Below, piece after piece: positions 1 through 64,000 of a stretch of 64,000 nt of DNA. The DNA is from Eledone cirrhosa (Eukaryota), in the NCBI GenBank assembly GCA_964016885.1, contig OZ024741.1, positions 191,022,001 to 191,086,000 of the forward strand. The letters run 5' to 3'. The translations under genes and the position numbers were made by a program. Below the pieces are notes generated by a model. That model saw only the letters and a list, made by a program, of their open reading frames with translations. It made no database searches and was not told where the DNA came from. Position 1 is the stretch's first letter, and every line of letters starts with the position of its first letter.

Positions 1-3000
1 TCATCACAAACGAAAAAAGCACTACACCAAAAATTACCCTGAAGGACTCTATCCTACCCCTTCCCCCTCTGCCTAACACTCCCACAAACACACACACAAA
101 CACTTCACCACCACACAACATACCCCTCCCACATACCCCCGATGATAACACCTCAGACGCAGCAACCACCTCCTCTTCAAGCGAGGATGAAGAAGCGCCT
201 CCAAAAGTAAAAAAAAAAACAAAACAAAAAAAGAGACACTGCAAAAACACAAAAGCATCAATCACCAACAAAATACACAGACACCACCACACATGATAAC
301 CACACCAAAAACACAGACACTGCCACAACTAAACCCACCCCCACCAACAAAACAAACACCAACACCACCACAAGCACAAATTCTCACCATCAAAAAAAAA
401 TTAGACAACAAACAACAAACAAACAACAAACAAACATCACAGCAAAAATTCAAACTGCACTACACATACATTAACACCACAAATAAAGACCTAATGGAGG
501 CCATCACAAAAGACCCCCACCATTCAGAAAGAAGGCAAAAACCTTCACCAGTACAAGCACAAGCACTGCACCTAAAACTAATAAGATTACAAACAGAAAT
601 TTACAGTTTTCTTAAAGAAAACTTTCCCCACGATGTTGGACCCCCATGCCAAAAACCCCTCAACCGTGTACTCCTGAAATATTTACCCACCCCCACCAAA
701 TACCCCCACCTCCACCACCACAAACATGGAGATCGAATAGCCCGACCTCCAGGAAACCAAAAGGTAAGTGTTCCTGCCTTTTTCTCTCCATAACTCTTCT
801 TCACCAACATGGCAACTATACAAGTTAGATGTTTGAATGTGCATGGCCTGGGGATGTCCTGGAAACAGGGCGACTTTTTAAATAACCTCAGGTCACACTG
901 TATAGACGTGATAGCCGTCACCAAGTCCAGGATTCACGACAAACAGCAGTTAACCCCCATGTTCGATGACTTTGAGATCTACGCACCTCTCTGTCAGCCA
1001 AGAGGTGGAGGGTGAGTTGCTATTTTGTTTAAAAAAAATCTGGATCTCAATGTACAGACAATCTACTTAGACTTGGAGGGAAAATTGGTGGTCCTAGACG
1101 TGAATGGTAGTGAAAGTGGACTTTCAGACTGGTGGCCGTATATGCCCTAACTGGGAAATCATGACCTGAGTTCTTTAAGCATCTGGAGTCATTCCTGGGA
1201 ACGCTTACTCTTTACTCTTTGCGGGGGACTGGAATGGTATCTTAGACATACGTTGGGATTATATAGGGGGCATGTGATAGTAGAGGGGTGTGTAATAGCC
1301 TCCAAAATCTTATCAGCCAATTCCAACAGGCTGATAGATATCAACTAGATTTCTCAAGTGCACCACTGTGGACGTGGAGCAACCGCACTGGGTCTTCTAG
1401 ATCATATTTAGATAGATTTCTAATTAGACAAAATGATAGGGAAACATTAAGCTGTCCACAAATGCACATAGTTGCCTATTCAGACTACAAATTAGTGACC
1501 TGCAGAGTCAACCTTGATAGAATACAGAAACAGGGACCTGGATACTGGAAGCTAAACATGTCGCTCCCGACGTTTAAAGCCTACAGTAAACGGATTAGCA
1601 CTTTAGTTAAACGCCAGTTGATGGGGTCCATCATCAACAACAGGTGGTGGTGCTCTCTCAAGAGAGCAATTAGAATAGAATCAATAGCCTTTAGTAAGGA
1701 AGTAGCTTTAGAAAAGAACAAAACTGAAAAGGAACTGGTAGCCAAAATAGAAGAGGCACTTAGGAGTGGCAATACAGCTGATGTGCTAGCAGTGAGAATG
1801 GCACTAGACCAGTTCTTCAACATGAAACACGAAGGTTGCATTGTCAGAAGTAGAAGACATGCTTTGAGAAACGAGGGAGCCAAAGCTGTTGGCTGGGCCT
1901 GAGTGGCAGAGGCAAAAAGTGGCAACAAATCCACAATTTGGTCTTTGGAAAACCAAAATGGACACATACTACTTGAATTCAAGCAGATGTGCATAGCCTT
2001 CCAGCAGCACTTTGCAGAACTGTTCGGGGAGAGCGGTGCATCGAGTGGGGTGATGGACTTCAGTTCCTACCTCAACGGCCTACCGTGACTCTTGAACACG
2101 GATGCGGAGAGCTGCGAAAGGCTGTGAAAGCTGTGATACATCATAGAGAGGGTAGGGTGTAAACCTGGCTTCGGTGGGGCTCTGTTCGATTTAGATCAAT
2201 CTAAGGCATTTGATAGGGTCGACCATCAAGCAGTTCTAAAGGCAGCCAGAAGTGGGCTGAGTACAAACTCTCCTTAAAAGGTTGTGCTGAGGTGACAAAC
2301 ACTTACATAGCATCCGTCATCTACTACCACTTGACAGTTGTGTCTTGTCCCCGCGATCACCTCAGCAAAATGGAACGTCTACTCTTCAAGTTCCTTTGGA
2401 AGAAATAGTCTCCATTGGTGATGAGATCCATCTGTTGCCAACACCCTTCTAATGGAGGGCAGGGCATGCCGTGGCTGAGGATGTGTAAACACATGCTGAG
2501 GCTACGCCATCTCCAGATTTTCCTGACTGGTGAACCGGTGTGGTTGTCGTTTGTGAGACAAGCATTTCCACAACTCATCTCGCTGACAGAGCTGCAGTCC
2601 TGGGTCAAGCAAAGACCGAAATTGGGCGCCTGGCACCTCAAGTGCGTCCAGGTGCTCCCAGCCCTCTACCAAGCGGAAACAGCAATCAGCAGAGACTCCA
2701 TGCTGACATTCTATAGGGGATTAGTGCAGGATAAGTGTGACAATGTTCTTGGGGAGACTCTAGGCATTGAAGAGGACAAATTGGCCAGTCTGTTCAGAAG
2801 GACTTTCTGTCCAGGGCCTATGGATAACTTCCAGAGGTCTCTGGCCTAGCAGTGCTACCAAGGAGTTGTACCAGTTCATAACAAAATTTACAGGCATGGA
2901 CTGCCCTGGCAGGGATCTTGCCAAAAGGACCTGTCCAAGATGCGAGCAGGACATCAAAACCATTCTGCACGCAATTGTTCAGTGCCCAGGGGTGACTAAC

Positions 3001-3592
3001 CTGTGGAATTATGTCAAACAGCTACTGTCACATGTGGGACATATCCAGTTGTCAGCCGAGTCCATCATGAGGATCACTCCGCCACCTTTATTTAAGAATG
3101 AAGGAGAAGTGGTTTTCCTCTGTCTGATGGCGAAAGAGGTAATATGGTGGACGAGGTTAAAAGGACTGAGGGCAAACACCTTTCTCTCCGGACAACAACT
3201 CATCCCATTCTTTAGGTATCACTTCAGAAGGAAGGTGAGAGTGGAGAGAGAGGTGCTACACCCCTGTAAATTCATTGAAAGGTGGGTGAATGTGGCGAAA
3301 ATGGCCCGAGTGAATGGGCCTTCTCTGCATATAAACCTGTAGGTTGAGGAAGACAAAAAGAGGAAAATCGGGAACACCTACAAAACATGCTCCTGGTGTT
3401 CTGAGTTGTTCTATCTACAGGGTGTAAATAAACCCCATAGTAACGTTACCCCCTATTGGGGATTTCTATTGTTAATTTTTTGATGTATAGTTTATTGGTA
3501 TTTATTAAAGTTTTTATGATTTTTATGTAAAACCCCCGCCGTCACCTCTTGTTATATCCCATTCCTTGTACGCCCTTGTGGCAAATAAAGAA
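1..3592 (+). mobile_element. Degenerate L1/Tx1-like LINE (ORF1 remnant, APE endonuclease, mostly deleted RT, C-terminal zinc finger)
   Basis: MATIQVRCLNVHGL (809), 'AGDWNG' and SYLDRFL/SDYK APE motifs, GPGYWKLN, DQSKAFDRVDH (~2194), CPRC..HAIVQC; ends in AATAAA followed by (TATC)n; many stops and frameshifts. Confidence 0.85.
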
Positions 3593-3657
3593 AGATATCT
3601 ATCTATCCATCTGTCTATCTATCTATCTATCTATCTATTTATTTATCTATCTATCAT

Positions 3658-4151
3658 TTCATCATCATCATCATCATCATCATTTCATTTTACGTTCGCT
3701 TTTCCTTGCTTGCAAGGGTGGGACGGGAACTGATTCTGGCTTGATTTCTACAGCTGGATGCCCTTCCTAACACCAACCTCATTTACAGTGAGTGCTGGAT
3801 GCTTTTTTTCCGTGGCGCCTACACGTCCACTTTACAGTGTGGGCTGGGTCCTTTTTTTGCTGTGGTTCCTCCACGACCACTTTGCAGTGGAATGATAGGG
3901 ACCCCAGTCCCTATCATCTCATTTCTACAGCTGAGTAAACTGGAGCAATATGAAATAAAGTGTCTTGCTCAAAGAAACAACACATCACCCAGTCTGAGAT
4001 TTGAACTCACAACCTTTCGATTGCAAAGCCAATACTCTAACCACTAAGCCATGTGCCTCCACAGAAACAACACATCACCCGGTCTGAGAATTGAACTCAC
4101 AACCTTTCGATTGCGAAGCCAATGCTCTAACCACTAAGCCATGTGCCTCCC
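3658..4151 (-). mobile_element. tRNA-derived SINE family A with tandemly duplicated head and RTE-like tail
   Basis: Minus strand A box TGGCTTAGTGG and B box GAGTTCAATTC; central CCTTGAGCAAGACAC-like segment; (ATG)n tail; homologous to 28389, 37195 and 59350 copies. Confidence 0.85.
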
Positions 4152-4595
4152 ATATATTTATTTCTATTTTATTATTTAATGCTCCACATAATAAATATGT
4201 AATGACTAAGCTATCTATTATTATAATATTATAACTAAGACATTTATTAGCCCACAGACTACCACAAAGTGATCTAATGCAATGTCTATGCAATGTTTTG
4301 TCTCTTTACCATTTGTTTTGTCTCCAACTCTTTGCAGTTATTTACAGAAATATGAAAATATGATTATCTTGAGAGAGTCTTGTAAAGTTTGGCTTACTGG
4401 AATACCTCAGCATGGCCAGAAATAGGTGTAGTAGACTTGTTAATATAGTTTAGATAGCATGTTTACATACTCTTAGAGAAGAACAGTGAATTGGGTGGGA
4501 TGTGTTTGTTTACATAAGAGAATCTGTGTCAGTTGAATAGAGGATATTTTCACAAACAATGTGAGGATGAGTACAAGTGCTAGTTGCTATATTTT

Positions 4596-4716
4596 ATGTA
4601 TGTATGTATGTATGTATGTATGTATGTATGTATGTATGTATGTATGTATGTATGTATGTATGTATGTATGTATGCATGTATGTATGTATGTATACATGTG
4701 TGTGTGTGTGTATGTG
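4596..4716. repeat. (TATG)n/(TG)n microsatellite
   Basis: Direct reading; one of dozens of TA/CA/TATG/ATT tracts in the window. Confidence 0.95.
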
Positions 4717-5424
4717 CAGGGACATGGAAATACTCTGTTTGGTGTCTGAGTGCACTGTTAATCAGCTGAAAGTAAGAGACCTTTAGTTCTTCTTAGGACA
4801 TCATTCTAGGAGAAGAAAAATTCTGATTTAAAACTTGTGATTCGACAGCAGCCTATGATGTTGACTTATTCTTCTTTTTGATACCTGTCACCGCTGTTTA
4901 GAGAGAGGAATTGGTCCAGTGCAAGGCCTTTCTTTATTTAAAAAAGCTTCAAGCCCAAGCATCACTTGATCTAAAAGACTTTCACATGTGTTGTGCATGG
5001 CCTTTTATTTTTACTTTCATAGCAGCATATGCAGAAAGGAATCTGTGTCCTTGGACGAGCTAAAAAGTCATGTTTGCACCAGTCATATATGAGAAAAAAG
5101 TGAAGGTATAGCATTACCACATTACAGGGTGAACTGGGTGTGTTTTATCAGGGCACCAGCATTAACCCTTTGCAGGGTAGCACTAACATTTGAAGGGTTG
5201 TTGTATGTTTGTCCAAAGTGAGGAGTCCTTTTAAAATCTATATTGTCACTGATCACCAGCACTCTAACCTCAGCTCAATCACCACATTATTTTCAGAATC
5301 ACGTTACTTGAATACCTTTACTGTCGACTACACCTGTGTATGTGTCACTTATGAAGTCTATGATCCCTGTTGGCCTACCTGTGATCCCACTGCATTGCTT
5401 CTGTTTATGCAATTTCACTCATAA

Positions 5425-5540
5425 GGCATGGGTTTACCCTAGGCTATAGTAAATGATACTTGGTTGAGATGCCACACAGTGGGATTGAACCCAGGACCCA
5501 ATGATTGTGAAGTGAATTCCTGAATCATTTGGCCATGTTG
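5425..5540 (-). mobile_element. Old tRNA-SINE head remnant (related pieces at ~13260-13440 and ~48970-49130)
   Basis: GGGATTGAACCC is a reverse B box; similar decayed text at the other two sites. Confidence 0.5.
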
Positions 5541-5576
5541 CATCCATATGCTCATGCACACAGAGAGAGAGAGAGA

Positions 5577-5648
<72 letters not shown>

Positions 5649-5934
5649 CATATGCATATACAAACATTATTGCTCCAATCAGTCTACTCACCCTCAGCAA
5701 ATATCCTAAACTAAATGCCAACCTGTACCCACGATCCTGCCTAACGAACCATAAACACCCTCCAAATTTCTCAAATCATACACGAACCACTTATTCTCCC
5801 AAACTCAGCTTTTGCAACCAGATCTTAATAACCACCTAATGGGGAAGACAGACATTATCAAACTGCAGCTGTCATATATAAATATATGTTTGTATGTATG
5901 TGTATGATGTTAAATGATGATATATATAAATATT

Positions 5935-6123
5935 ATATTGTCTATATGCTTCAGCTTCGGCTTGTTCCTGTGGGGAGTCGGATCTTCTGTATTACTGCGT
6001 GACACCAGAGGCCACGGTCGTGTGTCATTGCCCTTGAGAGGTGCAATTGGGTAAGGTCGGCCTTTATCATCTCATCCCAGGTCTTCTTGGGTGTTCCCAC
6101 TCTGCGGATTCCATTGACTTCTA
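5935..6123 (-). mobile_element. RTE LINE 3' fragment
   Basis: Reverse complement matches 62380-62560 (KTWDE..KADL). Confidence 0.8.
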
Positions 6124-6129
6124 ATATAT

Positions 6130-6657
6130 ACTAGCTGAGGTACCCGGTAATACCCGGGAGCGGGGGTATTCCCAGTTCCCATTAAAATGCCCAATGCCTC
6201 TAAGACCAAAAGTGAAATCAAAATATAGGACAGATAACCAAAAACGAAGACAAATTCATTTACGAAACAATAATACAAACAAATATTGTTGATTGCATTG
6301 GTCAGGCGAAAAAATGTTTCTCAGAGAAGTTGAGTGTTGTTATAAGGAAAAAAATAGAGCCCCCATTAGGGTGTCTTAATATTATTGAAATTTGCTGAAA
6401 TTTTGTGAATAGGCATCATATCTTGTCATTTACCTATGGTTTAAATTTCATATAAATCGAAGCGAAAAATTAAGTGGGGGTTTTCAGCGGAGGGTTTGAA
6501 CCACTGGGGAACACTTTGACTAAAATGAAATATACGTAAAAAATCAAATGGGCATGAGCCCCACACATGTGTCAAGTTTCATCAAGATCGGTTTGGTACT
6601 TTTAGAGTTTTAGGTTCACAAACAAACAGACAGAAATTGTCATTTATGTATATAAAT
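6130..6657 (-). mobile_element. Non-autonomous Helitron
   Basis: Minus-strand 3' end CCCGG-TATTA-CCGGG hairpin then CTAG|T; 5' end with GTCTGTTTGTTTG; 6390-6460 is homologous to 28935-29005 of the helicase-bearing copy. Confidence 0.75.
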
Positions 6658-6679
6658 TAAGAAGGGTGTGTTTTAATTA

Positions 6680-7172
6680 TATAATAATAATTGTTTCTAC
6701 TTTTGGCACAAGGCCAGCAATTATCCCAGTGTATTACTGGTGCTTTATTTTATTGACCCCGTAAAGATGAACAGAACGTAAAGGACCATAACTCTATGCT
6801 GCAAAGCATGGTGTATAATGCTCTATCGATACTGCCAATCCACTGTTAATTATATAATAATAATTGTTTCTATATTTGGTACAAGTCCAGCAATTACTCG
6901 GTGCATTACTGGTACTTTATTTTATCGACCCCGTAAGGATGAAAGGCAAAGCTAACCTCGGCAGGAATTGAACTCATTATATAATAATAATTGTTTCTAC
7001 TTTTGGCACAAGGCCAGCAATTACCCAGTGGATTACTGGTACTTTATTTTATCGACCCCGTAAGGATGAAAGGCAAAGTTAACCTCGGCGATATTTGAAC
7101 TCAGACTGTAAAGGGATGTAACTATGCTAGAAAGCATGGCGTCCGACCCTCTACCGATACTGCCAATCCACA
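6680..7172 (-). mobile_element. Three tandem copies of tRNA-derived SINE family B (Deu/Nin-like domain)
   Basis: Repeated TTGTTTCTACTTTTGGCACAAGGCCAGCAATTA..GGTACTTTATTTTATCGACCCCGTAAGGATGAAAGGC units. Confidence 0.85.
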
Positions 7173-7394
7173 TTACAGAGGAGAGTTAAATATTTATTTG
7201 AAAAAGTGACAGTGTTTTCGTTTGTAGTCTTAATTAAAGAAGACCTGTAGTTTTCTATGAAAAATGGGATTTTAGCAAAATGTACAGACTGTAACATACA
7301 TAATACATAACATATATTCAATCTTCCTGCATTCCAGTATTGAGTTCTGCTTTTGTTTGATACTAGCAACGTGGCTAATAAAGAAACATATCTA

Positions 7395-7451
<57 letters not shown>

Positions 7452-7884
7452 TGTATATATATATATATACATGCATATATATATACATGTTGACTTAATA
7501 CCAACAATCTTTGTTACTTTTATATATATATGTATGTATATATATATATAAATGGATAGATAGATAGAGAAAGAGAGAGAGAGAGAGGGATGGAGAGAGA
7601 GAGAGAGAGAGATGTGAATAAATCTGTTTTTGTGTGGTTGTATATACATAAAAAGTCAAGATACTATTTTCCAAGAATACATGAAAAAACCCCTGTAGAA
7701 CTGATATTTTTTGTTTTAGCTTCTGTAAATATGTTGAGATGTTTTATCATCTTAAATTACTCTAAAGTACGTGTGTACACACAACATATATATTTTTTCA
7801 CACATGTGTATACTTGCATGCTAATGATTTTAAAATTATATGTACACACACATAAATAATTGATGCAAGGAGGGAAAATAGATA

Positions 7885-8722
7885 GATGATGACGACGATT
7901 ATGATGACACTAAATTCCCGAGCTGTGTCTATTATTAGGTACAGTGCGGGAATTCTGAAATGGAATGTTACTGAACAAAAAGAAATGGATAGAAAAACTA
8001 GGAAGCTAATGACTACCTACAGCATGTTCCACAAGATGAGAGATGTTGATAGAATCTACTTAAAGAGATCTGAAGGTGAAAGAGGGCTTATCAGCATAGA
8101 GGACTGTGTTCAGATGGAGAAAAACAACCTGCACAAATATGTGACTGACAGTAGGGAGCCAATGCTCAAAATTGTACTGAAGGAGAAGACAATGGACCAA
8201 GGATGTCCAAGGAGGAAATAACAATAAAGAGGAAGAACACCCTTCATGAAAAATCCCTTCATAGAACCTTCTTTAAGAAAACAGAATTCAGAGATCCACA
8301 GACATGGAACTGGTTAAAAGAGGAGACCTTAAAAATTCTACAAGAGCAAGCCCTCAGAATGAAGTGGGTGAAACACCATATTGACAAGGAGGAGGCTAGC
8401 TCACTATGTAGGATCTGTGGAGAGAGAGAGAGGAGACTGTGGCTCACATTGTATCTGAGTGTAAAACTCTAGCCCAGACTCACTATAAAGGCTGGAGACA
8501 CGATACAATAGGAAAGGTGATTCACTGGAATTTATGCAAACTAAATAATTTACCACATTCTAAAAAGTGGTATGAGCATAAGCCAGAGTCGGTGATAGAA
8601 AACGATCAAGTGATGGTGCTATGGGATTTCAGGATACAGACAGACAAGAAATTGGAACACAATAGGCCTGACCTCGTGGTTTTGGACAAGGAAAAAAGAT
8701 TGTGCCTGATTGTAGATGTAGC
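7885..8722 (+). mobile_element. R4/Dong-like non-LTR retrotransposon 3' part (CCHC zinc knuckle plus restriction-like endonuclease)
   Basis: DRKTRK..DVDRIYLKRSEG, QEQAL, CRICG..HIVSEC, RHD, WDFRIQTD..NRPDLVV..VDVA. Confidence 0.85.
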
Positions 8723-10412
8723 ACAGATTAAGGCTTCTGTTTCCAGTTTTAGATCATGTTTAGCCATCCATAACCACTTTTTTCTGGTTCTGTGGAATTT
8801 TTTATGTACCACACCATGTTAGTTTCTTCTGTTCTAATGCTGTCTTTGCACCCCATCAGTACTCTTTCTTCTCTTTTTCTTGGTACATATAATGTGTCAG
8901 TGTTGCTCTTTGGGTGAAATATCCCATATCTAGTCAATATCTTTCTTGTCTTCAGTTTAAACTGTTTGCTCTTCCACTGTCCACATGATCACCCCCCTTA
9001 TCTAAGAGTGATACCGCCCATGTACTGATAGCTTCCATATTATTCCGTCCATTCAGTTTCGACTTGAGAAGAAGTCTCAGTCTGCACATGTATTCCACCT
9101 TAAATTTTTCTTTCATTTCCTACTGTATTATCTAATCAATTTCCAATATCCCTAAGTACTTATATCCTTCCTCTTCTATTTGCTTCATAACCTTTCCTGA
9201 TTGCAGCACCAACCCCTCAATGCTTTTAATTTTGCCTCTGTTCAAGATTAATACACCACACTTTTTTAATCCAAACTCCATTCCGATGTCAGCACTAAAT
9301 GTATACACCATATCAATGAGAGAAGCAAGATGAGATTCATTCTTACCATAAAGCTTGAGGGTTGTCCATGAATAACAAGTGGTTGATTTTTTTTGCTGGT
9401 GACAAAATTCCTATCCAGCCTTAACTTTTCTCAAAAATCATTGTCAGTGGTATCCTGCACAGTATAAACATCAGTGGTGACAGGCTGTCTCCTTGGAATA
9501 TACCCCTCTTGATTTCTATTGTTCCTAAATTTCTTCCATATGCTGTCAGTTCAGTCTTCCATTCTTTCATACCTCCCTTAAGAATCGCTCAACAATTGAT
9601 GCAATGCCAAATAAGTTAATGCATTCCATAATCTAAGAGTGCAGAATTATGTCACTTTGCAGTAATTGATCCACGCCATGGTCAAGTTGGTTTTCCTCCT
9701 CTTGATATCCTTAAGTATAGTTTTATCTATCAAATCAAAAGGTGGTCTTTTATACCTCTGCACTTATGCTTGGACCCTTTCTGCTCATCTGGTAGAACTC
9801 TATTTTCTTCAAGATTTCAGTACATTGATACTGTGATTATTCCAGTCATTAATTTCCACATAAGTGGTAGGCATGTTATTAGTCTATAGTTGTCTACCAC
9901 ATTCCTTTAGTGATATCTTTTAAGCACAAAGCTGTCCTACCTTGTGTCTGCCACTCCGGTATAACTTAATCAGCATTTAGCAATATGTTGAATTGTTCAG
10001 TTATTCGTTCATGACATTGACTAAATCTTTTGATCCAGTAGCCTTAAATTTCATCTAGTCCCGGAGACTTCCAGTTGCTCATCTTTTTTCTGGTTTCCTT
10101 CATGTCCCTGGCTGAAATGACTAGTTTCGCCTGTTGTGAGCAAACTGTTGTTTGTTTAAGTTTTTCTAACTAAGTTAAGATTTTCTAACATCCTTCTTGT
10201 GCTCCTTCTGTTTACTCTCAACCTCTGTTGAGTTGAAACAAGCTTCTTTCTCTCCATTTTTTTATGCATTCGTTGTCGGTATCCTTTGATAGGGACCCCA
10301 TTTTCATCTATAGGATTGCTCAAGTACTAACATTTCATGACCATAACATTAATTTGTTTACTCCACTTCCATCGTGTTTTCTGGTTCATTGCTGAATAAT
10401 GACCTGTTGGAG
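8723..10412 (-). mobile_element. Second R4/Dong-like element, decayed RT domain
   Basis: Minus strand YRLITCLPLMWKLMTG, AWINY, GIFQGDSLSPLMF, FMDNPQ (decayed FMDD), LKLETEALICA. Confidence 0.8.
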
Positions 10413-10437
10413 CCAATTTATTATTATTATTATTGTT

Positions 10438-10640
10438 GAGGGCGGTAGATTGGCAGTATTGGTAGAGTGTCGGACACCATGCTTTGCAGCATAGAGTTAT
10501 GGTCCTTTACGTTCTGAGTTTAAATCCTGCCGAAGTTAGCTTTGCCTTTCATCCTTACGGGGTTGATAAAATAAAGTACCAGTCACACATGGGTCGATTT
10601 AATTGATTTCCCCTCCCCAAAATTGCTGGCCTTGTGCCTC

Positions 10641-10689
<49 letters not shown>

Positions 10690-10825
10690 TGAGTTGGACG
10701 TCATGCTTTGGCGCATAGAGTTACGGCCCTTGCCATTCTGAGTTCAAATCCCGCCGAGGTTAACTTTGCCTTGCATCCTTATGGGGTCGATAAAATAAAG
10801 TACCAGTAATTCACTGGGTAATTTG
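10438..10825 (+). mobile_element. Two SINE family B copies separated by (ATT)n
   Basis: GAGTTCAAATCC B box followed by GCCTTTCATCCTTACGGGGTCGATAAAATAAAGTACCAG. Confidence 0.85.
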
Positions 10826-12276
10826 CAAGTCCATGCCATCCGACAGCATCATGGGGTGCTGGATGGAAGGACCGGTTAAATTGCTTGGGGTCTGGTTTGG
10901 TCTGGACCTCCAGATGGAGAAAGGTGATGAACAGGGTGGCTTCTCTCACCCAGAAATGGGCCGAGAGGAAGCTGTCCCTGAAAGGTCGGGCAGAGGTGGC
11001 GAATGTGTTTATCGCATCCGTCATCTGCTACCGCCTAACCGTTGTGCCTTGCCCTGGCCCAACTCTGACAAAAATGAAGCGCCTCCTCTTCCGCTTTTTA
11101 TGGAAGGGACGTGCTCCCATGGTTAGACGATCCATCTGCTGTCAACACCCGTTGCGTGGAGGGCTGGGCATGCTGTGGCTGATGATGTGCAAGCACGCGC
11201 TGAGGCTGCGACATCTCTGGTGCTTCTTTGACGGTGAACAGGTATGGTCACCGTTTGCCAGACGTGTTTTTCCCCAGCTCGTCTCATTAACGGAGCTGCA
11301 GTCCTGGATCAGGAAAAGACCGAGGGATAGAGCTTGGAAGCTGGGCACTAGTATCAGTGGAACATCCACCTTGGCATTCTATAGAGGACTAGTGAGGGGA
11401 AGAGTGACGACATTCTGAGGGAGACCCTGGGCGTCGAAGAGGATCAGCTGTTCGCTCTCTTCAAGAGAACTTTCAGCCCGGGGCCTATGGATAACTTCCA
11501 GAAATCCCTGGCCTGGCAGTGCTATCATTGCATGTTCCAGATAAGCTCTACAGGCACGGAAGTGCTGTCAACCAGACCTGTCCGAGATGCGCACAGAGTG
11601 ACGAAACCGTTGTGCACGCACTTGTTCAGTGTCCGAGCATTGCTGACTTGTGGAGCTATGTTGAACATTTGCTGTCACATGTAGGACGGATCCGGTTATC
11701 GACTGAGTCTATTGTGCAGATAGCCCCGCCGTCATCCTTTAAGGAGGAAGAAGGGCAAGCAGTTTTCATTTGCCTGGTGGCCATGGCGAAAGAGATTGTG
11801 TGGTGGACAAGGTTGAAAGGGTTGAAGACGGAGACTTTCCTCTTCGGCGAATCCTTGATTAACTTTTTCAAATTTCACTTGAAGAGGAAAATCAAGGTGG
11901 AGAGACAAGTGCTGTCTTCTAGTAAGTTTGTTGAAAGGTGGGTGAAAGTGGCGAGTCTGGTCCGAGTGAACGGGCTCGCTCTGAGTATGTGCCTGTAGAC
12001 TGAGAAGTGGAAAACTGAGAGAGGGTGCTTGCCCTGGTCGTCAGGGTGGCCCTGGTGATCAGGGTGGCCGTGGTTTTTTGTGTGGTTTTCACCACGAGTG
12101 ACCCTCGGAAGTTTCCCCCCTATTGGGGAATTTTTGTTGTTTGAATTTTTTTGATATTTCTATCTTCTTCTTATAACCTTTTTTACACTGCCAAAACCCA
12201 CTTTGTATCGCCGTGTACCGTTCTGTGCTGTCTGTAATGTTTTTCTTCATGTTAGCCCTTGTGGCCAATAAAGAAA
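10826..12276 (+). mobile_element. 5'-truncated L1/Tx1-like LINE, relative of 1-3592
   Basis: WAERKLSLKGRAEVAN, GGLGM, CPRC..ETVVHALVQC; 3' end CCCTTGTGGCCAATAAAGAAA shared with ~3575. Confidence 0.85.
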
Positions 12277-12415
12277 CCATTATTATTATTTTTATTATTA
12301 TAAATAAAGTACCAGTAATGTACTGGGTAATTGCTGGCCTTGTGCTTAAAGTAGGAACAATTATTATTATTATTATTATTATTAGTAGTAGTAGTAGTAG
12401 CAGCAGCAGTAGCAA

Positions 12416-12450
<35 letters not shown>

Positions 12451-13444
12451 TAATTATTGCAGTTGTTATTATTCTAAGCAATGTTGTTAAAATATTGTGC
12501 AATATATACCCAACCCTTGCCTCTCATTTTACCATAAACATACCATGCACAACCACATGGCATATCACTTCTTAAACATTATCTCACGGCCACCCTTACT
12601 TACACACTTCACACATTGTGGAACAAGAACACAGCAGACAGAGTGAGAGAGAGAGAGTGGGATGGAGGTAGAGAGAGAAATATAGAGATAGAGAGAGCGG
12701 GAGAAAAAAGAAATATAGAGATAGAAAAGGAATGTATTTTACATGTAGTTTTACTTTTTCAAGATGCGTTTCATTTAGCTAAGTTATTAAATCTTGGGAG
12801 CAGTATGATGTAAATTCTGAAAGATTGTCTCATATTTTGATTAAAGATTGAAGTACATGTTCACATGAAGTACTACAGTTGAGAAATATTACACAGATCC
12901 ATTACTCTTATACATTAAACTTCCATAATCTTCCCCATGTAATTGATTCCAGGTTTTGCTTGTCAACTAACTCATTGTGTGAGTGTGTATGTATATATAT
13001 ATATATATACACACACACATATGTGTGTATGTGTGTATGTATGATCACCTGCCAATTTCTACAGAGGGTGTTCTAGTTATTCAATCAACTTAGCCACCTA
13101 CTCATGGGATTATTGTGTAAGTCGCACAGTCACTTGTACAGTTAATGTAATCCTCAGACAAAATCAATGACAGTGTAACAAGGCTGGACCTTTGTATTAC
13201 AAGTGGCTGAGTATTCTACAGATATCTGTACTCCAGTGTAACAAGGCTAGGCCTTTGAATTAGAAGTGCAATTCATTCAAAGGGCTTCCACACAGTTTCT
13301 GTCTTTTAAGCTTCACTAACAAGGCTTAGGTTGATCTGAAGCTATGGTTAAAGAAATTTGCCCAAGATGCACAAACAGTGGTTTCAATTCAGAGACTCAT
13401 ATTTGTGAAGTAAACTATTTAACCACTTGACCATATTTGTATAT

Positions 13445-13742
13445 ATTTGTATATATTCTATTTTCTTCGAAAACAACTGCTGGAGAAGAACTCATTTAGG
13501 AGTAAACCCCCATACTTAGCACTCACCAACTTGGAAAAGATCTTTGACTGGGTTCCACTCTTTGTAATCTGGTGGTTCTTAAGGAAACTAGGGACAGATG
13601 AATGTCTTGTGAGGGTTATCCAGGCTATGTACAGAGGGACAGTCAGCAAGATGAGAGTTGGCAATGAGTTTCATGACGAATTTAGCATTCATAGTGGTTC
13701 AGTTCTCAGCCCACTCTTGTTGATTATAATCCTCCAGGCCAG
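13445..13742 (+). mobile_element. RTE LINE RT fragment
   Basis: LEKIFDWVP..WWFLRKLG..GSVLSPLL. Confidence 0.75.
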
Positions 13743-13819
13743 ATCAACTGCTATACTTTAGCCTAACAAAAACCATACTTTTCCTGCTACAACAAAAATA
13801 CATACGCTATTATCATTAG

Positions 13820-14010
13820 AGGGTGGTGAATTGGCAGTATCGGTAGAGGGTTGGACGCCATGCTTTCTAGCATAGTTACGTCCCTTTACAGTCTGAATTC
13901 AAATCCCGCTGAGGTTAACTTTGCCTTTCATCCTTACGGGGTCGATAAAATAAAGTACCAGTAATGTACTGGGTAATTGCTGGCCTTGTGCCAAAAGTAG
14001 AAACAATTAT
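13820..14010 (+). mobile_element. SINE family B, full length
   Basis: Head TGGCAGTATCGGTAGAG, B box, conserved central domain, AACAATTATT end. Confidence 0.85.
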
Positions 14011-14143
14011 TTAACTGCTAAACTGGTGACTATTAACTTTCTGCCAAAGAGGTACCAATATGAGCACTTGATGCACAGACAGAATCTGTATAATAAGATA
14101 AAACAATAAAGTCCCATTTACATGTATTTATGTTTTTATTGGG

Positions 14144-14310
14144 TATCATGTGTTTTGCAGATCATTGGCTCAGGATCACCTGTGGAAGCAATGGACCCAA
14201 CTTCAGCAACGATCTGCTCATCAGGCTAATGAGCAGATTGATGTTTTAGTTGGGTCCATAGCTTCCACAGGTGATTGTGTGGCAATCATCTGTGAAATGC
14301 GTGTAACAGG
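14144..14310. ncRNA. Inverted pair of decayed type I hammerhead ribozymes
   Basis: Minus: CTGATGA-GCAGATCGTTG..CAATGATCTGC-AAAA. Plus: CTAATGA-GCAGAT..ATCTGT-GAAA-TGCGTG-TA-ACAGG. Confidence 0.6.
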
Positions 14311-14556
14311 TTAATACTTAATGTCGAGGAAAATCTTAAAGATTATCCAGCAATCAGAGTATTCGGCTTATTTTCTTTACATATTGTCCAGGCATGCAGT
14401 TTTTCCACAATTAGGTCTGTTGGTGGTCCGTGTTCCAAAATACCTTATCCTATGCAACGCCGGGTACTACTGCTAGTATTTAATAAAAACATAAATACCT
14501 GTAAACGAAACTTCATTTTTTCTTGTTTTCTCTCTCTATATATATGTATATATATA

Positions 14557-15275
14557 TAGGAAAATGTTCAGGACCCCGACGGCAGAGCTCAAGCCGTTTC
14601 CCTTTATCTCTTCTTCTCACTTCCTTCCACTTCCTCCCCTCTTCCTTTTCCTTTTTCCTCTTTCGCTTACCCTGAGGCAGCCCATCGGGCTTTTGTAGCC
14701 TCAGTACTCCCACCCTCGTAAATTCTATATAGCATTGGCCGTAAACGTAATACCAGCTAAAATATAGCAGCTGTTTTAGACTCTAGGTTTTTTTCTTTTT
14801 AAATGTTCAAAAATTTTTTAATTTTAATTTTTTAATTTTATAATTTCCCATTCTCAGATTCCTGTATAATTCTTTTTTCCGCTTGCTTTCTAGCAAGCCT
14901 AAATCATCCACACACCTTATAATTTGCTTTCAACACTTGACCGGCTTTACCCACAACCTCATTGATCTACAGGCAAGTTCAGCCACCCCCACCCCTTACC
15001 CACCGCCATTTAACTGTGTTTACAAGAAATTTTGACAACTACAACCTTCAGAAATACATGATTATCGCATGACCATATACGGAATTACCCCTTAAAATGT
15101 TCGGCTATTTATTACCACGCTAAAAATCTAATTTAGTCCAGAAATAGCCGTCAAAATGGCTTGAGCACTGCTGTCGGGGTCCTGAACATTTTCCTATTAC
15201 CCGCTCTACTACCCAAAGTATCGAGTACTCTGGTGCGTTATGGTCCACCTGGTTCCTTACCACACTTCCTTTGTT
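14557..15275. mobile_element. Unclassified element with asymmetric inverted repeat, inserted in (TA)n
   Basis: TAGGAAAATGTTCAGGACCCCGACGGCAGAGCTCAAGCC at 14557 is inverted at ~15157-15197 and followed by an ~80-nt tail; relatives at 20821 and 42599. Confidence 0.65.
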
Positions 15276-15501
15276 AGATATATATATATAACACAAGCAT
15301 GGAAAATAGATGTAAAACATTAATGATAATGATAAATAAATGTCTATAGTCACAGTATAGTTTGAAGTTTTACTGATATACCACATGTATTGTATGCATA
15401 TATTTATACATAATCGTTATCAACAGCAGCAACAGCTCTTTTACGCCTGTTTATGTACATATATACATATATGTATTTATATATATATACACATATATAC
15501 A

Positions 15502-15562
<61 letters not shown>

Positions 15563-15564
15563 TT

Positions 15565-16775
15565 AGCTTTTATTGACCCAGAGAGGGCCTTTCACAGAGT
15601 ACCCCGATCTGTCATCTGGTAGTCCCTAAGGAAACTAGGTATAGAGGAATGGCTTGTGAAGACAGTACAAGCTATGTACAGGAGTGCTGTCAGTAAAGTG
15701 AGAGTAGGAATGGAGTTTAGTGAGGAAATCCAGATACAAGTAAGAGTACATCAGAGTTTGGTCCTCAGCCTGCTCTTGTTCATTATAGTCCTCCACGCCA
15801 TGACAGAGGAGTTTAAGACTGGCTGTCCATGGGAACTTCTCTATGCTAAGATCTGGTATTTATAGCAGAATCAGTAGAGGAGCTAGAGAATAAATTCTGG
15901 CTATGGAAACAGCAGTTGGAAGCAAGAGGAATGAGAGTGAACCTAGCTAAGACAAAAGTGTTGATGAGTAGAAGAGAGGACAATACTCCGATTCCATCAG
16001 GGTAATGGCCATGTTCGATATGCATAAAAGAAACTGGCATAAATTATATAAAATGTACACAATGCAGATCTTGGGTACACAAGAGATGTAGTGGCATAGC
16101 AGGCAAACTAACAGGTAGGGAGAAATACGTATGCAGTAGATTTACAGGGAAATTTGACAGAAGAAGTCGCATTGATAGACACATTTTTCAAATGCAGGTG
16201 GGTGTTATAGAGGTGGTTGATAGCTTCCGGTACCTAGGTGATCAGATTAGCATGGGAGGGGGTGTTCCAAGACTATAGTATCTAGAATAAGGACGGGGTG
16301 GAAGAAGTTTAGGGAGCTGCTTCCTCTGTTGACGAAGAAGGGTTTCTCCCTGCATATGAAAGGCCTTCTATATGATGTCAGTGTGAGATGTGTGATGCTG
16401 TATGGTAGTGAGACATGGACAGCAACTGCAGAGGATATGCGACGGCTGGAGAGAAATGAGGCAAGCATGCTCCGTTGGATATGCACTGTCAATGTGCATG
16501 AATGACTGAGCATGGATGTGTCTGAGGGGGATAAATTGTAGTGTGTGGGAGAGGAGACTGCGATGGTATGGACATGTGATGCGCATGGAGGATGACCGAT
16601 GGGTGAAGAAGTTCCAAGAAATGCCAGTTGAAGGAAGACGTAGTAGAGGAAGACCACGAAAAACATGGACAGAGGTGGTGAGAGCAGACCTCAGATCGCT
16701 GAAGCTGATGGTGGAGATGACGAAGGACCATGACAAGTGGAAAAGCGAAAGTAAAATGATGATGATGATGATGAT
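15565..16775 (+). mobile_element. RTE LINE, 5'-truncated and decayed
   Basis: PWELLYA, FRYLG, MLYGSETW, RRLRWYGHVMRM, GRPRKTW; (GAT)n tail. Confidence 0.9.
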
Positions 16776-17834
16776 ATATATATATATATAAACATCATCA
16801 TCATCATCATTTAACATATTTTCTATTCTGGCAAGGGCTGGACAGATCATCACAGACTAAGTCAGTAGTCAAGCAGATCTACTGACCACACAGATGGGCC
16901 AGGGGCCTGCATCTTGCTTACTTACTTTGTTGCACTCTACTGAGTGCCTGAGCAGGCCAGGGCTTCACATCTTGCTCTCATGCTCTCTTGAATGCATTTT
17001 ATTTTAACACTATCTTCGAGGAGGTTCTTGTGTCCTGATTCTTGTTTGGCAAACTTTCTACAACTAGATGTCCTTCTTGATACCAATCCCTTAACAGAGT
17101 GTACTAGGTGCATTTATCATGCACCTAGTACACTCTGTTTATCATGCAAATTACCAAAACTAGGGAGGTTATCATGCCTTTGATAAAACAGAAGAAGCCT
17201 ACCAACCCTTTGTTTATATATTTATGTGTATGTGGGGTGTATGTATGTATCTATTCTTGCATGTATGTGTGTGTGTGTGTGTATGTATGTATGTACACAA
17301 AATAAAATGAAACAAACATGTAGAGAACACACTAATTTTCACCAATCCTCTCTCCTCCCATCCACTCTACCCAGTCAAAATACCCCACTCTCTAAATATC
17401 AATGTCTTGTTGCTTACCTGTCTCCCCCCCCCCCCAACCCTCATCCTTGATACTCCTCACCAGCCCAACCCATGCATAGAAGCATGAAAACTGGATATGC
17501 TCTACATCTGATCTCCCACAATGCCGTTGCCATGACAAAGAGCACAAAGTCCACCCTTTATGCTGATCTAGTGCCACAACAAATGCACCCATTCCACCCT
17601 GTAAGGTGGTCATTTCAGTGCCATGATAAAAAGCAATCAGTCCACACTGTAACATGGTTGATGTTGGAAGGGCATCCTGCTGTAGAAACTCAGCCAAAAT
17701 ACAGATCCGTATGAGCAAGACATGATCTCTGAACCTGACTTGTCTCATAGTGTGACAATGCATCTAACCCATGCAAGCATGGAAAATGGACATTAAAGAA
17801 TGATGATGATGATAATAATGATATATATAGGTGT

Positions 17835-18215
17835 CATCATCATCATCATCAACGTTTAACGTCCGTGTTCCACGCTTGCATGGGTTTGGACGGGGGTAGT
17901 CCCACTTGAGGCAAGAGTGATTGTCTTGCTCGCATAGGACTGTCTGGCAGGTTTTCTACAGTTGGATGCCCTTCCTAACACCAACCACATTTACAGTGTG
18001 GGTCTGGGAGGTTTTTACCGTGTTGCCTACACGGCCACATTACAGCGTGGACTGTGTGTTTTTTGTCGTGACACCTACACGATCTCATTTGTTTCGGCCT
18101 CGATGGCGCGGCACCAACATAACTTTACATAGAACGGGGTGGTGTGGATCGGGTGGGGGTGGGGGTGGTGGGACGGGGTGTATTTTGTTAGAGATGCCTA
18201 CTGGCTGGAGTAGGT
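17835..18215 (-). mobile_element. RTE LINE 3' UTR, near-identical to 38340-38710
   Basis: (CAT)n followed by AACGTTTAACGTCCGTGTTCCACGCTTGCATGGG. Confidence 0.85.
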
Positions 18216-18651
18216 TTTACTAGAATATGAGAATATACATAGTCATGTGCATGTAATACATATATATTTAAAATATATTATACAATTGTTTGTGTGCATT
18301 CCAATCTTTAGAATAAGTACACAGTATTCCTCCGTATTGTTAGAGGAGACATCAGAAAGGACACCCAATTGTAAAACACTGCCTTATAATATGCTTTCCA
18401 ACCTATGCTGGATATATGTGTGTGTATATACTGTATATCCATGTATATGTATATATATGTATATGTATATGTGTATGTACACACATACACATGCACACAC
18501 ATTCACATATACATACATATTCAAATTTGTATATACACACATATAACCTATGAATAATACATTAATATACATGTGAGTTTGTATAGGTATATTTATGTCA
18601 AAATGTGTTTCTACACACACATGTTGTGCACGTGTGTGCCCAAATGTTCCC

Positions 18652-18692
<41 letters not shown>

Positions 18693-19008
18693 CCACGCAT
18701 TCTCACGTCACCAACCCCATTCCCTCTCACAAACACTTTCATTGCTGTTACAATCAGACAATGATAGTCTTCTATCTTTACATTTAACACACTTTAGTAT
18801 TTTAAATATCCTAGAGTGATATTTATGATGTGTACTGCTATTACTCTTTTTCATTACTATGTCATTCTGTACATCTGACATCATGCACAATTACACACTA
18901 CAATGGTACTGTCTGTCTGTTGTCTGTCTGTCTGTCTGTCTGTCACCACCCATCAAACATCGAACACCCATTGTGGTCTAACTTCACAACACATGGTGCT
19001 GTCTATCA

Positions 19009-19041
<33 letters not shown>

Positions 19042-19224
19042 CCTAACTGTCTCTACATCAGCTATATATTATTGTCTAACTTCACAACACATGGTGCTGT
19101 CTATCAGTCAGTCTGTCTGTCTATCAGTCTGTCTGTCTGTCTGTCTGTCTACCTAACTGTCTCTACATCAGCTATATATTATTGTCTAACTTCACAACAC
19201 ACTACAATGATGTTATCTATATCT

Positions 19225-20085
19225 GTCTGTATGTATGTCTAACATCAGACAGATACCCATTGAGGCCCCACTTCACAACAACACACAACAATGATGTTGT
19301 CTGACTGCTAGACTATCTGTATGCCGTCTGTCTATATGTATGTCTAACATCAGACAGATACCCATTGAGGCCCCACTTCACAACAACACACAACAGTGAT
19401 GTTGTCTGACTGCTAGTCTATCTGTATGCCGTCTGTCTATATGTATGTCTAACATCAGACAGATACCCATTGAGGCCCCACTTCACAACAACACACAACA
19501 GTGATGTTGTCTGACTGCTAGACTATCTGTATGCCGTCTGTCTATATGTATGTCTAACATCAGACAGATACCCATTGAGGCCCCACTTCACAACAACACA
19601 CAACAATGATGTTGTCTGACTGCTAGACTATCTGTATGCTGTCTGTCTATATGTATGTCTAACATCAGACAGATACCCATTGAGGCCCCACTTCACAACA
19701 ACACACAACAATGATGTTGTCTGACTGCTAGTCTATCTGTATGCCGTCTGTCTATATGTATGTCTAACATCAGACAGATACCCATTGAGGCCCCACTTCA
19801 CAACAACACACAACAGTGATGTTGTCTGACTGCTAGACTATCTGTATGCCGTCTGTCTATATGTATGTCTAACATCAGACAGATACCCATTGAGGCCCCA
19901 CTTCACAACAACACACAACAGTGATGTTGTCTGACTGCTAGACTATCTGTATGCCGTCTGTCTATATGTATGTCTAACATCAGACAGATACCCATTGAGG
20001 CCCCACTTCACAACAACACACAACAGTGATGTTGTCTGACTGCTAGTCTATCTGTATGCCGTCTGTCTGTATGTATGTCTAACAT
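19225..20085. repeat. 105-bp tandem repeat, about 8 near-identical copies
   Basis: AACATCAGACAGATACCC recurs at 19241, 19346, 19451 and onward to 19976. Confidence 0.95.
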
Positions 20086-20321
20086 TAATATCAAATGCAC
20101 ATTGCTGTTTAACTTAACAATTACACACTTCAATACAGAATGAATTATCAGAAAATAACCAACTAAGCACATCTGTTTTCACCCTGTGTTTATTTAGTGT
20201 ATACATCATGTGTGTCTGTTTTGTGTATTTGTATTTCTATCTGTGAGGTGTTTAAGTGTGTACATATTGTATACAGAATTGTATAAATATATGAATGAGT
20301 ATATGTACATATATATACATG

Positions 20322-20755
20322 CTTGGTGGCTGCCAACTCGTTTTTGAGTACGGCCACTACTTTATATCCATGTAGGAGAACCCCTACCGATGCGCTGAAC
20401 GAGTGTGGCTTTTTAGTCCAGCCAGCGACTTGAAAACTCTGGTACAAACACTACATTTGTGACAATTACTGACACATAGTGCTGGGTCCATGGTATCATG
20501 TGACGACAAGTGCAGAGAGATCTCCAGATATAAAGCAATGCCTGTGCCGTGAAGCTTTTATAGTGAGCAAAGGCACTGCACAAAGCCAGTTCCACTCTCT
20601 TAACCAAGATGATATTTACCAAAAAGAAGAACAAGTCAACATCATTGGATACCATCAGGGTTGCAGGTGTTATATCAGAGTTTTCCTTCTTCTAGAATTC
20701 TCCCTTGACAAAGGCTAAGGGGTCATCTCTCCCGGACAAAGGCTAAGGGGTCATC
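20322..20755 (-). mobile_element. Non-autonomous repeat family C, 3' portion (putatively RTE-derived)
   Basis: Near-identical reverse complement of 55893-56302. Confidence 0.75.
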
Positions 20756-20820
20756 ATACATACACACATACATACACAGATAAATACATACATGCATGTG
20801 TATATATATATATATATATA

Positions 20821-20995
20821 TAGGGAAATGTATGACCCCGACGGCAGAGCTCAAGCCATTTTCGACGGCTATTTCTGGACTCAGAAATAGCCGTCGAAAC
20901 GGGGTCATACATTTTCCTATTACCCACTCTACTACCCTAAGTATTGAGTACTCTGGTGCGTTATGATCCATCTGTTTCCTTACCACAACTCCTTC

Positions 20996-21000
<5 letters not shown>
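20821..21000. mobile_element. Mini copy of the asymmetric-IR element in (TA)n
   Basis: Same left end and same tail as 14557-15275. Confidence 0.7.
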
Positions 21001-21071
<71 letters not shown>

Positions 21072-21119
21072 AGTGTGTGTGTATGTGTGCCTGCATGTGT
21101 GTCTGTATATATAATTATA

Positions 21120-24100
21120 TATCATCATGGCTTGGTTTTGTGAATGGATATTATAAAGGGGTGGTCTATTTTGACTGCAAGCATGCTCATGGCTGTACAG
21201 GCCAATGCGGGACAAGCAGGAGTGGTTGCAGTGGCTGTAGTTGAAAGTCTGGTCAGGGTTTAATGCCTTGGTGTTGTGTTTCTTCCTCCTGTGCCTTGTG
21301 TCCTTGTGGGTGGTTCTGTGGGTGTTTTCGAAGGAGGAGACAGTATGGTTGATGTTGAGATGCCAGGCGTCATTGTTCCTAGCTAGAGTGGACCACTTGT
21401 GATGGTTGATGTGACAGGCACCAAGGGGTTTTTTCAAACAGTCCTTGTAACGTTTCCTTGGTGCATCCCTGTCACGATGGCCAGTGGAGACCATACAGTG
21501 TGATCCTGGGCAGGCGATGATCCTTCACCCTGGAGTCGAAAGTGGTGGCGATAAGTGACCCATAACATTGAGCCACATAGGAAGGTGGTAAGGACTATGG
21601 ATCTGTACACTTTGATTTTGGTACCCTTCTTCAGGTGTTTATTGTTCTACACACGTTTGTACAGTCACCCAACTGCACTGCTCACCTTTGCCTGTCTGTT
21701 GCTCATTTCCCTGTCAATCTTGGTATCTGATGTGATGATGCACCCCCTGATGAACTGATGGAGTATTTTCAGTTCAGTCTCACCGATGGTGATATGGGGA
21801 GGGTGGTATGGAGTACCTCCATCTTCTTTAAGTCTACTTCCAAAGAGGTTGGCAGCCTCTGCAAAGCAGGAAGTGGTGGGCTGCAAGGCTCTTTCTGTGT
21901 GGGCAACAAGAGCAGCATCATCAAACGCAACCCTGCTTCACTCCATTGAAAATCTGGAAGGGCACTGAGAGGTCATTGTTGAGTCTGACTTGGCCACGCT
22001 AGTCTTCGTATAGCTGGATGACCATGTTCAGTAGCTTTGGGAGACAGCTGAGTCATTCTATGATCTGCCACATTCCTTTTTTGTTCACTGTATTGAAAGC
22101 TTTAGTCAAATCCACAAATATCACATACAGCTCTTTATTTTGCTCTTGATACTTCTCTTGGAGCTGCCTAAGAACAAACACAATGTCAGTGGTGTTCCTG
22201 TTGACTGAAGACACACTTGCTCGCTATTACTTTGCCATTCCTTAGCTGCTCTATGGCTTTAGGGGTCTCTTCAATGGTGGGCAACACATCCAGCTTCACT
22301 TTTACTGGTTGTTTCGGAATGCAGGGAATTGCTGATTTCTAAATTGTACGGTTAGTGTTGAAAAGGGCCTGGAAATGTTCTGACCACCTGCTTAAGATGG
22401 ACGTCATGTCTATGAGGAAGGTCTGGCCATCTATACTGCACAAAGAACTCTGGACATGATATGTAGGGCCATACATCACCTTTAAGGCTTTGTAGAAGCC
22501 TCTAATATCTCCAGTGTCTGCACACAACTGAATCTCTCAGCGAGATTGGTCCATCACTTGTTCTGGATCTCTCGAAGCATATGCTGATGCTAGTCACAAG
22601 ACAAGATGGGTGAGCTAAGTGAGCAATTTTTGAACCTCCTTGTCATTTTCATCAAACCAGTCCTTGTTCCTTTTTGATATGAATCCAAGGATTTCCCCAG
22701 ATGTTTGCAGAATTACTTTGTAGTGGAACTACGTCGCACCTCACAATAGCAACATTTTCATATGCAATAAGGTCAAACTGACCAATGGGAAGTTGCGTAT
22801 GAATACATGGTCAATCTCACTCTCGCTCTCTCAGAGAGCACTCGAGAGACCAGACAGACTGAGCTGACCAGGAGATGATACATACGCGCGAAGATTTATT
22901 GTAAAATGACTGCTACATTCCTTTTCAACAAATAAAATTATATTTATAGAGGATTGAGCATTAAAGAGCTATTTATTTATATCCTGGAAGTCAGAAGTAT
23001 TTACTACCGATGAGAAGCTACCAACTCTTCGATTAAGGTATTTCAATTATATCGCTTATAACTAAGATCCTTTGAAGACCAATAACAACAATATAAAAGG
23101 ATATAGAAAATATTTAACCCCTCATCCTATCTATAAAATGGTGACCCGACTGTAAAGAATACATCCTTCACACACATAAAAAAAAAAAAAAGTTGAGCTT
23201 TCAATAACACAATATTTCTTCACACATGGCATTTTTGTCCAATATGGCGACTCACCTCCTTCTTCTTCATCAACGATTCCTGCGCTTTTACTTTGGCTGA
23301 CATAAGCGCACTCTCTACTGTTGCAAGGATACTATGGAACTTAAAAAATTATTTTTACATGTTTTGTTCACAACTATTTTGTTAAAGTTTACGAACGTCT
23401 TTGATGTACACCTTGGCGACTATACACCTACACAGCTCTTACGGAGGATGAGAGAGCTGGCAGAAGACGCACTGGCTGACAGCGCCATGATCAAGCAGCT
23501 TTTCTTCTCTAGGCTGCCACCTAATGTTCAGGCCATTTTAGCAGCGATGATCGAAACCAGTTCGGTGGATCAGTTGCCGACATCCGCTGATAAAATTTTG
23601 GAGTACTCCGGCAATTCGACCACTACTACCCCATCACGAATTGCAACAAATGCGTCACCTTTTCCTGTCACATCAGTTTCAGCCAGCGCTACTTCGATCA
23701 ACGAAGCAACACTAAAGGCCATCCGTGACCTTATGAAGGAGGTACAACTTCTTTGTTTATCCAGAGCGAGATTTCCCCGACAACGGTCGTGGAATCACTC
23801 AAATTTTTCACATCGTCATTTCCAACCTTCACCATCGTGAGCATGCTTTTACCATAACCTTTCGGAGCCTCTGCTCATAAATGTATCCAGCCTTGTTCTT
23901 TTTCACTCCGGGGAAACGACATAATGGAGAATTAAGCACGACATCTTCTCCACAATTCAGTACTGAAAGTCATGCATTTTTCATTACAGATTCCTTCTCG
24001 CACGCTGCCTCATTGATACAGGTGCGTCTTGCAGAATTTGGCCATTAAAACTCTTGAAAGAGAAACCTCCTCTCTCACACATATCACTACAAGCTATAAA

Positions 24101-24825
24101 CCATTCAGCTATCCCTATGTATGGACAAATCTCTTGCTCTTTGGACCTGGATTTACGTAGAGATTTCTCATGGATTTTCACCATAGCTGATTTGCCATAT
24201 CCTATTCTGGGTGCTGATTTTTTGCATCATTTCAATCTTATGGTTGATATGCGGACACCTCATTTACTGGACGCAACTACGAATCTTTCTGCGCTTGCAC
24301 GTACTTCAGTAATCCAGTCTATCAGTCTACTCTTCTACATCGCTGCTTCAGATGACCCGTATCATGCGCTTTTGCATTCCTTTCCGGAATTAACGAACCT
24401 GAACTTTGTGGTAAATACCCCTACTCACTCTACCAAATATTTTATTGAAACTAAGGGTGCTCCAGTTTTTTCATGCCTGTGTTGCCTTGCTCTGGAAAAA
24501 TTAAAAGCGGCTAAGGCAAAGTTTAACCATATGCTGCGAGGTGCGATGTAGTTCCACTACAACTTTTTTCAGATATTTCCAAAGTGTTCCAGGAGAGGGA
24601 TCTGTGAGAAGGATTGAATCTTCAAGCCTCAACTGAAGGGCTGCCTGGAAGTCAGCATTCACTTCAGTTGACTGGAAACTGCTAACCTTGAACTTTTTCC
24701 TGGATGAGGTGGGGGGGGGGGGGTCCTCTTTTCTTTGATTTGGGTTTAAAGTGGAACTTGAGTTTGTAGCATACAAGACAATGGTCAGTGTGACATTCTG
24801 CATTGAGCATCACTCAAGTTTGCAA
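21120..24825 (-). mobile_element. RTE (BovB-like) LINE interrupted by a Gypsy element at 22719-24561
   Basis: Minus strand DWFDEN, RWSEHF, FVDLTKAFNTV, APRKRYKDCLK, CNHSCLSRIGLYSHEHAC; reading resumes across the insertion. Confidence 0.85.
22719..24561 (+). mobile_element. Truncated Ty3/Gypsy LTR retrotransposon (LTR ~22719-23135, PBS ~23139, gag, protease)
   Basis: TGTAG start; TGGTGACCCGAC PBS; LGDYTPTQLLRRM..LFFSRLP gag; CFYH..HKC knuckle; LIDTGAS and ILGADFL protease; ACTT target duplication. Confidence 0.85.
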
Positions 24826-25193
24826 GCTGGGATGGTGACAGGGAGGTCCTCAGTTTGTAGGTTTTACATCAGAGTGCCCTTCTCCTAGCCTCTGCCTCAA
24901 AAACCTTCCTCGGAGGCACATCAGTAGGTTTAGGGACATGGCACAATGTGCCTTGTCATGAAGATCATTTAACTCATAGGTGGAACCCTGACAAGTATTA
25001 TCACGCCAGGCCAGATCCCCAGAACTCTCGAACTGGAACCTCACCATCAGATGCAGTTTAGTGTCTTTCCCAGGACAATATTCCTGATGATTTCTAAAGA
25101 ATGAAACAGTTCTAGTCCTGTAGAATCTCATCTATATTAAAACTATATATATATATATAAAAAAGAAAATTTCGCTCTACATGGATGAATACA

Positions 25194-25585
25194 ATAAATG
25201 TAATCTAAGTTTTTCGAATATTAATAATTGTTTCTACTTTAGGCACAAGGCCAGCAATTACCCAGTGCATTACTGGTACTTTATTTTATCGACCCCGTAA
25301 GGATGAAAGGCAAAGTCAACCTCGGCGGGATTTGAACTCAGATCGTAAAGGGACGTAACTATGCTGGAAAGCATGACGTCCGACCCTCTACCGATACTGC
25401 CAATCCACCAATTCGATTCGTTTGCAATTATGCAAACAAGCCTCAATTTTATAGCCATGTCAGTAGAATGAACACTTCATTTTTGCTCTTGTGTTGGCAT
25501 GGCTATAAAATTGAGGCTTGTTTGCATAATTGCAAACGAATCGAATGTTATTATTAATATTCGAAAAACTCAGATTACATTTATA
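25194..25585. repeat. Fold-back (MITE-like) element with a SINE B (25228-25410, minus) inserted in its left arm
   Basis: TTCGATTCGTTTGCAATTATGCAAACAAGCCTCAATTTTATAGCCATG and its inverse; the outer arm continues on the far side of the SINE. Confidence 0.8.
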
Positions 25586-25641
25586 TATATATATAATCGA
25601 ATGTTATTATTAATATTCGAAAAACTCAGATTACATTTATA

Positions 25642-25689
<48 letters not shown>

Positions 25690-25699
25690 TAAGTCGTTT

Positions 25700-26320
25700 G
25701 GAAGCCTCGACAATGCAAATGGGTAAATCTCCGTGTCACAATTCTAGCGACTGAAAGAAACGTTGGCACGTTACGTATCAGGGAAGTGCTTTTTATCAAA
25801 CGCCTGCAACCGCAAATAAACAACCGATCAGAGAGAAGCGAAATGAGATGGCTGGTTTAAGCTAACAAACGATGCAGCAACACATGCACACACACACACA
25901 CAAACGAGACAACTACACACACACACATGCACACACACACAGTAGCATTCCACCATACGAACATACTACACTGCCAATACAGAGGAACCAGGCAGCAACA
26001 CACGCACACACACACACACTCAAGCGAGACAACAACACACGCACACACACACACAGTAACATTTAACAAACAGGCAGAGAATGGACTGACAGCTAGCGCC
26101 ACCCCACTCCCTCATTCGGCCGCTGACCTCTGCCCGACCGACCCCATTTCACACGCACGCGCGCTCTGTCGAATACCTCAGATATTCAAAACAACAAACA
26201 GCGGAGGACGCGTTTCGCACCTGTCCGACAGACAACCTTTCCCCCACCCCGGAAAAACCCCCAGTTGATGGATGTGAATCCGAAATATATAGGGACTATT
26301 AAATCTCTCCCAAGGTAACT
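25700..26320 (+). promoter_or_regulatory. CpG-rich unique region; candidate promoter and first exon ending at a splice donor
   Basis: CpG-dense in an otherwise CpG-depleted window; CCAAG|GTAACT donor at 26315; ATG at 26268 gives MDVNPKYIGTIKSLP. Confidence 0.45.
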
Positions 26321-26539
26321 CTCTCTCATGTTGTTATTTTTATTTTATCCTTTATACTCTTTCCTTCATTCTTCTACACATCTCATACACACCACGCATC
26401 TCAACGTACACCCACTTACATCTCTCTCTCCACCACCGGATCTTGTTACCCGGAGATTTACCCATTTGCATTGTCGAGGCTTCCAAACGACTTCAAGATA
26501 TTTACTTATATTCCACAATGTTTCAAGCAAACTTCAATA

Positions 26540-26596
<57 letters not shown>

Positions 26597-26604
26597 GATG
26601 TAGG

Positions 26605-27790
26605 GAGCTCTGGATAGAGATAGCACCTTTGTTGTCTGGCAGATGCATTCGAGACAACTCTGCATAGGGCAACATCCCCAGCATGTACAATAGCATAAAG
26701 AAGGCCCTAGGTCCTGCTGTGGAAAGGACTGCCCTCTTCAGATCTTTGGTGAGGGAGAATATCACCAACCACGAGGGGCAGATGGCCAGACGGGTGCAGC
26801 ATTATTCAGAACTGTACTCCTGCAGAAAGTCTGTCTCTGACACTGCACTCAGTGGAGGAGCTAGACAGAGTACCATCTATAGAGGAGCTCAACAAAGCCA
26901 TTAACTCCCTCTCAACTGACAAAGCACCAAGTACTAACAACATCCCACCTGAAGCCATCAAATACGGAAAACCAGTCTTGCTTCAACCAGTGTATGAGCT
27001 ACTGTGCCTCTGCTGGGAGGAAGGTGCAGTCCCTTAGGCTCTTGAAACACTTTACCAAAACAAAGGTGACCACAGTAACTGCAATATTTATAGAGGAATC
27101 TTACTCCTGGGGATCGTTGGAAAGGTGTATGCCCATATCCTCCTCAACAGGCTGCAGTTGCTCATGGATTATGTCTATCCAGAATCCCAGTATGGTTTCA
27201 GGGCAGGTAGATCAACAACCGACATGATAGCAGGGCCAGCCACTCTGCATGATGTTTATAGACCTTACCAAGGCCTTTGACCAGGTCAGCAGAGAGGGCC
27301 TATTCAAACTTCTCAAGTGAATCGGCTGCCCCCCAAAACTCTGCAGCTTGGTGATCTCCTTCCATAGTGACATGAAGGAAACAGTCCTGTATGATAGATC
27401 TTCCTCGTATCCCTTCCCCATCAACAGTGGTATTAAGCAGGGATGCATGCTGGCGCCGACGCTCTTTGTGATCTCCTTCTCTCTGGTTATATCCTATGCC
27501 TTTGACACACCCACTGATGGTGTCTAACTGCACACCAGATCAGACAGGAAAGTCTTTAATCTATCATAGCGGCACTCAGAGACTAAGGTGAAGAGGGTGC
27601 TCATTAGAGAGATGCTTTTTGCTAATGACATTAGCCCTTGTGGCTCACTCTGAGGAAGTTCTCTGGTAACTGAGTGATTGCTTTGCTGATGCTTACCATA
27701 AGCCTGAAGAAGACCAACGTCAGTTCACAGTATGTTAATACAGCCACCTCAACCAAAATCAAAATCGATAATGTCTCTCTGGAAGCTGTG
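26605..27790 (+). mobile_element. RTE (BovB-like) LINE RT fragment
   Basis: YRGILLLGIVGKVYA, PESQYGFRAGRST, FIDLTKAFD, GIKQGCMLAP, LFAND. Confidence 0.85.
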
Positions 27791-28388
27791 ACAACCCATC
27801 CAACCCATGCTAGAATGAAACCCGGATATAAAACCATGATAATGATACATATGTATATATAAACTTATACACCTCTTTCTTGTATATTCTGTTATTTAAT
27901 CTATATGTTGTACCAGAAACAACATCACTAAAAAGAAAAAAACAAACTTTAGACTTAATATTTATTTAGCACATATTGGTGCTGGCCGTTGTAGTGTAAA
28001 TACTCATTAAACAGGTTCATAGCAGTTAGTGACTGAGGTTCTGCTTTATTTGAACTTATTTAACACAGAAGAACCATGCTATTGAGTCCATATCTAATAA
28101 GCTAAGTCTCCTTCATTTAAGGATTATAATTTAGGGATTAAAATCACATCCCAGCAGAAAAAGACTAATTATTGTAATAAAATATTAACAAAATTATGAA
28201 TCACAGTTTGATAAAATTCTATCTTGACTTTTCTAGTATTTTAGGGGAAAGCTTATTGGAATTAAAACCTCCAAAATGAAGAAGTTGAAGATATGTGACT
28301 TACTTAATGACTACCCCATAATGTAACTTTGAAAAACTAGTGCTGAATGAATTGAAAGCAATGCAGTTTTGTATTTATATATATATAT

Positions 28389-28730
28389 GGAGGCACATGG
28401 CTTAGTGGTTAGAGCATTGGCCTTGCAATCGAAAGGTTGTGAGTTCAATTCTCAGACCGAGTGATGTGTTGTTTCCTTGAGCAAGACACTTTATTTCACA
28501 TTTCTCCAGTTTACTCAGCTTTAGAAATGAGATGATAGGGACTGGGGTCCCTATTATTCCACTGCAAAGTGGTCATGGAGGTGCCATGGCAAAAAAGCAC
28601 CCAGCACTCACTGTAAATGAGGTTGGTGTTAGGAAGGGCATCCAGCTGTAGAAATCAAGCCAGAATCAGTTCCCACCCCATCCTTGCAAGCAGGGAAAAG
28701 CGGACGTAAAATAATGATTCTATGATGATT
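28389..28730 (+). mobile_element. SINE family A, full length
   Basis: GGAGGCACATGGCTTAGTGGTTAGAGC..GAGTTCAATTC head; RTE-like tail. Confidence 0.9.
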
Positions 28731-28734
28731 GATA

Positions 28735-29608
28735 TTATATATATATATATAAAGTTGTAGTTCCTGTCTGTTTGTTTTTTTGTTTGTTTGTTCACGAACT
28801 CCTCCATGGTTTTGGAGATATACCTACATAACCATATATATTCTGAAACTACATTGCCCAGGGTACTTGGATAAGTATATTTCATTTTAATCAAATGGTT
28901 CCCTGGGTCACAAACCCCCGCTGAAAATCTTTTCCCTTTGATTTATATGAAATTTAAACCATAGATAAATGACAATATATGATGTCTATTCACAACATTT
29001 CAGCAATATTATAGTTTCAGTAATATTATAATAGTTTCACTATAGGAGGTTAAACCCCCTATAGTGAAACTTTTGGCCAATAAATGGAACAAGATGTGTT
29101 GTAACAAGATTGTATGAGAACTTGATTGAAGCAACCATTATATTCGGGGCTTACAAAGGTCAAGCTCTTCTAATTCCGAGGATTCCACTTATACCAAGTG
29201 ATAGCGAGTTGCCTTTTACATTTAAGAGGCTGTAGTTCCCAGTGAGGCCATGTTTTGTCATGAGCATCAATAAGAGTCAAGGTCAAACTTTCAAAACTAT
29301 TGGTATAGATCTGACAAACCTATGTTTCAGTCATGGCATGTTTTATTGGGCTGTTTCAAGGACTGGAACTTCAAAGAATCTCTACATTTTAGCCAATCAA
29401 AGAAAGACAAGACATTTTGTTTACCCTGAAGTTCTTCATTAGGACAAAGTATGAAATATATTCTCATGTATTTAATATGTTAAAAAATAATGTTTTCCAA
29501 TTTTTCATGCATTACATTTTACATTGAGTAATATTGAAATGCAGAGTTTTTCTCCATAAATTATATCACTAATTTAAAATCAGTCATCATTTTCTTACAA
29601 AAAAAAAT
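28735..29608 (+). mobile_element. Internally deleted Helitron with Pif1 helicase C-terminal fragment (~29083-29442)
   Basis: NGTRCVV..IPRIPLIPSD..FKRL*FPVRPCFVMSINKSQGQTF..FSHG..AVSR..VYPEVL. Confidence 0.85.
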
Positions 29609-29934
29609 GTGTGAGAGAGAAACTGGGTATAAGAGGGATAATAAATTGTGGTGTGCAGGAGAGAAGACTGAGATGGTATGGACATGTGATGCTCATGGAA
29701 GATGACCGCTGGGTAAAGAAGTGCCAAGAAATCTCAGTAGAAGGAAGACGCAGTAGAGGAAGACCACGACAAAACTTGGGCAGAGGTGGTGAGAGCAGAC
29801 TTCAGATCGCTGAAACTCACCGAGGAGATGTCGAAGCACCGTGACAAGTGGAGAGATGTTGTGCTGAATAGGACCCGTCCCACCCTTGCAAGCAGGGAAA
29901 AGCGGACATAAAATGATGATGATGATGATGATGA

Positions 29935-29938
<4 letters not shown>
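29609..29938 (+). mobile_element. RTE LINE 3' end
   Basis: ERRLRWYGHV..GRPR; tail nearly identical to the SINE A 3' terminus. Confidence 0.9.
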
Positions 29939-29980
<42 letters not shown>

Positions 29981-30699
29981 GGGGAGGAATTTTTGTTTAA
30001 TAGTAGTTGGTAAAGCATTAACATATTCAGTCATCTAGTCTATATGTACACGCATATGAACCCACACTTGCACTCATTCACTCACATGCAAATGCACATA
30101 TATATATGAATATATATGCTGCACATATTTTGTACTATGTGCATGTGTATGTGTTTAAGTGTGCACATATGTATATATGTATGTGAGTGTGTGGGCATGT
30201 ATGTGTGCATGTAAGTGTTAGTGCATGTACATATGTGTATGTATGTGTGTCTGTAAGGGTTTCTGAGTTGAAGCCTTGCTGGCATTAAGTGTTATTTTTC
30301 ACCCTTCCAGGGTCAATAAATTATGTCCTGTTAACAGACTGGACTTATGTAATTTAAAATACATGCTTTGCCTGAAAACATGGGCATTCTGTAAAGTTGA
30401 AGAAAATCATAAAGTATTTTAGAGGGAGTGAAATGGCAGAGAGTGAGAGTGTGTTGAACAATGAAAAAATATGACAAGTTGAAGTAGTTAATTAATCCAT
30501 TGTTTTACAATTGTTTCATCGAGCCAAATTAATCAATGGCAGTTATGCAATTTCATACCATTAGCCCCAAGAAAGACATCCATTCGGCTATCTATCGTAT
30601 GTATTCTCATGTTTCAACTCTGTTTTCTATGCTAGCATGAGTTGGACATTAAATGATGATGATGATGATGATATAGGTGTGGTGTGGAGCAAGGAAGTG

Positions 30700-31047
30700 C
30701 ACTAGGGAGGTTTTCATGTTATGTCTTATTTGTCATACCACCAGCACTAGGGAGGCTGTCATGTCTTATTTCTCACTCCACCAGTACTAGGGAGGTTGTC
30801 ATGCTTTATTTCTCACTCCACCAGTACTAGGGAGGTTGTCATGTTTTATTTCTCACTCCACCAGCACTAGGGAGGTTGTCATGTTTTATTTCTCACTCCA
30901 CCAGTACTAGGGAGGTTGTCATGTTTTATTTCTCACTCCACCAACTCTAGGGAGGTTGTCATGTTTTATTTCTCACTCCACCAGCACTAGGGAGGTTGTT
31001 ATGTCTTATTTCTCACTCCACCAACTCTAGGGAGGTTGTCATGTTTT
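30700..31047. repeat. 40-bp minisatellite, about 8 copies
   Basis: CTAGGGAGGTTGTCATGTTTTATTTCTCACTCCACCAGCA unit. Confidence 0.95.
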
Positions 31048-31447
31048 GATTTAGCAATAGAGATTGTGGTGTTTTAGGGTGGGTTATTGTGGTAGTGGTG
31101 GTGGAGTGGGCTTTGTAATGGGAAGTAAATCGTTAGAGAGAAATCAGCAGAAGATAATTAGGTGGATATGGAAGAGAAAGTGGAGAGACACACAGACAAA
31201 TCGAGTGGTGGTATATAGAGGTGTTTGTGTGAGCATATGAGACAGTGAGATAAAAAAGGGGAGATTAAAGAAGCAGCTATGTGTGTGTATATATATTATA
31301 GAACACACACACATATATATATATATGTGTGTGTGTGTAGGGGGAGTACTAGCATACGTGTGTATATGTGTATGCATGTGTGTCTGTATGCGTACATGTG
31401 AATACAAACATAAGGAAAGGTACTCAATACATAGAGTTAGTAATAAT

Positions 31448-31616
31448 TGTTTCTACTTTAGGCACAAGGCCAGCAATTACCCAGTGCGTTACTGGTACTT
31501 TATTTTATCGACCCCGTAAGGATGAAAGGCAAAGTTAACCTTGAGGGGATTTGAACTCAGATCATAAAGGGACTTAACTATGCTGGAAAGCATGGCGTCC
31601 GACCCTCTACCGATAC
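31448..31616 (-). mobile_element. SINE B flanked by a 110-bp direct repeat (31338-31447, 31617-31726)
   Basis: Both flanks read TAGGGGGAGTACTAGC..AGAGTTAGTAATAAT. Confidence 0.85.
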
Positions 31617-32231
31617 TAGGGGGAGTACTAGCATACGTGTGTATATGTGTATGCATGTGTGTCTGTATGCGTACATGTGAATACAAACATAAGGAAAGGT
31701 ACTCAATACATAGAGTTAGTAATAATGGATTCTAATTTTGGTACAAGACCAGCAATTTGGAGGAAAGGAGAAAGTCAATTATGCCAACCCCAGTACTTGA
31801 CTGGTATTCTATTTTAGCGAACCCAAAAGGATGAAAATCAAAGTTGACTTTGGAGTGATTTGAACTGGAAGAAATACAACTAAATTTGAATTGGAAGAAA
31901 TACAACTAAATATTTACCCATCACTCTAATGATTCTACAAATCTACTGCTGTAGTAGAATTAGTAATAATAACACTAAACAGTGTAATAACTTAGTCTTA
32001 ATATTGCTGTAAAAATCATTAGGGTCATTAAAATGTAAAACAAAATGCCTTGTGGTGTTTGTTCAAGCTTTTTAAATTCTGAATTCAAGTCCTGCCTAAG
32101 TCAACTTTGTTTTTTATTCTTCCATTGTGGACAAAATAAAGTACTGCTTTTTATTTAATCAACCAGCACACCTCCACAAAAAACATTTCTAGCTAAATGC
32201 TTATGTTATAAAAAATTATTATTATTATTCC

Positions 32232-32405
32232 AGGATTGGCAGTATCGGTAGAGGGTCGGACGCTATGCTTTGCAGCATTGTTACGTCCCTTTACGGACTG
32301 AGTTCAAATCCCGCCGAGGTTAACTTTGCCTTTTATCCTTACGGGGTCGATAAAATAAAGTACCAGTAATGCTGGCCTTGTGGCAAAAGTAGAAACAATT
32401 ATTAT
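32232..32405 (+). mobile_element. SINE family B (further copies at ~35990-36105 minus, 49862-50090, 52288-52465, 56925-56990, 61170-61335; older ones at 31730, 45300, 46350 minus)
   Basis: Same head and central domain. Confidence 0.85.
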
Positions 32406-32588
32406 TCCAATGATGGATGCTTGGCATCATGTGTATTGTTAGTTACTCACACCCCTATATTGTTGATGGAATGTCCATCATTTCATTTCATAATGAATTA
32501 ATGGGGAACAAGAGGGATGGTGATTCAAAGGTTTGCTGTGGATAATGATAATGAAGAAACAGTGCTTGAACAGTGTTGGTTGTCCTAG

Positions 32589-32643
32589 GAGGAATTGATA
32601 TGGACATTGATGAGGAGGACAGTGATGGCGGTCCAGATGTTAG
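32589..32643 (+). CDS. Candidate host micro-exon (GIDMDIDEEDSDGGPDV)
   Basis: GTCCTAG| acceptor, TAG|GTAAGG donor, acidic peptide in unique sequence; no homology recognised. Confidence 0.3.
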
Positions 32644-33019
32644 GTAAGGGCATTACACAAATAACCTATTCCAAATAGTATTTAGTTTTGAGAATTATGA
32701 ACACATTTATAAAATGTCTTACAATATTAACCCTTTTGATAGCAACTTGTCCAAAACCACCCCTGCTTCTATGAAACAAAACTACCCATTTTAAAGGGTT
32801 CTTACTTAAACTAAAACCTCCCCACACAATTTTTTACAAGAACTTTCTATTATGATGCAAATACCATCTTAATGAAATTATAATTTTAGTAGATCCTTCC
32901 CAAATTCTTCATTAATTAATTAAAATACAAATTATTTTATTAAAGATACTGTAACAAAAGGGTTAACAAGAGAGACAGTGGATAAGTTATATAGATATAG
33001 CATTAGGGTAAGCCTGATG

Positions 33020-34812
33020 CATTTATTAGAGGGCCCAACAATACAACTCAGCAGTAGTGTAATAAGTAAGGCAATTAAAGATATGAAGACTGGGAAGGCA
33101 ACCAGTCCATCGGGTATAACTACCAAGATGCTAAAAGCATCTGGGTTGGTAGGTCACACCATTAACACACGTATTGTTAACCAGGTAATACTAGAAGTTG
33201 ACATACCAAAGGATTGGTGCAGCAGCATCATTGTCAAAAGCTACACGGGTAAAGGAGATGCACTAGATAAAGGAAACTATAGGGGTATAAATCTGATGGA
33301 CCAGGTCATGAAAGTAACGGAAAGAGTTACAGCACAGCTGATTAGGGACCAAATAAACTAGATGGGATGCAGTTTTGGTTTGTGCAAGGCAAAAGCACAA
33401 CTGATGCTCTCTTCCTTGAGAGGCATTTACAGGAAAAGTACCTAGCTAAAAGTAAGTTGCTCTGCCTGGCATTTGTAGGGTTAACAATGACTATAGCAAA
33501 GAATTTAGCATACAGGTTGGTGTCCACCAGGGCTCTGATCTTAGCCCTCTCTTGTTTATTATCATATTGCAGGCTATAACAGAGGAGTTTAAGACTGGAT
33601 GCCCATGGGAACTTCTGTACGTGGATGATCTTACACTTATAGCTGAATCTATGGTGGAACTTGAGAAGAAATTTCAAACATGGAAGCAGGGACTAGAAAG
33701 AAGGCGTCTGAAAGTCAACCTGACAAAGACTAAGATTCCCTCAGGGAAAAGGCCTTGCTCAGTATGTAGGAAAGGTGTAGGTAGAAGTTCCATCCTCTGC
33801 CCCTAATGCAAGAGATGTAGGGGGATCTCAGGAAGTTTAATTAAGAACGTAGGCTTTATATGTAGCAGCTGCACTGGAACAGTAAGCAGCAAACGGCCAC
33901 ATGAAACAAGCGCAACCAAACTCTGGGAGGGCTATGTAGAAACAGTAGACAGCTTTTGCTACCTAGGTGACCAAATTAGCAGCGGAGGTGGGTGTTCTGA
34001 AAGTACAGTAGCCAGGGTAATAATGTGATGGAAGAAATTCAGGGAGCTACTACCACTGCTAGCTGCAAAAGGCTTTTCCCTCAAAATGAAAGGTAGACTG
34101 TATGATGTGTGCCTACAAACAGCAATACTACATGGTAGTGAGACGTGGGCATTGTGTGCAGAAGATTTGCGTAGATTAGAAAGAAACAAAACTTACATGC
34201 TCCGGTGGATATGTAATAGCAAATGGAATGGCAAAGCATAAACGAATTGTGAGAGAGACTAAGCATAAGAGGAATCAAATGCTGTGTGCAACAGAGGAGA
34301 TTGCGTTGGTATGGACATGTGATGTGTATAAAAGATGACGGCTGCATAAGAAGATACAGAGCACTAAAAGTCGATGGAAGCCTTAGAGTATGGAGACCCA
34401 AGAAGACCTGGGATGAGGTGATAAAAGCACCTCTCAAAGGCGATGGCACAGGACTGAAACCGCTGGCGTTATACAGTAATACAGAAGACCCGACTTCGCA
34501 CAGGTACAAGCCGAAGCTGAAGCATATAACAGTATACCCCCCTCCCACTGTAAAGTGGTCGTGTAGGTATCACAACAAAAAAGCACCCAGTCCACACTGT
34601 AAAGTGTAGGCACCACGGTAAAAAATCACCCAGTACTCACTGTAAATGAGGTTGGTGTTAGGAAGGGCATCCAGCTGTAGAAATCAAGCCAAAATCAGTT
34701 CTGTATGGGCGAGACATGGTCACCTGACCTAGCATTGTCCACAACAGGACAACCCATTTAACCCATGCTAGCATGGAAGAATGACGTAAAACGGGGATGA
34801 TGATGATGATTA
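33020..34812 (+). mobile_element. RTE LINE, decayed, with 3' UTR
   Basis: KGDALDKGNYRGINLM, STTDALF, LLYVDDL, LRWYGHV; (GAT)n tail. Confidence 0.9.
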
Positions 34813-36831
34813 TGACGTTTGAAATACTGCTGGTTACTGTTTTATGGAAATACTTGGAAAGGGAGAGAGTTCTACAGGTTTTTTTTTTTTATATCCAGGT
34901 CTATCTATAGGGTTTACTGTGGAATATAGGGAGATTTAAGCAGAGAACTATAGTATGAGTGACAATGAGCTGTGGTGTGACAATTAATTATGTGAAAATG
35001 GAGGTAGATGAAAATGTAGTTAGATAAAGACAGTTGTGATAAAACAGGGAAATATATAAGAAATCACTTAAATCCCTGATTCATCTTCATCACCATTATT
35101 TTATGCCAATTTTCCATGCTGGCATAGGTTGGCTAGGTTGTCACAGTTTGAGACTATATGGAGCCCAAAACCACATCTTACCTGTGCATTCCATATTTAG
35201 CATACTTTTTATGGATGCCCTTCTTAATGCCTACCACTTTACAGTGTGTACTGGGTGCATTTTATCATAATATTAGCACTAAGGAGGTTGTCATCTTTGA
35301 CATCACTAAAGCACCCTCTCTGCCCAATGCTGTCTCTGATAAAGTGTGCTGGCTGCATTTTATTTTCTGTAAAATCTAACTCCTAAAATGTCTGAACAAT
35401 TCATATAAAAATATCTTTTTCAATTCACAATAGCTTAAAAATGTTTGGAAAATTATAAAAGTAATTAAGAAAAAAAAATGAATTTCCTTTTTTGGGAGAT
35501 TTTAAAACTTAATTTTTCATAATATATGCAAGTCACTTTTATAATGGAACATTAAACTTAAAGATTAAACCAAGGAGTTTTGTTTAATATTCATGGCTTT
35601 GTCTGAAAAACTTAGTGGTTTATTGGATTTCTTAATTAGATTTACATATGTTTAAGTTTAGTTCAGAAGACATAGTTGTACTTGTGGAATAAAAAAATTG
35701 CTGTTAAACCTAGGACAGTTTTAAAGGATCTAGAATTTTAATTAATCCAACTATGTTTTTGCTTGGTCAACAGCAATAATTTTTATGGCAGGGGTTTTTG
35801 TGTTCAAATTTTCCCTTGCACTTAGAGGTTGATTAATGAAGATTTATTGATAGAAATGTTAATTAAGGGAAATATAACATTACATACAACACTGTATCAC
35901 TTTTAAAATGTTGTATTTAAAACCATTGCCACACTTTGTTAAAGTTATCAAGTGGTCTCTGCAGTTTGTTCACTTTCATTCACTAATTAATAATAATTGT
36001 TTCTACTTTTTGGCACAAGGCCAGCAATTACCCAGTGCATTACTGGTACTTTATTTTATCGACCCCGTAAGGATGAAAGGCAAAGTTAACCTCGGTGGGT
36101 TTCAAATTAATTAATAATAATGATTTTAAAGCAAAGGTAAAGTTCTAGAATTTTAATGTTCAATATTGAATATCTCAGAATTAGTGCACTAAAGGAGTAG
36201 AATGTACCAGGTGGGACTTCTAGAAAGTTCACATAACTGACCCTAAAAATCAAAAGAATTGAGTATTTTGATAATTTAAATTGACTTCAGAAATTAAGTG
36301 AAATTCAAGTCATGATGAAAAAGTACTTTAGCAGGCTCTAATAACTAAATTCTGTAGAAAACAAAAATTAATAAAGTAGTAATTAATATAAATGACATGT
36401 TTCTCTATTATCAAAATTAGATTTTCATTTTGTAAGTATGTTTAATTTAAGTTTTCATTTCTAAGACAGAATATTCCTTAAAAATCAGTTCATTTTGAAG
36501 TGGTGGAAACATTCCTTAGAGCAGTTGTAATCAACACTTAATGGTGTATTAAGGTTCCATAGTTATACACGAGTCAAGATGGGTGTATGTGAAAGTGTGG
36601 GCGTTTGTGAATATATATACACATATTCTATACACACAAACATATATACACACAGGCACTCTTACACACACATGTGGATGTATGTAACTCTTGGCGTGAG
36701 TGGGTGTTTCTGAATACACACACACACACACATATATATACACAGAGACACTCATACTCACACATGTGGATGTATGTGACTCTTGGTGTGTGTGGGTGTT
36801 TCTGAATATATATATATATATAAGTTGTAAT

Positions 36832-36945
36832 AAAATGAAAACGAAATTTCATTTCTCACTCTTAGTACGGCATTTACTTAAATGTAAGTATGTATGTATA
36901 CGTACATACATATATGTATATGTATACAGACGTACAGTAGCATGC

Positions 36946-36976
<31 letters not shown>

Positions 36977-37172
36977 CAGGTACACATACATATATGTACG
37001 CATCAGTTTAGCGGACGCTTATTATAGCGCCCGCTTTGTTCGTTTGTAAACAAACTGAACAGCCTGAATTTATGCCGCACGGTGTTAAGGCAACCACGTC
37101 ACCTTTTTGTTCAACACTGACACAGGAACGATGTACTAGTTTCAAGCTTGTTAGCTATCATCAGCACCGTAT
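36832..37172 (-). mobile_element. Hammerhead-bearing repeat family H1
   Basis: Reverse-complement homolog of 59717-60350. Confidence 0.75.
37129..37169 (-). ncRNA. Minimal type I hammerhead ribozyme
   Basis: CGGTG-CTGATGA-T-AGCT(AACA)AGCT-T-GAAA-CTAG-TA^CATCG; stem I pairs; palindromic stem III ACTAGT. Confidence 0.7.
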
Positions 37173-37194
37173 ATATATATATATATATATATAT

Positions 37195-37533
37195 CATCAT
37201 CATCATCATCATCATTTTACGTCCTCTTTTCACTGCTTGCAAGGGTGGGACGGGAACTGATTCTGGCTTGATTTCTACAGCTGGATGCCCTTCCTAACAC
37301 CAACCTCATTTACAGTGAGTGCTGGGTGCTTTTTTGCCATGGCGCCTACATGACCACTTTGCAGTGGAATGATAGGGGCCCCAGTCCCTATCATCTCAGT
37401 TCTACAGCTGAGTAAACTGGAGCAATATGAAATAAAGTGTCTTGCTCAAGGAAACAACACATCACCTGGTCTGAGAATTGAACTCACAACCTTTCGATTG
37501 CAAGCCCAATGCTCTAACCATAAGCCATGTGCC
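37195..37533 (-). mobile_element. SINE family A
   Basis: Reverse complement of the 28389 copy. Confidence 0.9.
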
Positions 37534-37557
37534 TATATATATATATATATATATTAT

Positions 37558-38262
37558 GTCGGGTCACTCTTGAGTGCTACTGGTAACATGTAACCAAGTT
37601 TACTTGGTGAGGAGGGTAATTTTGGACACCCTGCAGGACAAAAAACAAAACCTGACAAAGGGCGGAAGAACTCATAAGGGTCAACGGCCATCCAAAAGTG
37701 AGTAAATATGTATATACACATGTACATATGTATGTATATGTATATGTGTATATACATGGGTGCATGTGTATGTAAATGCACGGGGACATAGAAATAGTCG
37801 GGCTGGACACCCGATCGCGTGGTTGAACCACTGGGAGTGAAGGACCCCTAGCCTTTGTCAGGGCATTCTTCTAGGAGAAGGGAACTCAGGAAACTGGGAT
37901 AACTTCGATATAAAACCTGCAGCTCAGTAGTTACCGATGATGTTGATCTTTTCCTCTTTTCGGGTTATAGATACTGTCGCTCAGAGAGTGGGATTGGCTC
38001 AGTGCACAGTCTTTCCTCACTTTAAAAAATATCTTCACACACAGGCATTGCATGATAGAATTAATTAATAATTATTAATAATGGTATATCGTGCAATGAA
38101 CATACTGATATATATATATATATGTATATATAGATACATACATATATATATGTATATATGATGGCTGCCCCCTCGTTATCAGTATGGCCATTGCACGATA
38201 TACCATTATTAATAATTATTAATTAATTCTATCATGCAATGCCTGTGTGTGAAGATATTTTT

Positions 38263-38263
<1 letters not shown>
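37558..38263 (+). mobile_element. Family C relative with an inverted duplication of its 3' end
   Basis: 37558-37697 matches 55695-55888; 37840-38050 resembles 55900-56090; inverted repeat 38024-38110 / 38177-38263. Confidence 0.6.
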
Positions 38264-38307
<44 letters not shown>

Positions 38308-38339
38308 ACAATTATTCATCATATGCATTTACATACATA

Positions 38340-38988
38340 TCATCATCATCATCATCATCAACGTTTAACGTCCGTGTTCCACGCTTGCATGGGTTTGGAC
38401 GGGGGTAGTCCCACTTGAGGCAAGAGTGATTGTCTTGCTCGCATAGGACTGTCTGGCAGGTTTTCTACAGTTGGATGCCCTTCCTAACACCAACCACATT
38501 TACAGTGTGGGTCTGGGAGGTTTTTACCGTGTTGCCTACACGGCCACATTACAGCGTGGACTGTGTGTTTTTTTGTCGTGACACCTACACGATCTCATTT
38601 GTTTCGGCCTGGATGGCGCGGCACCAACATAACTTTACATAGAACGGGGTGGTGTGGATGGGGTGGGGGTGGTGGCGGGACGGGGTGTAGTTTGTTAGAG
38701 ATGCCTACTGGCAAGGCGGGTCTTCTCTGTTACTGAGTACCGCCAAAGGTCACGGTCCAGTGACATTGTCTTGGAGAGGTGTAAGTGTGTGAGGTCGGAG
38801 TTTATCAGCTCATCCCATGTTTTTCTAGGTCTGCCTATTCCGTGGCTACCGTCTATCTTTATTGCCCTGCACTTTGTAATACAGCTATCGACTTTCATGC
38901 GCATCACGTGTCCATACCAACGCAGCCTTCTCTCGAGTAAACAACATCTGATCCCTCTTATCTCTAATTTTTTCCTTAGTTCGTTTAT
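38340..38988 (-). mobile_element. RTE LINE 3' end
   Basis: Near-identical inverse of 41241-41915. Confidence 0.9.
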
Positions 38989-39399
38989 AATTCATACACA
39001 TGAAATATCATTGTACAACCTTAGGTTTCATGGTCTCACATAAGTGCAAACGTTTGTCAGCCACATGTTTGAATGAGACACACACACGAACACACACACA
39101 CACCCACACATACACACACACACACAGACATACACAGACACACACACAGACATACACACACACACACAGATACACAGGACCTAGTTAATCACAGATATTG
39201 GAAAGTGGTCTTCTTTGATTTTGACTTAATTGATACATCACCATACATCTATATCTCTCCACAGGAATAGATACTCTAAAACTCTTAGAATCTGACCTGT
39301 TAGATTTATAAGTGAATATTAAATTACATAAGTACAATAATGCCTACCAAACTAAACTTGCACATAACATGAAACAAATAAAAAAAAACAACAATAGAA

Positions 39400-39760
39400 T
39401 GTGAGAAACCAACATCAAATGAATAAAACCACCCAAAACTGCATAAAAACAAATGCTAACACATAATATAAATAAGGAAGTGAAAACCATAACAAAACAC
39501 TTAAAACTAGACAATAGATTGCAAATCTTAGCTAAATGCCAAGCGTTTATAACTATTAAGGCTGGTAAGGAGGAAAAATGTGTATCCAATTTTAAAGGCC
39601 GGTCAATTAATCCAGCTAAAATCAAAATGAGATAAGATAGTAAGATTTTAAATAATCTTACTTCATAACATTAGGAAAGTTACCAACCTACATCAGTGGA
39701 ATAATAATTATCACGTTATTATCTCTTTCATTTTCTCAATTTGATATATTTACTAAGAAC
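39400..39760 (+). mobile_element. Penelope-like RT N-terminal remnant (Naiad-like)
   Basis: INKEVKTITKHLKLDNRLQILAKCQAFITIK..RSINPAK resembles the PLE AFITLKDHK..RLINPAK motif. Confidence 0.55.
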
Positions 39761-40494
39761 TATGATAAAATAGATGCACTATGTAAACAATACATAGTCA
39801 TAAAAAGTGAAAATTAAAAAAAATTATATAATCATACATACTTCTTAAGACAGAGAAAAAGGGAAAAGAAAAAAAGAAAAAATTAAATCCTACAAAAATA
39901 GAAGTAATAAGTGTTATGTGCACAACTGAGAAAAGAAAACAACCCTGAAATCATTGATAATGAAGACATCTATTTAAATAGCTGATCATCAATATTCAGA
40001 AAATGCAGACTTTGAGAAGCTCCGGTTACATGCAGAACTGAGAAATACTACCTTTACCAGACTAAAACCATACAAATACAAAGATATTTGAAATTGCTCT
40101 ACTTTAGGATTTTATGTCTTTGCTCTCACATTGCTTTTCTCTTCTATCTCTCCTCTCAATTCTTTAACTTATTTCTTCTTCTGAAACCTGCCAACATTTA
40201 TATGGTTCCCACCCAACAATTATATGGTTCTCCCATTATTGCTTTATATAATATATTTGTCCTTCAATTTACACCAAAAAATATTTTTCTAGCATTTCCA
40301 TAGTTAACATCTGTGGTAATGATGGAACAATAATTCATATTAATCATATGAGAGTTATTTAAGTGAATGCATTCATGCATATCATTTTTTCAAAATATTT
40401 TGTCATATCTCAACATATGAAGATTTTCAGCTTTAAATATGTGCATCAGTTTCAGTTAGCTCTATATGGTATATATACAGATATAACTTTTTAG

Positions 40495-41913
40495 CCCCCT
40501 ACTATTTATTATTGCCCTTCAGGCTATAACAGTGGAGTTCAAGACCGGCTGCCCATGGGAACTCCTATACGCAGATGATCTAACGCTCATAGCTGAATCA
40601 ATGGCCGAGCTAGAGAAGAAATTCCAAACATGGAAGCACGGCCTATAATCAAAAGGCCTTAAAATTAACCTGGCTAAGACTAAAGTTCTAGTTTGTAGGA
40701 AAGAAAATAAGGCGACGGTCCCTTCCGGAAATGGCCATGCTCAGTGTGTAGGAAAGGCGTAGGTAGAAACTCCATTTTATGTCCCAAATGCAAAGTATGG
40801 GTGCATAAAAGATGTAGTGGGATCACAGGTAAGCTAACTAAGAACATAGATTTTACATGTGGCCGGTGCTCTGGTGCAATAAGTAGCAGCAAGGGCCCAC
40901 AGAATACTAGCTCTTTCAATTGCGCAGAGGGTTCTATAGAAATAGTGGACAGCTTCCGTTACCTGGGTGACAAAATCAGCAGTGGGGGAGGGTGCTCTGA
41001 AAGTACAGTAGCTAGAATCAGAACTGGATGGAAAAAGTTCAGAGAGCTTATACCACTATTAGCCGCTAAAGGGTTCTCCCTAAAAATGAAAGGCAGGTTG
41101 TATGATGCCTGCATACGAACAGCAATGTTGCATGGCAGTGAGACCTGGGCATTGTGTGCAGAGGATATACGCAGACTAGAGAGGAACGAAGCTTGCATGC
41201 TCCGCTGGATGTGTAATAGTAATATACGTGAACGGCAAAGCATAAACGAACTAAGGAAAAAATTAGAAATAAGAGGGATCAGATGTTGTTTACTCGAGAG
41301 AAGGCTACGTTGGTATGGTCACGTGATGCGCATGAAAGACGATAGCTGTATAACAAAGTGCAGGGCAATAAAGATAGACGGTAGCCACGGAATAGGCAGA
41401 CCCAGAAAAACCTGGGACGAGCTGATAAATTCCGATCTCACACACTTACACCTCTCCAAGACAATGTCACTGGACCGAGACCTTTGGCGGTACTCAGTAA
41501 TAGAGAAGACCCGCCTTACCTAAATACAAAGTAAAACCTACTACAGTCAGTAGGCATCTCTAACAAAATACACCTCCGTCCCACCACCCCCACCTCATCC
41601 ACACCGCCCCTTTCAATGTAAAGTTATGTTGGTGCCACAACATCCAGGCCGAAACAAATGAGATCGTGTAGGTGTCACGACAAAAAAACACACAGTTCAC
41701 GCTGTAATGTGGCCGTGTAGGCAACACGGTAAAAACCTCCCAGCCCCACACTGTAAATGTGGTTGGTGTTAGGAAGGGCATCCAGCTGTAGAAAACCCGC
41801 CAGACAGGCCTATGCGACCAAGATAATCACTCTTGCCTCAAGTGGGAAAACCCCCGTCCAAACCCATGCAAGCGTGGAACACGGACGTCAAACGTTGATG
41901 ATGATGATGATGA

Positions 41914-41915
<2 letters not shown>
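40495..41915 (+). mobile_element. RTE LINE 3' half, relatively young, with PHD-like CxxC insert in the RT region
   Basis: LLYADDL; 259-aa ORF with CPKCKVWVHKRC..CGRC, FRYLG, HGSETW, LRWYGHV. Confidence 0.92.
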
Positions 41916-41959
<44 letters not shown>

Positions 41960-41996
41960 CTGTATGTATGTATATATATATATATATATATATGCC

Positions 41997-42027
<31 letters not shown>

Positions 42028-42029
42028 GG

Positions 42030-42232
42030 AATAGAATGAAACGAAATTTCATTTCTCACTCTTAGTACGGCACTTACTTAAATGTAAGTATGTATGTATG
42101 TATACGTACATACATATATGTATACAGACATACAGTAGTATGTATATATATAAATACATGCACACATATATATATGCACGTATCGGTTTACCAAACATTT
42201 ATTATAATGCTCGGTTTGTTTGTTTGTAAACA
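42030..42232 (-). mobile_element. Family H1 fragment
   Basis: ATGAAACGAAATTTCATTTCTCACTCTTAGTACGG marker. Confidence 0.7.
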
Positions 42233-42269
42233 CATATATATATATATAGGCATATATATATATATACAT

Positions 42270-42579
<310 letters not shown>

Positions 42580-42598
42580 GTATTTATATATATATATA

Positions 42599-42690
42599 TA
42601 GGAAAATCTTTAACCCCGACGGCAGAGCTCAAGTGGTCTGGTACTCTGGTGCGTTATGGTCCATCTGGTTCCTTACCACACCTCCTTTGT

Positions 42691-42692
<2 letters not shown>
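42599..42692. mobile_element. Smallest copy of the asymmetric-IR family
   Basis: Left end fused directly to the tail, inside (TA)n. Confidence 0.65.
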
Positions 42693-42736
<44 letters not shown>

Positions 42737-43070
42737 AGTGTGAGTGTGTGTGTGTGTGTGTATATATGTGTGCATGTGTGTATGTATGTGTGTGTGTATG
42801 CATGTATAAACTGAGGAAGAAAGAGAAAGGGAGGGAAAAGACAGGCAGAAATGTTATGCATGAAGCATCAACTAGGGTATCTTATTTGCTTTCTAAACAT
42901 AGCATGTTTCTCTTTTCAACTAATTTACTTAGTTTTTGTTTATGCAACTGACCTCAGTACATATTGCCTGACAAAGGACTTACTAACACCACATCTTTCT
43001 CTGATAACTTATTTAGGATAGCATATGATATACACATACACATATGTGATAGGTGTATGTTTATAAATAT

Positions 43071-43127
<57 letters not shown>

Positions 43128-43132
<5 letters not shown>

Positions 43133-43558
43133 TAAGTATGTATACGTACATACATATATGTATACAGACGTACAGTAGTATGTATATACTTACATACATA
43201 CACATATATATATGTACGTATGGGTTTACCGAACATTTATTATAATGTTCGATTTGTTTGTAAACAAACAGCCCGAATTAAGCCGTACAGTGTTCGGGAA
43301 TCATCGTTGCCCTTTTGTTCAACACTGACAAAGGTTGCCGAACATTGTACGGCTTAATTCGGGCTGTTTGTTTGCAAACAAACCGAACATAATAATAAAT
43401 GTTCGGTAAACCCATACGTACATATATATATGTGTGCATGTATGTATGTATATACATACCACTGTATGTCTATATACATATATGTATGTACGTATACATA
43501 CTTATATTTAGGTATCAGCCGTACTAAGAGTGAGAAATGAAATTTCATTTTTTCCATT
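43128..43558. mobile_element. Family H1 in fold-back arrangement
   Basis: Arms of ~165 bp (43128-43296 / 43338-43510) with CCGAATTAAGCCGTACA / TGTACGGCTTAATTCGG. Confidence 0.75.
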
Positions 43559-46500
43559 TATATATATATATATATAAAATATATTATTTTAGAAGTGGCA
43601 CTATCATAGAATGGTTCATCATATATAACCATCATCATTTACCAACTGCTTTTTCCTGCTGGCATGTGTATATATATAAAATAACAACAAAAACCATTTT
43701 AAATTCATTCTTCCCACCCTCACACAATTAGCTTTGCAAGTTGAGGGGAATAGTCAAGCGTGACATGTGGTCCCATTTGAGGCAAGATGTTACAGCCACA
43801 TGCCCTTCCTGGCACCAACCCTTTTAGTTGCTTCCTCCTACATGCAGGGACACAGTGTACTTGTTCTAAACCAGATACAGACATATGTATGTATATATTT
43901 ATGCAGGTATGCATATGTGTGTGCAAGGGTGGGTGGGTAAGTCTAAAAGTATTATATATATATGTGTGTATGAATATATATTTCTTATTACTCTTTAAAA
44001 TATCTTTAGAACTTCATTGATTAGTGCTCTTCCTGGGTTTTCTAACCATGAATATCCAATCTCTCTCTCTACATATATATATGTGTGTGTGCATGTGAGT
44101 GTGTGTAAATGCATATGCATATATGTTTGAATGTATATATGTATGTGTGTTAATCAAGAGAGAAAGATAGAGAGAGATTGATTGGTTGTAAATAAAATAT
44201 TCAAATATGACATTCAACTATTGCTAACATATGTTTCTTTAGATCAGTTCTACATGTTCAAACAATGTTTACTAAGTGTCTGAGGAATTTTATTTACTCT
44301 GTATCAAAACAGTTTCTCCAAATGGAACACTAAATCTAACCTATTTGAAATATAAATAAACAAATGTTTTCATCCACCCTTCATCACCCGTGTTTCTGTT
44401 TCTTTAAAGTTCCACTTCCGAACAGATGGCTTCTCTATCACTATTTTTTCACTAATTTTCAATGAATCTTACATTACATTTTAAAAAATTATTATTCAAA
44501 ATTTCTTATCCTATTTATTTATTTGTTTAATATCTTATTAAAATGTTTTAAAAAAAAACATAAGTTTGGTAGGGACAAAAATTTGGGGAATAAAAATTTT
44601 ATCTGAGCTTTTTTTAAAATCTGAACAAACAAAATTTTGGATGAAATGATGATTGATTAATTCTAATAATTTCTTATGTATTGAAATGAAATTATCTCCA
44701 AAATACAGTTATTTAGAGATATTTAATCTTAAGAAACTGGCTATTTGAAATTAGAGTAGGAAAAAGGCTTGTCATTGCCTAAGATGACAGTTTTTCTGGT
44801 GATAAAAACAACCAAATTTCTTTATTGAAATTGTTTTTTTCTTAAAAGCAACATATGTTCATGAAGTATTTCTTAACTAGAATTCACAGAAGTTGTCACA
44901 GTATTTAACCTGTTCTCAACTTAAATGTCAACACTTCCTTCAACACCACCCCACTGATAAATACAGGTATCAGTCATATTTGTTCAGCATTTATCCATAT
45001 GTCAGTCATATTCATAATGAATTGTTATTCATTTAATAAAATTATTATTAATAAAAAAAAGTTAGATATTTTCCTGATAAATAAATAGGTAAACTGGATT
45101 ATTTCTGCACTTAGAGGAGCAATATCCATTCAAGGTATTACCACTAATTTATGGCCAAGATTCAGCTCCATAATTGAAAATCCAGCTAGTGTACCTAGTC
45201 TTTAGTTAAGGATCATGTTCATAACTGAGGATTTACTTTCTATTTCAGCCACATAGTTAGTACTCCTGCTGATTCTATTAGTGTGTATCTAAATATTGAT
45301 TTCTATTTTATGCACAAGGTCAGAACATTTGTAGGGAGGACAAGGCTGATTAAATTAACCCAGTACTCCATTTTACTTTATTTCATCAATCTCAGAAGGA
45401 TGAAAAGCAAAACTGACATTTTTATACACAAACATCAAGTTTGTGTATAAATATTCACAGCCAGAATGTTCATAACTAAGAATTCATAAGTTTAGAACCT
45501 TGCCAGTATCTAAATATTCACAGTTTGTACAACAGTTAATATTTCAACAGACTAAGATATAAATTATTGTCTATTCAGTTGCTTGTCCACTATTCATTTC
45601 ATTCAGCTATTTTGATCTCTAGAAAGAATCTAGCTTCATAGAGATTACCATTGACTTAATGGTATTACACTTTATATTAATAAGTAAGTTAGAAGAACTT
45701 TAAAAATTTGTTCAATGAAGGAGGACCTTATTGGTCGTTATCTTGTTATTTTACCCAATCCCCACTTCAAAACAAGATTAAACTGATGGAGCAGCCAGAA
45801 GCTGGTGCACTGAAGACCAAACTTTGAAATGGTTTTGTTGAATAGGTCAAAGAAAGTACCAACTGGAATCAAGTTTTCTCAAATCCTTTGAACAATTCAG
45901 AGAAGTAATACTTAGTACAGCTTACACACTTATTTTATATTTAAGAATAAACTTCACAGGTATACTTAACAATAATATAGGCCCCTTAAGTATACTCCTT
46001 AGATGTATTGTTCAAAGAATGTGAACAATACAACTGGATGTCTTAGCAATATGGTAAACAGAATGAAAAATTTAAACTTTAAATTATACAATTTACAAGC
46101 ACAACGTAAGATAGAAACTGCCCCTGCGAGTTGAACCACATAACAGTGTTACCAGTTACAGCAAAGTAATAATTATGTATACTATAAAATGTTTGTCTTT
46201 AAATTGTAGTTTGTATATATGAACTTGTAACTCTGGTTGGAGTCATAGTGGTACAGTCATAACATACACGTCTAGCAGAGTTCATCCTGTCTCCAGGTCT
46301 GAACATGAAGGAAAGTAAACAAAATATAGAGAGGAAGTATTGACTCTTGTACTAGACTGGTACTTTTTTTTTTATCAACCTTGAAATGACAAAAGGCTTA
46401 GTTGAGCTTAGTTGGATTTGAACTGAGAGAGCACAGAGAGCTGGAGAAAATACTTCAAAACATTCTATCAGATATTCTAATGACTCTGCCAATTCACCAC

Positions 46501-47644
46501 CTAAATTCTTGTTTATGGAAACATATATGTTTATTTGGAATATTAGATATGGAATCAAGTATCGTAGCAGGGAAGGAGATATGAGTTGAAGACTATTTAT
46601 CTGGGGGGGCCTTCATAATTTAAAAAAAATAGTTGCAAAATGTTAAAGATACTGCCAGAGAAGGACATCAAGTGCAGTTTGAATAGAATGGTGGTGTTAA
46701 TGTGTATTGAAAAGAACTGAGAAAATAATGATATATGAATTAAATAGAAGAAAATAAAAACTAAAATAAAGTTGAATAAACGAACTGCTAAGGTTTTCAA
46801 CAGAAGGTTTTCAACAGAAGATTTTCAAAGGTTGTCAGTAGATTTTCAACTACTGTATTTACTTTCATATAACAGAAATTTAATATAAAATCCAGGGTTA
46901 AAATTATGAAAGGATAGTATAGTGTAAAAAAATGAATTCTACAACAAATATATGAAAGCAAAACTACTGCAGAGATCTAACAACTTTGTTGCCTGCTTCT
47001 ATAAAACACTGTATACATAATAAGTGTTAATTTTATAAGTGCATTGGTTGTTTGTGTTTATACACTTGATTGTTTAAAAGTAATTATTCAATTAAAAAAA
47101 ATACAGTTTATAGCATGGAAGTTACACTTCTGATGAATGCTAGTAGTGGGAAAAAAATGTTCAGTATACACTCATATTATAAAAGTATGGATGTGCAAAA
47201 GAAGCATATTGCTTACAGTGCAAAATTTAAAGTCAGAAAACTTGCAGTGATATATTAGTTTTGAAAAAAACTATAAATAACTATAGCTGTGCTCGGAAGG
47301 TGTGGGTTGCATCATATGAGAAGAAAAATATATTACTGATGTTTTTAGACCTCAAAAAGTGGAATTTGTATTATATTCAAGATCTCATAGTACTTGAGTA
47401 AAATTAGTATATGTGTTTAAAAGAACAACATATAAGATAAGACTTACAAGTGGTGGGGCTGAAGATTTTTCAAAGATGTCAGAATATGGGAACAGGTCAG
47501 GTTTTAACCGAAACCATCTTGGGCAATCAAGTATATAAAAACTTCTTTTTATAATATTTTACATTTATTTTCCATGTTTGTTTGGGTGGAATAGCTTATT
47601 TTTGAGGGCAAATATTTTTACCGATAACCTTACTATATCTAATA

Positions 47645-48870
47645 ACCTGGTGGATACTCCTTACTACCTCTGACTAGAGAGATACCCTACCTATCTCTGA
47701 CAACATGGTGGGTATCTTTTTTACCTCTGACAACTAGGTGGGTATCCTTTCTACCTCTGACAACTATCTGGGTATCCTGCTTACCTCTGACAACTAGGTG
47801 GGTATCCTGCCTACCTCTGACAACTAGGTGGGTATCCTTCCTACCTCTGACAACTAGGTGGGTATCCTTCCTACCTCTGACAACTATCTGGGTATCCTGC
47901 CTACCTCTGACAACTAGGTGGGTATCCTGCCTACCTCTGACAACTAGGTGGGTATCCTGCCTACCTCTGACAACTATCTGGGTATCCTTCCTACCTCTGA
48001 CAACTATCTGGGTATCCTGCTTACCTCTGACAACTAGGTGGGTATCCTGCCTACCTCTGACAACTAGGTGGGTATCCTGCCTACCTCTGACAACTAGGTG
48101 GGTATCCTTCCTACCTCTGACAACTAGGTGGGTATCCTTCCTACCTCTGACAACTATCTGGGTATCCTGCCTACCTCTGACAACTATCTGGGTATCCTTC
48201 CTACCTCTGACAACTATCTGGGTATCCTGCTTACCTCTGACAACTAGGTGGGTATCCTGCCTACCTCTGACAACTAGGTGGGTATCCTTCCTACCTCTGA
48301 CAACTAGGTGGGTATCCTGCCTACCTTTGACAACTATGTGGGTATCCTGCCAACCTCTGACAACTAGGTGGGTATCCTGTCTACCTCTAACAACTAGGTG
48401 GGTATCCTGCCTACCTCTGACAACTAGGTGGGTATCCTTCCTACCTCTGACAACTAGGTGGGTATCCTGCCTACCTCTGACAACGAGGTGGGTATCCTGC
48501 CTACCTCTGACAACTATGTGGTTATCCTGCCTACCACTGACAACTGGGTGGGTATCTTTATTACCTCTGACAACTGGGTGGGTATCCTTCCTACCTCTGA
48601 CAACTATGTGGGTATCATGCCTACCTCTGACAACTAGGTGGGTATTCTACCTACCTCTGACAACTATCTGGGTATCCTGCCTACCTCTGACAACTATGTG
48701 GGTATCCTGCCTACCTCTGACAACTGGGTGGGTATCCTACCTACCTCTGACAACTGGGTGGGTATCTTTATTACCTCTGACAACTGGGTGGGTATCCTTG
48801 TTACCTTTGACATCTGATTAGTTACCCACTTCTAACAAATGGGTATAATATCTTTGCTACCTCTAACAAC
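47645..48870. repeat. 30-bp minisatellite, about 38 copies
   Basis: CTACCTCTGACAACTAGGTGGGTATCCTGC in perfect register. Confidence 0.97.
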
Positions 48871-50750
48871 TCAAGGTTCTATGATTTAATCACAGGAAGA
48901 AGCCTAGTACTTGTGCCCTTTACAGAGCCTCCCCAAAATGGAGAAACAATGGTACATCAATAAGAGTTTACCAGGTGAACTTCTGTACAGTTTCTACCTA
49001 CTCAATATCTTTTACAAAACTTAGGCCAACATAAAATGAAAGAAGCATTTCCCCATGATGTTACATCTGAGACAGAACACAGGACCATGTGATTTCAAAG
49101 CAAATTTCTCAACAACATGGCCGTACCTGCAGCTACAAGTACAAGGCAGAAAGAAGAAGCTGCATTTTGTTCATTCTGATGTAAGTTTTATGTGACATGG
49201 TCTTGGGCAAAAAACAATGAATGAAAGTTGAACTAGTGACCTACATTTTTAAAAGTTCACTGTATTTACCTCAAGGATACTGTAACTGATGGAGTAAAAA
49301 TTCATAAGTAATATTTTTAATTCTAAACCTCCTGCCAGGATTTAGTCAAAAATATATTAAAACAAAAGATTTGTTGATTCAAATGTTTGAAATACCTTTA
49401 CTAGTAAACAGACTGCTGTGAAAATTTGCAGTCATAGAGTAAATATTTCAATTTACTATGCAGACCTAATACTGTTTTGTACATTTCAAGAAGGCCTTAC
49501 AAATGTGGTTCCATGTGGTATAGGGTGTTAAGAACTAAGGCTGGTAGGATATGACTTGAGAACAATTTGGTAGTTATTTCTAGTAGGTCAAGTGTCCATG
49601 CAGAGCTTCCCTTGATGGCTTGTGGTATATGTAGCAGATTATTTTAACTCTTAACTTCCTATAATAATTTAGCAGAAAATATCTAAAAACAAATTTGTTA
49701 ATTCAAATGTTTATGATATCTTTACTAGTGAACAGATGGTTGTGGACATTTTCTGTATTACAGTAAAGAAATTTTAATGTGATTTGTAATTTTCCTGAAT
49801 GCCTTGCTACTGCAGTAACAGAATGTTAAGAGTTAATGATCATCATTATTTTGTTTGTTTGAGGGGCGGTGGATTGTTGACAGTATTAGTAGAACGTCAG
49901 ACACCATGCTTTGCAGCATAGAGTTATGGCCCTTTACATTCTGAGTTTCAATCCTGCCGAGGTTAGTTTTGCTTTTCATCCTTATGGGGTTGATAAAATA
50001 AAGTACCAGTAATGCACTGGGGTCGATTTAATTGACTTTCCCTTATTCTTCAAATTGCTGGCCTTGTGTCAATAAGTAGAGACAATTATTTTGTGTGCTT
50101 GAGTTGGGTGTAAAAACGATGGTGATGGTGAGTATAATGATGATGATTAAACTTTTCAGAGCTTAAGGAAGTTGATAGCATATATTTCATGATATTTCAC
50201 TCATACCAGTTATATAACCAACACAATTCAGAAATATTTATTGTAACTGAGAACTGATATTGAATCTAAATTAAAAAAAACATTTATACCATGTTTATAT
50301 CATTGAACTTTCCAATAGAAACAGATGTGTGTGTGTATGTATGTATGTATGTATGTATGTATGTATGTATGTATGTATGTATTATGTGTGTGTGTGTGTT
50401 TATATGTGGTAAGGTCGGGAGTGGTGTGTAAATATGAGTGTTTGTGTGTATGTGTGTGTAGTGGGGCTGGAAGTAGTGTGAAAATATGTTTGTGTGTGTG
50501 CTTGAGTGTGTGTAAGCACATGTGTGTGTGTATCTGTATTATGTTAGTATAGCCAAGAATTGGAAGCTTCCCAAATTTTCAGAGCTATCACCATTAAAAA
50601 AAAAGAAATAGCTACAAAGAAAGTGAGAAAGAGGGGGGGGGGAGGATAAAGTGAGCAGCACTAAGTGTGTGAAATATCTTAGTTTCTCATTACAGCCAAA
50701 TTCCACAAGTGTGCATATTATATATACATCTACACACACATACACACATA

Positions 50751-51111
50751 TACAGTTGTCCCACCCACCTCGGTTATGTTCCTAGAGCACCTGTGAAGAG
50801 TGAAAAAAACCATGAATATTGGACGTGGTTCGTAAAAATGCCTATAAACATCAAAATGTAACGTAAAATATAATTTAAAAAAAGGGACCATCTTATGTGA
50901 AGGGGCATCCAATAGGCTGACAAATATGATATATTGTTATTTATAATTTAGAGTTAAAAAAATATATATTGCCACAATAAAAGCCATAAAAATATCACGG
51001 AAGATATTTACGATTCTGTGAATATGCGGTGGTTTCTACGACCAATTATTAGTTAGGTTCTAAGGAAAATTCCACGAATGACCAGGACCACGAATGCTGG
51101 AGGTACACTGT
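50751..51111. mobile_element. Decayed Tigger/pogo-like MITE
   Basis: TA-CAGT..ACTG termini in TA context; inverted repeats degenerate. Confidence 0.4.
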
Positions 51112-51469
51112 GTATATATATATATATATATATATGTTGTAATAATAAATGTGAAGACTAAAGTCCAAAGAGGACTCAATAAGGATTATATATATATATA
51201 TAAAAATATATATATACGTATAAAATCCCGTAGAGCAAATATTTATTATAAGAACAGATTAAAGTGTAAGCAAAGAATCGCTGCTTAGTGTATTTTGACA
51301 CTTCTTAATTGCATAGCCATGCTGGTTGTCATGCTGGTTATCATCACCATCATCATCCTTTTATGTTTGTTTTTCCATGTTGGCATGGGTTGGATGGGAT
51401 GTTGGTGTCCTTTTTAACAGGTTGGGGAAGGGGCACATCTCACTCAGATATGTTTCATTTTGTCATGGT

Positions 51470-53280
51470 GTCTATAGAAAGAGTGATAGCAAAGCTTATT
51501 AAGGACTGCATTACTCTTGATGAGACATACTTTGGCTTCAGGTCAGGAAGAAGCACTACTGGCACCATCTTCTCAGTGATACAAATGCAACAGAAATAGC
51601 TAATAATAAGTAAATAAGTCCCTATAACTCACAGCCTAGAAAAAGCCTTTGTCAGAATCTGGTGGCTGCTTAAGAAATTAGGGATAGATGAATGGCTTGT
51701 AAGCGCTGTACAAGCCGTATACAGAGGTACAGCCAGTAAGGTGAGGGTTAACAATGAGTACAGCAATGAATTTAGTGTGCTGGTTAGAATCCACCATGAC
51801 TCAGTCAGCATGCTCCTGTTTATTTTAATCCTCTGAGCCATAACAGAGAAATTCAAGACTGGTTATCCATGGGAATTCCTATATGCTGAAATTTAGCCCT
51901 CATAGCTGAAACAATAGAAGAACTAGAGAAAAAATACCAGATATGGAAGCAAAATCTAGAATCAATAGATCTCAATGTTAACCTAGCAAAGACCAAAGTT
52001 TTAGCAAGCAGGAAAGAGAATAGGGTTCTGCTACCACCAGGGAAATGTTCATGCACAATATGTAGAAAAGGAGTAAGTAAGAATTCCATACAGTGTACCC
52101 AGTGTAGACTCTGGACATACAAGAGATGTAGACTGGCAGATGTACAGGAGTAGTCAGCAGTAAAGGCATTCAAGAAATAAATTCTCTGACGTATTCAGAA
52201 TTCTCAATGGAAGGAGTACAAACTCTTGATACCTAGGTGACCTCATCAGTAGTTGAGGTGAATGTACCAAAAGTGTTGTAGGCAGAGTGGATTGGCAGTA
52301 TCGGTAGAGGGTCAGACACCATGCCTTGCAGCATAGAGTTATGGCCCTTTATGGTCTGAGTTCAAATCCCGCTGAGGTTAACTTTACCTCAGGGTCGATA
52401 AAATAAAGTACCAGTAATACACTGGGATAATTGCTGGCCTTGTGCCAAAAGTAGAAACAATTATATTACATGGCATTGAGACATGGACCCTGAGTGCGAA
52501 GATCAGTGATGTCTAAAAAGAAATGAAGCATGCATGCTACACTAGATGTATGATGTTAGTGTATGTGCATGAAAGAGCACAAGTGAGTTGAGAGAAAAGC
52601 TGAGCATAAAAATAATTGAATGTAGCATGCCAAAAAATGACAACAAAACATTGCACTGGTATAGTTATGTGATGTGTAAGGAGAGTGAGAGTCATATAAA
52701 AATAGTCCTGAGAGCTTAAAGTAAATGCCACCCGTAGAAAAAGGAGACCTGAAAAGACATGACATGAAGATGTGAAGAATGACCTCCAGAGACTGAATTT
52801 CATGAAGGAAATGTTATAGAATGAAGCTGATAGGTAATATATCATTACGCAAAAGATCCAACCACTGTATTAGCATTGTGACACAAAAAGTAATGTAGTA
52901 AGAGATCAGAAAATACAATTTTGATGATGAAATAAAGATAATATAGTGTTTGAGAGGACCCTTCCATCTTGAAGAGCATTTAACAGTTTCTCTAGTGTTA
53001 GTGTCATCATAAAATACACCCTGTTTACCTTGTATATCTTGTTGCTGCCACGAAAAAACACAACCAATATACCTGATAAAGCATTAGTTTTAGTGCCACA
53101 AAAATTCCCCTACTATACCCCATAAGGTGGTTAACATTAGGAAGGCCATCCAGTCATAGAAAACATACCAAATATGAAACATATGAGCAAGACAGGTCAC
53201 TCTGACCTATTTGGTTTCAGACCATGAAAATCTGTTCAACTCATGTCACCATGGAAAGCAGATATGAAATGATGATAATA
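51470..53280 (+). mobile_element. Old RTE LINE interrupted by SINE B
   Basis: FGFRSGRSTT, WWLLKKLG, PWEFLYA, CTICRKG; degenerate tail. Confidence 0.8.
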
Positions 53281-53445
53281 TATATATATGAATTTTTATA
53301 TTATCCAAACCAAACAGTGAGTGTGTTTTATTATTTTTTCTTGTAATATTATAACAGTATAACCCTCCCCAAATATAATAAATATATATATATATTATAA
53401 AGAAGAGAGATAGTTTAAATGTATATCTACTGTTTATTATATAAT

Positions 53446-53516
53446 CCTGTTATATGTATTTCAAAGACATCAAAGTGATTGCATAATAACCCTTTGATGT
53501 GTTCTCTTCAGACAGG
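53446..53516 (-). ncRNA. Type I hammerhead ribozyme with intact core (left arm of fold-back 53393-53734)
   Basis: CCTGT-CTGAAGA-GAACACATCAAAG..CTTTGATGTCTTT-GAAA-TACATA-TA^ACAGG. Confidence 0.75.
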
Positions 53517-53628
53517 TACAAAGTTGTAGTCCACTCTAGTAGTCATATATGCATATGGGAGTGAACTACTATCACCACGTTCCTAACTATAGTAGCATAC
53601 CAAAAACAAAAAATACTACAACTTTGAA

Positions 53629-53699
53629 CCTGTCTGATGAGATCGCATCAAAGGGTTATTATGCAATCACTTTGATGTCTTCAAAATATGAATAACAAG
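53629..53699 (+). ncRNA. Type I hammerhead, inverted partner with GAAA changed to AAAA
   Basis: CCTGT-CTGATGA-GATCGCATCAAAG..CTTTGATGTCTTC-AAAA-TATGAA-TA-ACAAG. Confidence 0.6.
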
Positions 53700-53734
53700 A
53701 TTATATAATAAAACCGTCTCTCTTCTTTATAATA

Positions 53735-54052
53735 TGCCTACAAAGTCAGAAAACAGCACAGCTCCCATGACTTTCAGAAACATTTTTTCACGCTTAGAGT
53801 TGCTGAAGCATGGAACAAACTGCCTGCGTCAGTTGTTAGCTGCCGAGACACTGCATCCTTTAAAACCCTCATGCTTCCCGAAATTCGCCAAAACTACACC
53901 TGATGTCCCCCTTCCATGCGCATGTACACGTGTATATCATGACTCATACACTGTTCATTTTCCTGACTTTTGTACATTACCCTATGTACTATACATACAC
54001 TTTTGATGAGTTGTAGTGCACCTGAGCACTGTACACAATATTTTCATTATTA
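53735..54052 (+). mobile_element. CR1-like LINE 3' end
   Basis: KHFFTLRVAEAWNKLPASVV..SFK in a frame other than the ORF-track one. Confidence 0.75.
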
Positions 54053-54149
54053 TTTTATATTGACACTCCGTTTGATACCTTATTGATAATACTTTCAGGA
54101 ACACAATTTGTAGAATGCTTTACGTCTGTTTACAATATATATGTATATT

Positions 54150-54590
54150 CAAGGTTTGTCCCAAGCTTATGCAGATGCCACTCTATTGAGAAGTAGGTTC
54201 TTTTAAGGGGCACAAAGTTTTCAAAGAGAGTCGAGAACATGTTGAAAACAAACCTCATTCTGGAATGCCAATCTCATCAACAAATGGACAACATGTTGAA
54301 GTGGTACAAGCTTTACCTCCAGGACAGATAGTTAATTGCACCTTCTACAAGGATGTCCTGGAACAATTTCGAAAAAAAGGTCCACCGAGTCTGAAAGGGC
54401 ATTGCGAGAGATTGGGGACTGTGCCTTCATACAGCAATTTTAATTAGAGAATTTCTGATGAAGAAAAATATTCCCACTTGTCCACATCTAACTTACAGCC
54501 CAGGTCTAACTCCATGTGGTTTCTACATCTTGAAATCAAAGTTGAAGGGTTATCATTTTGGGACTGTGGAAATGACAACACAGATGCAAA
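54150..54590 (+). mobile_element. Mariner transposase remnant
   Basis: HLTYSPGLTPCGF..KSKLKG matches YSPDLAP.DF; LPPGQIVN..FYKDVL. Confidence 0.7.
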
Positions 54591-54594
54591 AATA

Positions 54595-55620
54595 CAAAAT
54601 CTTGTTAATATCAAGCTTAGGGGGAAGTAGAGGAAGGCTTGGAGCTTTGGGCATAAGTCCTTCTTCGAGAAATAGAGAGTTCAGAGAGAGAACAAGTTGA
54701 AACATCAGAGTTTGGAAAAAAATGTTTAAGAAGGCTGGGGTTGGTAGGCGAGTGGTTTGGCATTCATCAGAGGGGACCAAGGTGAAAAGTCCAGGACTAT
54801 CATGGATGTTGTTATGAGTGTGCAGATAAATGGGTTGTATTTTGTGAGTGCACATTATTGCTTCTGTCTGTGTGTCTGTGAATTCTTTTGTTTTATTTTT
54901 TTATTTTTTTGCATGCATGCAAGTGCACCTAACTGTGTGTGTATCTTTATGTATGGGTATGTATGTGTATGTCTGTGTGTGAGCATGTGTATATGCGAAT
55001 ATACACATTTAGGTCCAAATAATTTTCGTAAATGTCGTGGTCAGGGGGAGACAGAGGAGGGGGCTGGTTGTGATGCACACAGATTGGAAGTGGTTTGGAA
55101 TGGGAGCTGTGATGGTAGTGTGTGTGTGTGAGTGTGTGTGTGAGAGTGTGTGTGTGTATTGGTGATAAAGGGGCATAGTATGAATGTAATGAGAAGAGTT
55201 AGTTGATGGTAATGTGGTCTGATAATTATTTTCTACCGGTAGAGGGGTTAAATGTGTATCATGGATATATGGGTGTAACGGATTAATTAGTTGTGTTGAT
55301 GAGTGTGCTGCTGAAGTAGAACTTGTGTTGGTGTAAAGGTGGGTGATGAGAAAGACTAAAGGAGGAGGAGTGGGGAATTAAGACCATTTCTGTTCTAGGC
55401 CCGAAGAGAAAAAAATAATATGCGGCTCTGCTCTCATGAATGCAACAAGGCCAAAATAGAGAGGCGGGGGTGGAGTGTCCAACAGAGTGGAAATATTGAG
55501 CAGCTGGAGACTGGTTGCTGAGATGGATGTCCTGTCTGCTAGGTGATGACTGGTTTGTCCAGTGTAGATGGCTCCGCATAGCATGCATAGACAAGGTTGG
55601 AGGAGACCCTCACTCGAAAA
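54595..55620 (-). mobile_element. Penelope-like element 3' end (GIY-YIG remnant plus pLTR with decayed hammerhead)
   Basis: CMLCGAIYTGQT..LADR and DIHLSNQSPAAQYFHSVGHS; downstream CGAAGAAGGACTTATGCCCAAAGCTC. Confidence 0.65.
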
Positions 55621-55694
55621 GATTGGCTGTTGGACCCACGGAGGGTGATGGTGTTGGTGATGTATGTATGTATGTATGTATATATATATATATG

Positions 55695-56302
55695 TCAGGT
55701 CACCAGTTGGTGCTACTGGTAACATGTATCCCAGTACAACCTGTCTCATGGTCGGGTCATTGGCGACTAAACTAGCAACCCCACCAAGGTTTCTTGGTGA
55801 GGAGGGTGACTTTGGACATCCTGCAGGACTAAAAACAAAACCTGTCAAAGGGCAAAGGAGCTCTTAAGAGTCAATGGCCATCCAAAATCACCGGGAGAGA
55901 TGACCCCTTAGCCTTTGTCAAGGCAGAATTCTAGGAGAAGGAAAACTCTGATATAACACCTGCAACCCTGATGGTATCCAATGATGTTGACATGTTCTTC
56001 TTTTTGGTAAATATCATCTTGGTTAAGAGAGTGGGACTGGCTTTGTGCAGTGCCTTTGCTCACTATAAAAGCTTCACGGCACAGGCATTGCTTTATATCT
56101 GGAGATCTCTCTGCACTTGTCATCACATGGTACTATGGGCCCAGCACTGTGTGTCAATAATTGTCACAAGTCAATAATTGTCACAAGAGTTTTCAAGTCG
56201 CTGGCTGGACTAAAAAGTCACACTCGTTCAGCGCATCGGTAGGGGTTCTCCTACATGGATATAAAGTAGTGGCTGTACTCGAAAACGAGTTGGCAGCCAC
56301 CA
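55695..56302 (+). mobile_element. Family C, full ~600-bp non-autonomous element between (TA)n tracts
   Basis: 5' part shared with 37558, 3' part with 20322; ends ACTCGAAAACGAGT-TGGCAGCCACC. Confidence 0.7.
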
Positions 56303-56989
56303 TATATATATATACTGAATTTTCTTTCTCAATACATGGTTTTCACACCACTTCAATCTCTAGATGTTTTCATGAGTTTATTCTCACCTGTTCTCACATA
56401 AAAAATTCATTGGTCAATTTTCAAACTAAATATCTCTTTACTTTTTTAAAATCTACTTTTTTGCTCTTTATCCTCATGGCTGGTACACCCCAGTTGTTCT
56501 CTGCTGATTTTTTCGTTTGTTTATTTTTTTTTAACTTTCTCACCTCTTACTAATAATATTTTCTACCTTTCTGTTCAACCTTTTCATTACCATATTTATA
56601 ATCAATTAATGAATAATGAATTTGGTGGGATTTACTAACTCTATTAATTATTTCATTGTTAAGATGGTATTTGTAAAATAATGTAATGAAAGGTACTTAT
56701 GTCAAATTACATTTGAAGATAATAATTTAAATAGGAACTCTGTAAAATGATAGGTTTTATTTCATAAAACCAGAGGCAGTTTCAGATTGGTTGGTATTAA
56801 AAAGGTTAATCTCTATTTATTCATCAGCCTAGACTGCTTAATATCTTTAAAATCACACCTTTGAGGAAATAGGGGTGGCATTTATCTCTGTAATCCCTCC
56901 TCAGCAAACAACTTTCATCCATACGCGGTCGATAAAATAAAGCACCAGTAATACACTGGGATAATTGCTGGCCTTGTGCCAAAAGTAGA

Positions 56990-57745
56990 GAGGATATACG
57001 CAGACTGGAGAGAAATGAAGCTTTCATGCTCCGTTGGATGTGTAATAGTAATATACGTGAACGGCAAAGCATAAACGAACTAAGGGAGAAATTAGGAATA
57101 AGAGGGATCAGATGTTGTTTACTCGAGAGAAGACTACGTTGGTATGGTCATGTGATGCGCATGAAAGACGACAGCTGTATAAAAAAGTGCAGGGCGATAA
57201 AAATAGACGGTAGCCACATAGTAGGCAGACCCAGAAAAACCTGGGACGACTTGATAAATTCCGACCTCACACACTTACACCTCTCCAGGACAATGTCACT
57301 GGACCGAGATCTTTGGCGCTACACAGTAATACAGAAGACCCGCCTTGCCTAAGTACAAAGCGAAACCTACAGTCAGTAGGCACCTCTAACAAAAATACAC
57401 CTCCGTCCCACTACCCGCACCCCATCCACACCACCCCTTTCAATGTAAAGTTATGTTGGTACCACAACATCCAGTCCAAAACAAATGAGGTCGTGTAGGT
57501 GTCACGACAAAAAAAACACACAGTCCACGCTGTAATGTGGCCGTGTAGGTAACACGGTAAAAACCTCCCAGTCCACACTGTAAACATGGTTGGTGTTAGG
57601 AAGGGCATTCAGCCGTAGAAAACCCGCCAGATAGTCCTATGCGAGCAAGACAACAATCTTGCCTCAAGTGGGAAAATTCCCGTCCAAACCCATGAAAGCG
57701 TGGAAGATGGACGTTAAACGATGATGATAATGATGATGATGATTA
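56990..57745 (+). mobile_element. RTE LINE 3' end
   Basis: Near-identical to 41160-41915. Confidence 0.9.
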
Positions 57746-57779
57746 TTAGTCTTGTTTTTATTCTGCATCATTTCTGCAT

Positions 57780-59068
57780 CACCGAGCACAGATCTCTGCC
57801 CATGTTTTTTGTGGTCTTCCTCTACTGCGTCTTCCTTCTACTGGCAGTCTTCTCTCCCGCACACTACACAGTTTCTCTTATACACAGTTTCTCTCTCAAC
57901 TCATCTATGTTTGGTCATTCATGCACATTGACATTGGACATCCAATGGAGCATGCTTGCTTCATTTCTCTCCAACCATCACATATCCTCCGCAGTTGCTG
58001 CCCATGTCTCACTATCATGGAGCATTGTGCATCTGACACAGGCATCATATACCCGGCCTTTCGTTCGTAAGGAGAAACTCTTCTTTGTTAACTGAGGAAG
58101 CAGCTCCTTAAACTTCTTCCAACCTGTCCTTATTCTAGATACACCCTCGTCCCTTGCTAATCTGATCACCTAAGTATCGGAAGCTATCAACCACCCGTAT
58201 AGATCCTACTTGCATTTGAAAAATGTGTCTATCACTGTGACTTCTACTGTCAAATTTCCCTGAACATCTACTGCATATGTAGTTTTCCCTACCTGTTAGT
58301 TTGCTTATTATCCCACTACATCTTTTGTGTACCCAAGATTTGCATTGTGTACATTTTATAGAATTTATGCCAAATTCTTTCTACATATCGAACATGGCCA
58401 TTTCCCTGATGGAATCAGAGTTTTATCCTCTTTTCTACTTATCAACACTTTAGTCTTAGCTAGATTCACTCTCAGTCTGCTTGACTCCATTTGTGTTTCC
58501 ATAGCCAGAATTTATTCTCTAGCTCCTCTACTGATTCTGCTATAAGTACCAGATTGTCAGCATAGAGAAGTTCCCATGAGCAGCCAGTCTTAAACTCCTC
58601 TGTCATGGCTTGGAGGACTATAATGAACAAGCGTGGGCTGAGGACCAAACCCTGATGTACTCCTACTTGTATCTGGAATTCCTCACTAAACTCCATTCCT
58701 ACTCTCACTTTACTGACAGCACCCCTGTACATAGCTTTCACTGTCCTCACAAGCCATACCTCTACACCTAGTTTCCTAAGGGACCACCAGATGACAGATT
58801 GGGGTACCCTATCAAACGCCTTCTTTAGGTCATCAAAGGCTAAGTATAGTGGCTTATTCTTCTCTAAGAACCTCTCTTGTAGTTGTCTCACTAAGAAGAG
58901 GGCATCTGTTGTACTTTTCCAAACTGCATCTCATCTAATTTGACCCTTTCTCTAATTAGTTGTGCTTGTATTCTTTCTGCCACTTTCACAACCTGATCCA
59001 TCAGTTTTATGCCCCTATAATTGCTCCTCTTCAGAACACCCCCTCCTCTCCAGAACACCCTCTTTACC

Positions 59069-59070
<2 letters not shown>
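57780..59070 (-). mobile_element. RTE LINE fragment whose 5' part is duplicated in inverted orientation (59167-59346)
   Basis: LKKAFDRVP, HQGLVLSP, LLYADNL, HDSETW. Confidence 0.9.
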
Positions 59071-59100
<30 letters not shown>

Positions 59101-59349
59101 TATATATATTTATATATATAAATATATATATATTTATATATATTTATATATATATCTATCTATATATAGGTAAAGGGGGTGTTCTGGAGAGGAGGGGGTG
59201 TTCTGGAGAGGAGCAATTATAGGGGCATAAAACTGATGGATCAGGTTGTGAAAGTGGCAGAAAGAATACAAGCACAACTAATTAGAGAAAGGGTCAAATT
59301 AGATGAGATGCAGTTTGGAAAAGTACAACAGATGCCCTATTCTTAGGAA

Positions 59350-59636
59350 ACAACACAGACCGGGTGATGTGTTGTTTCCTTGAGCAAGACACTTTATTTC
59401 ACATTGCTCCAGTTTACTCAGCTGTAGAAATGAGATGATAGAGACTGGGGTCCCTATCATTACACTGCAAAGTGGTTGTGGAGGTGCCACGGCAAAAAAA
59501 AGCACCCAGCACTCACTGTAAATGAGGTTGGTGTTAGGAAGGGCATCCAGCTGTAGAAATCAAGCCAGAATCAGTTCCCGTCCCACCCTTGTAAGCAGGG
59601 AAAAAGCGGACGTAAAAATGAAATGAAAAATGTAAA

Positions 59637-59640
<4 letters not shown>
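59350..59640 (+). mobile_element. SINE family A, 5'-truncated
   Basis: Matches 28455-28710. Confidence 0.85.
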
Positions 59641-59692
<52 letters not shown>

Positions 59693-59716
59693 TTATATAT
59701 ATATATATATATATAT

Positions 59717-60350
59717 AAACGGAAAAAATGAAACGAAATTTCATTTCTCACTCTTAGTACGGCTTAATTCGGTATCTTTGTTTACAAACACACCGAGCAT
59801 TATAATAAATGTTTGGTGAATCCATACGTACATATATATATGTGTGCATGTATGTATATATCTATACATACTACTGTACGTCTGTATACATATATGTATG
59901 TACGTATACATACTTATATTTAAGTAACAGCCGTACTAAGAGTGAGAAATGAAATTTCGTTTCATTTTTTCCGTTTATCGTTTTCGGTGTGCCCGGCCGA
60001 TTAACTCACTCGATATGCAAATTAGGCTGCTCAGCCGTTAATATGCATAAGGAAAGTATATACTTTCAGACGTTCAATCATCTGGCAGGAAGGTATGCGT
60101 TGCTGACGATAGCTAATAAGCTTGAAACTAGTACAGCGTTCCTTTGTCAGTGTTGAACAAATGAGCAACGATGGTTGCTAGACACTGTACGGCTTAATTC
60201 GGGATGTTTGTTTACAAACACACCGAACATTATAATAAATGTTCGGTGAATCCATACGTACATATATATATGTGTGCATGTATGTATATACATATATACA
60301 TACTACTGTACGTCTGTATACATATATATATGTACGTATACATACTTATA
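59717..60350 (+). mobile_element. Family H1: about 1.4 tandem units of ~430 bp plus a short inverted end
   Basis: GTACGGCTTAATTCGG at 59757 and 60187; inverted repeat 59717-59764 / 59929-59976. Confidence 0.75.
60098..60138 (+). ncRNA. Minimal type I hammerhead ribozyme
   Basis: CGTTG-CTGACGA-T-AGCT(AATA)AGCT-T-GAAA-CTAG-TA^CAGCG. Confidence 0.72.
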
Positions 60351-61091
60351 TATATATATATATATATATAAATATATATATAGTAAAAGAATGAAGAATA
60401 ACAGGGTCGGCTGTATAATAGGAAGTTATCAAATGCAAAAGCCTACACAAAGGGAATGTCTCCTTGTGGACTCTGTAATATGGAGCTACTCCATATTCTA
60501 TAATATAACAAACTGCTGCTCGATAGCAAGCTCGAGTGGACAATTTTATGTAGGCATAAAGCCGTCACTAAATTCTCTAACTACAAACTCAGACGAGCAT
60601 GATTAGATCCAGCAATCTCACTAACCATTCTAAACCATCCAGATTTAAAATGTCTACTATACTGATGCCAACAAACCAACTTTACACATCCTCACTATAA
60701 TTAACTGTCAGTTGACCAATCAGACATTAAATCAATCGACAGTCCCTCAGCTTTTTTATAGACACACCCTCTCATACACAGCACTACCACCAATCTTCAC
60801 CTCCATTAGGATAATACTTTTCAAAATACCCCAACCTTAATCACCTGTCTATTATCATTATATTTTTATTTTATATTCTGCCACTTCATCTATGTAACCC
60901 ACCTCACACCACTGTATTTGAATGTCCCCACTACCCCATCATCCCATTTTATTACACTAACCAGTATCTCCTATTCATATCATCCCTTCATACCACTTCC
61001 CTCACTTTCTTCATGTTATTATTATTATTGTCATTACTATTTAATGCCTCTATCCCCTCATCACTGCAACCATTACTACTACTACTACTAC

Positions 61092-61142
<51 letters not shown>

Positions 61143-61805
61143 CTTATTATTATTATCTTATTATTATTAGGTGGATTGGCAGTATCGGGAGAGGGTCGGA
61201 TGCCATGCTTTGCAGCAAAGAGTTACGGCCCGAGGTTAACTTTGCCTTTCATCCTTACGGGATCGATAAAATAAAGTACCAGTAATACACTGGGATAATT
61301 GCTGGCCTTGTGCCAAAAGTAGAAACAATTATTATTGTTTACATTCATGTTATTCTCCCACGTGTCTATAAATACTAGCGCACTGTATCATGTACACAGA
61401 TCAGTATTCTGATGATTTGGTCAGGTATCGACTGTAATTAAGGTCAAGTGATGTGACTCTAATGATCAGCAATTTTTAGACACACTGGACTAATGAAACA
61501 ATTGTTAATACTTTAAATAACCCCTATTGTAGAACCAACCACGTTATTCTTCATTCTTTTACTATTATTACTCCAAGAACTGCTTGCCTAGGAACTTTCT
61601 TAAACCGGCCACCCGACTAAGGAAACTTCTTGTTGAGTCAAACAACACCATATGTTAAAACTATCCTTGATACAGAGTACTCACAACATCTAGCTGGATT
61701 ACCTTAAATGATATCTTATTATCCTATATATATATATATAGTGATAGAACACTGGAATGTAATATCTGTAGTGGTAGAGCACTCAGTCCATGGGACAAGT
61801 TAGGT

Positions 61806-62856
<1,051 letters not shown>

Positions 62857-62875
62857 TATATACATACATGTGTAT

Positions 62876-63131
62876 ATATGTGAGTCCTGTGTTCTATTGG
62901 GGGTAACCACAGTTAGTACTCAATACATTAGTAGAGTGTAAACATCTAGTTTGATATAGAAAAGGCTTCCGTAGGACTAGAATTGTTTTATTCATGATAA
63001 TTTCTTTTGAATAAAACAGTTCTAATCCTGTGGAAGCCGTTGCTATATTAAACATGATGTTTACACTCTACTAATGTATTGAGTTCCTTACTAGCTGTGG
63101 TTACCCTTGATTAAACCTGGGATTCACGCAC
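62876..63131. repeat. Fold-back element with ~115-bp arms
   Basis: GGGTAACCACAG..CTCAATACATTAGTAGAGTGTAAACATC and its inverse; centre homologous to 25083-25140. Confidence 0.8.
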
Positions 63132-63622
63132 ACATATACGTGCACATACATATATATACACACACCCATTTGGTCCATTCGTCTTCGTTAATCGGTAATT
63201 GTTTCCCAATTGTACCTGTCGATCAATTAATAATTGTGTACACAAGTTTTAGCACTCAATATAATATAATTTCCAGACAGTGATATAATTATGCAGGTTT
63301 ACATATGAATGAAAAATAAGGCAGTATTCTGGAATCATATAATTTTATTAATTACATCATTGATAAAATGATATAAGATTACAAAATACTGCCTTTATCT
63401 TCATTTATATATATATATATATATATATATGGCAATGAATTTGTTTTGCAAGGTTTTTGATATGAAATCATGTGTTGAAACAAATATTGGTATATTTGGG
63501 GAGGGTCATATTGTTATAATATTGCCAGAAATAATAATAAAACACACTCACTGTTTGGTTTGGATTGGTTTTCGCTTCTGTATATTTTATATCCCTATAG
63601 TTAATTTAGCTGGCAATTAATG

Positions 63623-63786
63623 TTTGTCGTTGATTGACCAACAGTTATAAATATAGATATAAATATATATATATATATATATATAGTCTATGAAAGTTCT
63701 TTCATCACACACCTGTGACATCATCATAGTACCACTGATGATGTCACATATCTATATTTTTAACTGTTGGTCAATCAATGATAAAT
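63623..63786. repeat. Nested fold-back (another at ~63303-63410)
   Basis: TTGATTGACCAACAGTTA / TAACTGTTGGTCAATCAA; inner GTGACATCATCA / TGATGATGTCAC. Confidence 0.7.
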
Positions 63787-64000
63787 ATATATATATTTAT
63801 ATATATATTGTTAGTGTGTTCACCATGCAACCGTTGACCTGAGTTCACCAGATAGCATTCAGAGATAAAGACAAGCAACTTCTAATGTTTATCAATACGA
63901 GGCACATCATAGAGCCTCTTTACAACTAGCTGGCCAGACCCAAGTGTTACATTCTATTGGCATCACCATTAACTAATTAGAGTGTGATTTGCTCAACTCT

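Follow-up and report, generated by a model that had tools for sequence, protein, structure and literature searches.

A high-copy hammerhead retrozyme family in the octopod Eledone cirrhosa, probably mobilised by a Penelope-like element

The window, a stretch of 64,000 nucleotides from Eledone cirrhosa, contains at 59715-60351 an insertion built from a 430-bp unit that has no open reading frame (ORF) and carries a type I hammerhead ribozyme. We conclude, with a probability of about 0.8, that this element is a dispersed copy of a high-copy non-LTR retrozyme, a non-autonomous hammerhead element mobilised by a Penelope-like element (PLE); the PLE enzyme that copies the unit most likely belongs to the Hydra clade. 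The family is real, young and very abundant. An earlier reading made from the letters of the DNA had proposed a non-autonomous ribozyme retroelement family at this place, and that proposal is borne out by the ORF-less unit, arrays of up to about 12 units, more than 24,000 ribozyme cores in the genome, ends of PLE type and the lack of an attached ORF at the ends examined. Statements credited below to PMC4209133, PMC7229834, PMC8557442 and PMC11167929 refer to the parts of these papers covered here.

The direct repeat that defines the unit (59757-59922 and 60187-60354, 94.6% identity over 166-168 bp, period 430) starts where the sequence-only reading had placed it, at 59757 and 60187, but that reading overlooked the 50-bp inverted arm at 59715-59764 and the PLE insertion footprint (Table 1). 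Unit positions are counted from the predicted cleavage site, 60134 being position 1. The sense arm ends 3' at a site that we call A (..ACTTATAT) and the inverted arm at a second site, B (..CCGTTTAT), each on (TA)n, and the window copy is accordingly an A+B head-to-head insertion. In its junction the two halves correspond to opposite strands of a predicted RNA stem, in which compensatory changes are seen. Only one hammerhead is present in this copy, so neither a unit-length RNA nor a circle can be released from it, and it is likely to be a dead end. Three other pieces, noted earlier at 36832, 42030 and 43128 beside (TA)n, do belong to the family; overlooked was that the first of them is a sister-subfamily copy with a complete second hammerhead. 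The octamer ATGCAAAT occurs at 60015-60022, is kept in 10 of 11 aligned units and also lies inside a predicted stem. Newt satellite 2 has an snRNA-type promoter with an octamer.

Table 1. Positions of the insertion, its parts and flanks, and of the other family copies in the window
Feature	Position	Strand	Remarks
Sister-subfamily copy	36820-37170	-	Complete hammerhead, core starts at 37164; ends at site B on (TA)n
Single arm, 5'-truncated	42022-42223	-	Ends at site B on (TA)n
Two-armed head-to-head copy	43127-43561	.	Minus arm to site A, plus arm to site B, both on (TA)n
Unrelated high-copy repeat, left of (TA)n	59356-59640		
(TA)n target, left flank	59639-59717	.	3' of the unrelated high-copy repeat
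Inverted arm, 50 bp	59715-59764	-	Unit positions 226-275; 100% identical to 59929-59978
Head-to-head junction, 8-nt overlap	59757-59764	.	
Sense arm, 1.38 units	59757-60351	+	Full 430-bp unit 59757-60186, then partial repeat
59-nt 'tail' between end sites A and B	59920-59978	+	A after 59919, B after 59978
Type I hammerhead, predicted	60090-60144	+	Core 60103-60133
(TA)n target, right flank	60352-60382	.	

Other repeats also lie in the window. The high-copy repeat to the left of the (TA)n target is presumably a SINE. Directly to the right, 60383-60660 contains a C-terminal GIY-YIG fragment of old Hydra type, and a short counterpart in inverted orientation lies at 61523-61565; the fragment comes from an older, unrelated family (76-88% to its relatives; 756 first-look candidates). 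Around a (TA)n centre, 58982-59255 forms a long, nearly perfect inverted repeat that derives from a LINE RT fragment and draws spurious miRNA matches in Rfam. Two minisatellites lie at 19222-20085 (period 105, 8.2 copies, 98%) and 47686-48812 (period 30, 37.6 copies, 91%). Just outside the window, an ORF has 74% identity to proteins of Octopus vulgaris and Argonauta hians, as befits an octopod host.

The ribozyme that had been recognised by its CUGACGA/GAAA core, GUA triplet and palindromic stem III ACUAGU was found as claimed, with predicted cleavage after 60133. CUGACGA begins at 60103 and is followed by a stem II consisting of a U-U and 4 bp (AGCU/AGCU) and then by GAAA; stem III comprises 2 bp within the palindrome, the predicted cut falls between 60133 and 60134, and stem I has 6 bp with an extension. 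The canonical metazoan type I hammerhead has a helix I of 6 bp, a helix II of 4 bp and a helix III of 2 bp with a palindromic loop, and min-HHR (Cervera and de la Pena 2014) denotes forms without helix III and loop 3 (PMC4209133). By this definition the window hammerhead has the canonical layout and is not a min-HHR, so that the word 'minimal', first used for it, has to be given up. The canonical layout predicts action as a dimer, and the U-U at the base of stem II together with the 2-bp stem III would be expected to make cleavage of the monomer weak. A search with Hammerhead_1, suggested as a check on the sequence-only reading, came back empty: neither this nor any other Rfam covariance model gave a hammerhead match, whether the complete window was searched (E<=1) or the segment 60000-60200 (E<=10).

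The core, stem II and stem III are invariant among subfamilies of the unit that are about 18-20% apart, and stem I covaries; the core is conserved, whereas a core not conserved across copies had been named as grounds for abandoning the reading. Over 12 distinct sequences the 29 pairs of the hammerhead region were 98.3% paired, and two of them had changed on both sides. Covariation in the hammerhead was 0.114, as against 0.077 in shuffled and at most 0.034 in slid controls, figures to be read with the facts that the shuffle test ignores the relatedness of the sequences and that the signal comes from two or three subfamily splits, and thus from few independent events. The predicted minimum free energy (MFE) structure is an alternative fold of the hammerhead core. 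The family's hammerhead is predicted to be self-cutting.

Other hammerheads occur beside this one. One further type, the third, has a longer stem III and was seen at 25084 (+) in the window and at loci L043 and L090, the latter carrying it on both strands. The second hammerhead repeat family has a 310-bp unit and is represented by five identical units in L126:5640-7501 and by L059; its copies too have two arms on (TA)n, its hammerhead combines a U-U at stem II with the palindromic stem III ACGCGU, and it was compared with the 430-bp family at the level of the motif.

When the window unit was folded as a circle, its MFE was -142.4 kcal/mol compared with -94.7 +/- 5.4 kcal/mol for 25 shuffles, a difference that TA palindromes inflate, and three other subfamilies gave similar results. 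The predicted circle is branched and about 68% paired, and 9 of 121 pairs over the whole unit show two-sided changes, again from the two or three subfamily splits and thus few independent events. Site A sits in the loop of a 5-6 bp hairpin that is kept in all subfamilies. A circRNA of about 430 nt from the family is plausible. No signature of A-to-I editing was seen in the 30 loci nearest to the window copy (A>G 0.0053, T>C 0.0059 per site).

Genome-wide, an exact search for the 33-nt ribozyme core returned 24,191 matches in 3.0 Gb and none for a reversed-pattern control, so that the motif is not there by chance; the count is a lower bound. Family copies are dispersed over many chromosomes. 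Full units cut between hammerheads (45 cases) measured either 420-441 bp, comprising the window type and a 426-bp type, or 456-516 bp, giving an overall range of 420-516 bp. In arrays every unit carries one hammerhead, and the tandem unit is short, as is characteristic of non-LTR retrozymes. Arrays reach about 12 units, some with identical units: among young arrays, the units of L123 and L125 are identical and those of L124 (C1) and L081 (C17) differ by 0.1%. The copies nearest to the window copy diverge by 2.8% from their majority. Contig ends near 60134-60135 in runs of unrecorded kind were discarded as a signal, being explained by subfamily branching; in such runs the unit was also seen at low depth in organisms B and C.

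Part of the array growth is local. The ABAB unit pattern of L122 fits a 2-unit duplication after insertion better than an origin from a dimeric circle, and the latter was rejected. The units of L031 differ by 7%; in its array of about 12 units (L031:1404-6731), the same mutated stem III and cleavage site recur in units 1, 2, 3, 5 and 7, and mutated units partly alternate with intact ones. Long arrays are therefore not pure products of reverse transcription. The duplication in L122, the alternating variants in L031 and the TA-rich palindromic interior of the unit would also suit a satellite or minisatellite that spreads at the DNA level, by unequal crossover, fold-back or extrachromosomal circles, and in which the hammerhead is vestigial. 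This model holds for secondary array growth, but as an account of dispersal it is contradicted by the polarity of the copies (3' ends are fixed, 5' ends are scattered, and A pairs strictly with B), by their distribution over many chromosomes, by covariation that tolerates G-U and so points to RNA, and by an empty-site comparison at L011 that reveals a clean insertion; as an explanation of the family we regard it as very unlikely. An apparent allele specific to terminal repeats (unit position 94 reads A in 17 of 50 passes through terminal repeats and in none of 28 through internal ones) was considered as proof of a linear master. Genome-wide, this position is A in 163 cases and G in 7,544, and is internal in 7 of 30 A loci versus 13 of 30 G loci; the signal was rejected as ascertainment bias because the query itself carried A.

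Fixed and paired ends, a (TA)n target and read-through at the cleavage site provide insertion-level support for a PLE enzyme. A tail, which is one-sided, partial tandems and an inverted 5' copy are hallmarks of PLEs, and those of the Hydra clade target (TA)n (PMC8557442); the tail is bounded by two internal sites at which RT starts (PMC11167929). The main set consists of 106 loci selected with short exact patterns. Its 3' ends cluster at unit position 216 (site A) and at unit position 275 (site B), or at the corresponding positions of other subfamilies. Of 145 distinct 3' ends, A accounts for 43, B for 49 and other positions for 53, so that 92 of 145 ends fall at A or B, where about 4% were expected; 13 of the 53 others lie at one position in an internal TA run and are possibly alignment breaks. 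Sequence like (TA)n follows immediately after 39 of the 43 A ends and 44 of the 49 B ends (83/92). Among 41 head-to-head pairs, 18 were A+B, none A+A, none B+B, and 23 had at least one other end (p=3.8e-6); every informative pair (18/18) thus joins A to B. The 30 loci nearest to the window copy, which overlap the main set by four insertions, gave A+B in 12 of 21 pairs and again neither A+A nor B+B. Partial tandems, 5' truncation and inverted 5'-truncated copies are all present in the family.

The 5' starts are scattered and compatible with a uniform distribution (n=141, KS p=0.086). None of 46 arms with a defined 5' end, a set chosen by a pattern downstream of the cleavage site, stops at that site; 36 read through it and 10 stop short. 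Together, these observations indicate that the template is likely to be a circle or an uncut multimer. In young insertions one variant is common to both arms (L121, p=0.006; L126; L129, where there is no variable site outside the TA tract), and at L121 the arms overlap for several units. Several junctions, including that in the window, have overlaps of 4-20 nt at predicted stems. At L011, a non-microsatellite site, the insertion replaced about 9 bp and made no TSD; elsewhere the (TA)n flanks hide TSDs, which in non-LTR retrozymes, when present, exceed 4 bp.

Ends on a microsatellite would also be left by a SINE-like passenger of a LINE (RTE, CR1 or Dong-R4) that primes on such repeats. Microsatellite ends are common among SINEs of microsatellite-priming LINEs, and LINE fragments are abundant in the flanks of our insertions. 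Such a passenger does not account for two alternative ends paired across arms or for multi-unit arms, and no 3' end in common with a LINE was seen. L1-type twin priming produces non-overlapping arms, unlike the arms of L121. We therefore consider a LINE passenger very unlikely and retain PLE mobilisation.

The unit itself is non-coding: ATG ORFs in trimers of units from five subfamilies reach at most 51-112 aa, and the array of about 12 units has no ORF. The layout is polar and tandem, without LTRs. The sequence-only reading had allowed that the unit might simply be the LTR of an autonomous Penelope. Among 173 5' ends and 168 3' ends at about 140 loci, no PLE RT/GIY-YIG ORF was attached to the unit, and same-sense PLE-like coding was found near 4 and 6 of them, respectively. 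Five of the six 3' cases are separated from the unit by (TA)n, and one (L152) abuts mid-RT; at the 5' side, L023 has its own inverted arm in between and two cases match only 36 N-terminal residues of the frame of PLE-C (see below). One locus, L011, was evaluated as a PLE-retrozyme chimera or parent and turned out to be an ordinary insertion into the 3' region of another PLE, as 14 empty-site copies show.

It is very improbable, on these results, that the unit is the pLTR (a solo or 5'-truncated end) of a yet unseen autonomous PLE, although it has all the hallmarks of one, namely hammerhead, tail and inverted arm, and although the inspection of about 140 loci against more than 24,000 cores, with genome searches that scored the best 40 DNA matches, leaves room for a rare autonomous parent. 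The hammerhead recurs within 155 nt after site B and closes the 430-bp unit, long arrays are free of ORFs, and the few ends near PLE-like coding include no pLTR-ORF junction among those inspected. Loose contig ends in DNA-like runs are (TA)n at B or subfamily variants, with no common alternative among those listed.

A non-autonomous, PLE-mobilised unit needs a source of enzyme, and at least two young Hydra-type PLE families, PLE-A and PLE-C, co-exist with it in the genome; their clade was assigned by motifs (RWR/RWK, DKT, CxCx5C, CxxC, CxH) compared with PMC8557442. PLE-A has a 713-aa open frame and 31,801 first-look candidates. It also has two ends, about 89 nt apart, on (TA)n, with TA next after 20 of 41 site A and 13 of 26 site B ends. 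PLE-C has a 784-aa open frame and 3,531-bp tandem copies with 0-1 mismatches, and from its sequence it is likely to be active. At L227-L229 (C1:437.198-437.216 Mb) full-length PLE-C lies in at least five head-to-tail copies, those compared differing by 0-1 mismatches, a hint that autonomous PLEs too arrive as multi-unit arrays. Pfam searches with three PLE fragments and a PDB search with PLE-A returned nothing relevant.

Of the features expected under dependence on the Hydra clade, (TA)n targeting and a Hydra PLE in the same genome were found, and a terminal sequence common to a named autonomous family was not. The unit and PLE-A, PLE-B and PLE-C, three of many PLE families seen in the genome, have no sequence in common beyond AT-rich matches of 16-17 nt, so that the partner is assigned by footprint only. 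The pLTR of PLE-A (L085, about 6090-6050, minus strand) has a hammerhead-like core that reads CAGAAGA rather than CUGANGA in 33 of 33 loose-pattern matches, and this very successful PLE family may therefore be without a working canonical ribozyme. In L126 and L020, retrozyme insertions are flanked on both sides by (TA)n and enclosed by two PLE-A pieces that face outward, an arrangement that fits either shared targeting or co-insertion.

From these data we propose the following cycle. Multi-unit arrays would be transcribed, and neighbouring hammerheads would pair via the palindromic stem III and cut, yielding a unit-length RNA, which may then be circularised by a host ligase (step 1). A PLE protein, presumed from the observed footprint, would break (TA)n, and the two DNA ends would prime reverse transcription inside the RNA, one at B and the other at A, 59 nt upstream, both of which end ..TAT (step 2). 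Synthesis, as seen in the DNA product, passes the cleavage site, extends over 0.1 to more than 7 units and stops at scattered positions, which would fit a circle or an uncut multimer as template rather than a cut linear monomer (step 3). The two cDNAs would then join head to head, sometimes through complementarity provided by RNA stems (step 4), and later array growth by local duplication, observed for L122, would complete the picture (step 5). Whether the template is a circle or an uncut linear RNA is close to an even choice. The full joint reading, a currently active viroid-like octopus circRNA that undergoes rolling-circle, double-ended TPRT, with A and B primed by a Hydra PLE dimer at one (TA)n break and the cDNAs joined via RNA stems, is offered tentatively, at somewhat less than even odds.

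The alternative that differs from this cycle in step 1 only is PLE mobilisation without a circle, in which an uncut linear array transcript serves as template and the hammerhead has little or no activity. Read-through of the cleavage site fits it equally well, most arms are shorter than two units (14 of 145 reach at least two), the PAc PLE mainly uses uncut RNA (PMC11167929), and a U-U in stem II reduced cleavage in axolotl HHR_Amex2 (PMC7229834). On the other hand, a silent hammerhead is hard to reconcile with a core, stem II and stem III that do not vary across subfamilies while stem I covaries, fresh arrays hold up to 7.5 near-identical units, and related mussel and axolotl units yield abundant circles (PMC7229834). 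We rate this alternative, too, as a real contender that falls a little short of an even chance.

How animal retrozymes move is stated as open both in PMC7229834 and in a 2026 preprint (10.64898/2026.07.22.740005). With its short, young and abundant RNA template and candidate intact Hydra proteins in the same genome, the octopod family makes the mobility question testable. If the joint reading is true, an obligatory two-primer mechanism would have left the PLE tail and inverted arm as its signature, which could be read in tens of thousands of copies, and the 430-nt RNA would be a minimal substrate for any PLE assay. More than 24,000 predicted ribozyme copies are missed by Rfam, and repeat annotation may label the family as unknown or as a SINE.

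Metazoan non-LTR retrozymes are 170-400 nt long and occur in molluscs and other animals, with mussel units of 350-390 bp, and PLEs have been proposed as their mobilisers (PMC7229834); the tandem unit of the class is of about 150-450 bp, and of up to 972 in the 2026 preprint. Like those in PMC7229834, the octopod family consists of tandem units that are poor in GC, lack an ORF and carry a single type I hammerhead; its predicted circle is highly self-paired, and the U-U at the base of its helix II is also found in axolotl HHR_Amex2. It differs in that its unit, at 420-516 bp, is at or above their range, and in that its copies are mostly of one or two units, two-armed, on (TA)n and with a 59-nt tail, whereas theirs are long TSD-flanked arrays; expression and circles were seen for theirs, and the octopod family is known from DNA alone. 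No cephalopod appears in the parts of PMC7229834 covered here. The sequence-only reading did not recognise the family as described, and this stands for the octopod family, which we did not find in the literature, but not for the retrozyme class (PMC7229834). Outside Repbase, Dfam, subscription papers and the supplements of PMC7229834 and the preprint, our literature search found no cephalopod retrozyme and no tail or two-arm footprint for a retrozyme.

The preprint likewise holds that retrozymes depend on PLEs, on the basis of co-occurrence and pLTR homology in 35 species without molluscs; the octopod basis is instead the insertion footprint, no parent pLTR having been found. It also suggests that arrays arise by local amplification and reports that 8 of 9 Xenopus retrozyme dimers did not cleave; the words 'tail', 'octopus' and 'cephalopod' have 0 occurrences in it, supplements aside. 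A mechanistic parallel is PAc, a Poseidon PLE of Anolis (Frangieh et al. 2024, PMC11167929), in which two internal RT starts bound the tail, the target is AT-rich, both DNA strands are cut and extended, and a hammerhead lies upstream, features that for the octopod unit are read from insertions. PAc is autonomous, and its starts, which are located in an AC-rich stem-loop not homologous to the target, showed no difference between strands in vitro; in the octopod unit, unlike PAc, both sites end TAT, a possible microhomology with (TA)n, and the arms use different sites.

With Hydra-clade PLEs (Craig et al. 2021, PMC8557442), which include Hydra-1_Obim listed for Octopus bimaculoides, the octopod unit has in common (TA)n targeting, a tail, partial tandems and inverted 5' copies; unlike them, it lacks an ORF, homology to PLE-A or PLE-C was not detected, and its core was not found in the part of the PMC8557442 supplement covered here. 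It also resembles MRC1 and other non-autonomous Chlamys elements (PMC8557442), PLE derivatives with pLTRs and multicopy head-to-tail insertions, but these, unlike the octopod unit, have 3' ends in common with autonomous partners and mostly lack hammerheads. The retrozyme class and its dependence on PLEs are already in print, and to these the octopod family adds evidence at the level of individual insertions.
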